From a virus (taxonomy: Duplodnaviria; Heunggongvirae; Uroviricota; Caudoviricetes): a stretch of DNA of 64,000 bases. The translations under genes were made by a program, and so were the position numbers. The stretch lies in the IMG/VR virus record IMGVR_UViG_2563366977_000001, positions 15,651 to 79,650 of that record; one strand, 5' to 3'. Below the pieces are notes generated by a model, which was not told where the DNA came from, did no database searches, and saw nothing but the letters and a program-made list of their open reading frames with translations. Shown here piece by piece: positions 1 to 64,000 of the stretch; position 1 is the stretch's first letter, and every line of letters begins with the position of its first letter.

Positions 1-799
1 CGCCATCTGTACCGCCTTCAAACGCTACATCTTCGAAAGTCAGCAAGTGAGCGGAGTCTTCGGCACCATCAGCCAGTACAGCTCCAAGCCTGGTGGACTG
101 ACTTTCTAACAACGCAGGAATCCATGCTGGCTGGCCCATATCGTTCGTTGCATCCGGATCGAAAGAAACCTGGTAGCTTTCCAAAGTTTCTACAGAACCA
201 TCGGTCTGTGTCTCTTTCAGTTCCAGAGTGAACAGGTCATTTTCTTCATCCTCACGGATCAGTGATAACGTGCGGTTGGTCGAAGCATCACCGTCCTTAA
301 TGTAAAAAATAGCCAGTTCATCCCCGGAAATTTCAGGTGTTTCGCTTGCAGCGAAAGTTACCGGAGAAGTGGCACCAGAAACGGCACGAACGGTCAGTGT
401 ATCGCCGATGTTTACCGTTGCTTCGGTCGGAGCAATTTGCAGAGTTTTTGCAGACTTAGTGCTTTTCGACCTGGCCTGAACAGAAACGGCAATGCCCGGT
501 ACTTTCATGTCTTTTGCGCATACGCGAACCACATAACCGGTGCCGCCTTTTACTGCGCGTTCAACGTGGCGATATGGTTCAAATGCGGCCCCAGTGCGCG
601 GGTGAAGAGGTGAACCTAACACGCTCTGATAGTTGGCTGCTGTAACCTGCAAAACCTTGCCTGGTGCCCCTCTGCGGGAAATAACCAACCCGGCAAAGAC
701 GGAAGCACCGCCAGATGTGTTGGACAGACTAGCATCGGCATTTACGTCCGCTACCGCAACGCCCGCCGCCTGACCAACAGAAAAACCAATTTTATTCAT
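1..799 (-). CDS. Phage structural protein, partial (runs off window start); Ig-like region
   Basis: Minus-strand ATG near 799 with AGGAAA RBS; open to position 1; translated by hand (MNKIGFSVGQAAG...); not in ORF track because incomplete. Confidence 0.4.
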   Translation of the reverse strand, partial: MNKIGFSVGQAAGVAVADVNADASLSNTSGGASVFAGLVISRRGAPGKVLQVTAANYQSVLGSPLHPRTGAAFEPYRHVERAVKGGTGYVVRVCAKDMKVPGIAVSVQARSKSTKSAKTLQIAPTEATVNIGDTLTVRAVSGATSPVTFAASETPEISGDELAIFYIKDGDASTNRTLSLIREDEENDLFTLELKETQTDGSVETLESYQVSFDPDATNDMGQPAWIPALLESQSTRLGAVLADGAEDSAHLLTFEDVAFEGGTDG

Positions 800-864
800 G
801 CTGCTCTTTTCCTCTTTATCGAGCGGATTAGAGAAGCCTCCCCATTTGCATGGGGAGACTTTTA

Positions 865-1155
865 TCAGGCTTCGCCGACCGTGAAGCTGTCACCTACCGT
901 CACTTCTTTGGTTGACGGTTCAACGCTGACGGCGCTTACGCTCTTTGGGGCTTCATTAACCGTTACGGTGCATGTTGCCGTTTTATTGCCATCGGTGGTC
1001 TTGATAGTGAGCACAGCCTGACCTGCTTTAAGTGCGGTACAGGTTTTGCCATCTACGCTCACAATTTCCGGATGATCTGACTCGATAGTGAAAGATTTAT
1101 CTGTCGCATCGGAAGGTGTAATAGTTACCTGAATATCAGCCATTTTTTCCTCCAT
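865..1155 (-). CDS. Small Ig-like (Big_2-type) protein next to capsid gene
   Basis: 96-aa ORF, Thr/Val-rich beta-strand pattern typical of bacterial Ig-like domains; directly downstream of capsid candidate. Confidence 0.4.
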   Translation of the reverse strand: MEEKMADIQVTITPSDATDKSFTIESDHPEIVSVDGKTCTALKAGQAVLTIKTTDGNKTATCTVTVNEAPKSVSAVSVEPSTKEVTVGDSFTVGEA

Positions 1156-1284
1156 ATAGCCCCCTATTCAGGGGCTGGTCTTACTTCTTTTTGGGTGTTT
1201 TTCGTGTCTTTGAAGTGCTCGCGGCGATAGTTTCACCTTCGTTTACTTCAATTGCCGTTGGTGAAACTGACACGTTCGCCACTG

Positions 1285-2982
1285 CTACTTTTTTTCGTTG
1301 ATTTGCCCGCTCAACATGTCAATCGCACCTTCTTTCGAACGTGTCAGGCGAAGGCGAGTGAAATAGTTCTCACCGTTGCGCGGATGCACATCGTTGATTG
1401 CTGTACCCCAAAGAGTGGTGCGGTTTACCAGGGCTGGATTTGTTTCGTGGACATACGGAATAGCAGGCACAGCATCACCAGCGACCAGGCCAGCTTTACC
1501 AATGCCTTCGCCACGACCATAGAAGTAGATGTCGTCCAGGCCAAAGTCGTAGCCATGTTCCTGGAATTGTTTGCAGATAGGCTTCGGCACTTCGTAGATA
1601 CGAATGGAACCAAACAGGGTGCCGATGTATTGAATGTACGGCGACTGTACATAGCCCGGTGCCAACTGGAAGTGCTGCGGCGGTAAGGAACGCAGGAAGT
1701 TAGCAGCATCGCCACCAGCAAAGCCACCACGGATACCGGTGGTCAGGGTGCGGTCAGCCATATCCTGTGACAGCGCGTTCACAACATGGCGAATTAAACC
1801 AACCCACGACTCGTAGTTCTGCGCTTCTGGCAGTGCCACATCAAATTCACGACCGTAAACTGTGTGGAATACCAGAGTGCGTAGGCGCATCATATCGATT
1901 TCGTGGGAAATCCAGTTGCGCATTGCGGAAAATTGCAATGCTGCCAGTTCGAGTCCGTGTTCACGGCTCAGGTCAGATGCTGTCATAACCGTATGTTCGG
2001 ATGCGATCACGTACTGCGACGGGCGCAGGGCGTAATTGCGCATGGACTGGTTAATGACTGGTATCAGGTTCGGATTGCGTTCAATGTTGATTTCAACCTG
2101 AACAGCGATTTCTGTACCCTCTGCTGGTGCTGTACCAAATGTGATATCGATAACGCCGGTATCGTATTTAACTTTTGCTGTAACAGAGAAAGAGTTGCCG
2201 TTGACGTCTTTGTCGTTGAAATACAGGTTGCCGTCACCATCATCTACTTTGGACGGTTTGCGGTTAATCAGCAGTTTGTTGTAGCCCTGGCGTAGCGGGC
2301 AGGCCTGGCCTTCGAAGTTCTGGATATCAAACTGGAAGGTGGTTTTGCTGCCATCGCCTTTTTCGGTCAGGATGTACAGGCGTTTCATCTGCGAATACAC
2401 GCCAGCAGACTGCATGTTCAGTTCATCGCCCTGCTCGAATGTACCGAATTTTGTACCAGCAACGTTGGTCAGCTCGTAAATATTGGTTTCATCACGATCA
2501 CAAGGGATAAACGTACATGCGTCGCTGGTGGCTGCACCGAGAGAAGCAGGCAGGATCAGTGCGGCATATTGTGCAACCTTCATTACACCATCGGAGGTGC
2601 GCATGTCCTTGGCTACTGATTCAAACATGGCTTTGCCAGCGCCTTCATGCGTCTCTTTAGCGGACTCCATCATCAGGCGCTCAAGTGCTACATGGGCGTT
2701 GGCTAATACATCGCTTGCCGGATAATGCCCATGCTGGCGTTTGTATTCATGAATAGACATGGCCCAGCTACCAATGATCTGGCGAGCTGCTTCTGGTCCA
2801 ACGCCTTCAAACATTGGCTCTTTCTGGATAGCTTTTTCCAGGTTAGCCATCATCACTTCGTTGTCGGTAATCATGTTACCGGCAGCATCAGTGGTTGGAT
2901 CGACGGTCATAGCCATGACGCTTGCCGCCCGATTCATAATCTCGCGCTCGCGCTTACGAGCTGGCTCAATGTTCTTGTTCAC
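1285..2982 (-). CDS. Major capsid protein candidate (P1 gp23-like)
   Basis: 565-aa ORF; size matches unprocessed P1 major head protein; lies beside the partition region as in P1; no motif proof. Confidence 0.5.
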   Translation of the reverse strand: MNKNIEPARKREREIMNRAASVMAMTVDPTTDAAGNMITDNEVMMANLEKAIQKEPMFEGVGPEAARQIIGSWAMSIHEYKRQHGHYPASDVLANAHVALERLMMESAKETHEGAGKAMFESVAKDMRTSDGVMKVAQYAALILPASLGAATSDACTFIPCDRDETNIYELTNVAGTKFGTFEQGDELNMQSAGVYSQMKRLYILTEKGDGSKTTFQFDIQNFEGQACPLRQGYNKLLINRKPSKVDDGDGNLYFNDKDVNGNSFSVTAKVKYDTGVIDITFGTAPAEGTEIAVQVEINIERNPNLIPVINQSMRNYALRPSQYVIASEHTVMTASDLSREHGLELAALQFSAMRNWISHEIDMMRLRTLVFHTVYGREFDVALPEAQNYESWVGLIRHVVNALSQDMADRTLTTGIRGGFAGGDAANFLRSLPPQHFQLAPGYVQSPYIQYIGTLFGSIRIYEVPKPICKQFQEHGYDFGLDDIYFYGRGEGIGKAGLVAGDAVPAIPYVHETNPALVNRTTLWGTAINDVHPRNGENYFTRLRLTRSKEGAIDMLSGQINEKK

Positions 2983-3113
2983 GGTTAAACCCTAAATTCG
3001 GGCGCGGCGTGAAGATTCTTTTGACGAGGTGACAATACTCACTTTGTTATTTAGTCAATAGCATTAGAAAAATAATTTTCGTTAACAATCTTGTGTTAGT
3101 ATGGTTTAATCTT

Positions 3114-3126
3114 AATTTTCTAACAT
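3114..3126 (+). promoter_or_regulatory. Recurrent operator-like motif AATTTTCTAACAT, 16 bp upstream of ORF 3142
   Basis: One instance of a motif found at 12 or more promoter-proximal sites in the window; variant copy in opposite orientation at about 3062-3074. Confidence 0.45.
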
Positions 3127-3141
3127 AAAGCATTAGAACAA

Positions 3142-3534
3142 ATGGCGTACAAGATCTTCGTTTCATACAAAAATGGTGCTAAAAGCCATTCTCTGAATAC
3201 AAGCAGCAGATGCCTTGTAGAAGCTCAACTGTCATCAATCCTTACTGAAAGAGACATTCTTTCCCTGGCTGAACGGATCGTGATTCTCCATTCAGGAAAG
3301 GCTATTCTTAATGTTCCCGCGCTTACCCCGCCTTCTGACGTTTTGGCATCTGTTAAGTGGCCTCAAATTGGCACGCCTGTAAGAGTGGAAGATCCTGTAA
3401 CGACCACTCTTTATATGCCGAAGTCAGTAAGGGATTGGCTTGCTGCGGTTGGTAATGGGAAGGTCAGCGCGGGGCTTAGGAAGCTGGTTGAAATGGCTGA
3501 TATTCCGGAGCTGAAAAATGCATGGAGACAGTGA
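3142..3534 (+). CDS. Hypothetical protein
   Basis: 130-aa ORF preceded by operator-like motif; no recognisable domain. Confidence 0.35.
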   Translation: MAYKIFVSYKNGAKSHSLNTSSRCLVEAQLSSILTERDILSLAERIVILHSGKAILNVPALTPPSDVLASVKWPQIGTPVRVEDPVTTTLYMPKSVRDWLAAVGNGKVSAGLRKLVEMADIPELKNAWRQ

Positions 3535-4004
3535 GTAGAGGAAACATGAGTCACGCGAACCCATCGAAAACACAATATCGTTTAATGCTGGCTATCGCGT
3601 CAGCTATACCAACCAGCCTGAATCCACCCGCTGGCTATCCCGCTATTGTTGATGATTGTTTTCAGTATTACGGTGAAGACATCCTGAGTCAGTCTAAGGC
3701 ACTCAAACAGTTATGCAAGGCAGGCATTCTTCACTGCATAGGCGATCCAGATGATTTTGTAGTCATGCTGGCAGATCGTGACTCTTTTCTGCTGTCCTGG
3801 AAAGCCGGGGCGCGCGAAGCGCGTTTGGGTAATGGTATTGGCTACATCGACTATAGCGATTGTCCGCTGGCATTTGCTGGTGGATATATGCATTGGCATG
3901 AGCGAAATAGAGGCCGTCAGCGCCAGTATCGCTTGAGTGACTTTAACGTCTGTCACGGTTTCGAAGAAGCTGACAGCCAGGACATCTGGCTTCAGGAGCC
4001 TTAA
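3522..4004 (+). CDS. Hypothetical protein
   Basis: 160-aa ORF overlapping the previous ORF by 13 nt. Confidence 0.35.
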   Translation: METVSRGNMSHANPSKTQYRLMLAIASAIPTSLNPPAGYPAIVDDCFQYYGEDILSQSKALKQLCKAGILHCIGDPDDFVVMLADRDSFLLSWKAGAREARLGNGIGYIDYSDCPLAFAGGYMHWHERNRGRQRQYRLSDFNVCHGFEEADSQDIWLQEP

Positions 4005-4324
4005 CCCCCCTTCCCTTCCCAAATCTCCCTATTCCTTTGGTTATTCAGTGCGTTTCGTTGGTTGCATTCATCGATAGTGCTGAATAACTGTTCAGCGTAT
4101 GCCGGATACTTGTTTAACAGCACAGGCGTGTCCTCTGGCACTATGCAAGGGGTATAATCAATCAGATTTCCCTGCGGTTTGCTGGTGGCTTCTACGGTAA
4201 TTTGCATTGGCACGCTGATTGATTTCTTTTGCCCGTTCCCGCTGCATCCTGATAACGTCATCAGGCACACGCACATCATTAACCCCGGCATTGCGTAACG
4301 CAGTTTCAAGACGATTGATTTCAT
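4001..4324 (-). CDS. Rz1-like outer-membrane lipoprotein spanin, overlapping Rz in another frame
   Basis: Lipobox LSGC after a hydrophobic signal, Pro-rich mature part; embedded in and extending past the Rz 3' end. Confidence 0.55.
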   Translation of the reverse strand: MKSIVLKLRYAMPGLMMCVCLMTLSGCSGNGQKKSISVPMQITVEATSKPQGNLIDYTPCIVPEDTPVLLNKYPAYAEQLFSTIDECNQRNALNNQRNREIWEGKGG

Positions 4325-4616
4325 TCTGGCTTTCCTCCCGTTGTTTGATCAGGCTGGTATTCAGTTCTGCTGTTTTGCGCTGGTACTCCTTCTCCAGTGT
4401 TTTAATTCTTTCGTTTTCAGCCATCATGGCAGATCGCGATTTTTCACTTAACTGCAATGCGGTAGAAAGCGTGTTGTTCTCGCTTTCAAGTTGTGATTTT
4501 GAGTCTTCCAGGGAACGGATATACCTGATGTGATCGATAACTGCCGCCGTAGTACGGTAAATTCCATAAATGGCTAAAAGCGCAACTACTATCAAAATTA
4601 TCTTTTTCAAAACCAT
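4158..4616 (-). CDS. Rz-like inner-membrane spanin
   Basis: 152 aa; N-terminal TM helix (IILIVVALLAIYGIY) followed by long coiled coil. Confidence 0.6.
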   Translation of the reverse strand: MVLKKIILIVVALLAIYGIYRTTAAVIDHIRYIRSLEDSKSQLESENNTLSTALQLSEKSRSAMMAENERIKTLEKEYQRKTAELNTSLIKQREESQNEINRLETALRNAGVNDVRVPDDVIRMQRERAKEINQRANANYRRSHQQTAGKSD

Positions 4617-4686
4617 CCTCTTCAGATTTTTTGTTGGTGTGATATGTGTACCAATTTGTAACCATTTATGGGCTTAAATGGTGTGT

Positions 4687-5481
4687 TTATGGTTCCTTTT
4701 TAGTGTTGCTTTGGAGCGCATCGATCACACCTTGTGGCATGATCAAACTGATTGCCGGACTCATTACTTCATCGCCCAGTAGAGAACCGGTTAACGTAAT
4801 AGCTACAGCATTCTCCAGTCCCTGTTTGGCTTTTCCGGTAGAGTCCTTAACTTGCTGTACAAGTGTTGAGAGACTACTGCTCGTGTTGTTTATTGCATTT
4901 ATTTGTTCTGTTGCTGCTTCCACAGCGTCTTTTAGTGCTTTGATCTCTTCTTCTGTTAGTGCTGGTTGCTGTGTTGTTCCGGTGGAACTTCCGTTGCCTG
5001 AAGCCTCCCCGCTTGACGCCTGAACTTTTGCATTTATAGCGGTCATGGCTGAAGTGATTGGCACCAGTTCAAATGCTGCCAACGCGTCAATAAGCGATTG
5101 CGGATGCAGGGTATCTCCCATAACTGTTACGAGAGCAAATTCTGGCGCAGGAGATAACTCATTACCTTTGACGTAACATTCCCAGCCAATTTTCATCTGA
5201 AGTAATTCAGTTGGCGAAGTATACGGAGACAGCGAGTCGGCTAAATTGGTTGCTTCTGCACTGACAGTTTTCAGTTGTTCTGAAAAGACAGAAAGCTGAT
5301 TGACCCATGAAACCACCGACGCCGGGTATGCTTTATCCTTCAGGATAAGAGCCTGGATATTCTCTTCCAGAGAACTGGCATTGGATGACGCTGTTTTACT
5401 TAGCGTGATAGATGCAGGCGTAGTTGTGCCTGATGCATTTAGAATTTTGAATGCATTAACTTCAGCGATTGAATCAAGCAT
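4687..5481 (-). CDS. Hypothetical protein (possibly virion-associated)
   Basis: 264-aa ORF abutting PAAR-like gene stop; Ser/Thr/Ala-rich. Confidence 0.35.
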   Translation of the reverse strand: MLDSIAEVNAFKILNASGTTTPASITLSKTASSNASSLEENIQALILKDKAYPASVVSWVNQLSVFSEQLKTVSAEATNLADSLSPYTSPTELLQMKIGWECYVKGNELSPAPEFALVTVMGDTLHPQSLIDALAAFELVPITSAMTAINAKVQASSGEASGNGSSTGTTQQPALTEEEIKALKDAVEAATEQINAINNTSSSLSTLVQQVKDSTGKAKQGLENAVAITLTGSLLGDEVMSPAISLIMPQGVIDALQSNTKKEP

Positions 5482-5765
5482 TATGACACCTGAAAAATTG
5501 CCTCACCATTGGCGATGACTGAGCCACAAGAAAGGGGATCTCCCACACAAACAACTCCTTTCCCGCCTATTGCAAACCATGAGCGTGTCGATACGGCTGA
5601 TCCGGGGTGCGCGCTATTTCCGTCTGTATGGCTGGGGAACGCTCCCCCATCTACAACCACTGGCTTTCCATTTACGGTAAACCAGGAAACTGTTTCTGCT
5701 ACAGGTCGCGGAGGGAATCCTCCATGACCAGAACAAACTGTGTCACTGGTCGCTATTGCACTCAT
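5481..5765 (-). CDS. PAAR-like spike-tip protein
   Basis: 94 aa, Gly/Pro-rich with CSGHGG and repeated G-x-P / NGKPVV motifs resembling PAAR/DUF4150. Confidence 0.4.
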   Translation of the reverse strand: MSAIATSDTVCSGHGGFPPRPVAETVSWFTVNGKPVVVDGGAFPSHTDGNSAHPGSAVSTRSWFAIGGKGVVCVGDPLSCGSVIANGEAIFQVS

Positions 5766-5829
5766 CTAACACCTCCTTTTTCTTAAATCTTCTCCACTTT
5801 GTGATTTTCACTCTTCAGATTTCTTACTT

Positions 5830-6000
5830 CTCATATTTGTCTCTGATTTGTCTCAAACTGGTATCGTGGGCACATCATGTATCATCTAAGTCTCTTTTGT
5901 GTCTCTCTTGCGTCTCTAGTTTGATGCTTTTTACGCTATCTAACTTCTGGTCTTATTTTGTTTTCTCATATAAAATTCAATTCTTTCTCAAATGTGTCTC
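5830..6000. repeat. parC-like centromere: at least 6 GTCTC-containing iterons upstream of parM
   Basis: Repeated TTGTCTC / TGTGTCTC / GCGTCTC in AT-rich leader before ParM start. Confidence 0.45.
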
Positions 6001-6014
6001 AGAAGTGGAGCAAT

Positions 6015-6974
6015 ATGATGCGCATTTTTATCGACGATGGTTCTACCAATATCAAAATGCTGTGGGAACAAGACGGGGAAACTCGAACCCATATCTGTCC
6101 GAACAGTTTTAAACGTGGATGGTCCGCCACATTTGGCGCAGGAAAGCCGTTTAACTACATCATTGATGACGAAAAATATTCATATGACTTGATCTCGCCG
6201 GATGTGCTGCCGACGAATAACGTTGAATGGCAATACAGCCCGCTTAATGTGCTTGCTGTTCATCATGCCCTGCTTACAAGTGGCATTGAGCCTCAAGAAG
6301 TGGAAATAGTTGTCACGTTGCCACTGGCAGAGTTTTATGACGACGACGCACAATACAACATGAAAAATATTGAGCGGAAAAAGGCCAGCCTGATGCGACC
6401 AGTCACCCTTAACAAAGGTCAGGTTTTTACTATCAAAAAAGTGACTGTGCGCCCGGAGTCAATACCCGCAGGGATCGGTCTGTGCGACAGCCTTGTGCCA
6501 GCGCATTCTGTGCTTATTGTTGATCTTGGTGGGACTACTCTGGATGTGTCGATGGTCGCCGGGCAAATGACCGCCGTTTCTCGCGTATTTGGCGATTCTA
6601 ATCTCGGCGTTTCGCTGGTAACTAAAGAGGTCAGACAGGCACTTGCAAAAGCGAATACCGAAACCTCTAATTATAATGTCGATCAATTAATCATTAATCG
6701 TGATGATGAGGATTATTTGACCGACAATATTAACGATCCGTCTGCTATTGATGATGTTAAGAAAGCCATTTCGTCAAGCATAGAACGACTCCGTACACGC
6801 GTACTGGATGTGATCAGTGATTTCAAAGGATACACGCATGTTATGGTCATTGGTGGCGGCGCGCCGCTTGTTGCTGATGCTATCCGTGAGCAGGTAAACA
6901 TTCGTGACGATAGGTTTTTCGTTGCTGATGATCCACAACTTGCTCTTGTCTATGGTCTAAAATCTATCGGTTGA
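6015..6974 (+). CDS. parM: ParM/StbA actin-like plasmid segregation ATPase
   Basis: ORF trimmed to ATG 6015 with GTGGAG RBS; N-terminal IDDGSTNIK motif and DLGGTTLD phosphate-2 motif. Confidence 0.8.
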   Translation: MMRIFIDDGSTNIKMLWEQDGETRTHICPNSFKRGWSATFGAGKPFNYIIDDEKYSYDLISPDVLPTNNVEWQYSPLNVLAVHHALLTSGIEPQEVEIVVTLPLAEFYDDDAQYNMKNIERKKASLMRPVTLNKGQVFTIKKVTVRPESIPAGIGLCDSLVPAHSVLIVDLGGTTLDVSMVAGQMTAVSRVFGDSNLGVSLVTKEVRQALAKANTETSNYNVDQLIINRDDEDYLTDNINDPSAIDDVKKAISSSIERLRTRVLDVISDFKGYTHVMVIGGGAPLVADAIREQVNIRDDRFFVADDPQLALVYGLKSIG

Positions 6975-6984
6975 TGAGGTTGCC

Positions 6985-7350
6985 ATGTCTCAGGAACGTC
7001 GAAAAGTATTGTTTTATCTTCGTCCTGGTCTTAACGCCAGTGAGCAATATGCTGATGCAAAACTTGAGGGCCATCCATTAAGAGATCGCAATGATATGGC
7101 GCGCACAGCGATGCTTGCAGGTATCGCTCTTGGCGAGGTTGATAGCAGATTACCTCCCATGTTGGCATCGCTTTTATCCGGTGATAATAGCCCTGAAGTG
7201 ATCAGAAAAATGCTGGTTTCATTTCTTGAAATTTCGCCTGAAGTTCGGGAAAACCCTGAAGGAAACCCCTCTGCCTCAGCGGATGTTAAAAAACCTGGCG
7301 TTTCGAAAAGCCGCTCTGCACAGAATTTGGCAAACTCACTCCCTGATTAA
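6985..7350 (+). CDS. parR: ParR/StbB-like centromere-binding adaptor
   Basis: 121-aa ORF 10 nt after parM; size and position fit type II partition operon. Confidence 0.5.
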   Translation: MSQERRKVLFYLRPGLNASEQYADAKLEGHPLRDRNDMARTAMLAGIALGEVDSRLPPMLASLLSGDNSPEVIRKMLVSFLEISPEVRENPEGNPSASADVKKPGVSKSRSAQNLANSLPD

Positions 7351-7365
7351 CAAATCTACATCTTC

Positions 7366-7391
7366 AAAGGCTGCAATTTGCAGCCTTTTTT
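7366..7391 (+). terminator. Rho-independent terminator after parR
   Basis: AAAGGCTGCAAATTTGCAGCCTTTTTT-type hairpin followed by T-run. Confidence 0.6.
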
Positions 7392-7404
7392 ATACTGTTA
7401 TGGT

Positions 7405-7475
7405 TCTAATTTGGTGCTGTTTTAGTACCAAAACGGTGTTGTTGTGGTGCTGTTTTGTGTCTGGTTCCACTTTGA
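7405..7475. repeat. Centromere-like repeats upstream of parA (GGTGCTGTTTT x2, TAGTACCAAAACGGTGTTGTTG)
   Basis: Direct repeats; related copy TAGTACCAGAATGGTGTTGTTAG downstream of the operon at about 8618-8640. Confidence 0.4.
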
Positions 7476-7635
7476 GGCTGATTTCGTGTTAAACAGGATG
7501 CAACAGAGGGCAAATTTCGAGTGTTTAGTGTTATACTTTTGCAAAGCATAGTGACTCCACTATAGAGCCAAAACCGCATCAATAAGGCTTCTGTTTGGAG
7601 CCATTTTGATACCAAAATAACACCGAGGGACGGAT

Positions 7636-8277
7636 ATGATTATATTGGTAGCCAGCCAAAAAGGTGGCTGTGGCAAATCAACCACCAGCGTAAACATTTG
7701 TGCGGAGCTTGCCCGCGCAAATAAGGACGTAGTTCTACTTGATGCAGATAAGCAAGGAACATCTGCCCGTTGGGCATCGGACCGTAATGCGGCAGAGGTT
7801 TCTCCAGTAATTCATTGCGTCCAGAAGTTTGGGAATATTCGTGAAACACTTCTTGATCTGGACAAGCGTTATGAATTTGTGGTTGTTGATACCGCTGGTC
7901 GTGATAGCAAAGAGATGCGCACCGGTATTACTGCGGCGGATGTTTTGCTTGTTCCATTCAGGCCATCTCAGCCAGATTTAGACACGCTGGCGCATTTTGT
8001 TGAAGTCTTTGAAGAGGCTTTGGATCTGATGCCTAATCCTAGCATTAAGGCGTGCGCAGTTTTAACAATGGCCCCATCCAATCCGGTTGTGAATGAAGCC
8101 AATGAGGCCAAAGAGTACCTGGCTGAATATCCGCAACTGAAGTTGCTGAAAACCATCATTCGCGATCGCAAGGTTTACCGCGATTGTATGGCTGAAGGGA
8201 AGGGCGTTGTTGAGATGGACAACGGGAAAGCTAAAGGTGAAATCCAGATGTTGGTTAAGGAGTTATTAAGTGATTAA
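7636..8277 (+). CDS. parA: ParA/ParF-type small partition ATPase
   Basis: 213 aa; deviant Walker A KGGCGKST at N-terminus; DTAG motif. Confidence 0.8.
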   Translation: MIILVASQKGGCGKSTTSVNICAELARANKDVVLLDADKQGTSARWASDRNAAEVSPVIHCVQKFGNIRETLLDLDKRYEFVVVDTAGRDSKEMRTGITAADVLLVPFRPSQPDLDTLAHFVEVFEEALDLMPNPSIKACAVLTMAPSNPVVNEANEAKEYLAEYPQLKLLKTIIRDRKVYRDCMAEGKGVVEMDNGKAKGEIQMLVKELLSD

Positions 8278-8557
8278 GCCTCGTAAATCGGTAAAAGCCC
8301 CCGAAGTAAAAGACCTCGATCTTGAACGCCGAATTGAGGCTTTTGCCAGCAAAGCTGATTTGGTGCCGGGTGAGCAACCAGAAGACAACAAAGTGCTCGA
8401 TAAGGACGCCCCACGTGATTTTAAATCCATTCGTGTTGGCTTCAATGAATACGAGTACCAGGTACTTGATGCGTTAAGCAAAAAGCATAATCGCAGCAAA
8501 TTGAATATGATCCGCCATGCTATCCTCATGCTTGCAGAGTCTGAGGATACAAAATGA
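8270..8557 (+). CDS. ParG/ParB-like small partition DNA-binding protein
   Basis: 95-aa ORF overlapping parA stop by 8 nt; C-terminal ribbon-helix-helix-like segment. Confidence 0.45.
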   Translation: MIKPRKSVKAPEVKDLDLERRIEAFASKADLVPGEQPEDNKVLDKDAPRDFKSIRVGFNEYEYQVLDALSKKHNRSKLNMIRHAILMLAESEDTK

Positions 8558-8670
8558 CGCCGGAATGACACCGTTTTGGTTCCATGTGTTATTTTGAGGC
8601 TACTTTGATTCCTTTTTAGTACCAGAATGGTGTTGTTAGTGTACCGTAACGGTGCTTGTTTGATGTTATA

Positions 8671-8691
8671 AAAGCCCCATATGGGGCTTTT
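8671..8691. terminator. Bidirectional hairpin terminator (AAAGCCCCATATGGGGCTTTT)
   Basis: Perfect stem with flanking A/T runs between ParG-like gene and Dam gene end. Confidence 0.6.
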
Positions 8692-8692
8692 C

Positions 8693-9727
8693 TTAATTAA
8701 GTGTGGCTATAATGTCGTTAGCTATCATTCGCGTTGATGCTTTACAGGATACAGAGCGACGGGATGGCATAGGATACACCTTGAAGCCATTGCCAACGTA
8801 AAGTTCGCGAATGTTAGGCGCACCACTGTTTGTTATCACAATTTTCGCTCCGCGTCTGTGGGCATCCACCAGCAGTGACACCAGCCGTTGTTGATCTTCA
8901 AACCTAAAGCTATGCCCTGAGTAATTTGTAAATCCGGTAGTGTCGGGCAATGGTTCATAGGGGGGATCGCAGAAAATCACATCATCATTCCCGGCAGCCT
9001 CAATTACACCAGCAAAATCGCCGGACACAAATTCCGAATACTTTGAAATATCGTCAGCCAGGAACGCCTCCATTTCCGCGAGAGGGAAGTGGGGTGATTT
9101 CTGCTTTCCATATCCGACGTTGAACTCTCCTTTACGGTTATAGCGAGTGACGCCATTAAAACAATGACGATTGAGATACAGGAACGCCGCTGCATGGTGA
9201 AGGGAATCATAAGCACCATTGTTGAATGCATTGCGAACATTCAAAAATGCATCAGCAGAGTTGTAATCCTGAAAAAAACGATATGCCAGTGTGATAAGAG
9301 AATGCCCTTCACGCTGCAATGTCTGATAGAAGTTAATCAGGTCATTATTGATATCGTTCAGCAGGTTGCTTTTAAATCCGGCATTAGTGAAAACAGCGCC
9401 ACCTCCAACGAAAGGTTCTATCAACCGTTTTCCGTGGGGCAGGTGTTCGAAGATAATGGGCAGTGCAGAAAATTTGCCGCCGACCCACTTAAAGACTGGG
9501 CGATCAAATTCGTCCTCCGAGCGAATACGTCGCATATGGCTGATAGTGGCTTCCGCCGCAGGACGATGATTGTCGCTATAAGAAATAAATTTAGCACCAA
9601 TATCAGCCACGGATTCCCTCCTTATTTGCTTCAAATACAGCTCTTGCAAAACCGTAAGGTGTCGCGCTACGAAAATTCGCTCTTTCAGGCCCTGGCGGTG
9701 CCTTGTGTATTCGGTTATCTGGATCAC
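8693..9727 (-). CDS. dam: Dam-type N6-adenine DNA methyltransferase
   Basis: FKWVGGK N-terminal motif, FVGGGAV SAM-binding motif, DPPY catalytic motif; alternative ATG at about 9535 would remove overlap with upstream ORF. Confidence 0.8.
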   Translation of the reverse strand: MIQITEYTRHRQGLKERIFVARHLTVLQELYLKQIRRESVADIGAKFISYSDNHRPAAEATISHMRRIRSEDEFDRPVFKWVGGKFSALPIIFEHLPHGKRLIEPFVGGGAVFTNAGFKSNLLNDINNDLINFYQTLQREGHSLITLAYRFFQDYNSADAFLNVRNAFNNGAYDSLHHAAAFLYLNRHCFNGVTRYNRKGEFNVGYGKQKSPHFPLAEMEAFLADDISKYSEFVSGDFAGVIEAAGNDDVIFCDPPYEPLPDTTGFTNYSGHSFRFEDQQRLVSLLVDAHRRGAKIVITNSGAPNIRELYVGNGFKVYPMPSRRSVSCKASTRMIANDIIATLN

Positions 9728-10409
9728 CTAACGACTTGTCGATTCGCGGAGTTGGCATGATGAATCCTTGTCCGCTCCACAGGCATGTTTTTTTGGTGTA
9801 ATTGTCTTCCTTGCAATATGCAGTGAAGTGATAAGGATGGAATATGTGATCAGGTTTACGCCAGAATGTCGATATTTGGCTGACCGGGTTTTCAATCATG
9901 TACGGGCAACCAATCATCTTTGCAATGTCGTAACACTGCCAGACAACCTGCATTGCTTTGAACTGGAAAACCGGATCTTTTTTTGCTTTATCTGCGAACC
10001 AGCGTGCGCCAGATACAGCCAGGTCAGTACATGGAGGGAAACCGGCTAAAAATACAACTCTGTGCAAATTTTTCCGAAGGAAATTGTAGACCTCATCACT
10101 GTCAATAATTGCGCTGATACGTGTGAGTACAGCACCTGACTCCATCAATTGGCTGCCGGACTCCTGGTGTTGCGGATCGACAATGACTGCATCAATGCCG
10201 TGTTCCAGCCAGGGGGAAACCATATTCCCTGTATAATCACAAAGACTCACCGCCAGCGGTCGGTTATTAATGCTCTGCTTCACCGCCAATGGCCTCCACC
10301 AGCGAGCTAAACATCGCGGATAATTCGCTTGTGAACAGAATGAAGTCAGCATCAAATCGCTGGGCAACATCTTCACGGTCGATGTCATCGTTCTGGTCAT
10401 AGAGATCAT
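9603..10409 (-). CDS. dcm: C5-cytosine DNA methyltransferase (short Dcm-like)
   Basis: GFPPCTDLAVSG (PC motif IV) and YMIENPV (ENV motif VI); overlaps Dam ORF by 125 nt in a different frame. Confidence 0.65.
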   Translation of the reverse strand: MISMTRTMTSTVKMLPSDLMLTSFCSQANYPRCLARWWRPLAVKQSINNRPLAVSLCDYTGNMVSPWLEHGIDAVIVDPQHQESGSQLMESGAVLTRISAIIDSDEVYNFLRKNLHRVVFLAGFPPCTDLAVSGARWFADKAKKDPVFQFKAMQVVWQCYDIAKMIGCPYMIENPVSQISTFWRKPDHIFHPYHFTAYCKEDNYTKKTCLWSGQGFIMPTPRIDKSLGDPDNRIHKAPPGPERANFRSATPYGFARAVFEANKEGIRG

Positions 10410-11172
10410 CGCAAAACGTCAGTGCTTTGATGCTCATATCATCGTTTAACCTGAAGGTCGCGCGGTCCTGCCAGTTGATTGCAACTGTTGTTGCAACTTT
10501 TCCGGCTTCAATATGAGTCATTATTTCCTCTGACTGTAGGTCTACTTTCTTGCAACGAACTGCGCTGCCGTCATCGAACAGAGATTTCAATATGGCTTCT
10601 TCACCTGCTTTAAAGCCTTGAGGAAATGTTGACTTGAACCATTCGGTCATAGTCATTTCGAGCGGTTCTATCGGCGTGAATGGAATCACCGGAAGGCTGC
10701 CAAGTGATTTACGTAAGAGCGCCAGCATTTCTTCTGCTTTTCTGGCGCTGGAAGCTTCCACGAAGACCAGATAGTTGTCGCGATCAATAAGGATTCGCGA
10801 CAATGATTTGCGAGTGAATGCGCGAGGTAACAAAGAGTGGAGAACTTCATCCTTCAGGGTGTTTTTTTCCGACTTCTTCAGCTTACGAGATTGCTCATTT
10901 TCGAGCTTTTCCACTTTTTTCTGCACTTCCTCCTTAATGACATGAGAGGGCAGGAGCTTAATTTCTCGCTGTTGCTGGAGAAGTAGAAAACCGTGGTATT
11001 CATGGATCAGGTTGTCAGCCAGAACCGGCACCCATCCGACTTTTGCCATTTCTTGTGATGCGCATGGAGTGAATGTGAATTGGCTTAAGGCATCACTAAC
11101 GGTGGTTGAGTCCAGTTTAATTTCGCGGGCAAGGCGATAGACGTATATGTTTTTAAAGGCGACTAATCTCAT
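10267..11172 (-). CDS. rdgC: RdgC recombination-associated protein
   Basis: ORF trimmed to ATG at 11172 (MRLVAFKNIYVYRL, cf. RdgC N-terminus). Confidence 0.7.
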   Translation of the reverse strand: MRLVAFKNIYVYRLAREIKLDSTTVSDALSQFTFTPCASQEMAKVGWVPVLADNLIHEYHGFLLLQQQREIKLLPSHVIKEEVQKKVEKLENEQSRKLKKSEKNTLKDEVLHSLLPRAFTRKSLSRILIDRDNYLVFVEASSARKAEEMLALLRKSLGSLPVIPFTPIEPLEMTMTEWFKSTFPQGFKAGEEAILKSLFDDGSAVRCKKVDLQSEEIMTHIEAGKVATTVAINWQDRATFRLNDDMSIKALTFCDDLYDQNDDIDREDVAQRFDADFILFTSELSAMFSSLVEAIGGEAEH

Positions 11173-11182
11173 GTTTCGCAAA

Positions 11183-11220
11183 ACTGTGTTAGAAAATGAA
11201 ACTAAATTATCTAACACAGT
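11183..11220. promoter_or_regulatory. Operator-like inverted repeat ACTGTGTTAGA-N16-TCTAACACAGT upstream of rdgC
   Basis: Perfect 11-bp inverted repeat carrying the recurrent TGTTAGA / TCTAACA motif. Confidence 0.45.
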
Positions 11221-11231
11221 TTTGCATTTTG

Positions 11232-11909
11232 CTATCCCTTCACAAAGGAGAAATTGCTCGCTGTTGCTTTTAGCGCGCCACCAGCTTTCAGGGCTATATC
11301 ACCATCAGCGGCGACGGTTACATTGCTGCCTTTTACATTAACGTCTCCATCAGAGGATACATTGGTTTTGCTGCTTGATTTGACGTTAACCTCACCTCCA
11401 GCATTAAGCACTATATTCGCCGGGCCGATTATGTAAATCTGGCCGGATTCGTTCATCCCTATCCTTGATCCTGCGGCGGTGTTTGCTATTTCATAGCCAC
11501 CGCCAGCCGTTCTTACCTCAAGGATATTGTTTCGGTGAATAACAAAATCTTCAGTCGCCGAAAACTGGGGGCGGGCAGGAGCACCATCAACTTCTTCTGG
11601 CGACCATCCACTTCCTTGTCCGGAGGCTTCCGGAGGCACATTTGGTACGCCTCCTGGGGCATCCTGCGCCGCGCCAACGATTAAAGGTCGGCGCGTGTCT
11701 ATCCTGCCTTTAGCATCCAGATAAGGAAATTCGACCCAGACTAAATCGCCGCTGACTGTAGGTGTAAAGGCGTTACCGATAGGCATTTGATACTCTGCCC
11801 ATGGGAGGTCTTCATCCGGTACACCGTTCCAGTCAGGCAGTATGCGGACCTGCGCTCGCATAAGTCCGGCAGGGTGTTTGGTCCCTACGATTTGCGCTCT
11901 GCGTTTCAC
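11232..11909 (-). CDS. Baseplate central spike protein (gpV-like)
   Basis: N-terminal OB-fold-like pattern (RILPDW...PxGDxVWVEF) and C-terminal repeated NVKxS / VxVxGD beta-helix-like repeats. Confidence 0.45.
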   Translation of the reverse strand: MKRRAQIVGTKHPAGLMRAQVRILPDWNGVPDEDLPWAEYQMPIGNAFTPTVSGDLVWVEFPYLDAKGRIDTRRPLIVGAAQDAPGGVPNVPPEASGQGSGWSPEEVDGAPARPQFSATEDFVIHRNNILEVRTAGGGYEIANTAAGSRIGMNESGQIYIIGPANIVLNAGGEVNVKSSSKTNVSSDGDVNVKGSNVTVAADGDIALKAGGALKATASNFSFVKG

Positions 11910-12886
11910 TGGTTGGGTACTCCTAATATCATTCGTGTTGTATAGCCGATCCGGTCTTCAAAATGGGCTACGTTTTTCACCAGCAGCTTACGAGGCAACG
12001 ATTCGTCCAGCTTATTTTCCTGGTCGTAACGATACACGAGGATCTCAATAACCATTCCCGGCGTGATGTCGGGATTACCCGCGACCTCAATATCCATTTT
12101 GGGTACGAGCGACAATTGCATATTGCGCAGAGTTTCCATATCCGGATCGGATATATAGCGTATTGGAAGTGAGCTATCGCCATATTCGACATAGCCTTCA
12201 GTCATTGAATAGCCGGTAAATCGATACTGAGTATTTGCCGTAACGGCATACTCTTGCTGTATAAGCCTCATTTTTGAAATCGTGTATTCCGCCCTGGGGT
12301 TGTTCCCTTCATAGGTGAATGATGGTTTGGCTTTCATAAGGTCAGCTAATGTATAAAAGTTAAACTGACCACGGCAGGCCCAGCATAAAGCGCCTTTGTC
12401 GCGGGCCATTTCAGATAGCATTTTGGAGGGTTTTTCCCCGGCGGAAAGATGGTACGTACAGCTTCGTTTCAATGCGCTGGAGGCGATTTTCAGTGTACCG
12501 GTATACGTCTTGAAGATGGTATCAGGCGTTTTATTTGTATGCAGGTTAGCCCGTAGAGCGGGGATCTTAAATATCCGAACGTCTTCACTGACTGCAATGA
12601 CCGTAATGACATCACCAGCCAGCACCGCAGATGTTACGAAAAAAGTTGTTTTAAACGTACCTGAATTGCCTTGTGGATCACCCATCTCTGCAACCAGTGC
12701 TGCGCCGTATTTTGTTTTCCAGTCATCAATTATGGTGCCGGTAATGTCGTGAATTTCCAGTTTCAGCAATGGTGCACGCAGGTTTGCCTTTTCCACATAT
12801 ACGGCAGTGAATATCCACTCCCTGGGCACTTTGTTTCCGTTGATGGTAATGGACTGTAGAAAGTATTGCTGTAGCTCCTGGGACAT
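11906..12886 (-). CDS. Putative baseplate/tail protein
   Basis: 326-aa ORF translationally coupled upstream of spike gene. Confidence 0.3.
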   Translation of the reverse strand: MSQELQQYFLQSITINGNKVPREWIFTAVYVEKANLRAPLLKLEIHDITGTIIDDWKTKYGAALVAEMGDPQGNSGTFKTTFFVTSAVLAGDVITVIAVSEDVRIFKIPALRANLHTNKTPDTIFKTYTGTLKIASSALKRSCTYHLSAGEKPSKMLSEMARDKGALCWACRGQFNFYTLADLMKAKPSFTYEGNNPRAEYTISKMRLIQQEYAVTANTQYRFTGYSMTEGYVEYGDSSLPIRYISDPDMETLRNMQLSLVPKMDIEVAGNPDITPGMVIEILVYRYDQENKLDESLPRKLLVKNVAHFEDRIGYTTRMILGVPNQ

Positions 12887-12889
12887 GGC

Positions 12890-13657
12890 TTACCCCATTC
12901 TCAGAGAGGTTTCAGTAATAATTCGTTTCGCGTCCAGCTCCCAGGCGGTGATCACGTCTGCTATAACACTAATTGCCGTTTGTGCAGCATAAATACGCTC
13001 TTCCCCAATTGGGGCTGAAACATCAGTAAAACTGATGTCTTTAGCATCCTGAATCGCGCAGATTAGCGGGACGGGTACTCGTACCAGCGGGGTTGTTGCT
13101 TCAAACTGCGTTCCTGCCATCAAGCGAAGACGTGCTCCTAGCGAATTACACATCAGACTCATGGTCGCCTTATCCGTCGCCATTAACGTAACGTCATACG
13201 TCAGATTTGCCTGGGTGTATTCCAGGGCTACTAAAGGCATACCGCTGCCAGGTTCGCAGAAGTGATCACAGCTTTTGCGGTCTATCTGCTGGTCATTGTT
13301 GATATAGCTGATATCCATTGAGCGCGAGATATTAATCAGAGGGAGCGCATCGCGATTAATGTTCGGATTCTCTGGCTTTCTCCCTTGCCCGGCATTAGCA
13401 CGGCGAACCGCTTTAAGGAACTCGACCGCGTTATCAAAACGGGCAACATAAACACGCTCCGCTGGTGGGCGACTCAGGAATGATGCAAAGCGCCTTTCTT
13501 CTTTTGCTGGTTCCACCAGCGTTACGTCAGAAAAAATGTCGCTGATTAGCGTAGCAAAAGCGTTATCCACTCTTTCCAGACCAGTTGTCTGGAATTTTCC
13601 GGTACGCGTTGTCTGCCACTCGCCAATGCGGGACAGGAGAGTTTTGTTGGGTGTCAT
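12890..13657 (-). CDS. Putative tail/baseplate protein
   Basis: 255-aa ORF in same minus-strand cluster. Confidence 0.3.
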   Translation of the reverse strand: MTPNKTLLSRIGEWQTTRTGKFQTTGLERVDNAFATLISDIFSDVTLVEPAKEERRFASFLSRPPAERVYVARFDNAVEFLKAVRRANAGQGRKPENPNINRDALPLINISRSMDISYINNDQQIDRKSCDHFCEPGSGMPLVALEYTQANLTYDVTLMATDKATMSLMCNSLGARLRLMAGTQFEATTPLVRVPVPLICAIQDAKDISFTDVSAPIGEERIYAAQTAISVIADVITAWELDAKRIITETSLRMG

Positions 13658-14457
13658 TCGATCACTCCGTTTTGAGTGGTATCAAAGTTCCTGGCCGGGA
13701 TGCAGTAATACAGGGAGCCGACGTGTTGTGTTCCGTAGCTGAAGATTCGATGCACGTACCACCAGCGGCGGGCGAGGCCATTCGCCATTTCTTCGTTCCA
13801 TTCCAGGATTGAACCAACAGGTACGTTGTTTGCAGCAATACGCAGGATTAGCACTTCATCAGCAAGACCATCCTGTTCTCCATCGGCATCAATGGCATGA
13901 AACGAATCCCTTCCGTCCGGGTTATCCAGGACGTATACGATTTCCGGTTCCAGATAGGTAAGCTCACGCTGGTTGTTGTCCAGTTGCGTGAAAGACTCTT
14001 CACCTGTTTCATCGTTTACGACGCCATAGGTGCCATCAGCCGGGCGGTATAAAAGCGCCTCGAACGCGTCAGGGCTTGATTCAATAATGAGCATCCAATC
14101 GGCGCGGATCTGGTCGTTGAACGCTTTATGTCCGTTATATCGGGTTTTAAGCTGCTGGTTTGGTTCTCTGTTAGCGAGCGATGCCGGTAGGGGAGCGATG
14201 TCAGGTTCAATCACTTCCGTAACAGAGTCACCAGCATTATCAGGCCAATTATCATGGCTATTAGATTGGGTGGCGGCGTGCTCTTCCAGAATACTGAATG
14301 GCCCTGCACTGACATTCCCATTTTCCGTTGTGCTTCCTTCATTCGCTTCAACCGTCGTTGTCTCTTCTCTCTGCGTGCTGTCATGTTCTGTTCCCTTTCT
14401 CATCAGGCTTGCATCATCAGCAAGCCATTCATCAAAACGGCCCATAAGCGTCCTCAA
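13654..14457 (-). CDS. Hypothetical acidic protein, first gene of minus-strand cluster
   Basis: 267-aa ORF overlapping next gene by 4 nt. Confidence 0.3.
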   Translation of the reverse strand: MRTLMGRFDEWLADDASLMRKGTEHDSTQREETTTVEANEGSTTENGNVSAGPFSILEEHAATQSNSHDNWPDNAGDSVTEVIEPDIAPLPASLANREPNQQLKTRYNGHKAFNDQIRADWMLIIESSPDAFEALLYRPADGTYGVVNDETGEESFTQLDNNQRELTYLEPEIVYVLDNPDGRDSFHAIDADGEQDGLADEVLILRIAANNVPVGSILEWNEEMANGLARRWWYVHRIFSYGTQHVGSLYYCIPARNFDTTQNGVIE

Positions 14458-14608
14458 AGGTCGATTTATCAGGTATCGAAAGGAAGATTTTCGGGAGATT
14501 GTGATTTTGGATGGAGGAGGGGAATTGTTGCAATATGCACTTGCGCACGGTGCAACGGTGCGCTATCATTATGACATTCATTAATAATCATGGAGGATAA
14601 GATGATCG

Positions 14609-14911
14609 ATGAGCAAAAAGATTAACATAAAGAATTTCAGGGATGAGTGGCTTGATGATTTTTTTGAATTTTCAATACCACACAAAAAGATACCTTCTGA
14701 TATTCAGATTACATTGTTGCGGAAGCTGGATATTATCAATGCTGCAACTACTTGGAAGGACTTGAGATCACCACCAGGTAATCGGTATGAGGAATTGTCA
14801 GGGAAGCTAAACGGCTATTCATCAATAAGGGTGAATAAGCAATACAGGTTAATTTTTAAGTGGGTTAACGGAAAGGCCGAGGACTTGTATCTCGACCCTC
14901 ACAAATACTAA
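14609..14911 (+). CDS. higB: HigB-family toxin (plasmid maintenance killer protein)
   Basis: 100 aa; toxin-first arrangement with HTH antitoxin directly downstream. Confidence 0.7.
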   Translation: MSKKINIKNFRDEWLDDFFEFSIPHKKIPSDIQITLLRKLDIINAATTWKDLRSPPGNRYEELSGKLNGYSSIRVNKQYRLIFKWVNGKAEDLYLDPHKY

Positions 14912-14982
14912 AACAAATACCCGGCGGATGGGCCGGGTACTGACCAGAGTCCACTTAATACGCACGCTAGTAAGGGCAAAAA

Positions 14983-15321
14983 ATGAAACAGGCAACCAGA
15001 AAACCGACGACTGTAGGTGATATCCTGCTGTACGAATACCTGGAGCCGTTAGAGCTTAAGATCAACGAGTTAGCAGAAATACTTCATGTTCATCGTAACA
15101 CCGTAAGTGCTCTTGTTAATAATAATCGTAAGCTAACGATGGATATGGCATATCGCCTGGCAAAAGCATTCGATACTTCTGTAGATTTTTGGATTAATCT
15201 TCAGACCGCAGTAGACCTGTGGGAAGTCGAAAATGATATGCGCGTTCAGGAAGAGTTAAGTCGTATCAATACTGCTGAAAAATTTATTTCTCAGCGGAAC
15301 CTGAATAAAAAAGCAGCCTGA
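14983..15321 (+). CDS. higA: HigA-family antitoxin (XRE-type HTH)
   Basis: 112 aa with HTH (ELAEILHVHRNTVSALVNN) and HigA-like C-terminus. Confidence 0.7.
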   Translation: MKQATRKPTTVGDILLYEYLEPLELKINELAEILHVHRNTVSALVNNNRKLTMDMAYRLAKAFDTSVDFWINLQTAVDLWEVENDMRVQEELSRINTAEKFISQRNLNKKAA

Positions 15322-15340
15322 TATAGTAAAACACATACAA

Positions 15341-15366
15341 AAAGCCCACTTAACAAGTGGGCTTTC
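15341..15366 (+). terminator. Hairpin terminator after higA
   Basis: AAGCCCACT-TAACA-AGTGGGCTT stem-loop followed by T-rich tract. Confidence 0.5.
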
Positions 15367-15377
15367 CTTTGGAATTA

Positions 15378-15738
15378 ATGAACATTAAACCTATCCGTAC
15401 AGAACAAGATTATGAGGCCGCACTGCGTGAAGTCGAACCGATGTTCGATAACGAACCGGAAATGAATACCCCGGAAGGTGATTTCTTTGAGGTCATGTGT
15501 CTTCTCATTGAGGAGTACGAGAAAAAACATTATTCCAATTGAGCCACCATCACCTATTGAAGCCATTAAGTTCCGTATGGAACAGCAAGGGCTGACCGTG
15601 AAGGATCTGGAACCGGCTATTGGTAAATCAAATCGTGTTTACGAGGTGCTAAATGGGACACGAAATTTGACGTTACCTATGATTCGCCGTTTACATTCCC
15701 AGTTTGGCATTCCTCTTGAAAGCCTAGTTGGTGTTTAA
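15378..15738 (+). pseudogene. Second HigA-like HTH antitoxin gene split by a 1-nt frameshift in an A6 tract
   Basis: ORFs 15357..15542 and 15478..15738 together resemble one HTH antitoxin; they differ by +1 frame at GAGAAAAAACATT (about 15521-15533). Confidence 0.45.
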
Positions 15739-15799
15739 GTTTGGCGGTCTGGATGACCGCTTTTACCAAAAGTAAAGTTAAGAAGGTTTGATTGTTTAT

Positions 15800-16537
15800 A
15801 TGAGCAAAGATTCATCATTAGAAAATAAAGATGAAAATATCACTGTCAAGAATACAATCGAAGAAGCCATTAGAGACAAGTTATTTAATAAGTTGTTTGC
15901 ATATGTTGTGGTTTCTTTTTTTGTCGTTAACTGGCAGGATATTTTCATTTTATTTAAATCAAAGTACGATATATATACGACATTATCTATAGTATGGGTA
16001 GGTGATGAGTATAATATCCCCTTTTTGCCATCATTCATTTTGCCACCATTTGTAGCTCATTTTGTCATGCCATTTATATATGGCACTGTTGCGTCTGTTA
16101 TTATACCTTATGTTACGTTGTTTATATCGAAAGCCACAGGTAGAAATTATGCAAGGATACGATATCTTGATTATGAATTTGATTTGAAAGAGAAAGCCAA
16201 AATAGAAGATTTAATGTTTGATCTGCGTAGCAAAGAAAGCGCCAGATTAGATTTGGATGCAGCAATAGAGGAGAGAATAAAATCATTAAGTGCAATCGAC
16301 TCTAAGAACAAAGAGCTTCTGGACGACAGAGTTGCTTTGTTCGAAGGCATAAAAGCGATAGTGGATGTATATACAGAAAAAAATAAAAGAATCTCCTCGC
16401 CTGAAGATTTTGTTGATTTATTAAAGGCTGTGGAAAGAACTGATTTTTATAAGGATATTGGTTTGTCTGGCATAAATGATTTAATAGCTGATTTAAAGAA
16501 TACTTACGAAGACATACTTAAACCCATGTCCGACTAA
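15800..16537 (+). CDS. AT-rich two-TM membrane protein with cytoplasmic coiled-coil domain (defence/exclusion candidate)
   Basis: Two hydrophobic helices then charged helical C-terminal half; very low GC relative to flanks; own terminator. Confidence 0.5.
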   Translation: MSKDSSLENKDENITVKNTIEEAIRDKLFNKLFAYVVVSFFVVNWQDIFILFKSKYDIYTTLSIVWVGDEYNIPFLPSFILPPFVAHFVMPFIYGTVASVIIPYVTLFISKATGRNYARIRYLDYEFDLKEKAKIEDLMFDLRSKESARLDLDAAIEERIKSLSAIDSKNKELLDDRVALFEGIKAIVDVYTEKNKRISSPEDFVDLLKAVERTDFYKDIGLSGINDLIADLKNTYEDILKPMSD

Positions 16538-16545
16538 CGCTTAAA

Positions 16546-16563
16546 AGGCGGATTTTCCGCCTT
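16546..16563 (+). terminator. Hairpin terminator (GGCGGATTTTCCGCC)
   Basis: Stem-loop immediately after stop of the membrane protein gene. Confidence 0.5.
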
Positions 16564-16630
16564 GCTTTGATGACTTTGATGTAAAACATTTTTTCAGCTA
16601 TTTGAACACCATGATGGTGTTATTCGTGAT

Positions 16631-17110
16631 TTGTCATTTCTTGATGCTCATCAGGCTGTGTTTGTTCAGCAACAAGAAGGAAAGCAACCGATAGAGTATC
16701 GCTTTTGGGTTACGTACTCTTTTCACTGCTTCACAAAAGACTATGCACACCAGACTGAGGAAGAGAAACTGGCGTTAATGTACCACGCCCCTAAAGAGTC
16801 TCGTCCATTTTGTGAGCGTCGCTATAATCTTGCCAAACTTCACTTAAAAGAGGCAATTCTGTCATTGTCGGAAGGTAAGGTGATCCATGCCGGATACGGA
16901 AGCTATGCCGTTATTGAGGTAAATATTGGGGAGGGTAACAAGGAGTATTATTTTGTTGCGTTTAAGGCTTTCAGGGAAAAGAAAAAGTTGCGGTTACACA
17001 TCACTAGCGCCTACCCGGTATCAGAAAAACCAAATGGCAGGTCAGTGAAGTTTTTCGCAATCGCATACAATCTGTTAAGGAACAAACCGCTTCCTAAGCC
17101 ACCAAAATAA
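16631..17110 (+). CDS. Hypothetical protein, independent cargo unit
   Basis: 159-aa ORF followed by hairpin AAAGCCCACCTTAAGGTGGGCTT at about 17111-17133. Confidence 0.4.
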   Translation: MSFLDAHQAVFVQQQEGKQPIEYRFWVTYSFHCFTKDYAHQTEEEKLALMYHAPKESRPFCERRYNLAKLHLKEAILSLSEGKVIHAGYGSYAVIEVNIGEGNKEYYFVAFKAFREKKKLRLHITSAYPVSEKPNGRSVKFFAIAYNLLRNKPLPKPPK

Positions 17111-17335
17111 CAAAGCCCACCTTAAGGTGGGCTTCGCCAGAAATTATTTTCTGGTATTCAGAACGCCATTACCGGACTTTGCCTTGACCAAGTATCACAA
17201 CAGGCTTGACCTGTTATGATAGCTGGTTGCGGGATGTCTGAATTTCTTCAGTCTGCTGCATCCTCGAAGGTTTGGTTCAACATGTACCATTCCTTCACCG
17301 TCATAATAGTGAACTATTCACGTCCTTACAAACAC

Positions 17336-18541
17336 TTATACATTTTTTACGTTGTTCTTCACATACGCCATGAACATCTTTTCGGCTTGTGCTGGTGGTG
17401 TTCCTGCCATAACAAGCGCGTCAATGAACGCCTGCTTCTTCAGTGCGAACTGGTCAGCAAGACGTTGCTGAAGTTCCTTGTTTTTCTGCTTCTCCCGTTG
17501 CAAAGCAGCTTCTTTTGCCGCTGCCCGTTTTTTCTGTGCGTCGGATAACTTTCTGGCCCTCGTCAGTTGGTCGCGCAGCTTGTCGATCTTACCGTTGTCC
17601 TTTGCCAGTTTTGAGCTTAAAGCGGCCTGGCGTTTCTGATAGAGCTTCCATTCACGTTTAGCTGCCTCAACATTCGTTTTGCTGCTACGGTTTCGATTGA
17701 ACGCCTTCTCGTCTTCTTTTGTGAAGTGTTTTGTCGTGCGGCGGCGATCGTCACCAAAGGCAACTTGCGTTGCAGCTTTTTGCAGGGCGCGAGCAATACT
17801 CATCTGCCAACTGGCAGACTGTAGTCGTGTCATTGAGTGGATCACATGTTTACAGGCGACGCCTTGCAGCTTAGGGTTGCGAACTTTTGGATAGGCGTAT
17901 TCTTTTGGCGGGGCCAGGGCAAAGTTACCCGCAGTGGCGATGTAGCGATACCAGTATTGATGGCGACCGCAGTCACAATCGAAAGACACTCGCCCGGCAC
18001 ACAGTGATTTTGTGACTTTCAGGGCTGATTTATCGTCTTCTGCGATGTCATCGACCATCTGATCCCATTCTTCAAAACGTACCCGGACAATGTGGTGCTG
18101 GTGAACGGATATATCGGACGCTTCCACGCGGATATTAATCACATTGTGACGAAGAGATACGGGCGTAGCTCTTTTGATACCAGAACCGTCGTCTACGGCG
18201 TTATTTGCTCGCTTAATATCGATAGCCTGGCTGGACGCTACCAGTTGTGCGTATGTAATGCCAGCCGTCTTGCTGTCGTATTTTTCGCGTGCTTTGCTTC
18301 GCAGCTTTTCGAAGCCTTTCAGATCGTCACGCGTAAAGAACGTGCCGCCTTTCTTTTTCCCCAGCTTAAGAATGTCTTCGGCTGATTTATTCCTAAGCCT
18401 GCCCGGCGTGAGTGTCCTGTGCGCCTGGCGGCGTTTGCGGTTTTGCTCTTTCCTGATGAGTTCAAATACGCGTGTGAAATCCTTAGAGGACAGGCCGTCA
18501 GTGATATATCGCCCGTCCTGATTTTTCAGGAAGTCAGGCAT
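17336..18541 (-). CDS. SWIM zinc-finger protein with lysine/arginine-rich coiled-coil tail
   Basis: C-x-C-x(n)-C-x-H pattern (FDCDCGRHQYW ... CKHVIH); C-terminal K/R/Q/A-rich helical region. Confidence 0.5.
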   Translation of the reverse strand: MPDFLKNQDGRYITDGLSSKDFTRVFELIRKEQNRKRRQAHRTLTPGRLRNKSAEDILKLGKKKGGTFFTRDDLKGFEKLRSKAREKYDSKTAGITYAQLVASSQAIDIKRANNAVDDGSGIKRATPVSLRHNVINIRVEASDISVHQHHIVRVRFEEWDQMVDDIAEDDKSALKVTKSLCAGRVSFDCDCGRHQYWYRYIATAGNFALAPPKEYAYPKVRNPKLQGVACKHVIHSMTRLQSASWQMSIARALQKAATQVAFGDDRRRTTKHFTKEDEKAFNRNRSSKTNVEAAKREWKLYQKRQAALSSKLAKDNGKIDKLRDQLTRARKLSDAQKKRAAAKEAALQREKQKNKELQQRLADQFALKKQAFIDALVMAGTPPAQAEKMFMAYVKNNVKNV

Positions 18542-18863
18542 TTTCTATCTCCGGTGCCGAGCCAGCGTAATCGCGAATCTTGTTTCTTAGCCATGCTGCG
18601 TCAGGAAGAGTTAACGTTGTCCCTACCGGCATTTCTTCCATTTCTGACTCATGGCCCACCAGCACGCGAAATACCCAGCGCAAATCAGCGTTGCCATAGG
18701 CGCGATAGGCCGCCAGGTCTGAGCGATAAACCTCATCAATTTTTATCGTGTACTGGAAATTATCGGAGTGATACTCCGATACCCGCTTGATCATCTCCTG
18801 ATGGAATAGTGCGCGCAGCACATCGTCTTCAATGCATCGATCGTCGAGCCTGCTGTAACTCAT
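18534..18863 (-). CDS. Hypothetical protein co-transcribed with SWIM protein
   Basis: 109-aa ORF overlapping SWIM gene start by 8 nt. Confidence 0.4.
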   Translation of the reverse strand: MSYSRLDDRCIEDDVLRALFHQEMIKRVSEYHSDNFQYTIKIDEVYRSDLAAYRAYGNADLRWVFRVLVGHESEMEEMPVGTTLTLPDAAWLRNKIRDYAGSAPEIENA

Positions 18864-18955
18864 AACAGTTCCTCACAGTCATAACCTGGGGGGAACTGTA
18901 TGCAGGGTGTGAAATGCGAGAAAGCAGCGTCACCTTGCCTGGTGACGCTGTGAAA

Positions 18956-19237
18956 TTATGCGTGTGAAAATAATGGACGGATGTTTGGGCGAGCGGTTTG
19001 CGAAGCAACCCAAAGCTCATACTGGGATTGCATACCGGTCCACATTTCGGCACTGGTTCCAAGAGCGGACTCCAGACGAAGTGCCATATCAGCGGAAATA
19101 CCTGTTTTTTCGTTCAAAATTCGGGAAAGTGCCGTGCGAGTAATGCCTAATGCAGCAGCGGTGTCTGTGACTGATATGTCTCCCAAATATTCACGAAGAA
19201 CCGCGCCTGGATGCGCGGGATTATGCATACGACTCAT
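18956..19237 (-). CDS. HigA-family HTH antitoxin-like protein (third gene of a TA operon)
   Basis: 93 aa; [21 protein letters not shown]; start overlaps upstream antitoxin stop (ATGA). Confidence 0.6.
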
Positions 19238-19533
19238 ATGTGGAAAGCAACCCGTTTACCGGTTGGCAATTCAACGTCCAGACTCAACTTCCCACCCATA
19301 GCCTCAACGTAACGTTTAAGCGTTGCCACTTTCAAGTCATTGCCTCGTTGTTCAAGTTTTGTGATGGCTGGTTGACTAATTCCCATCGCATCGGCAACTG
19401 TTTTTTGTGATAACTGAAGCTCCTCTCTCAACATCTGCAATCCGACTTCCAGAATCATTTCATCAGCCTGCTCTTTGATACGAGCTTGGCTTTCAGGGGA
19501 TTGCGCAGCAATAACTTCTCTTAGAGTTCTCAT
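19234..19533 (-). CDS. XRE-family HTH antitoxin
   Basis: 99 aa; [24 protein letters not shown]; overlaps toxin stop. Confidence 0.65.
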
Positions 19534-19880
19534 TATTTTTTCTCAAGTTCTGCAAGATGGTTGGAAAATTCGTCGTCTGCAATCCGTATCATTCTTTCGT
19601 AGAACTTTTTATCGTTACTTTTATCTCCGGCGCACAGGATTATGGCTTGCCTTACCGGATCAAATGCGAAGAATGCTCTGATAGGGCGACCAGCGTACTG
19701 AATCCGTAACTCCTTCATGTTTTTATGGCGTGAGCCTTTAACTGTGTCGGCATATGGCCTTGATAATGAAGGGCCATATGTTTCCAGATTGATCAGGTCA
19801 ACCAGGATTTTTTCTTTTAATGCAGGTTCCTGTTCCTGGAACCATTCATCAAAAATTTTTCCAAAATAAATTTGCCACAT
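19533..19880 (-). CDS. RelE/ParE-superfamily toxin (phage Gp49-like / HigB-like)
   Basis: 115 aa; conserved KELRIQYAGRPIRAFFAF...IILCAGDK pattern typical of Gp49-like toxins. Confidence 0.7.
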   Translation of the reverse strand: MWQIYFGKIFDEWFQEQEPALKEKILVDLINLETYGPSLSRPYADTVKGSRHKNMKELRIQYAGRPIRAFFAFDPVRQAIILCAGDKSNDKKFYERMIRIADDEFSNHLAELEKK

Positions 19881-19916
19881 AGTTATTCAAAATCCTTTTT
19901 AATAAACTACATGTTA

Positions 19917-19951
19917 TAAACTACAGGTTATAGCATATAACCTGTAGTTTA
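19917..19951. promoter_or_regulatory. Palindromic operator upstream of the toxin-antitoxin operon
   Basis: TAAACTACAGGTTATA-GC-ATATAACCTGTAGTTTA perfect palindrome plus a direct half-repeat AAACTACATGTTATA. Confidence 0.55.
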
Positions 19952-19985
19952 TATTTTCAAGACCGTTTTTTATTCGATTTAGCAT

Positions 19986-20639
19986 TTAAAGTATCACGGT
20001 ATCCTCATCAACTTCTGTCCCTGCCAGTGACTTTGGCTGGGAGGCGGCTGCTTTAACCTTCTCATGCCCAATAATGGACAGGAACGAGGCCATTATCCCT
20101 GCTTTGTTTTCTTTCTCTACCGATCCAGTCATTTGCTTCAGGTAATCCGCGCTGGCAACATTGTGGTATACCGTTGCATAGCAGCACAGAATCATCAGGA
20201 TGTGCTCTGGTCGGATATCTTGCCAGTTAACTCGATAAACCTCTTCACCGTTGCCGTTGTATTCGGTATCGACGATAGAGTCGGGGATCTCGAATGCCCC
20301 TTTGTTCTTGTCAGGCAGGGATAGCAGCCTTTGTAGTTTCAGCTCTCGGTATCTCTCCATGCCGACAATGATCGCCGCTCTGCCGTCGGCGTGCCGTGTT
20401 TTTAATGTTACCTGGCTGGCACCTGTACCGGCTGAAATGGTTGGCGTGATTTCGTCAACCAGCACCTTAAATTCACTTTTACGCAGCTCGGCAATTGCTG
20501 GTGGAATTTTTCGTTTTTGTTCAATAGCAGATGCTGGGAGGGGCTTTACTTTGTCAATTACAAGCGCACCGTCTTTCAGGACTGCCGTAGCCATCAGCGG
20601 CTTGTTAGTCGAAAGGCTGAATATTGCGATCTTTTGCAT
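19986..20639 (-). CDS. Hypothetical protein
   Basis: 217-aa ORF, no recognisable motif. Confidence 0.4.
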   Translation of the reverse strand: MQKIAIFSLSTNKPLMATAVLKDGALVIDKVKPLPASAIEQKRKIPPAIAELRKSEFKVLVDEITPTISAGTGASQVTLKTRHADGRAAIIVGMERYRELKLQRLLSLPDKNKGAFEIPDSIVDTEYNGNGEEVYRVNWQDIRPEHILMILCCYATVYHNVASADYLKQMTGSVEKENKAGIMASFLSIIGHEKVKAAASQPKSLAGTEVDEDTVIL

Positions 20640-20667
20640 GGCTTTTACTCCACGATAGCAGGCACAA

Positions 20668-20692
20668 AAAAAGGCCGCACATGGCGGCCTGC
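20668..20692 (-). terminator. Strong minus-strand rho-independent terminator
   Basis: AGGCCGCCATGTGCGGCCT hairpin followed by TTTTTTT on the minus strand. Confidence 0.55.
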
Positions 20693-20904
20693 TTTGGCGT
20701 TATGACTCCCTACCGCGCATCGGCTGAAAGTTAGTCGTCAAAAGAACCTTCAACGGGAGCCGTTTGCGCAATGGATTTTGTCCAGATTGTGATTTCCAGA
20801 ATAGTGTCAACAATTTTTTTGAATTTTTTATTCGCGCTGAATTTGGCCTAAGTCATTTTGGCGTAGATGTTTGCTTTTGTAACATAAAACTTCAGTTTGT
20901 TTAC

Positions 20905-21534
20905 ATGAAGGATGGTTTTGTGAAGTTAAGGGTTTTGGGAGCAGTGCTCGCGGTTATATTGGGGGGAGTTTCTCTTAATGCTGCCTATGCAGGCGCGTTA
21001 CCTGCAAAGTATGAGGCTGGGCTGAAGGTGTTGCGAAACGCCAAAACAAACTATACGCCTGATGAAGTTTCAAACTATTGCCAGAAAGAAAATATCCCGC
21101 TGAAACCTGTAGAGCCATTCTTTAAAAGCAACATTGAGTTCTGTGTATTTGCATATGCAGCAGATGAAACAGGCAAAGCCATACAAAAGACAGGGTATTC
21201 CACCAAAGACACAATGTCGGTGTTAAGTAACGGCGTGTTGCAGTTTGAGCTTTATCGTCAGCAAGGAATGGGAGATCTATTGCAGCCTTTGTATATGCTG
21301 GCTTGGGTGCCTGAAGGGCAGCAGTTTCTTATCCGGAAAGGGATGCTTCGGCAAAGTGATGTGGCAGGATTCAATAACATGATGGAACTTGAACGAGCCG
21401 CGAAGCAAAAACAAGCACCTAAGCAACCTACAGCGGAATGCATTCGTAGTGAGATCCAAAAGATATTAAGTGAGCAGCCTTACATTGATCGTGGGGTAGC
21501 CGAAGTCGCTGCAAAAATGAAATGTACTAATTAA
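20905..21534 (+). CDS. Secreted protein (signal peptide), AT-rich cargo
   Basis: Trimmed to ATG 20905; N-terminal signal LRVLGAVLAVILGGVSLNAAYA. Confidence 0.5.
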   Translation: MKDGFVKLRVLGAVLAVILGGVSLNAAYAGALPAKYEAGLKVLRNAKTNYTPDEVSNYCQKENIPLKPVEPFFKSNIEFCVFAYAADETGKAIQKTGYSTKDTMSVLSNGVLQFELYRQQGMGDLLQPLYMLAWVPEGQQFLIRKGMLRQSDVAGFNNMMELERAAKQKQAPKQPTAECIRSEIQKILSEQPYIDRGVAEVAAKMKCTN

Positions 21535-21577
21535 AGTCAAATAGAATAACAAAATGGTAACATCTGGAGTTTGTGAA

Positions 21578-22399
21578 ATGTTTTTAAAGAAATGCGGAAA
21601 CATATTTTGTTCAACAGCGTTTACTGCTGTTATTGCTCTTTCGGTTCCCAGCATATCTTTTGCTGAAGATTTTAGCAAAATTGACTGTAACGCCACAAAA
21701 ACAAGGCAGATGTTGATCGATGATTATAACGAACTTTTAAAAGATGAACCGGAAAAAGTAACAGTAATTGATGCTTACGATCAGGTTAATGAAATAAGCG
21801 AAAAAAATAAACTCCAATGCTTGGGAACGTATGAGTTCTCTGATGGAAGCACGCTTAGAGTTAGGTATAATTTATACCTAAACAGCCTAGGTACACCTAT
21901 ATATAAATTTGTCCCAGTTGAGGATTTAACGCAATATGACGTAAGCGCATCTATTCATAATGCTCCTGCAACCATTACGAGTGCGCCTGAAAATAATGGA
22001 AAAACATACGCCTGTAAGGTCGCTGTAACCTACAATGGAAAACGCTCTAACTACATGGGGGATTCTGGTACATGGGATCGTGTGATTACTGATTATGGAT
22101 CTTACTTCTCATGGGATTTGCCACGCGGAAACAGAGGTAACAGCACTGGGCAGGATGCTTTTAGTGGTATAGACGAATCAAAGCCTGTATTAGAAAATCA
22201 GTTGGTGAGAAAGGAAGTCGAAAAAGATGGTAGTGTGGTTGATGAGTTCAGGACTGAAGTAAGCTATGGTGAGAGACAATCAGCACATAAGTTTGTATAT
22301 GCCCGTAGAATAAAACCTACAGGGACGAGAGAATATTATGTCACAGATCTGACTGATAAACGGGCATTTATGTTTCTGAATTGTCAGCAAGATTCGTAG
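21578..22399 (+). CDS. Secreted protein (signal peptide), AT-rich cargo
   Basis: Trimmed to ATG 21578; signal peptide ending SISFA; low GC. Confidence 0.5.
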   Translation: MFLKKCGNIFCSTAFTAVIALSVPSISFAEDFSKIDCNATKTRQMLIDDYNELLKDEPEKVTVIDAYDQVNEISEKNKLQCLGTYEFSDGSTLRVRYNLYLNSLGTPIYKFVPVEDLTQYDVSASIHNAPATITSAPENNGKTYACKVAVTYNGKRSNYMGDSGTWDRVITDYGSYFSWDLPRGNRGNSTGQDAFSGIDESKPVLENQLVRKEVEKDGSVVDEFRTEVSYGERQSAHKFVYARRIKPTGTREYYVTDLTDKRAFMFLNCQQDS

Positions 22400-22407
22400 T
22401 TGATATA

Positions 22408-22432
22408 GCAGGCTTAAAGATTAAGCCTGCTA
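22408..22432 (+). terminator. Hairpin terminator (AGCAGGCTTAAAGATTAAGCCTGCT)
   Basis: Perfect stem followed by ATTTGTTTT. Confidence 0.55.
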
Positions 22433-22438
22433 TTTGTT

Positions 22439-22789
22439 TTACTCGGTAATTGTTTTACAGTTGTTTTTATTTAAGGCCAACCCAAGTTTACTTGAGGCCA
22501 ACTCATTTTCGGTGTGAGTGCCAGCAAACACAAAGCCTTGTTTTATCTTGTTTATGGTGAAATATTTGTTGTACATGAAAGCCCAAATAAAAGAGGCGAT
22601 CCAGGGGCCAATTCCGGCAGTGAGGAATGCCAGTATCAGCATCACCACGAACACCCCAATGAAGGTTATAAAGTCTTTCCTGAACAAAGCAGGAAAAGCA
22701 CCAAACAAGAATGTAGTCCAAGAAAAACCATAAAAACCGGTTATTGACTCGCCAGTTTGAGGATTTTCAAGTTTAATTTTAGTAGCCAA
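22439..22789 (-). CDS. DUF2628-like small membrane protein
   Basis: 116 aa; GFYGFSWTTFLFGAFPALFRKDF motif and two TM helices. Confidence 0.5.
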   Translation of the reverse strand: MATKIKLENPQTGESITGFYGFSWTTFLFGAFPALFRKDFITFIGVFVVMLILAFLTAGIGPWIASFIWAFMYNKYFTINKIKQGFVFAGTHTENELASSKLGLALNKNNCKTITE

Positions 22790-22920
22790 AACTATTCATC
22801 CTTTAACATAAAAAACAAATACTTATAAAGCTGTGTGAGTCCGCAATACTACTAATTTACACTTTGTAATGCAATGAGTTGATGTATGTCTTGTGACGCT
22901 GTTATTCATATCTGTAGGAG

Positions 22921-23259
22921 TTAAGATTTTTCGGTAATGGTGATTTCATCTCCTAGCCGATAACGGCGGGGAACGGAATTCTCCATCAGGTCGCGAATTG
23001 CTCCCGCCTCACGCAGTTCCTCTGTCTCCCAGTATCTGTTTGTCACCAGGTCAAGGCTGGCAATGACTTTATGCCGGTCATTCGGCATGGCTTCTTTTTC
23101 AGCCATTATCATCAGTGAGAACTCTTCATCCAGTAGAATTTGATACCAGACTTTTGACAGTTCCAACTCTCTAATGAGGGTGAAGCGCCGCTCAATTGTG
23201 GCGGAAGAATAAGTGAAATCAATTTTTTTCGTGGCATACATTTTGCTGTGTCCGGTCAC
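22921..23259 (-). CDS. Hypothetical protein
   Basis: 112-aa ORF downstream of ant. Confidence 0.35.
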   Translation of the reverse strand: MTGHSKMYATKKIDFTYSSATIERRFTLIRELELSKVWYQILLDEEFSLMIMAEKEAMPNDRHKVIASLDLVTNRYWETEELREAGAIRDLMENSVPRRYRLGDEITITEKS

Positions 23260-23297
23260 TTAGTAGTTAAAGCCCCGGCATGACCGGGGCAAATCTA

Positions 23298-24239
23298 TTA
23301 ACTAACAATCCAGTCGGTCGCTGCTACATCTTCTGGCTGTAAATCAATCGCATAGATCTTGCCGTCGCGAATGGTGCGCCAGTTTTTCCGTGAGCCTCTT
23401 TCGGGCCATACCCAGACACTTTCAGGCCAGGATGCTCGACGGCATACGGTTGCATACCCTGTTTTAATCTTCTCTCTGGCGGTATGCAACGACAGGTTTG
23501 CCTTTGGACTTTCAGGCACAGGATGGTGAATGGCCTGAAATAGCCCCATCTTGGGATGATACCAGCGTTTGTTGCGTGGTTCTGCCTCCGACATAACCTG
23601 CTTAAAGGCTTTCCGGAAGGGGGCCAGGGCCACAATGGAGCGCCGCGCAAGCAAACCGTCGGGAGTTAAAAACTCATGCGTATCAGTGGGTATCCGGTAA
23701 GCGTTGACCAGGTTACGGCATTTGGCTTCAGTCAGGCCACATTTCGCCGCCAACTGGCGGTAGCCAATGTAGCCTTCCGGAATATTACCTTTCTTGATCT
23801 GCTCGACGGTTTCAGCGACTTTGGACACTTGTGCCGATACTTCGGCTACCTGGGCATTAACGGCGTTGATCCGGCGTTCATGCTCAAGATGCATTTGCGC
23901 CATTTCAGCCAGAATTTCGGCTTTTGATTTTAACTGTACCCGGGCATTCTCCAGTTCGCGCCAGCGGTCCACCAGCCGGGCGGTGAATTCGGGAGAGAGC
24001 TGCGCGACGACGACAATACTATCGCGCTTGCCTTGCTCGCCTTCGAAGACATAGACCGGATCTTTGACAACCTTCCCTAAGTTATTGATTCTTTCGACGA
24101 ACTCATTTTGAGTTTCTCGGATGACACCGCTAGCCATCATATTGCGAATGGTACGTAAAACATTGCCGTGACGACTACCAACTAACTCTGCAATATCTAG
24201 GCTACTCATTGTCGCTTTTTGAGAGATGGACAGATTCAT
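23298..24239 (-). CDS. ant: Antirepressor (Rha-family N-terminal domain), P1 ant-like
   Basis: 313 aa; N-terminal SSLDIAELVGSRHGNV Rha-like motif; follows icd-like ORF with ATGA overlap. Confidence 0.65.
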   Translation of the reverse strand: MNLSISQKATMSSLDIAELVGSRHGNVLRTIRNMMASGVIRETQNEFVERINNLGKVVKDPVYVFEGEQGKRDSIVVVAQLSPEFTARLVDRWRELENARVQLKSKAEILAEMAQMHLEHERRINAVNAQVAEVSAQVSKVAETVEQIKKGNIPEGYIGYRQLAAKCGLTEAKCRNLVNAYRIPTDTHEFLTPDGLLARRSIVALAPFRKAFKQVMSEAEPRNKRWYHPKMGLFQAIHHPVPESPKANLSLHTAREKIKTGYATVCRRASWPESVWVWPERGSRKNWRTIRDGKIYAIDLQPEDVAATDWIVS

Positions 24240-24454
24240 CAGTGCACCTCCACGCAGTTCATCGGCAGATTCCAGTAATTGAGGATCTCCATCGCATCAA
24301 GAGTGAAGCGAGCAGCAAAAATGCAGGGTTCTTCGGGAAGGTATGAGCGCGCTTCTGCTTCGGTTGCAGCCATGACGCAGATATACAGGTGTTTTTGGCA
24401 GGAATAGAAACGCCAGATAAATTCAGAATGAGTTGGGGTAGGGATAGTAGCCAT
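24239..24454 (-). CDS. icd: Icd-like small protein (immI operon, cell-division interference)
   Basis: 71-aa ORF upstream of and overlapping ant, as in P1 c4-icd-ant. Confidence 0.45.
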   Translation of the reverse strand: MATIPTPTHSEFIWRFYSCQKHLYICVMAATEAEARSYLPEEPCIFAARFTLDAMEILNYWNLPMNCVEVH

Positions 24455-24455
24455 A

Positions 24456-24560
24456 TTGGCAGCCTCCTTTTGCTAATTTAAGGAGCTACCGCGTGAGGTC
24501 TCAATCTCAATGGCGGTAGCACTGGCTGGGTTGAGACTACCGGCGCAAAAGGGAACCGGC
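24456..24560 (-). ncRNA. Candidate c4-like antisense RNA region
   Basis: Noncoding leader before icd with complementary stems (GCTACCGC / GCGGTAGC, GGTCTCAA / TTGAGAC); by position only. Confidence 0.3.
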
Positions 24561-25256
24561 CTGCCTTTCGGCAGCCCAGCCAGCACTACCATTGATCTTG
24601 GAGCTATACGCTACGTATGGCTGTGCGATGGCATGACACAAAAAAAGACGCTTTCGGCGTCTGTGTCGCCTTTTGCATTATCCGGGGTCTCAATCCCGGC
24701 ACCCGTTTTTCTAAGGTGCCGTAGAAATATACCTCACGATAATGCCAGGGCGCAACAGTCAGTATTTTATGCTTTGGCGGATTTCTTCCGGGCTTGCTTG
24801 CAGGCGTAGGCCATTGCTTTAGCTTTCACTTCATCCAGCTTTCCGGTGATCACTTCTTTTCCGAGAGTGACAAACCAGTCATAGCAACCGCCAGTGATGT
24901 TCTGGATTTGAAAGTTGAGGTAGCGAACGGTCATTTTGACACCCCCAGCGCGAGTAAAGAATGCAGATTATCGCGTGAGTGGCGGACAACGAGTGATGGG
25001 AAAGGACAGTAGCTGTTCATAGTGTAGTGACTCCTTGCTTTCGGAGCCGCCATCGACTGTTCCACGGTCTGGTGGCGGCGCAATAAAGGTTGGAACACCG
25101 TGAGTCAACGGGGGCTTTTCAGCCACCTATATTGCACCGCCATTGGTATGGCGGCGGCAATCATACGAAAAACCAAACGGTTTGTCTCAAAAAGTTGACC
25201 GGTGTACCAATCGGTTGTGAATGTACAACGGCGAATCTCACAATTCAACTTAAAAT

Positions 25257-25268
25257 GTTAGAAAATTA
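25257..25268 (-). promoter_or_regulatory. Operator-like motif (TGTTAGAAAATT) at head of the immI leader
   Basis: Recurrent motif about 800 bp upstream of icd. Confidence 0.4.
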
Positions 25269-25841
25269 ATTCATTAATTCAGTCACCATCTGATACAACG
25301 TCATTTCATCAGCATTGTGCCGCCTGAAATCTGCTTTGCCGCCTATTTTTCCATCAGCATGAACAGGAACCAACCAGGGGTATTGCTCGCGGATCTCTGC
25401 TGGCGCTGCGTGTTGATGGTGCCATTTACACAAAGGGAGGACGTATTTATGCGCGTTCTCTGCTGTTCTCCCAAAGATGTGGTGCAGGGATACCACAGGG
25501 CTATGCTGTCCGTGCATATGGCAGGCAATGCAGGGGAGAGCACCGATGGCAGTTTGTATCCGGCGCTCATCTGCTGTGAGTGTTCTGCCTTTCAGGCCGC
25601 GTGACGCGCGCGTTTTTTTGACAGGAGCAGAAGCGGCCTTCTCTTTTCTTCGCTGTTCATATTGCTTCGCTTTTTCAATTTTCTTTTGCCGATATTCAGG
25701 CGATGCGGCTTTTTCTCGCGCACGCTGCTGCTGGCGTTGAGCTTGCTGAAGACGCTTTGCCCTTTGTTCCTCCCGCCATTTCGGATCAGCCAGTTTTTGC
25801 AGGGCTTTTTGTGTCTGTTTCTCCCAATAGCTTTGCTTCAT
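25266..25841 (-). CDS. ref: Ref-like HNH endonuclease (recombination enhancement function)
   Basis: Trimmed to ATG 25841; K/R/Q-rich N-terminal region then Cys/His-rich HNH-like C-terminus (CIACHMHGQH ... CKWHH). Confidence 0.65.
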   Translation of the reverse strand: MKQSYWEKQTQKALQKLADPKWREEQRAKRLQQAQRQQQRAREKAASPEYRQKKIEKAKQYEQRRKEKAASAPVKKTRASRGLKGRTLTADERRIQTAIGALPCIACHMHGQHSPVVSLHHIFGRTAENAHKYVLPLCKWHHQHAAPAEIREQYPWLVPVHADGKIGGKADFRRHNADEMTLYQMVTELMN

Positions 25842-25886
25842 AGAAATACCCGGTTTGTCTACATAGCCGCTATGGTTGATCAAACG

Positions 25887-25918
25887 TGTTAGAAAATCAA
25901 AATTGATTTTCTAACACA
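25887..25918. promoter_or_regulatory. Palindromic operator pair GTGTTAGAAAATCAA / TTGATTTTCTAACAC between ref and DUF4406 gene
   Basis: Perfect inverted repeat of the recurrent motif in a divergent promoter region. Confidence 0.5.
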
Positions 25919-26113
25919 AAATGAAGATACTTTTTTTCAGACGCTATATCAGGAGGTCATGATGCTTGTCGCAATAAGTGCAATCCACCAGCAATCCGGT
26001 ACAGAAATTGGGTTGCTATATGCCCTGTTTTTCACTGTCCTGGCGTTGTTTGAGCTGGGCATTGAACTCTTTGCTCTCATCAACTTTTGCGTAACGTTCC
26101 TGGGGAAACTTTG

Positions 26114-26725
26114 ATGTCAAAACGCATTATGAAAATTTACATCGCGGGTCCGATGACTGGTTATCCCGACTACAACCGCACAGCGTTTTTTTCGAAAGCA
26201 AAAGAGCTGATGGAGGTAGGGCATATTGTTCTGAATCCGGCGCTGTTACCTGCTGGCCTCTGCCAGAGCGAATACATGGATATTTGCCTTGCAATGGTGC
26301 GTTCGGCTAATGCGGTCTATTTGCTCAAGGGGTGGGAGGAATCAGTTGGCGCTCGTGCAGAGCACGAGCTGGCTCAAAAGCTGGGGCTGAATGTAATTTA
26401 TGAGTCACCAACCAACATTGAATGCCAGGTTGCTCCGCATATTTACCGGGAACTGGTCAATGCACTGCGTGATATCGCTGCTGTATATCACGGCACAGAA
26501 CAGCTTCGTGAGCGTTTAGCCCATACCATTTCCTATTACCTGTCTGCATCTCATGAGCACAAGCTCCGTCAGAAGGTAATGATCAAATTTATCATGAGGT
26601 TATCGAAATCCCTGGCAAACGCCGATCCAAAGAATCCATTACCGAAAGTGGCAATGAATTACCTGAAGTCCTGCAACATTGTTTCTGAAGATGGCGTTCT
26701 TTTGGTTAGAAGGAGTTCTGCGTGA
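26114..26725 (+). CDS. DUF4406 / nucleoside 2-deoxyribosyltransferase-like protein with C-terminal extension
   Basis: N-terminal MKIYIAGPMTGYPDYNR motif; ORF trimmed to ATG 26114. Confidence 0.5.
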   Translation: MSKRIMKIYIAGPMTGYPDYNRTAFFSKAKELMEVGHIVLNPALLPAGLCQSEYMDICLAMVRSANAVYLLKGWEESVGARAEHELAQKLGLNVIYESPTNIECQVAPHIYRELVNALRDIAAVYHGTEQLRERLAHTISYYLSASHEHKLRQKVMIKFIMRLSKSLANADPKNPLPKVAMNYLKSCNIVSEDGVLLVRRSSA

Positions 26726-27039
26726 GCTGGCGGGGATGGGGAAGGGCAGAAATCATGATACTCCGCCAGTGCGCCGGGACTATGACAGTCGAGGGTATTG
26801 GGAGACTGATCGGGCGTACCGGTGGTGCTGTCAGGACTAAAGCGCGGCAATTGCGGATCAGCATGATTCTGAAAGGTGACTTTCACCAGTCAGCCAAATA
26901 CCGGCAGAGCGATATAGAGCTGGCGCGGCAGCTTCATCAGTGTGGCGTTCCCCGCCGTGAGATCGCAGAAAAACTCGAAATGCCCCTGGGAATGATTAAT
27001 CAGTACGTTTATTTCGAAAGGAGAGTGCATGAAGTCTGA
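26722..27039 (+). CDS. Small HTH-like protein
   Basis: 105-aa ORF overlapping previous stop; VPRREIAEKLEMP helix-turn-helix-like segment. Confidence 0.35.
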   Translation: MSWRGWGRAEIMILRQCAGTMTVEGIGRLIGRTGGAVRTKARQLRISMILKGDFHQSAKYRQSDIELARQLHQCGVPRREIAEKLEMPLGMINQYVYFERRVHEV

Positions 27040-27595
27040 AGGTTTAACGCCCGCACAACTGGCAGAGCGTAACGCTGAGTATGTAACGGAAATTTCCCGA
27101 CTTGAGAAAGAGCGCGCGGCGCTGGCGGCGGAGAATGCAAGACTGAAGGCCGGGGCTATGTATTTCTCATATGGCTCTGAATTTAGTTTCGAGTGTCACA
27201 AAACTGCTGAGGAGGCTATCGCTGCTGCTGAGGCTGCAATTGACGACTATAGAGGCGATGCTTGCGATGGATGGAGCGAAGAGGTCGAAAGCATTTGCTG
27301 GGGGGTAATTATTCAGCAGGCAACCAAGGTCGGTGAACGCAAGAAGAGGAAATGCGACAGAGTATCACCATGGATTGAAAGAGTTTGTGATTATGAGCTT
27401 CGACCTAATGTCGAAACCCCAGCCACCGACGCTTTCCTGGCTGAAGTCCGGGCGCAGGGATTGGAGATGTTTGCACAGAAATGTAACTCAAAATCCGAAC
27501 AGTCGCTTGCATCTGATATACGCGATAACTGGAAACTACTCGGTGAACATGCAACTGACTTTGCCGATGAGCTTCGAAGAGGAATCAGCAAGTGA
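27029..27595 (+). CDS. Hypothetical protein
   Basis: 188-aa ORF in same-strand operon. Confidence 0.35.
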   Translation: MKSEGLTPAQLAERNAEYVTEISRLEKERAALAAENARLKAGAMYFSYGSEFSFECHKTAEEAIAAAEAAIDDYRGDACDGWSEEVESICWGVIIQQATKVGERKKRKCDRVSPWIERVCDYELRPNVETPATDAFLAEVRAQGLEMFAQKCNSKSEQSLASDIRDNWKLLGEHATDFADELRRGISK

Positions 27596-27867
27596 ATATC
27601 GACACGACAATAACGATCGATACGCTCCTAAATACCGGTCTGGCACTTCTCGGTTGGCTTTACATCATGTCCCGTACATGGCGATGGCTGGGTTCCATTT
27701 TCCTGAAACAGTGGAAAAAACGGCGCAAACAGGAACTACGCCAGAAGGCATTAGAAGCGTTCTATGACGCATTTGAGCTTAGCCGCATTGAACCAGGTAC
27801 AACAGCCAGGATAGCGACAAAAGGCGACCTGATGATAGTGATGTTCAGACAGGAGAAAACAAAATGA
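27592..27867 (+). CDS. Small membrane protein
   Basis: 91-aa ORF with one hydrophobic helix. Confidence 0.3.
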   Translation: MNIDTTITIDTLLNTGLALLGWLYIMSRTWRWLGSIFLKQWKKRRKQELRQKALEAFYDAFELSRIEPGTTARIATKGDLMIVMFRQEKTK

Positions 27868-28088
27868 CAGAACAGACGATGACAAATCGCGAACTTGTTG
27901 ATGCCGCGATTGAACTTGCTGGCGATTTTTATTCCATGTTGGGTTACGAGCATCGACCTGGTTTTAAGTATTGGGAGTCACCGCATCCGCAAGAACAACA
28001 GGTGTTTGAAATGGCCTGCCGTGCTTTTGAGGTTATTCGCGGTTCTGATGTGATGGAGGCCGTTGCCGACTTGGAGGATGAAGAGTGA
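27864..28088 (+). CDS. Hypothetical protein
   Basis: 74-aa ORF, overlapping stops and starts in operon. Confidence 0.3.
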   Translation: MTEQTMTNRELVDAAIELAGDFYSMLGYEHRPGFKYWESPHPQEQQVFEMACRAFEVIRGSDVMEAVADLEDEE

Positions 28089-28396
28089 GCATCATTAAAG
28101 AAATGCCGGTAGAACGTGATGAATATGGCTGCTGGACACATCCGGAGTATGAAAAGTTTTGCGCAGGTCGTGAATATATATCCACTGAGGAATTTGACGC
28201 CTGGATGAAGGAAAATAATCTTCAGTGGACTATTCGCAGTATGGATGAAGATCATTTTAATCTGGACGCAGATGGTCCCGATATTGCCGCCTGGGAACCA
28301 GAGCGACCAGAGGGCGAAGGATGGTTTGTTGGCTCTATTCATGACACTGAAGATGGCCCGGTTTGTATCTGGCTGCGGGAGAAGGTTGCCGCATGA
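28085..28396 (+). CDS. Hypothetical protein
   Basis: 103-aa ORF. Confidence 0.3.
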
Positions 28397-29079
28397 CCCA
28401 GGCGCTGCATGAAGTGAATTTATATAGCCGTATTGATGGTTCAGGCTACAGAAACATATGGGTTGTTGGTGATCTGCATGGTTGCTACACCAGATTGATG
28501 TCTGAACTTCATCGTGTGGACTTTGACCCGACACAGGATTTACTGATATCGGTTGGCGACCTTATCGATCGCGGCACCGAAAATGTTGAATGCCTGGAGC
28601 TATTGCAGATGCCCTGGTTTCGGTCGGTTATGGGAAACCACGAGCGATTAATGATCGATGCGTTAAGCCCCGCAGGCAACGTGAATAACTGGCTAATGAA
28701 TGGCGGCCAATGGTTCTTCATGCTGGACGCTGATCGGGAAATATTAGCCAGGGCGCTGGTGGAACTGGTAAGACGTTTACCCTATATCATTGAGTTGAAC
28801 ACCGGGCATGAAACTATCGTTATAGCCCATGCCGACTATCCTGATAACGAATACCAGTTTGGTAAACCTGTTAGCGATCTCAATGTTACCTGGCGGCGTG
28901 AGCGATTTTATGACGCGGTTGATGGTGTTGGTGGAATGATCACTGGTGCAGATAGCTTTATTTTCGGGCATACGCCAGTAAACAGCCCGAAATCTTTCTG
29001 GAACCAGCACTACATAGACACTGGCGCGGTTTTTTGCGGAAATCTGACGCTAAAGCAGGTGAAGGGAGGACAGCCGTAA
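28393..29079 (+). CDS. ppp: Ser/Thr protein phosphatase (lambda-PPase family), P1 Ppp-like
   Basis: GDLHG, GDLIDRG and GNHE metallophosphatase motifs; trimmed to ATG 28393. Confidence 0.8.
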
Positions 29080-29110
29080 TCCTGAACACATCGTTTATGC
29101 ACTCAAAACC

Positions 29111-29142
29111 GTGTTAGAATATTGATTTTAATTTTCTAACAT
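29111..29142. promoter_or_regulatory. Operator pair GTGTTAGAATATTGA / AATTTTCTAACAT upstream of ORF 29184
   Basis: Inverted pair of the recurrent motif about 40 bp before start codon. Confidence 0.5.
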
Positions 29143-29183
29143 ATTATTTTACCGCTCGGAACAAAACAGAGTCGGTATACATT

Positions 29184-30179
29184 ATGAGTGCAATAATCAC
29201 ACCTCATTTCGTAAACGGAGCTGGTGTGGCTGTCTTTCCGGTAGACAAGCCCACCAGCAACTACATTGGCGCAGGTCGCCGTTTCATTATCTCTCCACTT
29301 CCGCGCGAACAGGCTGAAAACACGCCAGATGGCGTAGTGGATCTGAACTATTCGCTGGTTGCCAACCAGTCTCTGAAAGCATTTTTTCAAAGCGAGCGCG
29401 TATTTAACGCATTAGGCGGTGAAGATTCGCTTGTTCATTGGGTAAGTTCCAATATCCACGATTGCCAGGCGCACGATAAGCGCGATTGCAGCCACCAGCT
29501 AACCACTCATTTCTATAACGGCTCTGCCGTTCGCCTGTGCTGGAAGCATGATGCGGAATACATGATGAAGGGGTACGGCAAGCTGGATGACCAGTTATCC
29601 CTGAATCGTGCCAACTGGGTTATGAACTGGGCTGCGAGCGAGTTAAAACTACCGCCAGAACGCGATCTGAGCATGGTTGAACTCACTTTTTGGGCCATTC
29701 GCCGGAATCTGAAAGACGAGCTGCCAGATGAAGCCGGTCGCATTGCATTTTGTCAGCCAAAACAGGAAATCCCTACCGGCACACTGAAAGAATCGGATAT
29801 CACCTGGGAGCACAGCACCCGTGAGCTGGTGGACATAACCGCAGAGCAGATCGTCAACCTGTCTGTAGATGAGGATTCCGGCCTGCTGTATATGCGCCGA
29901 CCAAAAGCGGTTCTCGGTAAAAGCCCGGCTTATCTCCGGTTTGTGATTTCTCGTCCGTGCATCGGATGCGGAGGCAAAGTTAATCACCCGTTCATGTACC
30001 GCGCCCGCTCGTTAAACGAACACGATCGCTGGGCCGTTCCTCTTTGCGATGAATGCGCCAGAAGCGCAGAAAACGATGTCCGGGCATGGGAAAAAACACA
30101 TGGCATACGCCTTTACGTAGCCGCCAACCAGCTTTTCGACTTCGCCATCGAGCGCGGAGTGATCACGTTCAATAACTGA
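29184..30179 (+). CDS. Hypothetical protein with C-terminal Cys-rich (zinc-binding-like) region
   Basis: 331 aa; CIGCGG ... CDEC cysteine pairs near C-terminus. Confidence 0.4.
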   Translation: MSAIITPHFVNGAGVAVFPVDKPTSNYIGAGRRFIISPLPREQAENTPDGVVDLNYSLVANQSLKAFFQSERVFNALGGEDSLVHWVSSNIHDCQAHDKRDCSHQLTTHFYNGSAVRLCWKHDAEYMMKGYGKLDDQLSLNRANWVMNWAASELKLPPERDLSMVELTFWAIRRNLKDELPDEAGRIAFCQPKQEIPTGTLKESDITWEHSTRELVDITAEQIVNLSVDEDSGLLYMRRPKAVLGKSPAYLRFVISRPCIGCGGKVNHPFMYRARSLNEHDRWAVPLCDECARSAENDVRAWEKTHGIRLYVAANQLFDFAIERGVITFNN

Positions 30180-30183
30180 TGGA

Positions 30184-30762
30184 GTGGATCAAAAAATGAA
30201 AGAACGCGGGATGATTTTTAACGATGAGATGGTCCGGGCAATTCTTGGCGGGAATAAAACACAGACTCGCAGGATTGTTGAAGAAAAATTCTATGGACGA
30301 GCAGTTGCCGCAGAGTTGCTTGCTAAGCATTGTCCATATGGTCAACCGGGCGATCGTATTTGGGTTCGCGAAACCTACCGGGTACATGGCAAAGCGACGG
30401 ACGTCGCAACGCTGGTTTATCGCGCAAGCGTGCGTAACTCCTGGACAGAACAAACGCACCGGGTTCCGGTCGAGGTTTGTAATAAACCAGTATCAGAAAA
30501 GTGGACGCCATCAATTCACATGCCGCGCTGGGCATCGCGCATTCTTCTGGAAATTACCGACGTGCGTGTGGAACGGCTGCATGACATGAGCGAGGCGGAT
30601 GCTAAAGCAGAAGGCGCAGCTCCGGCGACGTACAAGATTACGCCACCTGAAGCTGTTTATCGCGTTGGTTTTGGTGATATCTGGCGCAGTATTTACGGGC
30701 AGGATAACTGGCTATCTAACCCGTGGGTATGGGTAATCGAGTTTAAGCGCATTCAGGAATAA
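30184..30762 (+). CDS. ASCH/PUA-like domain protein
   Basis: N-terminal FNDEMVRAILGGNKTQTRR and IWVRETY resemble ASCH fold signature. Confidence 0.4.
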   Translation: MDQKMKERGMIFNDEMVRAILGGNKTQTRRIVEEKFYGRAVAAELLAKHCPYGQPGDRIWVRETYRVHGKATDVATLVYRASVRNSWTEQTHRVPVEVCNKPVSEKWTPSIHMPRWASRILLEITDVRVERLHDMSEADAKAEGAAPATYKITPPEAVYRVGFGDIWRSIYGQDNWLSNPWVWVIEFKRIQE

Positions 30763-30765
30763 ACC

Positions 30766-31644
30766 GTGAGTATGCATCAAGTCGTCAGCTTTTCAGGTGG
30801 ACGAACATCGGCTTATCTCGTTCATCTGATGGAAGCACAGCGAAAAGCTGGCGCTAGCGTCCATTTCATTTTTATGGATACCGGCTGTGAACATCCTCTG
30901 ACGTATCGCTTTATTCGTGAGGTTGTGAAGTTCTGGAACGTACCGCTAACGGTGTTGCAGGTCGATATAAATCCAGAACTTGGGCAGCCAAATGGTTATA
31001 CGGTATGGGAACCAAAGGATATTCAGACTCGACTGCCGGTGCTTAAACCGTTTATGGACATGGTTAAAAAGTACGGTACGCCATACATCGGCGGCGCGTT
31101 CTGTACCGACAGGCTAAAACTCACCCCTTTCACGAAATATTGCGATGACCATTTTGGGCGAGGGAACTACATCACGTGGCTGGGTATTCGTGCAGACGAA
31201 CCCCGTAGGCTGAAACCGAAACCGGGCGTCCGGTATCTTGCCGAGCTGTCAGATTTTGATAAGTCGGATGTTATCCGGTGGTGGCGAAAACAACCTTTTG
31301 ATTTGCAAATCCCGGAGCACCTCGGGAACTGTGTTTTTTGCATCAAAAAGTCAACGCAAAAGCTGGGGCTTGCATGTAAAGACGAACCAGGTCTGATGCG
31401 GGTTTTTAATGAACTGGTTACAGGCAAACACGTCAGGGATGGTCATCGCAGAACAGGTAAAGACGTTATGTACCGTGGTCACCTGACGCTTGACGGGATT
31501 ACCAGAATGTATGCCGACAGCGACTACAGAAATTTGTATCAGGCGATGGTGCAGGCCAAGCGGTTTGATACTGGTTCGTGTTCCGAATCATGTGAAATCT
31601 GGGGTGACCAATTGGAGTTGAAATTCGAAGAGGTAGTGGAATGA
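30766..31644 (+). CDS. pap: PAPS reductase-family (PP-loop) protein, P1 Pap-like
   Basis: SFSGGRTS PP-loop motif near N-terminus; 292 aa. Confidence 0.7.
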   Translation: MSMHQVVSFSGGRTSAYLVHLMEAQRKAGASVHFIFMDTGCEHPLTYRFIREVVKFWNVPLTVLQVDINPELGQPNGYTVWEPKDIQTRLPVLKPFMDMVKKYGTPYIGGAFCTDRLKLTPFTKYCDDHFGRGNYITWLGIRADEPRRLKPKPGVRYLAELSDFDKSDVIRWWRKQPFDLQIPEHLGNCVFCIKKSTQKLGLACKDEPGLMRVFNELVTGKHVRDGHRRTGKDVMYRGHLTLDGITRMYADSDYRNLYQAMVQAKRFDTGSCSESCEIWGDQLELKFEEVVE

Positions 31645-31844
31645 CAATCGTAAAAACCCATACCGGTACCGTGATCACCAAAGATGGCCCGCAGGTAAAA
31701 AAACTGCACCAAACAGAGCGGATGTGGGGCGTTGGCAAAAACGAGTTTTACCACAAAGAAACTGGACGCCGCCATTTTGCAGAAAATACGCGCCGCCGAC
31801 TGCTGTTAGACACCATCAAGCCTATCGAGGTGAAGCATGTTTAA
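31641..31844 (+). CDS. Hypothetical protein
   Basis: 67-aa ORF overlapping pap stop. Confidence 0.3.
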   Translation: MTIVKTHTGTVITKDGPQVKKLHQTERMWGVGKNEFYHKETGRRHFAENTRRRLLLDTIKPIEVKHV

Positions 31845-32076
31845 ACAGAACGAAAAAGCTATCGCTCAAATTGCTGATTATATCCCGCGTGCGTGCCGGG
31901 GTATGCAGTTGCAGGAAGCCAAAGCGCGCCTGGAGAAAAAAATTGCGCTCTATATTGATGACGGCTGTGATGCCGCCGTTCTTAACGCGGCGTTCGCACC
32001 AGCTCTTAACTGTCATACTCGGGAGTCTTTTTTTTCGTGCATCGCAGCGCAACTCCGCAAAGGAGGCAACCAGTGA
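31837..32076 (+). CDS. Hypothetical protein
   Basis: 79-aa ORF. Confidence 0.3.
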   Translation: MFKQNEKAIAQIADYIPRACRGMQLQEAKARLEKKIALYIDDGCDAAVLNAAFAPALNCHTRESFFSCIAAQLRKGGNQ

Positions 32077-32339
32077 GTGAGTCAAAATGCCAAATTAATG
32101 GCAACAAGATAGAACCGTGCGCGGCGTTGACGCAATCCCTGGAACATGACGCTGAATACACGACGCGAAAAGGTCTGCTGAAATACAAAATCTATAACCA
32201 TGCATTAATTCATTCACAAGACCTGATCATGCTGCGGTCAGGCGAGTTTTCTAAATCGCCGATTCGAATTTCATTTTGCCCGTTCTGTGGTGAAAGTCTG
32301 AAAACGTGGGAAGCGGAGGCAACCAGTGATCAAAATTAA
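32037..32339 (+). CDS. Hypothetical protein (start uncertain)
   Basis: 100-aa ORF overlapping neighbours; C-terminal CPFCG motif. Confidence 0.3.
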   Translation: MHRSATPQRRQPVSESKCQINGNKIEPCAALTQSLEHDAEYTTRKGLLKYKIYNHALIHSQDLIMLRSGEFSKSPIRISFCPFCGESLKTWEAEATSDQN

Positions 32340-33057
32340 CTATCAAGAACTGCGCGAGGCGGCGGAACAGGCAACGCAAGATGAATGGGTAGCATATATT
32401 TTGCCGGGTCATAACGGCATTTATCCTGCGCGCACGTCTGAGGGTAGGCATTGCGGATACTTTATTGACTGGCCTGGCATTGATGGGCAAAGGAATGCTG
32501 GTGCTAATGCCCGTTATATCGCGGCTATCCCACCAAAAGTTGCGCTGGCACTACTGGATGAGATCAACGCATTAGAGGAAACGCGTATCAACGATGTTTG
32601 CCGTATTGTGGAACTAACAAAACAACTGGAGTCGGCAAAATCAAAACTCAACGAGCAGCGCGAGCATTACGAGGGAGTAATCGCGGATGGAGGTAAGCGC
32701 ATAGCAGAACTGGAAAAACAATGCGCTGAATCGGAGCGAAAAGCATTAAGCAACTTTGAAGAGTGTGCTGCGATGGCTGAACGTATCGAAGAGTTGGAGC
32801 AGGCCAACACAAGACAGGACGCCAATATAAACCACCAGCAGGAGGGCGTGACTCAATCAGTCACCCGATACATATATCACTACAACGCAGTGAATGGTTC
32901 TGACTCTATGTCTGGAATTGCGCGGTTAACTTTCATGATCAAATCACAATCTGACCTTGACGCACTTAAAAGCGCACTTAGCAAGGTTGGTGGTTTCCGT
33001 GCAAAAGCAATTACATCTCTTTCATATCTTGGGTGTGAGGAAGATAGCAAACGATGA
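32326..33057 (+). CDS. Ead/Ea22-like protein
   Basis: N-terminal INYQELREAAEQATQDEWVAY ... ARYIAAIPPKVALALLDE typical of Ea22-like prophage proteins. Confidence 0.5.
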   Translation: MIKINYQELREAAEQATQDEWVAYILPGHNGIYPARTSEGRHCGYFIDWPGIDGQRNAGANARYIAAIPPKVALALLDEINALEETRINDVCRIVELTKQLESAKSKLNEQREHYEGVIADGGKRIAELEKQCAESERKALSNFEECAAMAERIEELEQANTRQDANINHQQEGVTQSVTRYIYHYNAVNGSDSMSGIARLTFMIKSQSDLDALKSALSKVGGFRAKAITSLSYLGCEEDSKR

Positions 33058-33587
33058 AAGAAGGATTTAAAGATAATTCAGGTGCAGCGCAAAACACTGG
33101 AGAAATCATTGAGGCATTTAATGGGGAGGAAATGCCCACTTTATTCAGAAAAGAATATCCGCGAAAGAGTAGAGCAATAGAATTGCTGTTTATCATTCTG
33201 TTTTTCGTGTTGCTGATACCAATAGCCTCAATATTAGTGACTGTTCTAATGGGGAAAGTATTTGAACCGTTAGTTGAACTGTATATCGATATAGTGTGGA
33301 CCCCATTCAGGAAGCTACACAATAAAATTAACCCACATAAGGAAACAGATATGGCAACTTTGAAAAAAGAAGATCGTTTTACCAAAAAACAAATCGCCGA
33401 GGCAAAAATCCTCGATAACAACGGAACCTACTTCATCAACGGTTCCATTCTTCCAGTTTATATCAATGAGGATGGAGACACTTACCTTATTGAAGAGTAC
33501 GAAAAAGGCGAGCCGAGCGAACACCTCATTAAAGATTTGTTCGCGGATGGCGTTATTGTTGCGGTTAATCCAATCGGATACAACTGA
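33054..33587 (+). CDS. AT-rich membrane protein
   Basis: 177-aa ORF with hydrophobic helix LLFIILFFVLLIPIASILV; low GC. Confidence 0.35.
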   Translation: MKEGFKDNSGAAQNTGEIIEAFNGEEMPTLFRKEYPRKSRAIELLFIILFFVLLIPIASILVTVLMGKVFEPLVELYIDIVWTPFRKLHNKINPHKETDMATLKKEDRFTKKQIAEAKILDNNGTYFINGSILPVYINEDGDTYLIEEYEKGEPSEHLIKDLFADGVIVAVNPIGYN

Positions 33588-33597
33588 GGCATAATTT

Positions 33598-34344
33598 ATG
33601 ACCACTTTAACCGACAAAGAACTGATTAAAGAAATCAAAGAGCGCATAGGCAGTCTGGACGTGCGAGACAATATTGAGCGCCGTGCTTATGAAATTGCGC
33701 TGGCATCTCTGGAAGCAGAGCCAGTTGGTGATTTTTATGAATACAAACCGGGTGACTGGTATCAGCGTTCGGTCGGGGATAAAGCACCAAAGTGGGTGCC
33801 GTTATATGCCACTCCGCCAGTTCCGGAATTGCAGGCTGATGTCGCACAAGCAATTGAAAATCTCAAGCAGAAGTTAGTGGAATGCAATCGCTATAACTAC
33901 TGCGCAGATGCAGTTAAAGGCGTAGAGGATGCCTGCCGTGCTGTTAGCTATAGCCAAGCCGACAATCAACCAGCATCTGGCAACCAGGCTGCCGAATCCA
34001 ATCGCGGTAATGAGTGGACCGGCAATCCTGATATTGATAACGCCATCATCATGCTCGACCGCATAGATACGCTGGAAAATTGCGATGATGACCGTATTGA
34101 GGGTGTTAAGGCTGTTTTGCGCAGACTGGCTGTCAACTATCCGGTAACTCCGGATGGTTGGATAAGCTGTAGTGAGCGAATGCCAGCTCAAGATGATTGG
34201 ATTTTAATTTATTCAAAGCACGGTGAGTATATGGCAGGCCAGGTGCAAGGGGAATACGTGGAGTTGAGCGACGGCACTTTATCGTGGTTAGGGAACGCCT
34301 TGTTCTGGATGCTGCTACCAGAACCGCCCCAGGAGGCTGGTTAA
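33598..34344 (+). CDS. Ead-like protein with C-terminal DUF551-like domain
   Basis: C-terminal WISCSERMP ... DWILIY ... FWMLLPEPP pattern. Confidence 0.45.
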   Translation: MTTLTDKELIKEIKERIGSLDVRDNIERRAYEIALASLEAEPVGDFYEYKPGDWYQRSVGDKAPKWVPLYATPPVPELQADVAQAIENLKQKLVECNRYNYCADAVKGVEDACRAVSYSQADNQPASGNQAAESNRGNEWTGNPDIDNAIIMLDRIDTLENCDDDRIEGVKAVLRRLAVNYPVTPDGWISCSERMPAQDDWILIYSKHGEYMAGQVQGEYVELSDGTLSWLGNALFWMLLPEPPQEAG

Positions 34345-34439
34345 TGAGCTGGCCTGAAGCATTCGCAACGGTAGGAATTGCAATGGCGGTAGCACTGGTG
34401 GTGTATTCAATTTGCCGTTGGGGGTGATAAGTGAAATAG

Positions 34440-34461
34440 TGCGGGGTATCGTGCAGCCCCG
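34440..34461 (+). terminator. Hairpin terminator (GCGGGG-N10-CCCCGC) with T-rich tail
   Basis: Stem-loop after ORF 33598..34344. Confidence 0.45.
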
Positions 34462-34555
34462 CTGATTTGATTATTTTGTAGAGTTGCATAACAGCATCTG
34501 GCTTGAGTTTCTCCTCCATCTTGGATTATTATTACCGCCCCTATACTTAACTGTA

Positions 34556-34591
34556 ATAATAACTATCTGTTAAACCTGATAGTTATTATTT
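34556..34591. promoter_or_regulatory. Palindromic operator AATAATAACTATC-N10-GATAGTTATTATT upstream of perC-like gene
   Basis: Perfect 13-bp inverted repeat about 25 bp before start codon. Confidence 0.45.
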
Positions 34592-34616
34592 AATATTTAG
34601 TGTGATAGGAGGTTGT

Positions 34617-34916
34617 ATGGTTAAAGATAAAAAAGCTGAAGAACTTGAAAATAAAGGGCTTTGGCGCAGAGCCGCGGCTCGCTGGCAAGATGTGCTGATG
34701 GATTATCTCCAGGATAATCAGACAGACCAGCGGATGTATATTCAGAGGCAAATTCAACGTTGCATTAAATCAGCCACATCAAAAAATGTAAGTTCAAGAG
34801 AAGTCACGACCTCAAGAGCATTACGCAATTCAGCAATACGCGTAGAGAAAGAAATGGGAATACATCGCAATCGCAAGGCTGCACATGATGAATTATATAC
34901 CTATCGGGGTAGGTGA
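34617..34916 (+). CDS. PerC-family transcriptional activator-like protein
   Basis: MVKDKKAEELENKGLWRRAAARW N-terminus resembles PerC/Pch family. Confidence 0.55.
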   Translation: MVKDKKAEELENKGLWRRAAARWQDVLMDYLQDNQTDQRMYIQRQIQRCIKSATSKNVSSREVTTSRALRNSAIRVEKEMGIHRNRKAAHDELYTYRGR

Positions 34917-35162
34917 TTTAAATAATGTGATAGCGTTAAGAGAAATTTTATAAATTGTTTATATGTGACGGGTTAATAGGGGTATTACAGACACTCTTGA
35001 TAAGATAATAAATATTTAAAAGTCATTAACATCACCTATCAAAAATATGCACGTTTTATTTCTACATCGTAATAGTGTACAGGTATATGATTCACCCATG
35101 CTGATGGAGCTTACCGTGGTGACTACACCTTGCAGCCAAAGGTGAATAAGATATAAGGATTC

Positions 35163-35576
35163 TTGATGCACTGGCTGCGAGTAGCCTATAAGGCCGATAC
35201 TAAGCCGGTAATTAACACCATCCTTGAAAAATATCATCTTGAAGCGGCATTGATGACTAAGTCTGGCGATACTCTAGGCATGGTGAGCACAACGTTAGTT
35301 CATGAAATGGCTAAGGCTTTATTGCTGCTGGTGGCTGACAACATGAGGCGGACCATGCCAACGAAAGCTGAGTTACAGGCGCGCGTAGAGATTCTTGAAA
35401 AAGAGAATGCTAGCCTCAAAGGAATGCTGGCGCGGGCGGAAAGGGAAATTATCAGGCAAATTATTGCCAGAGGAGCGACCACCAGCAGATATACCCGACC
35501 GAGTGTCCCGGTGGATGAAGTCTTTTTGTTTGTCGTGGGAGACTTTTTGGTGCTACGACCATCGCAGATGGTGTGA
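35163..35576 (+). CDS. Hypothetical protein
   Basis: 137-aa ORF with central coiled coil. Confidence 0.35.
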   Translation: MMHWLRVAYKADTKPVINTILEKYHLEAALMTKSGDTLGMVSTTLVHEMAKALLLLVADNMRRTMPTKAELQARVEILEKENASLKGMLARAEREIIRQIIARGATTSRYTRPSVPVDEVFLFVVGDFLVLRPSQMV

Positions 35577-35624
35577 TGAACTTGATAGCAGTTTCCCCTA
35601 CTTTGCGGAAGGTAACACCTGCCC

Positions 35625-35975
35625 TCAATGCAGGGGATGAGATTTAACGAAATCGATCACCCTATCTTGAACTTCAGAAAGAAGGTCTTTTTCACGCGCC
35701 AGGACGTCCGGATATTGACGTTCTGGCCTCACCAGATGCCGAAGCTTCCCATTAAGCAGGATGGCCTCAGAAAACACTTTTACGCTGTGCTTTATCCCCT
35801 CTGTTTCACTTTTCAGCGTCAAAATAAAGCGCAATTGCTTATTAGCCTGATTCAGATTCAATACACGAATTTGCAGTTCGTCTATGCTGTTTCGCAATGG
35901 GATTGATGCCACCACACTGGTGCAGTCTCTGATTGTCTGAATTGAACGGCTAACATTGAGAACGTTATTGTGCAT
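35625..35975 (-). CDS. Hypothetical protein
   Basis: 116-aa minus-strand ORF among plus-strand genes. Confidence 0.35.
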   Translation of the reverse strand: MHNNVLNVSRSIQTIRDCTSVVASIPLRNSIDELQIRVLNLNQANKQLRFILTLKSETEGIKHSVKVFSEAILLNGKLRHLVRPERQYPDVLAREKDLLSEVQDRVIDFVKSHPLH

Positions 35976-36007
35976 GTGCCTGATCCACTAACTCCGGGAG
36001 GTTTCTT

Positions 36008-36259
36008 GTGTCAGATCGAAATATAGCAGCTAAAAGCCAGGAAGAGCGAGACAAGGTGAACGTAGACCTTGCCGCCAGCGGCGTTGCTTACAAAGAACGA
36101 CTGAATATACCTGTGATTGCAGAGCAGGTGGCCCGTGAGCAACCGGAAAACCTGCGCGCCTATTTCATGGAACGGCTACGGCACTACCGGCAGTTAAGCC
36201 TCCAGTTGCCAAAAGGGAGCGATCCGGTGTATCAGAACGAGGATGCACCAAAAAAATAA
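36008..36259 (+). CDS. hot: Hot, homologue of DNA polymerase III theta subunit
   Basis: [39 protein letters not shown] closely parallels E. coli HolE. Confidence 0.75.
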
Positions 36260-36635
36260 CGGCAAGATGGGGGAGACATTAAACATGCTTAACTATCACG
36301 ACAACACGCGTTCTATGCAGACAATCCGCACCAATACAGCGGTGGTCGATAGCTTTCCTGTACATACTCAAGGCCGTGAAGATACCGTGGAAGTGCGACG
36401 CATGTTGTGTCGCCGGTCACCGGGCCACCAGCACTTCATCGTAACGTTTAAAAGCGATGTAGAGCGCGCCGAGAAAATCTCTAACTCCACATCTCTGGTT
36501 AAGCCGTTAGCGGAGGTTATTGTGCGCAACAATAAGGCGCGCTTTGTCCTTGAGGAGCATCATTCTGATTTTAATGAAAAAATCGAGTCAAGCATTTTGC
36601 AATATATGAATGGCACGTTCACGCCACCAATGTGA
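36243..36635 (+). CDS. Hypothetical protein at the P1 lxr position
   Basis: 130-aa ORF between hot and humD; start uncertain. Confidence 0.35.
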
Positions 36636-36698
36636 TTAGCCCCCAGCGTGGCGCGCGTACAAACCCCGCTTTCACAAACTATGCCTTTTCAATGTATA

Positions 36699-36714
36699 CT
36701 GTATGAATAAACAG
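36699..36714. promoter_or_regulatory. LexA (SOS) box CTGTATGAATAAACAG upstream of humD
   Basis: Exact CTGT-N8-ACAG consensus 20 bp before humD start. Confidence 0.7.
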
Positions 36715-36734
36715 TATTATTGAGGTAAAACGCT

Positions 36735-37124
36735 ATGGGCTTCCCTTCTCCTGCGGCGGATTATGCAGAGAGCCGTATTTCTCTTGATCAGCAACTAATC
36801 AGACATCCTTCTGCGACCTACTTCATGCGGGCGGCAGACAGCCATCACCGTGAGGGAATATTGCAAGGTGCTTTGCTGGTGGTTGATTCCTCACTTACTC
36901 CGGTTGATGGTTCACTGCTTATATGCGCTATGGAGGGTGAATATCGCATAAAGAGATACAGGAAGTATCCGCGCCAGCACATGGAGGATTTAAGCACCGG
37001 GAAGAAAGAGGCGTTACCAGTGGATGACGATGGATACACGGGCAGTAATGCTGTTTTTGGTGTGATCACCCACATTATCAATGACGCCAGGGGCGGTGAA
37101 TTTGATGATAGTCCTGCTATATGA
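36735..37124 (+). CDS. humD: HumD, UmuD-like S24 peptidase
   Basis: 129 aa; LexA/UmuD-like C-terminal domain; SOS box upstream. Confidence 0.8.
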   Translation: MGFPSPAADYAESRISLDQQLIRHPSATYFMRAADSHHREGILQGALLVVDSSLTPVDGSLLICAMEGEYRIKRYRKYPRQHMEDLSTGKKEALPVDDDGYTGSNAVFGVITHIINDARGGEFDDSPAI

Positions 37125-37258
37125 TTTGTTTTCAGAGAAACCATAGAGAGGCATGACTGGACCTATATCGCCCTGGCCATTTAAATGATTCCTCCCATTA
37201 GACGCGGTTACTCACTTGAAGATAAGATGAGGTTATAATTCTCTTTTTAGGTACGCGA

Positions 37259-37681
37259 ATGAGTTCGTCTGCTTTTGTCACTGTTGTCACTGGAGTAAGC
37301 GTTTTTGTCCTAGGTCGACTCATCATCAAGGGGGTTGAGTCTTACATTTCATTCAAGGAACAGTTGGGGGAAATATCGCATCTGTTATTGTCTAACCAAG
37401 CAAAGCTATCGAATCCCCGCTCTGACTTAAAACAAGAAATCATCCATGATTTGAAAGATGCGGCAGCACAGTTACGGGTGAAGTACGAACTATTACCTTT
37501 CTATATCAAAATGTTACCCATCGGTTTTCGCCTTGTTCCATCAGAAACTGAAATTCGTAAAGCGGCGCAAGAATTGAATCTGATAGCCTCGATACATGAT
37601 GGTAAAACCGGAGAGCTGCCATATGAGCACATAGCCAAGATTGGATTACTGCTCAGAATTCCAACCACTTATTCTGCTTAA
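37259..37681 (+). CDS. Membrane-anchored hypothetical protein (insertion between humD and phd)
   Basis: 140 aa with N-terminal TM helix FVTVVTGVSVFVLGRLII. Confidence 0.4.
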   Translation: MSSSAFVTVVTGVSVFVLGRLIIKGVESYISFKEQLGEISHLLLSNQAKLSNPRSDLKQEIIHDLKDAAAQLRVKYELLPFYIKMLPIGFRLVPSETEIRKAAQELNLIASIHDGKTGELPYEHIAKIGLLLRIPTTYSA

Positions 37682-37789
37682 TCCCAGCAATTGCAAGACT
37701 GCATCTCGAGGATTTAAGGCACCAAGAAGTGGTATTCAGCATCATTAAAACCTATAATTGCGTACACATAACGAGTACACGAGGTGTTT

Positions 37790-38011
37790 ATGCAATCCAT
37801 TAACTTCCGTACCGCGCGCGGCAACCTTTCTGAAGTGCTCAACAATGTTGAAGCCGGGGAAGAGGTTGAAATCACCCGCAGAGGCCGTGAGCCAGCAGTA
37901 ATTGTCAGCAAGGCTACTTTCGAAGCCTACAAAAAAGCGGCGCTGGATGCTGAATTTGCATCCCTGTTTGACACCCTGGACTCCACCAACAAGGAACTGG
38001 TTAACCGATAA
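37790..38011 (+). CDS. phd: Phd antitoxin
   Basis: [39 protein letters not shown] ... matches my recollection of P1 Phd essentially residue for residue. Confidence 0.9.
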
Positions 38012-38391
38012 TGAGGCATATATCACCGGAAGAACTTATTGCGCTTCATGATGCGAATATAAACCGCTACGGCGGCCTGCCGGGAATGTCAGATCCGGGT
38101 AGGGCAGAGGCCATTATCGGGAGAGTTCAGGCCAGAGTTGCCTACGAAGAGATCACCGACCTTTTCGAAGTCTCCGCCACCTACCTGGTGGCTACAGCGA
38201 GAGGGCATATATTCAATGATGCCAATAAGCGTACCGCGCTAAACAGTGCGCTGCTATTTCTACGCCGTAACGGTATACAGGTATATGATTCTCCCGTGCT
38301 GGTGGAACTTGCGGTGGGGGCTGCAACTGGTGAAATCCCCGTATCTTCAGTAGCGGAAAAACTACGTGAACTATATGGTTCCAATATTTGA
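38011..38391 (+). CDS. doc: Doc toxin (Fic-fold kinase)
   Basis: 126 aa immediately after phd with overlapping stop/start; matches my recollection of P1 Doc. Confidence 0.9.
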
Positions 38392-38393
38392 AA

Positions 38394-38419
38394 AGAAGCC
38401 CGCTCAACCAAGCGGGCTT
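38394..38419. terminator. Bidirectional hairpin terminator (GAAGCCCGCT-N6-AGCGGGCTTC)
   Basis: Perfect 10-bp stem between convergent doc and ORF 38472..39269. Confidence 0.6.
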
Positions 38420-38471
38420 CCTACTATCACTCAATGATTTTTTCTGCTGTCAGCCAGCTAATTTCTTGCTT

Positions 38472-39269
38472 TTAGGCGTCAGCATCAGCATCCTCTGCTT
38501 CCACATCTGCCGCGACTTCATCGGACTGTTCTTCTTTGGCCTGTTCTGCAATCGCCGCACGGCATTTCGCCCTGGCTGTAGCGATGGCCTCAACTTTCAC
38601 GTCATTAGGAATACTTGAGGTGACATACATATCCAGTTCTTCAGCACGGAATACTGTTTTGTCCAGGAATTCATCAAGCATCCAGGTTAAGGAAAAGTCG
38701 CAGGAAATCAGCTCTACTTCGCCTTCCGCGCCGTTTGGGAAATGGATAAACATCTGCTTGCCCAGGCCAAGCACGCGACAAGCAGCCATCATTACTGCAA
38801 GTTCCAGGTCTTTGTTTTCACCTGCTACTGGTTGATCCACACCAGTAATAGTGCCGTTCAAATGGATATTATATGGCTGATATTTAGAGATGCGTTCTAC
38901 ACGCCATGTGCCGGTTAAGGTTCCCTGGCGGAAGATTATTGGCGTGACCGAAAGCGACAGCTCTCGAATGAGTTGTTGCGCTATGGCTGGGTCATACAGG
39001 GGATCTAACGCGATGCATCCATAAGATTGCGCCAGTTCAAACAATTCTTCCTGTGTGCACTGAATGCCTCTTGCCGTAATAAAACGTCTGACTCCCGTTT
39101 TCCCATCACGCCAGATAGCAATGCCATTCTCACTATCTAACTCTTCGTCTAAGCCCAGGTATGTAAGGATGGTTCGCTCAATGGTAGCAAAGGGCAGGGA
39201 CATATCATCGTTTACATCCACCAGCAGGCCATTACGCAGGCGATATTGAATGTTTTTGGTATTTTCCAC
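38472..39269 (-). CDS. Hypothetical protein with acidic C-terminal tail
   Basis: 265-aa ORF ending in a D/E/A-rich tail. Confidence 0.4.
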   Translation of the reverse strand: MENTKNIQYRLRNGLLVDVNDDMSLPFATIERTILTYLGLDEELDSENGIAIWRDGKTGVRRFITARGIQCTQEELFELAQSYGCIALDPLYDPAIAQQLIRELSLSVTPIIFRQGTLTGTWRVERISKYQPYNIHLNGTITGVDQPVAGENKDLELAVMMAACRVLGLGKQMFIHFPNGAEGEVELISCDFSLTWMLDEFLDKTVFRAEELDMYVTSSIPNDVKVEAIATARAKCRAAIAEQAKEEQSDEVAADVEAEDADADA

Positions 39270-39275
39270 GTTAAA

Positions 39276-39911
39276 TCACTCCACAACAAACCAGTCACAG
39301 GCCAGTAAATCATCCACAGACGGCAACCAAACGCTGTCCATATTTTGTGCATCTTTCAATACAAAATGGTCACCATAAGGAACGTGAATGCCGTGTAAAT
39401 TGACGCTTCCAGCGAGAACTAACCAGCAGAATTGCTTTTCGCCTTTCCACTCGCGTCGGGCAACTTTCTTGCCTTCCTTCAACCACATTAGCGCGTCAGA
39501 GAAGTCGGCTGCTTCAAGGTCGATTTCTTCTTGTGTGGTAATGATGCCACCGGCAGCAATAGTTACGTCCCTGGCTGTAATGAATGTCACCCCATTGTGA
39601 CCTTCAATGCTGAGCGATACCCCATTTTCGGAGGCGTCGTTAACCCGGCTATAGCATTTTTCAAATGCTTTCTCTGGCACATAGACCAGATAGCCATTTT
39701 CAGCAGTGACGAGATATCCTCCTATTTGCGGTCGGAATTTTTCCAAGAACACACCATCAACACGAAGCGTCATTCCTTTTGGCTCAACGACTTCGATACT
39801 GCCAAAAATGGGCGCATAAGCTTCGCCGACAATAACAATATCTTTGATTTTCGATGCCCGAATGATGCTGTGGCATTTGTATTTGGGGAACACCTGAAAA
39901 GTGCTGACCAT
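39276..39911 (-). CDS. DUF2829 (Tad2-like) domain protein with 135-aa N-terminal extension
   Basis: C-terminal ALMWLKEGKKVARREWKGEK ... VWLPSVDDLLACDWFVVE matches DUF2829 signature. Confidence 0.55.
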   Translation of the reverse strand: MVSTFQVFPKYKCHSIIRASKIKDIVIVGEAYAPIFGSIEVVEPKGMTLRVDGVFLEKFRPQIGGYLVTAENGYLVYVPEKAFEKCYSRVNDASENGVSLSIEGHNGVTFITARDVTIAAGGIITTQEEIDLEAADFSDALMWLKEGKKVARREWKGEKQFCWLVLAGSVNLHGIHVPYGDHFVLKDAQNMDSVWLPSVDDLLACDWFVVE

Positions 39912-39925
39912 AATCCTTCCTCTAC

Positions 39926-40420
39926 TTAAAACTTTGCGTACTGAAGCGGTGTACGCTTGATTTCAACGCGGTCTTCCGATGTGCTACCAAAGCCACCAGC
40001 GCCTCGCTCTGTTTCATCGAGTTCATCAACTTCTACCAGCGATACCGGTTCAACACGCTCAAAAATGCCTTGCATGACCGCCATTCCTGGCTTGAGGCAA
40101 ACGCCTTCACCACCGGGATCTGTAATCAGTTTTGCCATGATTTCACCGCGATAATCGGAGTCGATAATTCCTACGCAGTTAGCCAGGCGCGTATGCTTTT
40201 TGCAGCCCAATCCGGAACGAGGATAAAGTTTCAGACACCAGCCAGGAGGGATCGCCATAGCGAGGCCGGTATGCACCCACCAGCTTGAGGAAATAGCGCC
40301 GTTGCTATCGATACCCGGCGTTATTTCAACAGCAACAAAATCCATCGCCGCCGATCCGGCGGTGGCGTAAACGGGGAGTTTTGCCGCCGGATGAAGGCGT
40401 TTCACTTTCACGTTAATCAT
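39926..40420 (-). CDS. dut: dUTP diphosphatase (trimeric dUTPase)
   Basis: Motifs AGSAAMD, PRSGLG, GIIDSDYRGE and C-terminal RGAGGFGSTS. Confidence 0.8.
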   Translation of the reverse strand: MINVKVKRLHPAAKLPVYATAGSAAMDFVAVEITPGIDSNGAISSSWWVHTGLAMAIPPGWCLKLYPRSGLGCKKHTRLANCVGIIDSDYRGEIMAKLITDPGGEGVCLKPGMAVMQGIFERVEPVSLVEVDELDETERGAGGFGSTSEDRVEIKRTPLQYAKF

Positions 40421-40905
40421 TGCTTTTTAGCTCTCCGGGTAAATGTATAAATCCGGCGTTTGATATGCGGAGCGGTCGGAACGGAGACGCAGGTATTCTC
40501 GATAACACCTTGTTCCTCCAGCGATCGCACAGCACGCAAGAACTGTGATGCATCACCACCGCCAGACAGCCAGAATTTGCGGGCATAGACGCTGCCATTA
40601 CGGATAATTTCTGCGATCACCCGCGCTTGCGTCTGGCTTTCTCGATAGCCAAAGAGTTCTCTTGCCTCTCCTTGTGGGATAGCCAACTGATAGCCTTTCC
40701 CGCTACGGTGACGAACAAAACCGTGAGCAATGAGGTTCTTCAGCTCATTTCTGGTGCGGATACACCCGTACTCAGGGAACTGTGTGTTGATATCACCAGG
40801 CTTATGCCATTCATCAGGACTATCAGCCAGGAGGGACAGAAGTTTCCCTGACAGCTCAGGATTAGTGGTTGGATAACAGTTCAGGGATGGGTAGTAAGTT
40901 TTCAT
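40417..40905 (-). CDS. Hypothetical protein
   Basis: 162-aa ORF overlapping dut start by 4 nt. Confidence 0.4.
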   Translation of the reverse strand: MKTYYPSLNCYPTTNPELSGKLLSLLADSPDEWHKPGDINTQFPEYGCIRTRNELKNLIAHGFVRHRSGKGYQLAIPQGEARELFGYRESQTQARVIAEIIRNGSVYARKFWLSGGGDASQFLRAVRSLEEQGVIENTCVSVPTAPHIKRRIYTFTRRAKKQ

Positions 40906-41246
40906 TTGCGCCCCCTTGCCGGATAGCGCCCGGCATTCGCATCAGGGGCAATGAAGCCGCTGGTGGGGCGAGTGAAAACATGGTTAATTTTCTCGGTCAT
41001 AGCGCGATAATTTTCCTGATAGTGGGCCAGGAGTTTTTCAGCAGCAATGACGGTTACTTTCCGGACGTAGCGTTCAGCTTCCTCCAGATTTCGCCAGTTT
41101 TTTTCGAGGGTAAATACGGGAACGGCATCAAGTCCGGTCATAACACCGAACACCACGACCGCCTGGTCGCGCTTAACGCCCGCAGTGAAGGTTATGGTGT
41201 AACCGTCAACAGTGAAGCGTTTTGATTCCGTAATACGATTGTGCAA
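40902..41246 (-). CDS. Hypothetical protein downstream of recombinase (P1 cra position)
   Basis: 114-aa ORF; listed start is TTG inside a hairpin, true start uncertain. Confidence 0.3.
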   Translation of the reverse strand: MHNRITESKRFTVDGYTITFTAGVKRDQAVVVFGVMTGLDAVPVFTLEKNWRNLEEAERYVRKVTVIAAEKLLAHYQENYRAMTEKINHVFTRPTSGFIAPDANAGRYPARGRK

Positions 41247-41303
41247 AGTACCCTCCGCAATAGGCGAGGGTACTTTACATTAAAATGCACTGTCTAAAAA
41301 GAT

Positions 41304-41317
41304 TGTTAGAAAATTAA
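41304..41317 (-). promoter_or_regulatory. Operator-like motif TGTTAGAAAATTAA just after recombinase stop
   Basis: Recurrent motif instance. Confidence 0.4.
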
Positions 41318-41318
41318 T

Positions 41319-42347
41319 TTATGAATCCATCAGGCGACTATTTGCACCAACGGATGCCCCGCTACGGCGCAAATATCGCATAAGTGTTTCGGGCTTTTTC
41401 CATGTGCCTTCCTGCATGATCTCGACCATTGACACCTGTTTCTCAGCCATATCAATTGCCGCACCAACACGCGCACTATGGCCTGTCCACGTCCGGTATC
41501 TTCCCTTGTTCGGCGTGGCATCTCGTTTGTTCAGCAACCCCCAGGCATCGCTGAATATTTTCTCCATTGCAGGTGCAGTAAGGGGCGTTGTCGTGATTCT
41601 GGCCTTATTACTGCGGTGTATTGGCGGGAATAGCACCGCGTCCGGATGTTCTCGAAGTCCGGACACCTCCAGCCAGTCGTTCAGTACGGCGGTAGTGTAA
41701 CGAGAAAGCACCTTATCAAGTCCGGCGGCGGTCGTGATGGTCTTCGTGTGTGAAATATGCAGCGTTACAGTGTCACCTGTTTGGTCCAGATCTCCGACGC
41801 GGATGCGCGAGATTTCTGACATACGCATCAGGGTATTGTATGCCACGAAGAGAAACGCCCGATTGCGCAGGTCCACCAGCCGCTCGGAACGGGAAAGCAA
41901 CACGTCGAGCAATTTCAGATCATCCCACCGCAACGGTATAGCCTGGCCTGTTCGCTCACCTTTTTCCGTTGCCGCTTCGCGCCGGATGCGCCGCATGGCC
42001 AGAGACACACTTTTATCGTCCGACAGCGGCGGGAGGCCACATTGCGAAAGCAGCATGTTAAGCATGGCATAGTGCTTATCAATGGTGGTCGAGGCCAGAT
42101 CGGCCTCATGCAACTGGAGAAGATACTCGCGGGCCATTTCCGGCGTAATCGGGAACCAGGGGTGCTGGCGCGAATTACACCACCGCGCCCAGGAATGAAA
42201 CACCAGACGGAGATCTCGAAGCGTATTTGGGGCATAAGCTCCCTGGTCGTTCATGAACTGCATAAAGTTTTTTGCAGCTTCCTGGTATTCGGTGCCTATA
42301 TCGCGCAGAAAACCACCAGAACCGCCGGAGATAACTAGTTCACCCAT
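41319..42347 (-). CDS. cre: Cre-family tyrosine site-specific recombinase (Dre-like)
   Basis: 342 aa; colinear with P1 Cre (SWARWC, LNML, RN.AFL..AYNTL, TKT, GHSARVGAA, C-terminal Tyr in RYLRR). Confidence 0.9.
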   Translation of the reverse strand: MGELVISGGSGGFLRDIGTEYQEAAKNFMQFMNDQGAYAPNTLRDLRLVFHSWARWCNSRQHPWFPITPEMAREYLLQLHEADLASTTIDKHYAMLNMLLSQCGLPPLSDDKSVSLAMRRIRREAATEKGERTGQAIPLRWDDLKLLDVLLSRSERLVDLRNRAFLFVAYNTLMRMSEISRIRVGDLDQTGDTVTLHISHTKTITTAAGLDKVLSRYTTAVLNDWLEVSGLREHPDAVLFPPIHRSNKARITTTPLTAPAMEKIFSDAWGLLNKRDATPNKGRYRTWTGHSARVGAAIDMAEKQVSMVEIMQEGTWKKPETLMRYLRRSGASVGANSRLMDS

Positions 42348-42499
42348 GAAACTATTAAACCTCTATATACAGATAACGCTACGTGAAAAATAGAAAACTG
42401 ACAGGGTAGTTATAAGTTAATTTTCAAAATTCAAGCCTTTGATTCGAGGCATGATTTTTCATCCTTGTCAATACTACCTGTTTACTGGAGATTATAGCC

Positions 42500-42531
42500 T
42501 AACTTTAAATAATGCCAATTATTTAAAGTTA
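42500..42531. other. lox-type recombination site (rox-like)
   Basis: TAACTTTAAATAATGCCAATTATTTAAAGTTA perfect palindrome; readable as 13-8-13 (arm CTAACTTTAAATA vs loxP ATAACTTCGTATA, 9/13); 150 bp upstream of recombinase. Confidence 0.8.
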
Positions 42532-42612
42532 GAAATCAGGACTTTTTTCCCAAAAAAAACACCGACCAGATCACTTCGCAAATCCGTCAGCCATGCGGTA
42601 GCTGTTCCTGGT

Positions 42613-42714
42613 TACATTTTCTAATAGGAACAATCAAAAAAAAGCGGTTTTATCCTTTACTCACCTTGTTATTCAGCATAAATTTGTCACAGGACTTTTA
42701 TGTTAGAAAACTAA
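42613..42714 (+). promoter_or_regulatory. Two operator-like motifs (ATTTTCTAATA at about 42616, TGTTAGAAAAC at about 42701) upstream of ORF 42729
   Basis: Recurrent motif in both orientations in the leader of the gene at the c1 position. Confidence 0.45.
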
Positions 42715-42728
42715 ATCGAGTAGGAATA

Positions 42729-43766
42729 ATGAGTAAGAAGTCGATCGAGAATGAGTACAAACGGTTCCTGCAAACCGCTGAACGGTGGAAAGAGCTGGTG
42801 GTCGCAAACTCTGTTTTCCATGATACCAGTTATGTTGGCGAGGAATTTCGCCATGTTGCATTAACACATGATCCGGCTGTATTAGAAGAAGCTGAAAAAT
42901 GCATAGCCGAATGGAAAGCCTTTGTTGATCTGTGTCGCAAGGATGATGACAAAGCCTCAAACATTGTTGAGTCGGTTTATTTACCGATCCCATTCATTGT
43001 TGAGGATACTAATCAGAGTACGCATATCGTTATGCAAAGCGCAACCACAACGAGAACATTTACGCGCGAAGACCTGCTGAAAAAATACGATAAAACTATA
43101 AAGAAAAGCATGAAAAACAGGATATTTTCACAGGTTGTCGGTGCGCTTGAAGAAGAACGCAGATTCTTCGCCGCTGAACGTGAGGGCGAGGTATACCGCG
43201 CAAGAAAAGAAGGTTATACCGATGTGGTGATTACCACCAATATCGAGGGCAACAATGGACTTTCACGCTTCCGAGTGGGTGCGCACGGTGCGCTGATCTT
43301 TGCAAGAAAAGCAAACACAGAGATTCCCGTTGTTAACAACGTTGGTGAGCGCCGTACCCTTACCATTTACACTGGCATTAAACCGCTTCCGTGCGGACTT
43401 CTCGGCGAATTTGACCTTTATCGGGTTCGTGATCTGGAAAAGCAGCAGCCAAGCTATGTCGTGAAGTCATATATCCTGAGAAACATTGATATCCGCAATC
43501 AGAGTTTAAAAAACAAATCAGATAAAATGCTGGCCGAAGCCGATCCAGCCATACACCAGATCGTTAGCCGGAAAATTCAAGAGGCTAAAGATGCAATGGC
43601 AAGGCTGGATAAAATGGACCTGGAACTACTGGAAGTTATGATTGCCTCCGGCGATGACCTGACAGGCATCCGCCTTACTGAAGCCAGGAAAAAATACGGT
43701 AAAAGCGTTGAAGAACGCTATGGGTACACATTCACACAAACGATGTACGCGGCAAAACTCTGGTAA
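42729..43766 (+). CDS. Hypothetical protein at the position P1 uses for c1 repressor
   Basis: Trimmed to ATG 42729 (AGGAA RBS); no similarity to P1 C1 that I can recognise. Confidence 0.4.
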   Translation: MSKKSIENEYKRFLQTAERWKELVVANSVFHDTSYVGEEFRHVALTHDPAVLEEAEKCIAEWKAFVDLCRKDDDKASNIVESVYLPIPFIVEDTNQSTHIVMQSATTTRTFTREDLLKKYDKTIKKSMKNRIFSQVVGALEEERRFFAAEREGEVYRARKEGYTDVVITTNIEGNNGLSRFRVGAHGALIFARKANTEIPVVNNVGERRTLTIYTGIKPLPCGLLGEFDLYRVRDLEKQQPSYVVKSYILRNIDIRNQSLKNKSDKMLAEADPAIHQIVSRKIQEAKDAMARLDKMDLELLEVMIASGDDLTGIRLTEARKKYGKSVEERYGYTFTQTMYAAKLW

Positions 43767-43781
43767 TCGCAAACCACCCAC

Positions 43782-43805
43782 AAGCCCCGAATCGCCGGGG
43801 CTTTT
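43782..43805. terminator. Bidirectional hairpin (GCCCCGAATCGCCGGGGC) between convergent genes
   Basis: Stem-loop followed by TTTTAAAT. Confidence 0.5.
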
Positions 43806-45312
43806 AAATGTCAATATCAGGAATATCCACTTCTGCCAACACCTGATCGCGGAATGTTGCGAGTTCTGCGCCAATGTCTTCATTAGCAGGCACGTAATCC
43901 ACCAGCATAGTGAAGCAGTAGGTATCCCATCTGTCCGGCGACTTGATGTTTAACTTCTGCCGCATGTGCTCCTTGCGCATCATCGCTACCTTCCCTTCTT
44001 CGTTAAGCATATACGGGATTTTTGATGCCTGATCTGCGGTTTTGGGGTCACTATCGATACGCATACGCCCTGATTTAATGGCATCCCCTGCCATAATATT
44101 GGCGTAAGCACGCTGATTGACAAAGCGTTCTCTGTCTCTTAGCGCAAACATAGGCTTACCCCAACGGATGCGAACGGGATTAGCACCACGGCGGACAAGC
44201 TGCGCACACGTATCTGAACCAAAGCCATCAGCATCCACAGCAATGGTGATGTTCGGGTATTTATCAGGAGTGCATTCGTTATAGATAAAGTCGGCAAAAG
44301 CCAACGGGTCCATAGTGCCTGGCATCTCCAGTATCTTAAAGTTCACAACGCGTCGTTTCTCACGATAACCGGATACTTTGCATATATTGAGCACCGATTT
44401 GTCGCGACCATTACCGACGTCAGCGGTCGCTACCCAGCCCCAATCTTTCTCCAGCAACACTTTACGCCGTGCGGCGCGGTCGCACTCATCACGACCAAGC
44501 AAATACCCGTTAATTGCACGCGGGAACTGGCCCAGCACCTTAACCATGTACTCCAGCGAATCCCTGCCGCCGTACTCCAGCAATTTCTCACGAATAAAGC
44601 TCGGTTCAACGAATGGAGATTCTTCAGAGTTAAGGACTATTGCCGTCCAGACTCCTTCCGGATTGCCTTCTGCCTTTGCCCTTGAATGGTGGGATTCATA
44701 AAAGTAACCGCTTGGACGCGTAGGCTGGGAAAGCATGAGCATACGGTTATCTTTCTGCGTTAACGCCCCCGTCATGACGTTAATCGCCTTATCGGATATG
44801 CCCGATGCTTCATCAAGGATTAGCAGTAAATGCTCCGCGTGCTCCCCCGCCAGTGCCTCTTCGTTACCGAGTCGATAACCTTTACAGAGCACTTCCCATA
44901 TCCCTTTACGGGAACGCTCATAAAACATGGTGTCAGACAGGACAAAATAGGTCTGTAACCAGCCGTGGCGCTTAACAGCATTCGCCCAAAACTGTTTCAC
45001 GTATTTGAATACGCCTGTTTTTACCTGGCCTATTTTGTTCGCAACAATAATGACGCGGGCGTCGGGGAACAGGATCATAAAAATTAGTAGCAACATCGCG
45101 GTAAGGGATGACTTACCCGTTCCGTGTCCGGACGTAACGGTCGTCCTGCTCCCCGTCTCCTGCACTGACTGAATGATCTGCTGCTGCTGATGGGAGGGGA
45201 ACATCCCAAAAATATCGACAACCGCCTGGGTAAAGTTGTATCGATACCTGATAACCATATCGCGCCAACGTGGATCACTGGTGACGCACTTAATCTTACG
45301 ACCACCAGCCAT
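43804..45312 (-). CDS. pacB: Terminase large subunit PacB
   Basis: 502 aa; Walker A TSGHGTGKS; directly downstream of pacA with 1-nt overlap. Confidence 0.85.
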   Translation of the reverse strand: MAGGRKIKCVTSDPRWRDMVIRYRYNFTQAVVDIFGMFPSHQQQQIIQSVQETGSRTTVTSGHGTGKSSLTAMLLLIFMILFPDARVIIVANKIGQVKTGVFKYVKQFWANAVKRHGWLQTYFVLSDTMFYERSRKGIWEVLCKGYRLGNEEALAGEHAEHLLLILDEASGISDKAINVMTGALTQKDNRMLMLSQPTRPSGYFYESHHSRAKAEGNPEGVWTAIVLNSEESPFVEPSFIREKLLEYGGRDSLEYMVKVLGQFPRAINGYLLGRDECDRAARRKVLLEKDWGWVATADVGNGRDKSVLNICKVSGYREKRRVVNFKILEMPGTMDPLAFADFIYNECTPDKYPNITIAVDADGFGSDTCAQLVRRGANPVRIRWGKPMFALRDRERFVNQRAYANIMAGDAIKSGRMRIDSDPKTADQASKIPYMLNEEGKVAMMRKEHMRQKLNIKSPDRWDTYCFTMLVDYVPANEDIGAELATFRDQVLAEVDIPDIDI

Positions 45313-46676
45313 TAGTCATCCTCCGGCTGGTCTATCACAATCTCGTCATCTACAGCATCAAAACCGGTATCCCCCGCGTCATAATCACCGTAGATATCAG
45401 CCGTGGCGGAAGGGTCTATATTCAGGTCTTCATCATTGGCCTCAAATTCACCGGCTTTACGTTCTCCGTTCCGGTCGTAATCCCCCATCCCAAGCCTATC
45501 AACGATTTTCGCTACTTCAGCCCGGCGTTGTGCAAGCCATTGTGGGAGTCCAGCTTGTTGCTCGGCAAACTGCTTCGCCTCTTTATCCAGTTGCTCATCA
45601 TCAACATCGTTAACGTCAGAAACCGGAGGCTCCAGAAGTGAGATCGCTTTTGCCGCTCGTGCCGCCAGGATAGCTGGGACACTGACGCCCTGCCGCTCGA
45701 TATATTCAGCTACGCCTATATCGTCCAGCTCCTCGCGCTCACGCATACGTATAGCGGCGGCGATAACCCTGGCGGCGCGTGCGTCAGCGCCAATGCGATA
45801 CTCAATCTCCTTGCCACGCTGCTCGGCCTGCAGGCGGGCAATCGCCAGTTTTTCTCTGGCCTCAGCCTCCCTGAATGCCTGCTGACGCGCGCCCTGCGCA
45901 AGTTTTTCATCCCCCTGGCGTAGCTTCTGCTCGGTCTGGTAGATGGCTGCCAACCTACTGATAAAGTCATTCATGTAGTAGGCCGCATCGCTTATTAGGC
46001 CGAGAAGACGCTGCCCTGGGTGCATCCCCTCTGGCTGTGTATCGCCGAGGGCGTCAATCTCTTCCTGTAGTCGCTCCGCTTCCTGGTCAACGATGGCCTG
46101 ATACTGAATTGCTCGTTCCTGCGCCATCTGTATCGCAAGTCGTAAATGTTCAGTCGCGCCGTTCTTCATCATCTCACGGGCGACGTTGGTGGCAGGCAAA
46201 GTGGCGCTTTGAGCTGATGAGTCAGGGATCATTTGCAATGATCCCTTGTTTCGTTGGGCTTTTTCGCTGCTTTTAGGGATCATTTCTCCCATTTCATCAC
46301 AAAATGATCCCTTCACATCCTTGTGTATCCTGTTGTTATTACTTGGTTTTTCTTTGTGATCCGCATTTTGTTTTTGCGGCATGGCGCGGAACTGTCCACC
46401 AGCTAACGATTTGTCAGTTTTTGTAAATTCTGTGCTTTTATCAGCCTTTTTTTGCTCTTTTTTTGAGCCGGTGGCGCTGCTTTTTGCGCGCTGTTTTGTA
46501 CTTTTCCCGGCAGCCTTAGCTTTCGCCTTAACCTCATTTTTTTTCATATTGAGATGCTTTCTGGCGGTGTTAAAGCTGAGGTCATGCTGCTCGCAATATT
46601 CTTTTATGGTGATCCCGGTTTCTTCTCTTAACTCCAGGAACTTAGCTCGATGCGCCTCCCAGTTAATTAACGTCAT
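45312..46676 (-). CDS. pacA: Terminase small subunit PacA (contains pac site)
   Basis: 454 aa; N-terminal HTH-like segment, K-rich linker, acidic C-terminus; GATC-rich pac repeats inside 5' part. Confidence 0.7.
   Translation of the reverse strand: MTLINWEAHRAKFLELREETGITIKEYCEQHDLSFNTARKHLNMKKNEVKAKAKAAGKSTKQRAKSSATGSKKEQKKADKSTEFTKTDKSLAGGQFRAMPQKQNADHKEKPSNNNRIHKDVKGSFCDEMGEMIPKSSEKAQRNKGSLQMIPDSSAQSATLPATNVAREMMKNGATEHLRLAIQMAQERAIQYQAIVDQEAERLQEEIDALGDTQPEGMHPGQRLLGLISDAAYYMNDFISRLAAIYQTEQKLRQGDEKLAQGARQQAFREAEAREKLAIARLQAEQRGKEIEYRIGADARAARVIAAAIRMREREELDDIGVAEYIERQGVSVPAILAARAAKAISLLEPPVSDVNDVDDEQLDKEAKQFAEQQAGLPQWLAQRRAEVAKIVDRLGMGDYDRNGERKAGEFEANDEDLNIDPSATADIYGDYDAGDTGFDAVDDEIVIDQPEDD
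46225..46373. other. Candidate pac packaging site: clustered GATC-containing octamers
   Basis: GGGATCAT / ATGATCCC at about 46225, 46238, 46276, 46304 plus GTGATCCG at 46366, inside the pacA 5' region. Confidence 0.55.
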
Positions 46677-47065
46677 AGGGAAGCCTCACGTTTTTTCACA
46701 GCGGCGTTCCATAGCTGGTTAGTCATCGCCACCAACTGACGCTGCTCCTTTCGTAATTGAGCTTCTATCTTTCGGTTGGTGTTTTTCACCAACAGCCGAC
46801 CGAATTCAGGAGTGCGCCCGCGCACCTTGAACTGGTATCCATTCAGGCCATGTAACCAATATTTCCGGGGGTATACGCGGTCGTCTATTTCGCAAATGGC
46901 ACGACTGGAACGAACAAAAAAACGTATGATGTTATTTACGTTTACGCGCGACACATGAAGGTGAGGATATTGTGCTTTTGCACGGCTGGTGATTTCGGTG
47001 ACCGTCAGATAGCAGTCAGCCCTGATCATGATATCCGCTATTTCGGCGCTACTGATTTGCTCCAT
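46673..47065 (-). CDS. Putative late promoter activator (P1 lpa / gene 10 position)
   Basis: 130-aa ORF immediately upstream of pacA, overlapping its start; called by synteny only. Confidence 0.4.
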   Translation of the reverse strand: MEQISSAEIADIMIRADCYLTVTEITSRAKAQYPHLHVSRVNVNNIIRFFVRSSRAICEIDDRVYPRKYWLHGLNGYQFKVRGRTPEFGRLLVKNTNRKIEAQLRKEQRQLVAMTNQLWNAAVKKREASL

Positions 47066-47140
47066 TTATCCCCCGGATAGAAAAAGACCGAGGGGATGAT
47101 AATCAGCTTGTTAATACTGAGAAGACTGTCAAAAACATGA

Positions 47141-47172
47141 TGTATTAGAAAATTAATATTAATTTACTAACG
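47141..47172. promoter_or_regulatory. Operator pair TATTAGAAAATTAA / TTAATTTACTAACG upstream of lpa-position gene
   Basis: Inverted pair of recurrent motif about 75 bp before the start codon. Confidence 0.5.
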
Positions 47173-47556
47173 CTACCAGCGGGATAAACGAACAACATGC
47201 TTAACTTTTGCCTCCCACTTCCCTTTATGTTTGTTGATCACCGCCTGCGCCATCTTCAGACTGGCTTCAAAATCGGCTTTTCGACCACTATTGCCCACCA
47301 GCAACGCTCCGTCTATTTCGGGTAAGCATAAGTAATCCTGCTCGACGGTAAGCGGCATTGATGATGTAACCTGGCAGGCTTTCCATCTGAAGCGTATGCG
47401 CACACTCCTGACTGACATCACGACATAACCTGATATTGTGCTCTTGTGTCCGGCGTCTGTGCGTGTAGCCTTGCATGATGTTATCTTGCAGGTGATGATG
47501 TCCCAACCAATGTGCATCGCATCCTCAATGCGTAATTTAGTAGCCTCGTACATCAA
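47173..47556 (-). CDS. Hypothetical protein
   Basis: 127-aa ORF. Confidence 0.35.
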   Translation of the reverse strand: MMYEATKLRIEDAMHIGWDIITCKITSCKATRTDAGHKSTISGYVVMSVRSVRIRFRWKACQVTSSMPLTVEQDYLCLPEIDGALLVGNSGRKADFEASLKMAQAVINKHKGKWEAKVKHVVRLSRW

Positions 47557-48128
47557 AAAACCTCCCAGTCAGTAGCGATAATATCAACACCAGTTGCAAA
47601 CCAGTCTGTCTGCGCCTGTAAATCCCCATTCATCATTACCAGGCGAGGCATAACCATCACATCACAACCTTCAACAATATCGAATGCCTCTTCCGGCAGG
47701 AATTCGACGAGCTTTTCTTTGCTACCAACACTGCCACGGAGCATCGATATATAGCTCCCTTTAGGCCATGATGTTCGCCGGGCATCAAGCCCCTTCATCA
47801 TCCAGTAAAAGGCCGATGAGAACGGGATGTTCTTTTTGGCGATGAGCACGTTATTCGCTTCTGTGTACTTCAGGAACTTAACTAACCTTACCATCGACTC
47901 GGATAACGCAATGTACGGCTCGTGATTGATTGCTGACACACTTACGCCGTGCAGTCCAACACTTACCACTGTCATATCACCGTTCTGTGCGGTTTCGATG
48001 TTGACGCCTTTACGAACTAACGCTGCATAAAGCTCCTCGCGCTTTTGCGTCCAGCATTCTCGTCGCCCTATAAAGTCACTCAAAACGAGATCATCTTCTG
48101 AATACGCGTTATCGTTCGCCGTTAACAT
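47553..48128 (-). CDS. Hypothetical protein
   Basis: 191-aa ORF overlapping next gene by 4 nt. Confidence 0.35.
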   Translation of the reverse strand: MLTANDNAYSEDDLVLSDFIGRRECWTQKREELYAALVRKGVNIETAQNGDMTVVSVGLHGVSVSAINHEPYIALSESMVRLVKFLKYTEANNVLIAKKNIPFSSAFYWMMKGLDARRTSWPKGSYISMLRGSVGSKEKLVEFLPEEAFDIVEGCDVMVMPRLVMMNGDLQAQTDWFATGVDIIATDWEVF

Positions 48129-48582
48129 AACGTCTCCTTTTTTACACGCGCGACTATCCCCCGGCTGAACCGGTAGTGACGTCGTAACTTCGTATTAATT
48201 AAGGGTTACAGCCTGAGCGGCTATATGATGAATTGAAAGGAGTTGTGGCGGTGGTGCCTCCACCTGCCAGGTTAGCCACGCCCGGCGACGACACTTATCA
48301 GAACGTAGTGAATGAAAATGGCTTCGTCACGAGCGCATAGCCGCAATTACCACAACGGAGAAGGCGCTCGTATTAATTAAACACCTTTTCCTGTTGTACG
48401 CCGTGCTATTCCGGCTGTCACACCGAATCGCCAGGATGGTGAGTCCCTGAGTCCGCTATCCTACCAACGGTGACTTGCACATTCCGGCTACCTGATGTGC
48501 CCATGCAGTGTTAGTAAGGCACCTAACAGCTACACCAGACCGCTAACGACGCATGTGCCATACGCCGTGTTACAACCAAATG

Positions 48583-48658
48583 TGGTGGCCCCTACCGGAC
48601 TTGAACCGGTGACCGTGCGATTATGAGTCGCCCGCTCTAACCACTGAGCTAAAGGGCC
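48583..48658 (-). tRNA. tRNA with CAU anticodon, most similar to tRNA-Ile2 (lysidine) rather than tRNA-Met
   Basis: Hand-folded cloverleaf: acceptor GGCCCTT/AGGGGCC, anticodon arm GGCGA-CTCATAA-TCGC, T-loop GGTTCAAGTCC, 3' CCA. Confidence 0.75.
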
Positions 48659-49087
48659 AGATTACTGTTAATTACGCTTACGCTTTTTGCCAGAACCGCG
48701 TAAGGCTTTTGCCGCTTGCTCTACCCCGTATGCAACCACCAGCAGAAACAATAATGTCCACTCCGGGTTTTTATCGGCAAACGCCCAAAAATCCATCACT
48801 TGCAGCCACCTTTTAAGACAAAACGCCATTGCTGTTAGGTTGCGGTGCCGGGTGCCTCCCGGTGACGTTAACCAGTTAACAATTAACGCCGGATCACTTA
48901 TGGATTCTCGTTACGCCAGTAAAAAGACCACCTTTACTGTTTTAACTGTTCCGCGTGCGCTTAGCCGCATTCACCGCAATGGTAAGAGCATTTGGCTGAC
49001 TGGGCGGCGATGACGCCTGTACGCATTTGGTGATCCGGTTCTGCTTCCGGCATTCGCTTAATTAGCCAAATACTCTTAACGTTGCGA

Positions 49088-49174
49088 TGGCGGAGAGTAA
49101 TGGAATCGAACCATCATCGCTTGCGCGACGGGACGGTTTTCAAGACCGCTTGAGCACCATGCTCCCTACTCTCC
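49088..49174 (-). tRNA. tRNA-Ser (UGA anticodon), long variable arm
   Basis: Acceptor GGAGAGT/ACTCTCC, discriminator G, anticodon loop CTTGAAA, 17-nt variable arm, T-loop TTCGATT, CCA. Confidence 0.6.
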
Positions 49175-49415
49175 AGTGATTGTGGTGGTCGGTACTGATC
49201 TCCGACTGCGCCTCTTTTTTTCATAGCCCATAAGGCCGGTCAGTGCGCTTGATGACTGAGGCATCGATATTTACTACGCCGCCTCGTTGCCATAGGGCGG
49301 ACTTGCGCGCCAGCAACGCGCATTCACCACAACGGAAAGAGCATTTATGGCTCGCATCGCGGGAAAAAGCCCACGGTAGAGAGTCGAACTCTACAAATGC
49401 TCTTACCTGTTGTGT

Positions 49416-49491
49416 TGGTGCCGGTTAACGGGATCGAACCGCTGACCATTCGCTTACAAAGCGACTGCTCTACCAACTGAGCTAAACCGGC
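49416..49491 (-). tRNA. tRNA-Thr (UGU anticodon)
   Basis: Acceptor GCCGGTT/AACCGGC, D-arm AGCTCAGTTGGTAGAGC, anticodon loop TTTGTAA, T-loop GGTTCGATCC, CCA. Confidence 0.8.
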
Positions 49492-49495
49492 AATT

Positions 49496-49582
49496 TGGTG
49501 GGGAGTGATGGAGTCGAACCACCCGAGTCGCAATGACAGTAGATTTACAGTCTACACCGCTACCTCTACGGACTAACTCCCC
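49496..49582 (-). tRNA. tRNA-Tyr (GUA anticodon)
   Basis: Acceptor GGGGAGT/ACTCCCC, anticodon arm GTAGA-CTGTAAA-TCTAC, long variable arm, CCA. Confidence 0.8.
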
Positions 49583-49587
49583 TAAAT

Positions 49588-49662
49588 TGGCGATGGTGGG
49601 TGGATTCGAACCACCGACCAGTTGGTTAACAGCCAACTGCTCTACCGCTGAGCTACACCATC
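49588..49662 (-). tRNA. tRNA-Asn (GUU anticodon)
   Basis: Acceptor GATGGTG/CACCATC, anticodon arm GTTGG-CTGTTAA-CCAAC, T-loop GGTTCGAATCC, CCA. Confidence 0.85.
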
Positions 49663-50121
49663 ACTTGCCGGGTACGTCTCCGGCGAGGGCTTCCACCTCC
49701 GTATGCTTTTCGGCGCACCGCGCCCTGGCTGCAATTCGGTAACAGGGGATGCATAACCCTGGCTTCCAGCGTGATTAGCGCCTTCAGCATGACGGGATAT
49801 ACCCGTTACAAGACATTATTCCAGAAAGCCATTAACCAATGGCTGTTACGCGGGAAGGACGTAACAGGTAAGGGCGCTGACCAGAAAGACCTGACCCTTC
49901 TCATTCATCTGGTTAATCACACCAGCGCCCTTGCCTGTTATGCCTCCCCGTTCCCTAATACACAGACGGGGACACTCTGCGGTCGATTTTTTGACGGGGG
50001 ACGACTCATACCCCGTGGCGTCAGGCTTCTTAGGCCGCTACCATCATCAGATCATCGTTTGCATTTACTTTAATGGTCAGTTTCTAAACCGCCGCAAAGT
50101 CGCTAACCATGACGAAAACAC

Positions 50122-50148
50122 TGAAAAAACACCCACCCGAAGGTGGGC
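50122..50148 (-). terminator. Minus-strand rho-independent terminator
   Basis: GCCCACCTTCGGGTGGGTG hairpin followed by TTTTTT on minus strand. Confidence 0.5.
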
Positions 50149-50975
50149 AAATATCCCACTCGCGGTATTGCCACTTAGGCGTATGGTCAACCTGGCAACT
50201 CGGTGTCCTCAACGGGGAAGGAATAACCCCGCCATACTTACCGCCGCGCCTGTCGCGGTTATCGCTACGTATCAACATAAAAGCCGACTGCCTGAGCAAG
50301 ATTCACTTTCAAAGGCCCGCAGAAAGGAATCCATAGTCGGCTTTTATCTTGAAGCGGCTCTCTCTCCGCCCGTCACCGTCCTATCCCGGTTGTCGCGTTT
50401 GCCACGCCAGCCGTAACGAGGTTTAAAGTCTTTTCACGTTTTCATCACTCGACTGCCGTCTATGGCTGTTCGTTGCAGCGGGGGTGCCTCCCCCTGGGGA
50501 TATCCCCGGCCTTACCCCCATTCTTTCAAAACACAATGCAAGGCCACATCCGCATAGGTGCATTACCGCAACGTTAAGGAGACTCAGAGTCAGCAAAATA
50601 AGAGGAAAACCCAACTCTGCGCCTCCTTAACGTTGAGGATGTTCACTGATGATGACCCGATGCAGCCTGGCCCACTTAACATACTCACTGCCAGATCATC
50701 ATCAATGAACACCTTAAAAAGACCTTCCGTGGCTCAAGTCACTGTCGTTTACTCCGTAAAATGCTCTCGCTGAAACCACTTTACGCACTAAACCTGCCGG
50801 GCATGTATTTGCACGGTGCCGGAGCTTTCCCTTACCTTAAAATTTACTTTCTAACACTTAAATTTGTTTGATGCTGGTGGGGAAAGACAATGAAGTGACT
50901 ATCAAACCCGCAAGCGACATGGGAAGCTCCCCACCAGCACGAAAAATTCTATGTTAAGTTAACCCTATAATCAAT

Positions 50976-51008
50976 ATGTTAGAAAGACAATTTTAATTTT
51001 CTAACACA
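50976..51008. promoter_or_regulatory. Operator pair ATGTTAGAAAGACAA / AATTTTCTAACACA abutting stop of ORF 51009..52217; single copy at about 50841-50857
   Basis: Inverted pair of recurrent motif heading a 1.3-kb noncoding stretch upstream of the tRNA cluster. Confidence 0.45.
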
Positions 51009-52217
51009 TTATTTCCCGTAAAGATTTTCAACTCCACCGTTCTTCTTATCCCACTCGTTCGCCCATACCCGGCAAGCATCAATTATTTCCTGACGGCGAT
51101 CGCCCTGCATGAACGGAATGCTTTCATGAAAGCTGCTTGGAATGCAGGCCACACTGAACACTGTATCAAACTCAGTCTGCTTGATTGCCTCCAACGTCTC
51201 TGGACGCATTTTCAATTCGTCGATCGGTGCATCCTTAGAGTCCATAATCCGGCGATGCAAGCGTGGAAAATCCGTTTCAAGGTACGCCATAATTTTATCT
51301 GCCAGACATTCGTCTATGTCGGTATTCCAGTCAGTTTCGAAGCCAGGAATTCGGTAGTAAAGCGGCGTTCCCCATACTGATGGGATCACATCCATCGTCA
51401 GCAGGCGGCTGGTTCTGATTTGCTGATGGTAATTTGCCGTCAGCAACGCTTCGCCACGTTGCCCAGTCTCCGCGACCAGACCATGCGGAAACTCATGGAT
51501 ATAGGCAATAGCTTCTCTTCCGTCATACATTAGCGGGAATGTCTCTGGCCTTTGCCCCATGCCACAGGCGCGATTCAGATCATGACCAAGCTCTGAACAC
51601 TCTCGTTTCAATGTTTCAATAATGCTCTGCGCCGCTGCTAACTTTTTACGCAGTGTGACGAGTTCGCCTTGATACTCAACGCATTGCTGATTTAGCTTGG
51701 TTAAACGCTCTTTTAGTTCGCGACGCTCTCTTTTCAGCGTGCGGTTATCTTTCTCCGCAACATCCAGTCGTTTTGTCAGGCTTGGCGGATAGTCTTTTTT
51801 GTAACGACTCAAATCGACTTCAGCAGATTTGCGCAGTGTATTTGCCTGCTCAAGACGCGCCTCCAGATTGCCGATCTCATTACGCATATTCGCGGCAAAT
51901 TGATTAACTGCATCCCCCAGGCTTTCAACTGTCGCTGATACACCAGTGACTTGAGAAAAACGGATCAAGCCATCATTAACGGCTTGCTGATATTCCTCAA
52001 ACTGATCCACCAGCTTATTGTAATCAACTGCCCCATCATCAAGGAGCTGGTTGATTTCCGCCACCAGGTTATCTGTAGTGGCAATGACGCTCTCATGCAG
52101 TCGCTTTGACAGGTCATCGCCCGGATTTCGTTTCTGTATAAGCGCGATTTGTGTCCGCAGCGTTTCAATTGCGGTTGAGATGATCTCCAGGCTTGATGAT
52201 TCTACTTGCTGACTCAT
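51009..52217 (-). CDS. Hypothetical protein, N-terminal coiled coil
   Basis: 402-aa ORF; long heptad-like N-terminal half; operator motif 20-35 bp upstream. Confidence 0.45.
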   Translation of the reverse strand: MSQQVESSSLEIISTAIETLRTQIALIQKRNPGDDLSKRLHESVIATTDNLVAEINQLLDDGAVDYNKLVDQFEEYQQAVNDGLIRFSQVTGVSATVESLGDAVNQFAANMRNEIGNLEARLEQANTLRKSAEVDLSRYKKDYPPSLTKRLDVAEKDNRTLKRERRELKERLTKLNQQCVEYQGELVTLRKKLAAAQSIIETLKRECSELGHDLNRACGMGQRPETFPLMYDGREAIAYIHEFPHGLVAETGQRGEALLTANYHQQIRTSRLLTMDVIPSVWGTPLYYRIPGFETDWNTDIDECLADKIMAYLETDFPRLHRRIMDSKDAPIDELKMRPETLEAIKQTEFDTVFSVACIPSSFHESIPFMQGDRRQEIIDACRVWANEWDKKNGGVENLYGK

Positions 52218-52235
52218 GTTTGTTCCCTTCCTTGA

Positions 52236-52254
52236 AATTAGTTTTCTAACACAT
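52236..52254. promoter_or_regulatory. Operator-like motif (AATTAGTTTTCTAACACAT) upstream of ORF 51009..52217
   Basis: Recurrent motif followed by GGAAGGG RBS and ATG. Confidence 0.45.
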
Positions 52255-52295
52255 TTTATTAGTATGCAATTTCAATAAAAAGACTCAGGCAACAA

Positions 52296-52320
52296 AAAAC
52301 CCGCCAACTGGCGGGTTTAT
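52296..52320 (-). terminator. Minus-strand terminator (AAACCCGCCAGTTGGCGGGTTT + T-run)
   Basis: Perfect hairpin followed by TTTTTTG on minus strand, after stop of ORF 52327..52653. Confidence 0.55.
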
Positions 52321-52326
52321 GACCGT

Positions 52327-52653
52327 TTAGACGTGTTGGAGTAGCATGTATGCCATATAAATCAAAGCTATCAGTACGACAACTACCTCTGAAATTCTAA
52401 ACGCGCGCTTTACTATCTGCCGCTCACCGTGGGGTATACCATCCGAGTATTCCTGATCCGTCATTTTCCCCAGCCAGCTTACCGATAACAGAGCTGCATT
52501 CTCACTCATATCAAGTTCACTTACGGCCTCTCGTATAAGTGGCGCGGTTACTTTCCTGGAAGCAACTTTCATGGTTATGCTTCTGGTTCTTCCGGCGTCA
52601 TCAGCAAACGTCAGATTTACGTGGTGTTTTCTGCTCAATGAACAAACTCCCAA
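52327..52653 (-). CDS. Hypothetical protein with C-terminal TM helix
   Basis: 108-aa ORF; C-terminal VVVVLIALIYMAYMLL. Confidence 0.3.
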   Translation of the reverse strand: MGVCSLSRKHHVNLTFADDAGRTRSITMKVASRKVTAPLIREAVSELDMSENAALLSVSWLGKMTDQEYSDGIPHGERQIVKRAFRISEVVVVLIALIYMAYMLLQHV

Positions 52654-52835
52654 TCATTGGCTTTCGCGCTTTCCGGGGTAATGCATACCTTGTCGCCGGT
52701 AACTATGTTTCGGGCTTCTAATGCCCCATCATCCATCTTTTTAAGCTCTATACAGAAAGAATGAGGCCATGAGCAGCGACGAGCAACAACGTTAGCACCG
52801 GCAGGGATAAGTTCAGCCACGTTAAGTAAACGCAA
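52635..52835 (-). CDS. Hypothetical small protein
   Basis: 66-aa ORF in operon. Confidence 0.25.
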   Translation of the reverse strand: MRLLNVAELIPAGANVVARRCSWPHSFCIELKKMDDGALEARNIVTGDKVCITPESAKANDWEFVH

Positions 52836-52849
52836 AACGATTTCTCCGT

Positions 52850-53293
52850 TTAATCAAGATTTACATATTCCGTGATAGCTTTTATGGCTTCATCGGCACT
52901 GCGCGCCTCAAAGCAGTAATAGCCTGCTTCCGTGAGGCGGGTCATCCAGACGAGCTGTTCGGGAGTCAGACGGTTTCTCCCGTGCTTCATCTCAATGCGC
53001 ATTCCGTGATACCCACCACGAGCAAGGTCAATAGAAAGGTCCGGATAGCCCTTCTTCTGACCTTCTGCCACCATCTTAATGGCTGTCCTTTTGCCTCTCA
53101 GGCCGCCGTTCGGTGTTGAGTGTGTGTGCTCATACACGTATCGCATGTTGCGATACAGCCAATCCAGAACGCGAACCTGTTCGTAATGTTCGTAATTCCG
53201 TTTTAATAAGTCAGGATTTCTTTCTAACTCTCTCAGTGCAGCAGCGTGCGGGGATATTTCAGAATACGCACTATGATGCCTGCGTCTTCGCAT
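52850..53293 (-). CDS. VRR-NUC-like (PD-(D/E)xK) nuclease domain protein
   Basis: Trimmed to ATG 53293; GYPDLSIDL ... EMKHGRNRLTPEQ pattern; operator motif AAATTTCTAACACAAA abuts start. Confidence 0.5.
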   Translation of the reverse strand: MRRRRHHSAYSEISPHAAALRELERNPDLLKRNYEHYEQVRVLDWLYRNMRYVYEHTHSTPNGGLRGKRTAIKMVAEGQKKGYPDLSIDLARGGYHGMRIEMKHGRNRLTPEQLVWMTRLTEAGYYCFEARSADEAIKAITEYVNLD

Positions 53294-53482
53294 TAAATTT
53301 CTAACACAAACTTCCTGAAATAATGAACACGATAATAACAAGAGCGTTAGTTTTATCAAAACCGAGGGAAATACTACTAAAGAGATAGGCGGATGCAACA
53401 GGTCGGACTTGTTTTTAGAGTAAATGGTGATGCGGGTCAACAAGCCGGGTAAATTGTATGTCATTTACCCAACTTGTTATTT

Positions 53483-53743
53483 TTAATGGTTTATTTTATC
53501 CGGTTCGTTAATTTCCGTAACCGACTTGTCGATAGCAATCATCCATCCTTCATAGGATAAATCATCAACAAGCCCCACCAGCTTATCGTCAGTGTGCGGA
53601 AAATAAATCCATCCCCATTTCGAAGGGTTTTCTATATGCCGCAGGGTAAATACCCGCTTATAACGGTGGTATTCAAGGGCGTATCCCTTCCCTTGTGAGT
53701 ACGCTTTTAAGTCGTCGATCGTAAACCTACGATTCTTTCGCAT
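53483..53743 (-). CDS. Hypothetical protein
   Basis: 86-aa ORF. Confidence 0.3.
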   Translation of the reverse strand: MRKNRRFTIDDLKAYSQGKGYALEYHRYKRVFTLRHIENPSKWGWIYFPHTDDKLVGLVDDLSYEGWMIAIDKSVTEINEPDKINH

Positions 53744-53745
53744 GG

Positions 53746-54180
53746 CTACCCCACGATTCGATATTTCTCTATAGACTCGTCGTAACTTGTGTATACGTAT
53801 GGCTCTGTATCATCAGCATAAGGCGCGACTTCCAGAGCATGAACGGGATTGTATACCGCGTCATTTTCCAGGCGATCGCTCGAATACAGATGCCCGGCTA
53901 AAACCGTAAGCGCCGGGCGACTCATTTTGTAGATCTCTGCCACATCACTATCTACAACTTGTCCAAATGATATGTCGCCGCGCTCCAGCAATAACGTTTT
54001 AAGCGCAGGCCACCACGGCCCATAAAGGTGATAAAGCTGTGGATCTCTTTTCAGCCTTTCCACCATGCCATCCAGATATGCATCCAGAAACGCCTCTTCA
54101 CTCCTGCCATTGAGCGCCTGCGGCAAAATGTCCTCAAGGTAGGATTCCGTCGGTTTTACAGTGTCAATTAATGTCGTCAT
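53746..54180 (-). CDS. Hypothetical protein immediately downstream of darB
   Basis: 144-aa ORF. Confidence 0.35.
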   Translation of the reverse strand: MTTLIDTVKPTESYLEDILPQALNGRSEEAFLDAYLDGMVERLKRDPQLYHLYGPWWPALKTLLLERGDISFGQVVDSDVAEIYKMSRPALTVLAGHLYSSDRLENDAVYNPVHALEVAPYADDTEPYVYTSYDESIEKYRIVG

Positions 54181-54216
54181 TCAAATTCGGCCCCGGATGG
54201 GGCCGCTCCTTATCTG

Positions 54217-57200
54217 TTAGGCCGCATCGGCGATTATTTTACGCAGTTCATCTACCGAGTAACGCGTAGATACCATCCATGCCGGACGGTCAAAGTTCAC
54301 ATCAGCAACCGGGTTTGCTTCAAAATTCCAGAAACGCCCGCCAATCTTCTTAATCGCGTCTTTGGCGTTCCGTATTGTCGAGGAACCTGGTTGGTCGGCA
54401 ATGAGATAAACCGCACCGACGTCCTCGCTGACGCTCCACCAGCGCCCGCGAACACGCGCCTTCGCGCGAATCGGCTTATCATTAACCACAATGATATAGT
54501 CATCATTCGCCGCTTCATCAGCTCTGGCTTCAGCCACTGCCGCCTGCTCTTCTCTTTTGCTTTCAGCCTGTTCAAGCCTTTCCGCGATCTCTGATTCGGT
54601 GGCCCCGCCGTTTTTCAGCGATACATAGTCTTGCCACGTTGCTGATTTGAGCGCATCCGGCAACTCATTCACATAGTCACCGTCTTTCAACTCACGGGCG
54701 CGGCGGGTAGCCATTTCTACCAGGCGATTAACAGAAACAGCATCAGCAAAATCGTCCTTACTAATGTGTTTTTCATCAAATGCATTGATGACAGCCCCCA
54801 CCTTAATCCACTGTGCTGCCGGTGATTCCAGGGGGTTATCAGCCTGGACAATGGCGAGTTTCGCTCCATCTACCCCATTATTCGCCAACTGTTCCAGTGC
54901 CGCCCATCCATCTGCATCACTGAGTGATTTATATTGCTCAAACAATGCATCGCGCCAGGCCGCCAGCGCAGAACGTGTTTTTTCGATCTTCGTCTTAATT
55001 TTCGCGATCTTGACCTGATTAAACATCCGTTCAATATCATCGATATTGCTAAAGGCTTTCATCCTGCCCTTGAATAAACGGTATGCCAGCACGGTCCTCC
55101 AGAATGATTCCAGACCTTCTCCGGACGGTTTGCGGAACAAGCTAAGAATATCTTCAGAAGTGACTTTATTAAGCGAACGACCTGACAGACCACGCCCAGC
55201 CATCCAGTTTTCGAACTCCTGGGCAACATCATCCATCGTTGCCTGTGCGCCCCATGCCTGCATTCCCTGGATGTAATCATACCCATACAATGCCTGGAGG
55301 AATCCCTCACCGTCCACGATATTCAGCGGGTTATCACTGGCTTGTATTTTTGCCACTTCACGCTTCAGCGCCTCATCGTTGCCATCTGGATATATCCATC
55401 GTTCAGGTACTATATCCGATGCTCGCCCGATTTTTTGGCCTATCACGCCATCATAGGCCGATGACAGCGCGATCTGACCATCATCTGTGCGATATGCCCA
55501 GTATTTAATAGCTGACCCACCGCCCCATGCATTACCAGGTTTACCAGCAATAACATTCATTACCCCATTGCGAATAGCATCATAGAACTGATCGCGAGTA
55601 AGTATTGTTGATAGCTGGTGGCACTGAACACCACGCGCAGCCGTTGCGCGCGATTCAGCTACCCCCTCTTCAAAAGTTACCGCTTCAATCACAGAGTCAA
55701 ACGGCAATGTAACGATTGACCCCGGTGATCGAGCGTAACGACTTGCTCTATCCAGCCAGGCGATACGGCAGAGGTATTGTGCTTTTTCACCGTCAATTTT
55801 TTCCACCCGGACAATCGCTGTTGTTTCGCGATCATCAATGACTGCACGGTAATAACTACCTTTATGCAACAGGATATTCTTGTCAGTGCGCATATATTCC
55901 TGTGGGTTCTGAATAACATCGATACTGATATCCAGCACACCAGACTTAATAGCGCGCTCCACATCACCACGAGAGCGTTTCATTATGGTATCCGCGTCTT
56001 TTGCCCTGGTGATCGCAAACCGCAGCACCCGCGCACGTTTTCTGTAGCTACTCAACTGCTCAAGCGCGAATTTTTGCCCATTCCTGTTCGTACCCGCTTT
56101 TATCAGGTCGTCAAGATTTCGCTGGTAATACTCTATCTGTTCCATCGCGCTTTTCAGTTCTGTCTCCATCATGCCGATATCTTTTCCAGCGGCGTTTGCC
56201 GCTTTCAGGTAGATATCGAGAGCATTGTTGGCCTCGCGCTGTGCTTTCAGTTTCAGACGTTCTTCACGCTCTTGCGCCTGGCGAGCCATGATTGCGCGGC
56301 GTTCTTCCGGGTTTGCCGCCAGCATAATGGCGCGTTCATCAGCATCATCCGCATCACCATTGGCGATCTCTGACATGTCGGAGGTCATCACCATCTTGAT
56401 CCAGTCTTTCTTACGTTTCAGCGTATCCAGACGGAAGTCGTCGAATGTGCCTTTGCCACAATAGTAGTGAACATTGACCTTCTCTTGCGGTGAACCTACG
56501 CGCGCACCGCGCCCATTTCGTTGGTCGATACTGGCTGGTGTCCAGGGTAGTGTCAGGTGGTGGATATCGGTTGTCCCGATATGCAGGTTAATACCTACTT
56601 CAGCCTTCTTGTTACAGATAATGATGCGCGTGCGCCCTTCGTTATAGTCGGCGGCAATGCCTTCCATACCCTCAAGGCCAGCATCATTTTTAGCTGAGAG
56701 ATAATCCTCATATTGGGCAAGTTTGCTGTAGTAGGTTTCCCATGCCCCTTCTTTGTATTCACCGTTTTTATTCGGAGTAGGTTCAGTCGGCTTATTCACC
56801 TTCTTCAGCTTGATGCCGCCAGCCTGGCTAACGGTCGTCGCATTGATAATGCCTATCTCCTGCTCCGGCATTTGCAGTGCACTGGCGATAATACGGCGCA
56901 GCTTCTGGTGCTGGGCTTTTTCATCAATGAAGACAATTTGTTTACCGTTCTTCAGACCTTCACGAAGGTTTTCGATCAGCGCGGCATACTTCGGCGGGAT
57001 GGGGTGTGATACCTGCTGCAGATCAATCCCGGCGGCAGCAATGGCCTTCAGTATTTCAGCTTCCAGTTCAATGCTGGCACGTATTTCAACATGCGCCGGA
57101 TGTTCACTAAAGGTGGTCTTCACTACCTTACTGGTGCGCGTACTAACCAGCCCACCAGCGCCGTCTTCTTCGGCCTCGTCTGCATCATCTGCCACTTTAC

Positions 57201-60200
57201 CGCCAGCTACTTTTGGCAGGGCATCAGCAATAGCTTTTACCTTGTCTGCAAGCTCAACGGGGAACTGGAATGTAATCGCACTGGCATACAGATCCGGATC
57301 TATAGCAACCTTATCCATGTCGCGGATGATGGAGAAGATGAAATCATCCGGTTTTTCGTTTGTGATATGCCCGTTTTCATCAACCGTCAGCGCATCTTTA
57401 CTACTTAACTCCTGTGCACGCTTACGAAGCTCTTCATAAGCAGCCTCCTGCTCCCCTGTCATCGGGATCTGCAAGGTATTCTCGACAATATCAGGGATTT
57501 TAACCGTCGCCCCGACGTCCGCAGCAGTCTTCAGAGTAGTCCAGCGATGGAAAATACCACGCAGGCCATCAAGGTTCTGGAAGCCAACCAGCCCCTGCTT
57601 CTCTTCCACTTCCCCGGAAATTTTCTGGACCTGAACTGTGGCTGTTTTACCAAACACACGAACGAAATCATCAGGCGTAATGATGCCCATGCGCATCCAC
57701 TCTTCCTGCGGAATGACAGTAGACAGCATGTTGAAGGCATCAATCGGACTGTTCACCAGCGGTGTTGCCGTCAGCATGACTACACCACGCCCGTTGTTGC
57801 GTTTCATCATGTACGCAGCTTTTACAGCCATGTCGCGGGCCATCTTGGATACTGCCGGGTTAGGCAAATATGCCAGTTGTCCCGCTTCACGCCCGGCATT
57901 AAAGGAGTTGCGGTAGTTATGCCCCTCGTCGGCAATCACGCTATCGAAGTTCATATCCTCAAAGTACGGGATATTCTGCTTCTTCGTTGTACCGGTATTC
58001 GCGGCCTGATCCTTAATCTTGTTCTTCTTCTGCGCATCACGGTGTTTACCAGACGCCAGGTCAAGACGCCCCATTTCCACAGCATTAAAGACAGCTTGCT
58101 GTGAGTTCTCCTCGATGGTTTTTTCTCGTAGCGGGATAGACGCGAATTGTTCTTTTGTCATGATGACCGTTCGCCAATTTGACGACGGGATCATGTTCAT
58201 GCGCTGAACGATAACGGCGCTGGCGGACTCTTTCACAACATTTCTGGTAAGAGGCTGCCCGTTACTGTCGAGGCGTGGTTCGCCATTTTCATCAAGCACC
58301 GGCGCGGTCAGAATATTTCCGCTGTCATCACGAACTTCATCCAAACCGATAAACATCATATTGGCGAAGGCATCAGCACTGTAGAAACTCTGTGCCTCGT
58401 GATACCAGTTCTGATAAACCGCCTTCGGAACAACAATACACGTGCGTTTAGTGCGACCTGTTTCGAAGTTATACGCCTCAAGCGCAAGCGCGGTCGTGGT
58501 TTTACCCAGCCCGGTACCAAATCCCATGATGCCGCGCCCATCTTCTGACAAGCGACGAACTTCTTCATTCTGATAAGTCAGAGGAATGCGCTTTCCACTA
58601 ATCCCTTCCAGGCCAAGCGGTGCGTTAGAGTGCGTGAACGGAATGAAGCCATTGAATGCGTCGTTATAGTCACGGGCTATCTGATCCGCCTGCGGGTGGG
58701 TGCGTAACCAGTCGTTAAAGCTAACTTCCAGTTGAGCAATTTTATCCAGGTACTCGTTAGCGTTCTGCCCACGCGGTTTAACACCGTTCAGGTAGTTTTC
58801 TAACTGGTTCAGGAAGCCGTCTTTATTGTTGGCCTTCTTGAACTCATTCCCGTTTTTGCCGTTTACGGTTCGTAGTTGATAGCCGGTAAATACCCCGTCC
58901 TTACCTTCGTAATCGTCCGGAGATACCAGAATGCCATCGACGACCTTCAGATCAGGTTCAGTGTACTTAAACTCGTCATAGCCCTGCTCTGCCAGGAACT
59001 CTTTTATCAAGCGGCGATCCAGCCAGCGGGCGTTCAGATTAACGGTGACTTTATTTAGTGGCGTGAAAATGCGTTTCTCTTCGATTTTCGCCAACTGACG
59101 CTCAAAGTTCGCTTTCTGTTCACCTGTTGACGCATCACGCCAGCCCACCAGCAATGTTGTTTTGGTTGCAATATCGCCGCTGGTGGCGCGGTCCATCGGC
59201 AGCAGGCAGCCATACCCATCAATAGCGATATCATCAAATTTCGCCAGGTATTCAAGGGCCGCGTCGTCGTCCTCTGGCAGTTCACCAGCAAACGCCTCAC
59301 GAAAGTCGCCCAGCGTTATAGGATTAAGGGCTACATCACTGAAAAGATGTGCTATCACTTGTTCCGGACGTGTAAAGTCAATACCGGCAGCACCATCCGT
59401 TACATCAAGTCGCCCTGCCAGAAGGTCAGAAGTGGAACCATCCTGTTTCACATTGCCAGTGAACGTCATCCAGTTTTTAGCGCCAGCTTCAGCAAGCCCA
59501 TTCAGCTTAATCGCGTGCGGTGGTCCATACTTCGCAACTTCTGCTGCCGCCAGGCGGGATGCATCTGCCAGTTTGTCATCAACGTTCACCCCCAGGTTAC
59601 GCAAATCAAGTGCCTTGTTGATCAACTGCCCTATCAACGCACCGCGCATAACGCGCTCCCTGTCTTTTTCTCGCTGTTTGCCAGCAAAGCGAATCATTGC
59701 TGCCACTTCATCACTGACAACCGATGGATAGTCGGACGCGATCGCCGATATCTGGTCCCATGACAAAGCCAGAATCCCGTTTGTTGACTGGAATGCGATC
59801 TGCAGATCGCCAAACGTCGAAACACCATATCGACTTACATCAAGCGCGGAGGATTTGGTTGTCGTGTCCTTAACCCATTTCAGGCCATCAAACTCATGCC
59901 AGATACCGCCTACAAGACGCTTATCCCCTACTTTTGCGCCCTGCCATGCCTGGGTAGTTACTCCGAGCAAATCCCAATTAATACGGCTTTCAAAGCGGCG
60001 TGATAACGCGGTTTTCATCGACTCATTGGATACACGACCGTCCTTTTTCACCACCAGGGTATTGCGGAAGCTGGTGCGTTCCATGTCGCCGTAAACAAAT
60101 CGCTTCCCTTCGGTTGTAAACCATTTCCCTTTGAGGAAGGTATCCCAAAGGACGTTTGCCGATTTGAGCGTTGCATCATCCGTGTCGGGGATCATCTCCA

Positions 60201-61068
60201 GGAAGGTTTCCGGGTGTTTACGCAATACCCATACGTCCACCACGGTATCTGTACCGGACTCGCTGAACGTACCAGAAGGCATACGATGCGCGCCCAAAAA
60301 TTCCGCTTTACGGCTGACTTTATCGCGCAATTTTTTGTATTTCGTACCATCGGTCATGCCATTCGGCACCACCAATACAATTAGTCCACCAGGCTTAACC
60401 TTGTCGATCGTGCGCAGCACAAAATAATTGCCAACGTTCTTCTCGTTTGCATATGCCGGATCAAGCCCGGCGACGCCGGAACGCCCTTCGCCAAACGGTA
60501 CGTTACCAACTGCGTGGTCATACATTGCATCTTTCGCCGCCAGCGCCTCAAACGCCCCGATATTCACATCATCTTCCGGGTGCAAAAGCTGGTTTATTCG
60601 ACCGGAGATCGGAGACAGTTCGGCGCTGGTCATTATCATGCCCTGCCGTTTTGTCTCCTGGAAAATACCTGTGCCTGCTGACGGTTCCAGTACGTGACCG
60701 CTATCAATACCGTAGTCGCCGAAGAGATCCCATATACCTTCTGCCATAAACTGTGGCGTATAGTATTCGTATTGGCTGCCCTCACCATCTGTCAGGCCGC
60801 CTTCACCGGTATACCCGGCAAGAATCTGGCGCTGTTCGTCAGTTAATTTCGCCCCATCGAAGCCAGGCGGAAGGGAATTAAGAAGATTTACTGCGGCGTT
60901 GTTTGCTGCCCGGCGTGTTTTCTGAATACTGACGCCATCGACTTTCTTAACGCCAAAGGTCACTACAGCTCGCGGTTTATGCAACCGACTAACAATTTCA
61001 ATCAGCGCCCCAATGCTGGTGGCCTGGCTAATTGAATCAATTATTTTGTCCAAAGGAAGCCCCCTCAA
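54217..61068 (-). CDS. darB: DarB-like giant methyltransferase-helicase (capsid-packaged anti-restriction protein in P1)
   Basis: 2283 aa; N-terminal MTase motifs (LEPSAGTGIF, NVPF), central helicase Walker A GFGTGLGKTT and DEGH box. Confidence 0.85.
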   Translation of the reverse strand: MRGLPLDKIIDSISQATSIGALIEIVSRLHKPRAVVTFGVKKVDGVSIQKTRRAANNAAVNLLNSLPPGFDGAKLTDEQRQILAGYTGEGGLTDGEGSQYEYYTPQFMAEGIWDLFGDYGIDSGHVLEPSAGTGIFQETKRQGMIMTSAELSPISGRINQLLHPEDDVNIGAFEALAAKDAMYDHAVGNVPFGEGRSGVAGLDPAYANEKNVGNYFVLRTIDKVKPGGLIVLVVPNGMTDGTKYKKLRDKVSRKAEFLGAHRMPSGTFSESGTDTVVDVWVLRKHPETFLEMIPDTDDATLKSANVLWDTFLKGKWFTTEGKRFVYGDMERTSFRNTLVVKKDGRVSNESMKTALSRRFESRINWDLLGVTTQAWQGAKVGDKRLVGGIWHEFDGLKWVKDTTTKSSALDVSRYGVSTFGDLQIAFQSTNGILALSWDQISAIASDYPSVVSDEVAAMIRFAGKQREKDRERVMRGALIGQLINKALDLRNLGVNVDDKLADASRLAAAEVAKYGPPHAIKLNGLAEAGAKNWMTFTGNVKQDGSTSDLLAGRLDVTDGAAGIDFTRPEQVIAHLFSDVALNPITLGDFREAFAGELPEDDDAALEYLAKFDDIAIDGYGCLLPMDRATSGDIATKTTLLVGWRDASTGEQKANFERQLAKIEEKRIFTPLNKVTVNLNARWLDRRLIKEFLAEQGYDEFKYTEPDLKVVDGILVSPDDYEGKDGVFTGYQLRTVNGKNGNEFKKANNKDGFLNQLENYLNGVKPRGQNANEYLDKIAQLEVSFNDWLRTHPQADQIARDYNDAFNGFIPFTHSNAPLGLEGISGKRIPLTYQNEEVRRLSEDGRGIMGFGTGLGKTTTALALEAYNFETGRTKRTCIVVPKAVYQNWYHEAQSFYSADAFANMMFIGLDEVRDDSGNILTAPVLDENGEPRLDSNGQPLTRNVVKESASAVIVQRMNMIPSSNWRTVIMTKEQFASIPLREKTIEENSQQAVFNAVEMGRLDLASGKHRDAQKKNKIKDQAANTGTTKKQNIPYFEDMNFDSVIADEGHNYRNSFNAGREAGQLAYLPNPAVSKMARDMAVKAAYMMKRNNGRGVVMLTATPLVNSPIDAFNMLSTVIPQEEWMRMGIITPDDFVRVFGKTATVQVQKISGEVEEKQGLVGFQNLDGLRGIFHRWTTLKTAADVGATVKIPDIVENTLQIPMTGEQEAAYEELRKRAQELSSKDALTVDENGHITNEKPDDFIFSIIRDMDKVAIDPDLYASAITFQFPVELADKVKAIADALPKVAGGKVADDADEAEEDGAGGLVSTRTSKVVKTTFSEHPAHVEIRASIELEAEILKAIAAAGIDLQQVSHPIPPKYAALIENLREGLKNGKQIVFIDEKAQHQKLRRIIASALQMPEQEIGIINATTVSQAGGIKLKKVNKPTEPTPNKNGEYKEGAWETYYSKLAQYEDYLSAKNDAGLEGMEGIAADYNEGRTRIIICNKKAEVGINLHIGTTDIHHLTLPWTPASIDQRNGRGARVGSPQEKVNVHYYCGKGTFDDFRLDTLKRKKDWIKMVMTSDMSEIANGDADDADERAIMLAANPEERRAIMARQAQEREERLKLKAQREANNALDIYLKAANAAGKDIGMMETELKSAMEQIEYYQRNLDDLIKAGTNRNGQKFALEQLSSYRKRARVLRFAITRAKDADTIMKRSRGDVERAIKSGVLDISIDVIQNPQEYMRTDKNILLHKGSYYRAVIDDRETTAIVRVEKIDGEKAQYLCRIAWLDRASRYARSPGSIVTLPFDSVIEAVTFEEGVAESRATAARGVQCHQLSTILTRDQFYDAIRNGVMNVIAGKPGNAWGGGSAIKYWAYRTDDGQIALSSAYDGVIGQKIGRASDIVPERWIYPDGNDEALKREVAKIQASDNPLNIVDGEGFLQALYGYDYIQGMQAWGAQATMDDVAQEFENWMAGRGLSGRSLNKVTSEDILSLFRKPSGEGLESFWRTVLAYRLFKGRMKAFSNIDDIERMFNQVKIAKIKTKIEKTRSALAAWRDALFEQYKSLSDADGWAALEQLANNGVDGAKLAIVQADNPLESPAAQWIKVGAVINAFDEKHISKDDFADAVSVNRLVEMATRRARELKDGDYVNELPDALKSATWQDYVSLKNGGATESEIAERLEQAESKREEQAAVAEARADEAANDDYIIVVNDKPIRAKARVRGRWWSVSEDVGAVYLIADQPGSSTIRNAKDAIKKIGGRFWNFEANPVADVNFDRPAWMVSTRYSVDELRKIIADAA

Positions 61069-61163
61069 AACCGTTAAATCCGCCTTAAGCGGTACGGTTT
61101 GAGAGGGTATGGAGTGTGTTAATTTCGCAGAATCACACCCCGAAGGTTCTTACTCAAAAGGGA

Positions 61164-61637
61164 TCATGGTTGTACCTGGATAACATCCCCGTTCTTAACG
61201 GTGATGATTTCATCCAGAATAATAACTTGCGGATAATTACCTGCATACCAACTGAACGAACCAAACACCTCATATTGGCCTGGTGGTACGTTTTCAAATT
61301 CAAATTTGCCTTGAGCATCTGTCAGGACAGTTTTGTCATATTCCACAGCCCGGCCATCGATTGTTTCCAAGATCTGCGTATTGTAATTAATTTGTGGGGT
61401 GTTTTTGATATACGTCGTATATGGGCGGAGAGTAATTTTAGAACCAGCCCCAATCTTCACATCGCCGCCACGCGTCATACCAAATAACTCCCCCTTAACC
61501 TTGCCAGTGCCTTCTTTCGGCAATGCCTGGTACTCTTCTACGGGAAATGCAGGGCGTTTTACGACTTGCTTTTGAATAGGCGCACATCCTGATAATGCAA
61601 ATGCACAAACAATAGCCGCTAATATTGTTTTTTTCAT
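61164..61637 (-). CDS. Lipoprotein
   Basis: Start placed at MKKTILAAIVCAFALSGC by codon arithmetic from the ORF track; lipobox LSGC. Confidence 0.5.
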   Translation of the reverse strand: MKKTILAAIVCAFALSGCAPIQKQVVKRPAFPVEEYQALPKEGTGKVKGELFGMTRGGDVKIGAGSKITLRPYTTYIKNTPQINYNTQILETIDGRAVEYDKTVLTDAQGKFEFENVPPGQYEVFGSFSWYAGNYPQVIILDEIITVKNGDVIQVQP

Positions 61638-61824
61638 GACAATCTCTTTACTCAAATAGATAACGCAAGCTAACAATAACCAATGTTATCACTAACTTAG
61701 CGCAGTTTAACTTTTCTGTTAGATAATACATTGAATAAAGTTAAAGATGAATGCCGTTTAATAATGTTTGGTGTAATAGAAATCACATTCTCAACATAGT
61801 TATTGCTCTTTTTTCATTCGGAGC

Positions 61825-62316
61825 ATGATTATGATCAATAATGAACCTCGCTGGCTTATTGAAGCCCGTAAAAATATTGGAGTCACCGAAATAAAAGGAG
61901 CGAAACACAATCCTGAGATCGTCCAGTTCTGGCGGGATATTAAGCGCAGCGGAATTAAAGACGACGAAACGCCGTGGTGCGCTGCATTTGTTGGTGCAAT
62001 GCTGGAACGTGTAGGCATCCGCTCAACAAGATTTGAGTCGGCAAAATCCTATCTGGATTGGGGCGAGAAATTAGATACACCGGCATATGGATGTATCGTT
62101 GTATTTACTCGCACAGGCGGTGGGCATGTAGGCTTTGTTGTCGGACGCCGCGCCAATGGCGATCTGCTTGTCTTGGGTGGGAACCAGGGGGATGCTGTTA
62201 ATATTCGCGCATTCCCCACATCAAGAGTGTCTGGCTATCGCTGGCCTACTGGAGAACCACGCAATACAGCTCTGTTACCAGTCGGAGACGCAGCGACCTC
62301 AACTAATGAGGTATGA
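61825..62316 (+). CDS. Putative cell-wall hydrolase (CHAP / NlpC-P60-like)
   Basis: 163 aa; conserved Cys (ETPWCAAFVG) and His (GGGHVGFVVG) spaced as in papain-fold amidases. Confidence 0.45.
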   Translation: MIMINNEPRWLIEARKNIGVTEIKGAKHNPEIVQFWRDIKRSGIKDDETPWCAAFVGAMLERVGIRSTRFESAKSYLDWGEKLDTPAYGCIVVFTRTGGGHVGFVVGRRANGDLLVLGGNQGDAVNIRAFPTSRVSGYRWPTGEPRNTALLPVGDAATSTNEV

Positions 62317-62347
62317 AAAAGCCCCGGCCAGGCCGGGGCATCACACT

Positions 62348-63252
62348 TCAAGTTACGATCCAATCATTACCGACTGCATCCGCCGTCGATAAATCGACTT
62401 CCCGGATCTGGCATCCATTAATACAAAACCATCCGGTAGTAGAGCAATTATCAGGCCAGACCCATACACCAACACTCCATGCTTCACGGCGGCACACTTC
62501 AGCCTGTCCTTCCCTGATTTTTTTTACCGCCTGCATGATGTCCATCACTCGCCTCCCCAACCGATCACCTGGAATTGCCCCATCCTTGGGTGATACCAGC
62601 GTTTTCCTCGGTGTTCAGCCTCCGACATCATCAGGGTAAAGGCATTCATGAAGGGAGATAAGGCCACAATAGTACGACGCGACAATACCCCCTCTGGCGT
62701 CAAAAACTCATGAGTATCTGTGGGGATCTGGTAAGCGTTGACCAGGTTGCGGCATTTGGCTTCAGTCAGGCCGCATTTCGCCGCTAACTGGCGATAGCCA
62801 ATGTAGCCTTCCGGAATATTGCCTTTCTTTATTTGCTCGACGGTTTCAGCAACCTGGCTAACCTTTGACTCAACAACATGAAGCCGCTTTTGCTGCTGAA
62901 CTGCATTTGCAGCCATTGCAGCGATCATCTCTATTTCGGTCAACGGCTGGCGTACTTGTTCTTCCAGTTCGCGCCAGCGGTCCACCAGCCGGGCGGTGAA
63001 TTCGGGAGAGAGCTGCGCGACGACGATAATACTATCGCGCTTGCCTTGCTCGCCTTCGAAGACGTAAGCCTCGACACTACGGCGTAGTCCTAAGTTATTG
63101 ATTTTTTCGAAAACCTGCAATGCAGGAAGTTGAATAACTCCAGATTTAGCCAGGCGCTCTATTGATATTTTTACGTTATCTGGACGACTTCCCACCAGCT
63201 CCGCGATCTCAATGCTGGTCATTGATGGCTTTTCGAGAATGCAGATATCCAT
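62348..63252 (-). pseudogene. Second ant-like antirepressor copy, split into two ORFs by a frameshift
   Basis: ORF 62545..63252 matches ant residues 1-about 235 and ORF 62348..62560 matches the ant C-terminus in another frame; long stretches over 90% nt identity to 23600-24060. Confidence 0.5.
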
Positions 63253-63476
63253 CAGTGAGCCTCCGCAATGCCGGGATTGGTAATATTGCGATACCAGGGA
63301 TTAGTGTTTGGTTGTGGGGAAGTAGAGAAACGACCAGTAAGAACACCATATTGATCAGGGATCAGAGAACGGGCTTCTTTTTCGGTTGCGGCAATTGCGA
63401 AGTGATCGCAGTGTTTTTGCAGGGAGTGGAAACGCCAGATGAATTCTGGACGTGAGCAAGGATTGGCATTAACCAT
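63252..63476 (-). CDS. Second icd-like small protein
   Basis: 74 aa; shares EFIWRF.S.QKH...AATE.EAR with ORF 24239..24454. Confidence 0.45.
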   Translation of the reverse strand: MVNANPCSRPEFIWRFHSLQKHCDHFAIAATEKEARSLIPDQYGVLTGRFSTSPQPNTNPWYRNITNPGIAEAH

Positions 63477-63804
63477 AGTTACGGCCTCACTAACAGGTTT
63501 AACAACCTGCTACCCGCTGTCAAACAGGTGGCAGGACGTGACAGGGTTGACAGACTGGCGTTAGTGAAACCAGCAGGCCGAAGCCTCCCCATCACGCCCC
63601 ACCATAATTCGGGCGTAACGCGGTTTACGGACACAAAAATACCGCAATATCGGAAATCTGCGGTTGTCCGCACTAACATTCAGGCTGTCAAACCTGGTCG
63701 CAGAATTTGCTACGACGGCATGAATATAAGCCTGAACATTAGAAAGATCAACAGAATTTTTATCAGATGCTGTTTTTTTGTGACGATGTAAATCATACAT
63801 TCTT

Positions 63805-63838
63805 GATTAGAAACATCAATTTAATTTTCTAACATACA
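63805..63838. promoter_or_regulatory. Operator pair TTGATTAGAAACATCAA / AATTTTCTAACATA upstream of second immI copy
   Basis: Inverted pair of recurrent motif. Confidence 0.45.
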
Positions 63839-63891
63839 TTTTCGAGCGATGAAATTCCCGCCGCACGGTTATTGTACAGTCAATCGCAACA

Positions 63892-64000
63892 TCATCCCCG
63901 AAAGCCCTCCGGAATTGACCAGTCTTCCCGGTCAAATTCAGACCTATAGCCACGCTGTTTCATCAGGTCAAATGCTTCATTGATGGTTGCACATCCCTGG
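63892..64000 (-). CDS. C-terminal fragment of a minus-strand gene running off the window end
   Basis: Open frame ending in TGA at about 63892 (..EAFDLMKQRGYRSEFDREDWSIPEGFRG). Confidence 0.3.
   Translation of the reverse strand, partial: QGCATINEAFDLMKQRGYRSEFDREDWSIPEGFRG

Follow-up and report, generated by a model that had tools for sequence, protein, structure and literature searches.

The locus and its relation to phage D6

The largest open reading frame (ORF) of this locus resembles DarB, the methyltransferase-helicase of phage P1, and is followed on the same strand by five small ORFs of 144, 86, 204 (probably 147), 66 and 108 (probably 103) aa and by a 402-aa gene. The question is whether these ORFs are cargo for antirestriction or defence that was not known before, as a sequence-only reading had suggested, or genes already familiar from P1 and its relatives. 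All the sequence features listed in that reading are present on the minus strand of the window (the whole 64,000-nucleotide stretch), where it had placed them. With good confidence, we interpret the region as the darB–ulx antirestriction module and adjacent pmgM–pmgR and pmgS genes of a D6-like phage-plasmid of the P1 family.

The element is a D6-like plasmid prophage of E. coli, and the stretch has already been sequenced and annotated. The region shares 93.8% nucleotide identity with orf9–orf15 of Escherichia phage D6 (MF356679 / NC_050154; Gilcrease & Casjens 2018), which is collinear over the full window, has the same gene set, order, orientation and annotation, and also carries the operators, terminator, darB leader hairpin and late-promoter box described below. 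Plasmid records covering at least 80% of the region number 113 (best match 99.6%), with five E. coli or E. marmotae plasmids at 99.3–99.6%, and the carriers of the cluster comprise more than 100 sequenced phage-plasmids of E. coli, Salmonella and Shigella. The P1 Dar antirestriction module is seen here in its published D6 form, with little that is new; the analysis corrects gene names and starts in the darB–pmgS region, assigns a recurring motif to a probable D6-type C1 operator, and proposes a working late-promoter pattern for the D6-like lineage.

Divergence from D6 is uneven. Protein identity is high for DarB (98%, to D6 gp15), Ulx (98.6%, to orf14) and PmgS (94%), whereas the middle genes are far more diverged (86-aa protein 73%, VRR-NUC protein 85%, 66-aa protein 71%, PmgR-like protein only 50%, to orf10). 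The corresponding dS values are about 0.1 for darB-ulx and at least 0.95 from orf86 to pmgR, so that the small ORFs do not appear to be one recently exchanged module with darB-ulx. The order darB-ulx-orf86-VRRNUC-orf66-pmgS is retained in a more distant locus, L008. Upstream of darB, the window is ~700 bp longer than D6 and holds a lipoprotein gene.

DarB and Ulx

The maximal darB ORF spans positions 54217-61068 (2283 aa). The Shine-Dalgarno sequence GAGGGGG lies 7 nt ahead of the TTG at 61053, the likely real start, which gives a gene of 2278 aa (54217..61053, minus strand), as in D6. The suggestion that the giant ORF is DarB-like holds over its full length, as blastp aligns it end to end with P1 DarB (residues 6-2283 on P1 1-2255, 39.3% identity). 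It consists of an N6-adenine methyltransferase, a SNF2/DExH helicase and a divergent C-terminal third. The methyltransferase and helicase motifs noticed earlier are indeed there and are shared with P1 DarB: motif I EPSAGTG and motif IV NVPF for the methyltransferase, and motifs I GTGLGKT, II DEGH and VI QRNGRGAR for the helicase. Pfam detects SNF2-rel_dom (4.8e-13), ResIII and Helicase_C, while N6_Mtase scores 20.1 bits, slightly under its 20.4-bit cut-off; PADLOC returns generic helicase and methyltransferase matches only. The dN/dS against D6 is 0.085. Compared to P1, the C-terminal ~600 residues are only 19–31% identical and the first 30 residues only ~17% (hand count on the two N-termini); in P1 DarB, the first 30 residues are enough for capsid targeting (PMC9024508).

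The first gene 3' of darB (53746..54180, minus strand, 144 aa) is supported by its homology as ulx, a known component of the Dar system. Its product is 46% identical to P1 Ulx over 138 aa and matches phrog_1629 ("Ulx-like anti-restriction", 4.8e-59). In P1, ulx also lies directly 3' of darB, the head proteins include both DarB and Ulx, and Ulx is known as a DarB-incorporation factor (PMC9024508 and its Table 1). By analogy with P1, DarB would be a capsid-packaged methyltransferase-helicase that accompanies the DNA into the cell and shields it in cis against type I restriction of the EcoK/EcoB type, and Ulx would help DarB load into the procapsid. The genes hdf, darA, ddrA and ddrB are annotated in D6, outside the window's part of the genome.

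The surroundings differ from those in P1. No lxc homologue follows ulx in the window, whereas the P1 operon reads darB–ulx–lxc; upstream of darB, P1 has the divergent prt/pro genes, and a lipoprotein gene or a CHAP-domain gene is found here. The earlier remark that head-protease genes occupy the downstream position in P1 was mistaken, since prt/pro lie 5' of darB and ulx–lxc lie 3'.

Predicted late transcription and the darB leader

Whereas the gene identities, homologies and motif positions are observed, the promoters, operators and operon boundaries of the D6-like element are predicted from sequence patterns and positional analogy. Upstream of darB lies a candidate late promoter of the D6 family, ATTAACA-CACTCCA-TACCCT (61104..61123, minus strand). 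The pattern A[AT]T[ACT]ACA-N7-[TG]AnnnT has 10 matches in D6 versus 3.0±1.6 in shuffled sequences, a count that is partly circular because these sites also served to define the pattern. Eight of the 10 lie directly 5' of late operons (darB, prt, ddrB, lydA, pmgB-sit, 23, upfC and gene 7), and in the window matches are found 5' of the capsid gene, upfC, gene 7, lpa-pacAB and darB. The P1-type late box AAGTGACTT was not found in the window, and P1 darB is annotated with a predicted sigma-70 promoter alone. During lytic growth, an Lpa-dependent late promoter ~50 nt 5' of darB would give a ~9 kb transcript with darB, ulx, orf86, the VRR-NUC gene, orf66 and pmgR, ending at the terminator at 52297.

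The darB leader can form a hairpin (61058..61107, minus strand) with a minimum free energy of -26.7 kcal/mol (z = -4.4). The Shine-Dalgarno sequence GAGGGGG lies within the 3' arm of the hairpin, and the 5' arm overlaps the -10 and the expected transcription start region; the conserved structure is predicted to sequester the darB ribosome-binding site. D6 has the same architecture, and so do L008, L029, L030, L033 and L036, with sequences that differ. In the alignment of this leader (A4), helix 1 is 92.6% paired and two pairs are changed on both sides. P1 darB has no such leader hairpin.

In IS10, transposase translation is inhibited by "fold-back inhibition". The likeness lies in a sequence complementary to the ribosome-binding site at or 5' of the gene's own transcription start, predicted in the case of darB, and it is a structural analogy only. 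A complementary sequence in this place could sequester the ribosome-binding site in read-through transcripts alone.

The small genes downstream of darB

Of the six genes downstream of darB, four have P1 counterparts, namely ulx, pmgM, pmgS and, by weak similarity, probably pmgR. The other two encode the 86-aa protein (53483..53743, minus strand; D6 orf13, phrog_6844) and the 66-aa protein (52635..52835, minus strand; D6 orf11, phrog_7206), for which blastp found no P1 homologue. For both, D6 is the sole match among phage records. The 86-aa family comprises five protein clusters only, is found only in D6-like elements, and all its named members come from Escherichia. GGAG is located 8 nt ahead of the TTG start of the 66-aa gene, and in L008 the 86-aa protein and a 66-aa ORF occupy the equivalent positions. 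Judging from dN/dS values against D6 of 0.18 and 0.16, respectively, the two proteins are under purifying selection. We considered whether they could be further factors of the Dar type, either helping to load the capsid or being injected as anti-defence proteins, and co-transcribed with darB–ulx, with darB translation gated by the fold-back hairpin so that only late-promoter transcripts are translated; this combined proposal seems rather unlikely.

The gene between them (52850..53293, minus strand) encodes the VRR-NUC nuclease, confirming the domain suspected in this ORF. It is a homologue of P1 pmgM (56% identity at the protein level) and belongs to phrog_5702 ("Holliday junction resolvase"). 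Pfam VRR_NUC (PF08774) matches with E = 8.9e-6 (26.2 bits versus a 23.8-bit cut-off), and the closest solved relative is psNUC (PDB 4qbl; E = 1e-16), to which the active-site residues PD...ExK...Q align (GYPDL…RIEMK…PEQ). VRR-NUC proteins of the stand-alone kind, from bacteria and viruses, resolve Holliday junctions as dimers, as shown for stNUC, saNUC and psNUC (PMC4103454). Like psNUC (4QBL), stNUC and saNUC, which are single domains of ~145 aa (Pennell et al. 2014), the protein has a single domain, but it carries an additional basic N-terminal tail (RRRRHH). Most likely it would act as a dimer that resolves junctions, debranching replicated or recombined DNA before headful packaging. The start is uncertain: the ATG at 53293, which gives 147 aa, is GCG in D6 and has no Shine-Dalgarno sequence nearby, and the RefSeq version of the gene has 98 aa. 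A sigma-70-like promoter, TTGATA-16-TATTAT (TG-extended; 53332..53359, minus strand; 10 of 12 consensus matches), precedes the gene and is kept in D6 as TTTACA-17-TATTAT amid otherwise diverged sequence.

Downstream of orf66, a 103-aa gene (52327..52638, minus strand) starts at a TTG overlapping the orf66 stop codon and may be a weak pmgR homologue. Its product matches P1 PmgR over 62 aa (29% identity, E = 7.6e-6 in a ten-protein database), with S(Y/W)LGKMT common to both; tblastn against P1 gave nothing at E < 0.01. The protein belongs to phrog_9115 and also matches phrog_3177 (6.8e-10). An intrinsic terminator follows (52297..52318, minus strand), consisting of AAACCCGCCAGTTGGCGGGTTT then TTTGTT, with a 9-bp stem including six G-C pairs and a T run. 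It is kept in D6 and L008, and it agrees with the terminator anticipated ahead of the 402-aa gene.

These assignments bear on the proposal that the element has its own new antirestriction or defence proteins, encoded 3' of darB and packaged in the capsid as cargo. The small ORFs share the darB-ulx strand and are probably within one late transcript, the 86-aa and 66-aa proteins lack a P1 homologue, and the gene order persists in L008. However, three of the ORFs correspond to P1 pmgM, pmgS and, more weakly, pmgR and are annotated in D6, and the P1 genes are unlinked to darB: the P1 record places the pmgL–pmgM and pmgR–pmgS units near 78.6–83.7 kb and darB at 10.5–17.2 kb, while in the window pmgM, pmgR and pmgS are fused 3' of darB-ulx. 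The deletion and plating assay suggested for such cargo is already published for P1, where ΔpmgM and ΔpmgS phages are viable and plate normally on EcoA, EcoB and EcoK hosts, with a parental restriction phenotype (PMC9024508 section 3.2, Table S3, Fig. S1); pmgR is a morphogenesis gene, the ΔpmgR mutant leaving heads and tails unjoined (PMC9024508). In a P1 CRISPRi screen, darB, ulx, pmgM and pmgS were scored non-essential (PMC10695390). The PADLOC defence models matched none of Ulx, the 86-aa, VRR-NUC, 66-aa and PmgR-like proteins, and the dS contrast argues against a recent joint exchange with darB-ulx. Novel cargo is thus unlikely and, as a description of the downstream ORFs, mostly unsupported.

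PmgS

The 402-aa gene (51009..52217, minus strand) is pmgS-like. The protein matches phrog_1660 (3.8e-143 over residues 1-401) and is 20% identical to P1 PmgS over 415 columns. It combines a coiled coil at the N-terminus with a beta domain and, at the C-terminus, a helical domain resembling the αCTD of RNA polymerase. The AlphaFold2 (AF2) model has long helices across residues 7-217, PADLOC gives coiled-coil matches only, and an operator copy (52252-52243) is located 25 nt ahead of the ATG; these features fit the description of a coiled-coil protein under its own operator.

The D6 GenBank record suggests that PmgS is a prohead scaffolding protein, and the long N-terminal coiled coil is of a type seen in scaffolds. 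Several observations make this very unlikely. P1 ΔpmgS plates normally, and the paper on the P1 virion proteome does not name PmgS anywhere in its main text, the table of detected proteins included (PMC9024508). Scaffolding in P1, which has no separate scaffold protein, is thought to come from the capsid protein N-terminus and DarA (PMC12810830). Moreover, pmgS appears to be under a C1 operator rather than a late promoter, and the αCTD-like domain, not a scaffold feature, argues against the "scaffold" annotation. PmgS would rather be a non-virion coiled-coil protein, probably not a scaffold, whose αCTD-like domain probably binds DNA or protein.

A recurring motif, very probably a C1 operator of the D6 type

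The motif GTGTTAGAAA occurs 22 times in the window with at most one mismatch, versus 3.9 expected. It had been read as an operator, and because its sites match the positions of P1 C1 operators, it is very probably the C1 operator of the D6 type, with GTGTTAGAAA(AYTAAWWT) as the putative repressor-binding site. Exact sites precede c1, lpa, c4-icd-ant, repL, ref, hrdC-dcm-dmt, ppp/pdcB, pmgM and pmgS, and Rfam places C4 and c4-a1b1 just 3' of the site at 63835. The sequence does not match the P1 consensus ATTGCTCTAATAAATTT, being GTGTTAGAAAAYTAAWWT here, a difference that fits a different immunity specificity.

In P1, the pmgL–pmgM and pmgR–pmgS units carry the C1 operators O26 and OpmgRa/b, and the VRR-NUC, PmgR and PmgS genes of the window are likewise associated with operators. 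The copy abutting the VRR-NUC start, as had been noted, has its core at 53298..53307 (minus strand) and stops 4 nt short of the ATG at 53293; it is kept in D6 amid diverged flanks and has the opposite orientation in L008. Lying between the internal sigma-70 promoter and the VRR-NUC start, it could allow pmgM–orf66–pmgR to be expressed also once C1 is inactivated. Upstream of pmgS, a -10-like TAAAAT is directly followed by the operator GTGTTAGAAAACTAATTT (52236..52264, minus strand), at a position matching P1 OpmgRa/b, and the window shares with D6 a conserved block of ~30 nt, ACTAATAAAAT[G/A]TGTTAGAAAACTAATTT. This copy overlaps the predicted pmgS promoter and would make pmgS a separate C1-repressed unit, like P1 pmgR–pmgS, except that in the window the terminator and operator split pmgR from pmgS.

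That GTGTTAGAAA is instead the -22 box of Lpa-dependent late promoters of D6 is most improbable: TAAnnT-like hexamers follow the motif, one copy falls between capsid gene 23 and orf52, and the missing P1-type late box calls for a different one, but the sites precede early or immunity genes (c1, lpa, c4-icd-ant, repL, ref, dmt), none stands ahead of prt, lydA, R, pmgB-sit, gene 7 or gene 26, they form palindromic pairs and point either way with respect to the gene, and a separate conserved box, AATCACA-N7-TAnnnT, stands before late operons.

Like a P1-type C1 operator, the motif occurs in single and palindromic copies, and its orientation flips in L008. A bivalent (palindromic) copy just 3' of pmgS (50976..51007) corresponds in position to P1 Oban and is part of the following operon, with a promoter, a structured leader, five tRNAs (minus strand) and tciAB.

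The darB-pmgS locus in D6-like phage-plasmids

All the genes of the region lie on the minus strand. The maximal DarB-like ORF (54217-61068, 2283 aa) is followed, in order, by ORFs of 144, 86, 204, 66, and 108 aa, then by a clean intrinsic terminator found by terminator search (52318-52297), and by a pmgS-like ORF of 402 aa (51009-52217). The start of darB is most likely the TTG at 61053, located 7 nt past the Shine-Dalgarno sequence GAGGGGG, giving a protein of 2278 aa in agreement with the annotation of Escherichia phage D6, a P1-family phage-plasmid. Megablast matched the region to D6 with 93.8% identity over 97% of the query, and collinearity with D6 extends over the whole 64-kb window (nucleotide identity roughly 78-96%). 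In 113 plasmid records, at least 80% of the region is present; five of these are at least 99% identical to it, the top one being an E. marmotae plasmid (99.6%). The identical gene order is annotated in D6 (orf15 darB, orf14 ulx, orf13, orf12 pmgM-like, orf11, orf10 pmgR-like, and orf9 pmgS-like) and is retained in the more distant relative L008. The window as a whole belongs to a D6-like phage-plasmid of the P1 family, and the locus is an ordinary, already known and annotated part of such elements. The sequence-only reading had described the ORFs, motifs, and terminator accurately, as all were re-found here, while its interpretation of the locus is only partly supported.

Directly upstream of darB and on the same strand, a gene at 61164-61637 encodes a 157-aa lipoprotein of phrog_14789 that carries a lipobox (LSGC) and a CarboxypepD_reg-like domain. 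The gene, probably a moron, is part of a stretch of about 700 bp missing from D6; the E. marmotae plasmid with 99.6% identity also has the gene.

Comparison with P1

The proposed combination of N6-adenine methyltransferase and helicase motifs is present in the giant protein: methyltransferase motifs I (EPSAGTG) and IV (NVPF) and helicase motifs I (GTGLGKT), II (DEGH), and VI (QRNGRGAR) are all conserved with P1 DarB, to which the protein is 39% identical end to end. Pfam assigns SNF2-rel_dom, ResIII, and Helicase_C, with a borderline match to N6_Mtase. The 144-aa protein is 46% identical to P1 Ulx, the VRR-NUC protein 56% identical to PmgM, and the 402-aa protein 20% identical to PmgS over its full length (E = 1.7e-15), while the similarity of the 108-aa ORF to PmgR is weak (29% over 62 aa). 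PHROG assignments (Ulx-like, PmgS-like, and Holliday junction resolvase) are concordant with these homologies, and P1 PmgM is already called a "VRR-NUC domain-containing protein" in RefSeq. Ulx is a genuine Dar component assisting the localisation of DarB (PMC9024508 Table 1; PMC12810830); a structure search found no solved structure for DarB or Ulx.

The P1 gene order runs darB-ulx-lxc, and prt/pro lie upstream of darB and divergent from it, so that, contrary to the sequence-only reading, head-protease genes do not occupy this downstream position. The P1 pairs pmgL-pmgM and pmgR-pmgS lie near record positions 78.6-83.7 kb, distant from darB at 10.5-17.2 kb. The difference from P1 is thus a rearrangement already documented in D6.

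The gap between the darB stop and the ulx ATG (54181-54216, minus strand) contains AGGAG and the hairpin GGCCCC-ATCC-GGGGCC. The only Shine-Dalgarno-like sequence for ulx stands 30 nt away from the ATG, a distance that the hairpin might shorten.

Small ORFs and the question of novel cargo

The suggestion that the downstream genes are novel anti-restriction or defence cargo is mostly unsupported, given the P1 homologues of pmgM, pmgR, and pmgS and the lack of any match of the small ORFs to PADLOC defence models; NCBIfam likewise returned nothing specific for them. The deletion-and-plating check proposed for this idea has been published for P1, where in-frame ΔpmgM and ΔpmgS mutants form infectious virions and do not differ from the parent in their restriction phenotype on EcoA, EcoB, and EcoK (PMC9024508). 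A CRISPRi screen also found darB, ulx, pmgM, and pmgS to be non-essential (PMC10695390). Only the 86-aa and 66-aa proteins of the cluster (orf86 and orf66) are without a P1 homologue, none being found by tblastn and blastp. The 86-aa family comprises just five clusters, from D6-like elements of Escherichia. With dN/dS values of 0.18 and 0.16, orf86 and orf66 are real genes under purifying selection.

Measured against D6, darB and ulx have a dS of about 0.1 and pmgS one of 0.5, and orf86, the VRR-NUC gene, orf66, and pmgR reach at least 0.95, up to saturation. Protein identity from darB to pmgS runs 98, 98.6, 73, 85, 71, 50, and 94%, the 50% being that of the PmgR-like protein. Divergence between 51009 and 61053 is mosaic, a pattern that implies a recent exchange of darB-ulx by recombination. 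The low dS of darB-ulx against the high dS of the small ORFs indicates that the module was exchanged without them, which argues against tight functional coupling.

The recurring motif as a probable C1 operator

The motif GTGTTAGAAA, extensible to about RTGTTAGAAAAYTAAWWT, has 22 matches in the window at up to one mismatch, against 3.9 expected. It was first read as a late-promoter box, an interpretation dropped once all sites had been mapped in D6 and in the window. Site mapping found no copy before the late operons prt, lydA, R, pmgB-sit, gene 7, and gene 26; one copy is found in the interval from capsid gene 23 to orf52. Exact copies precede c1, lpa, the c4-icd-ant immunity locus, repL, ref, hrdC-dcm-dmt, ppp/pdcB, pmgM, and pmgS, and a 32-bp palindromic copy precedes the promoter leading into five minus-strand tRNAs and tciAB. 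Rfam detects C4, together with its a1b1 targets, immediately downstream of the 63835 site. These positions correspond to the P1 C1 operator list (Oc1, Olpa, Oc4, OrepL, Oref, Odmt, Oppp, O26, OpmgRab, and Oban), although the P1 consensus sequence is unlike the window motif. Because of this matching placement, the earlier label of "operator" is well supported by inference, and the putative sites (GTGTTAGAAAAYTAAWWT) are very probably operators of a D6-type C1 repressor. Upstream of the VRR-NUC gene, the promoter TTGATA-16-TATTAT is followed by the operator; upstream of pmgS, the operator directly abuts a conserved -10-like hexamer, TAAAAT. The L008 copies before these two genes are in inverted orientation.

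Two C4 antisense RNA genes, each beside a pair of icd and antirepressor genes, were also identified by Rfam, as was a single c4-a1b1 target element (24509-24596, 63524-63609, and 63677-63729, minus strand), indicating two immI-type loci as in D6. The sRNA families sroH (113 bits) and isrK (59 bits) gave gathering-level matches at 17112-17297 and 24641-24719 (minus strand).

The VRR-NUC and PmgS proteins

The closest solved relative of the VRR-NUC protein is psNUC (4qbl, E = 1e-16), with which its catalytic PD…ExK…Q residues align, confirming the domain noticed from the sequence. VRR-NUC proteins that stand alone, whether bacterial or viral, act as dimers that resolve Holliday junctions (PMC4103454). 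The most economical reading is that the protein acts as a debranching factor before headful packaging, which fits the non-essential phenotype of P1 pmgM. Its start is inconsistent between records (52850-53464, minus strand). As noted earlier, ATG 53293 abuts the operator, but this start is itself uncertain: no Shine-Dalgarno sequence is nearby, and D6 has GCG where the window has this ATG (147 aa). The D6 gene starts at an upstream TTG overlapping the -10 (164 aa), and the 98-aa RefSeq call drops a segment homologous to P1 PmgM from residue 38 onward.

An early AF2 run for PmgS on a 10-sequence alignment was poor (pLDDT 64), and a word-indexed database profile search gave no new PmgS homologues. 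An exhaustive HMM search extended the alignment to 59 sequences, with which the pLDDT rose to 86. In the predicted model, long helices extend up to residue 217 and are followed by a small beta domain and, at the C-terminus, a helical domain. D6 labels PmgS a "prohead scaffolding protein". Since the gene is very probably C1-repressed, the P1 ΔpmgS mutant behaves normally, and P1 reportedly has no separate scaffold protein (PMC12810830), PmgS is probably not a scaffold.

Late transcription and the darB leader

The upstream regions of D6 late operons share AAT[C/A]ACA-N7-TAnnnT. This pattern has 10 matches in D6 against 3.0±1.6 in shuffles, a count that is partly circular, with a placement that is nonetheless consistent: eight of the ten sit immediately ahead of late operons, darB among them. 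Matches in the window precede the capsid gene, upfC, gene 7, lpa-pacAB, and darB (61123-61104, minus strand). The P1-type late box AAGTGACTT-N3-5-TAnnnT gave only four weak matches, none sensibly placed. An Lpa-type late transcript would span darB to pmgR, stopping at the terminator, and late transcription of darB fits a protein needed during procapsid assembly.

The darB leader (61058-61123, minus strand, including the late-promoter-like box) contains a stable hairpin (-26.7 kcal/mol, z = -4.4), built from the Shine-Dalgarno sequence as its 3' arm and a 5' arm overlapping both the -10 and the expected start site. Hairpins of this design, differing in sequence, occur in D6, L008, and four other D6-like loci (L029, L030, L033, and L036); an equivalent hairpin is absent before P1 darB. 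Covariation in the alignable subset of leaders is modest, as most available sequences are close relatives. A late transcript starting about 7 nt after TACCCT would lack the arm masking the ribosome-binding site, so that darB translation would be blocked on read-through transcripts only. The hairpin may thereby silence darB on such transcripts alone, comparable to the fold-back inhibition of IS10.

In the window, lpa is preceded by a bivalent operator (47142) and a late-promoter-like box (47115, minus strand) within 47096-47151. As lpa and pacA overlap in D6, the pacAB late promoter may sit upstream of lpa, which would entail positive autoregulation of lpa, unlike in P1.

The tRNA-tci operon

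Five tRNA genes (Met, Ser, Thr, Tyr, and Asn; 48583-49662, minus strand) lie downstream of the bivalent operator. ARAGORN assigns the minus strand to the three tRNAs of D6 as well (L005 7145-7850), in disagreement with the D6 record, where they are entered on the plus strand; no counterpart of the window Tyr and Met tRNAs was found in D6. Rfam searches gave no match inside 51009-61068 and nothing credible in the 1.4-kb stretch separating pmgS from the tRNAs. Immediately after the palindromic operator, at 50855-50974 (minus strand), a sigma-70-like promoter (TTGATT-17-TAGAAT) is followed by a conserved hairpin of about 70 nt (GCUGGUGGGG…CCCCACCAGC; -30 kcal/mol, z = -3.4) and, beyond it, a further operator copy at 50857. 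The equivalent stretch carries no annotation in the D6 record. This hairpin may represent a leader, or an sRNA, belonging to the tRNA-tci operon.
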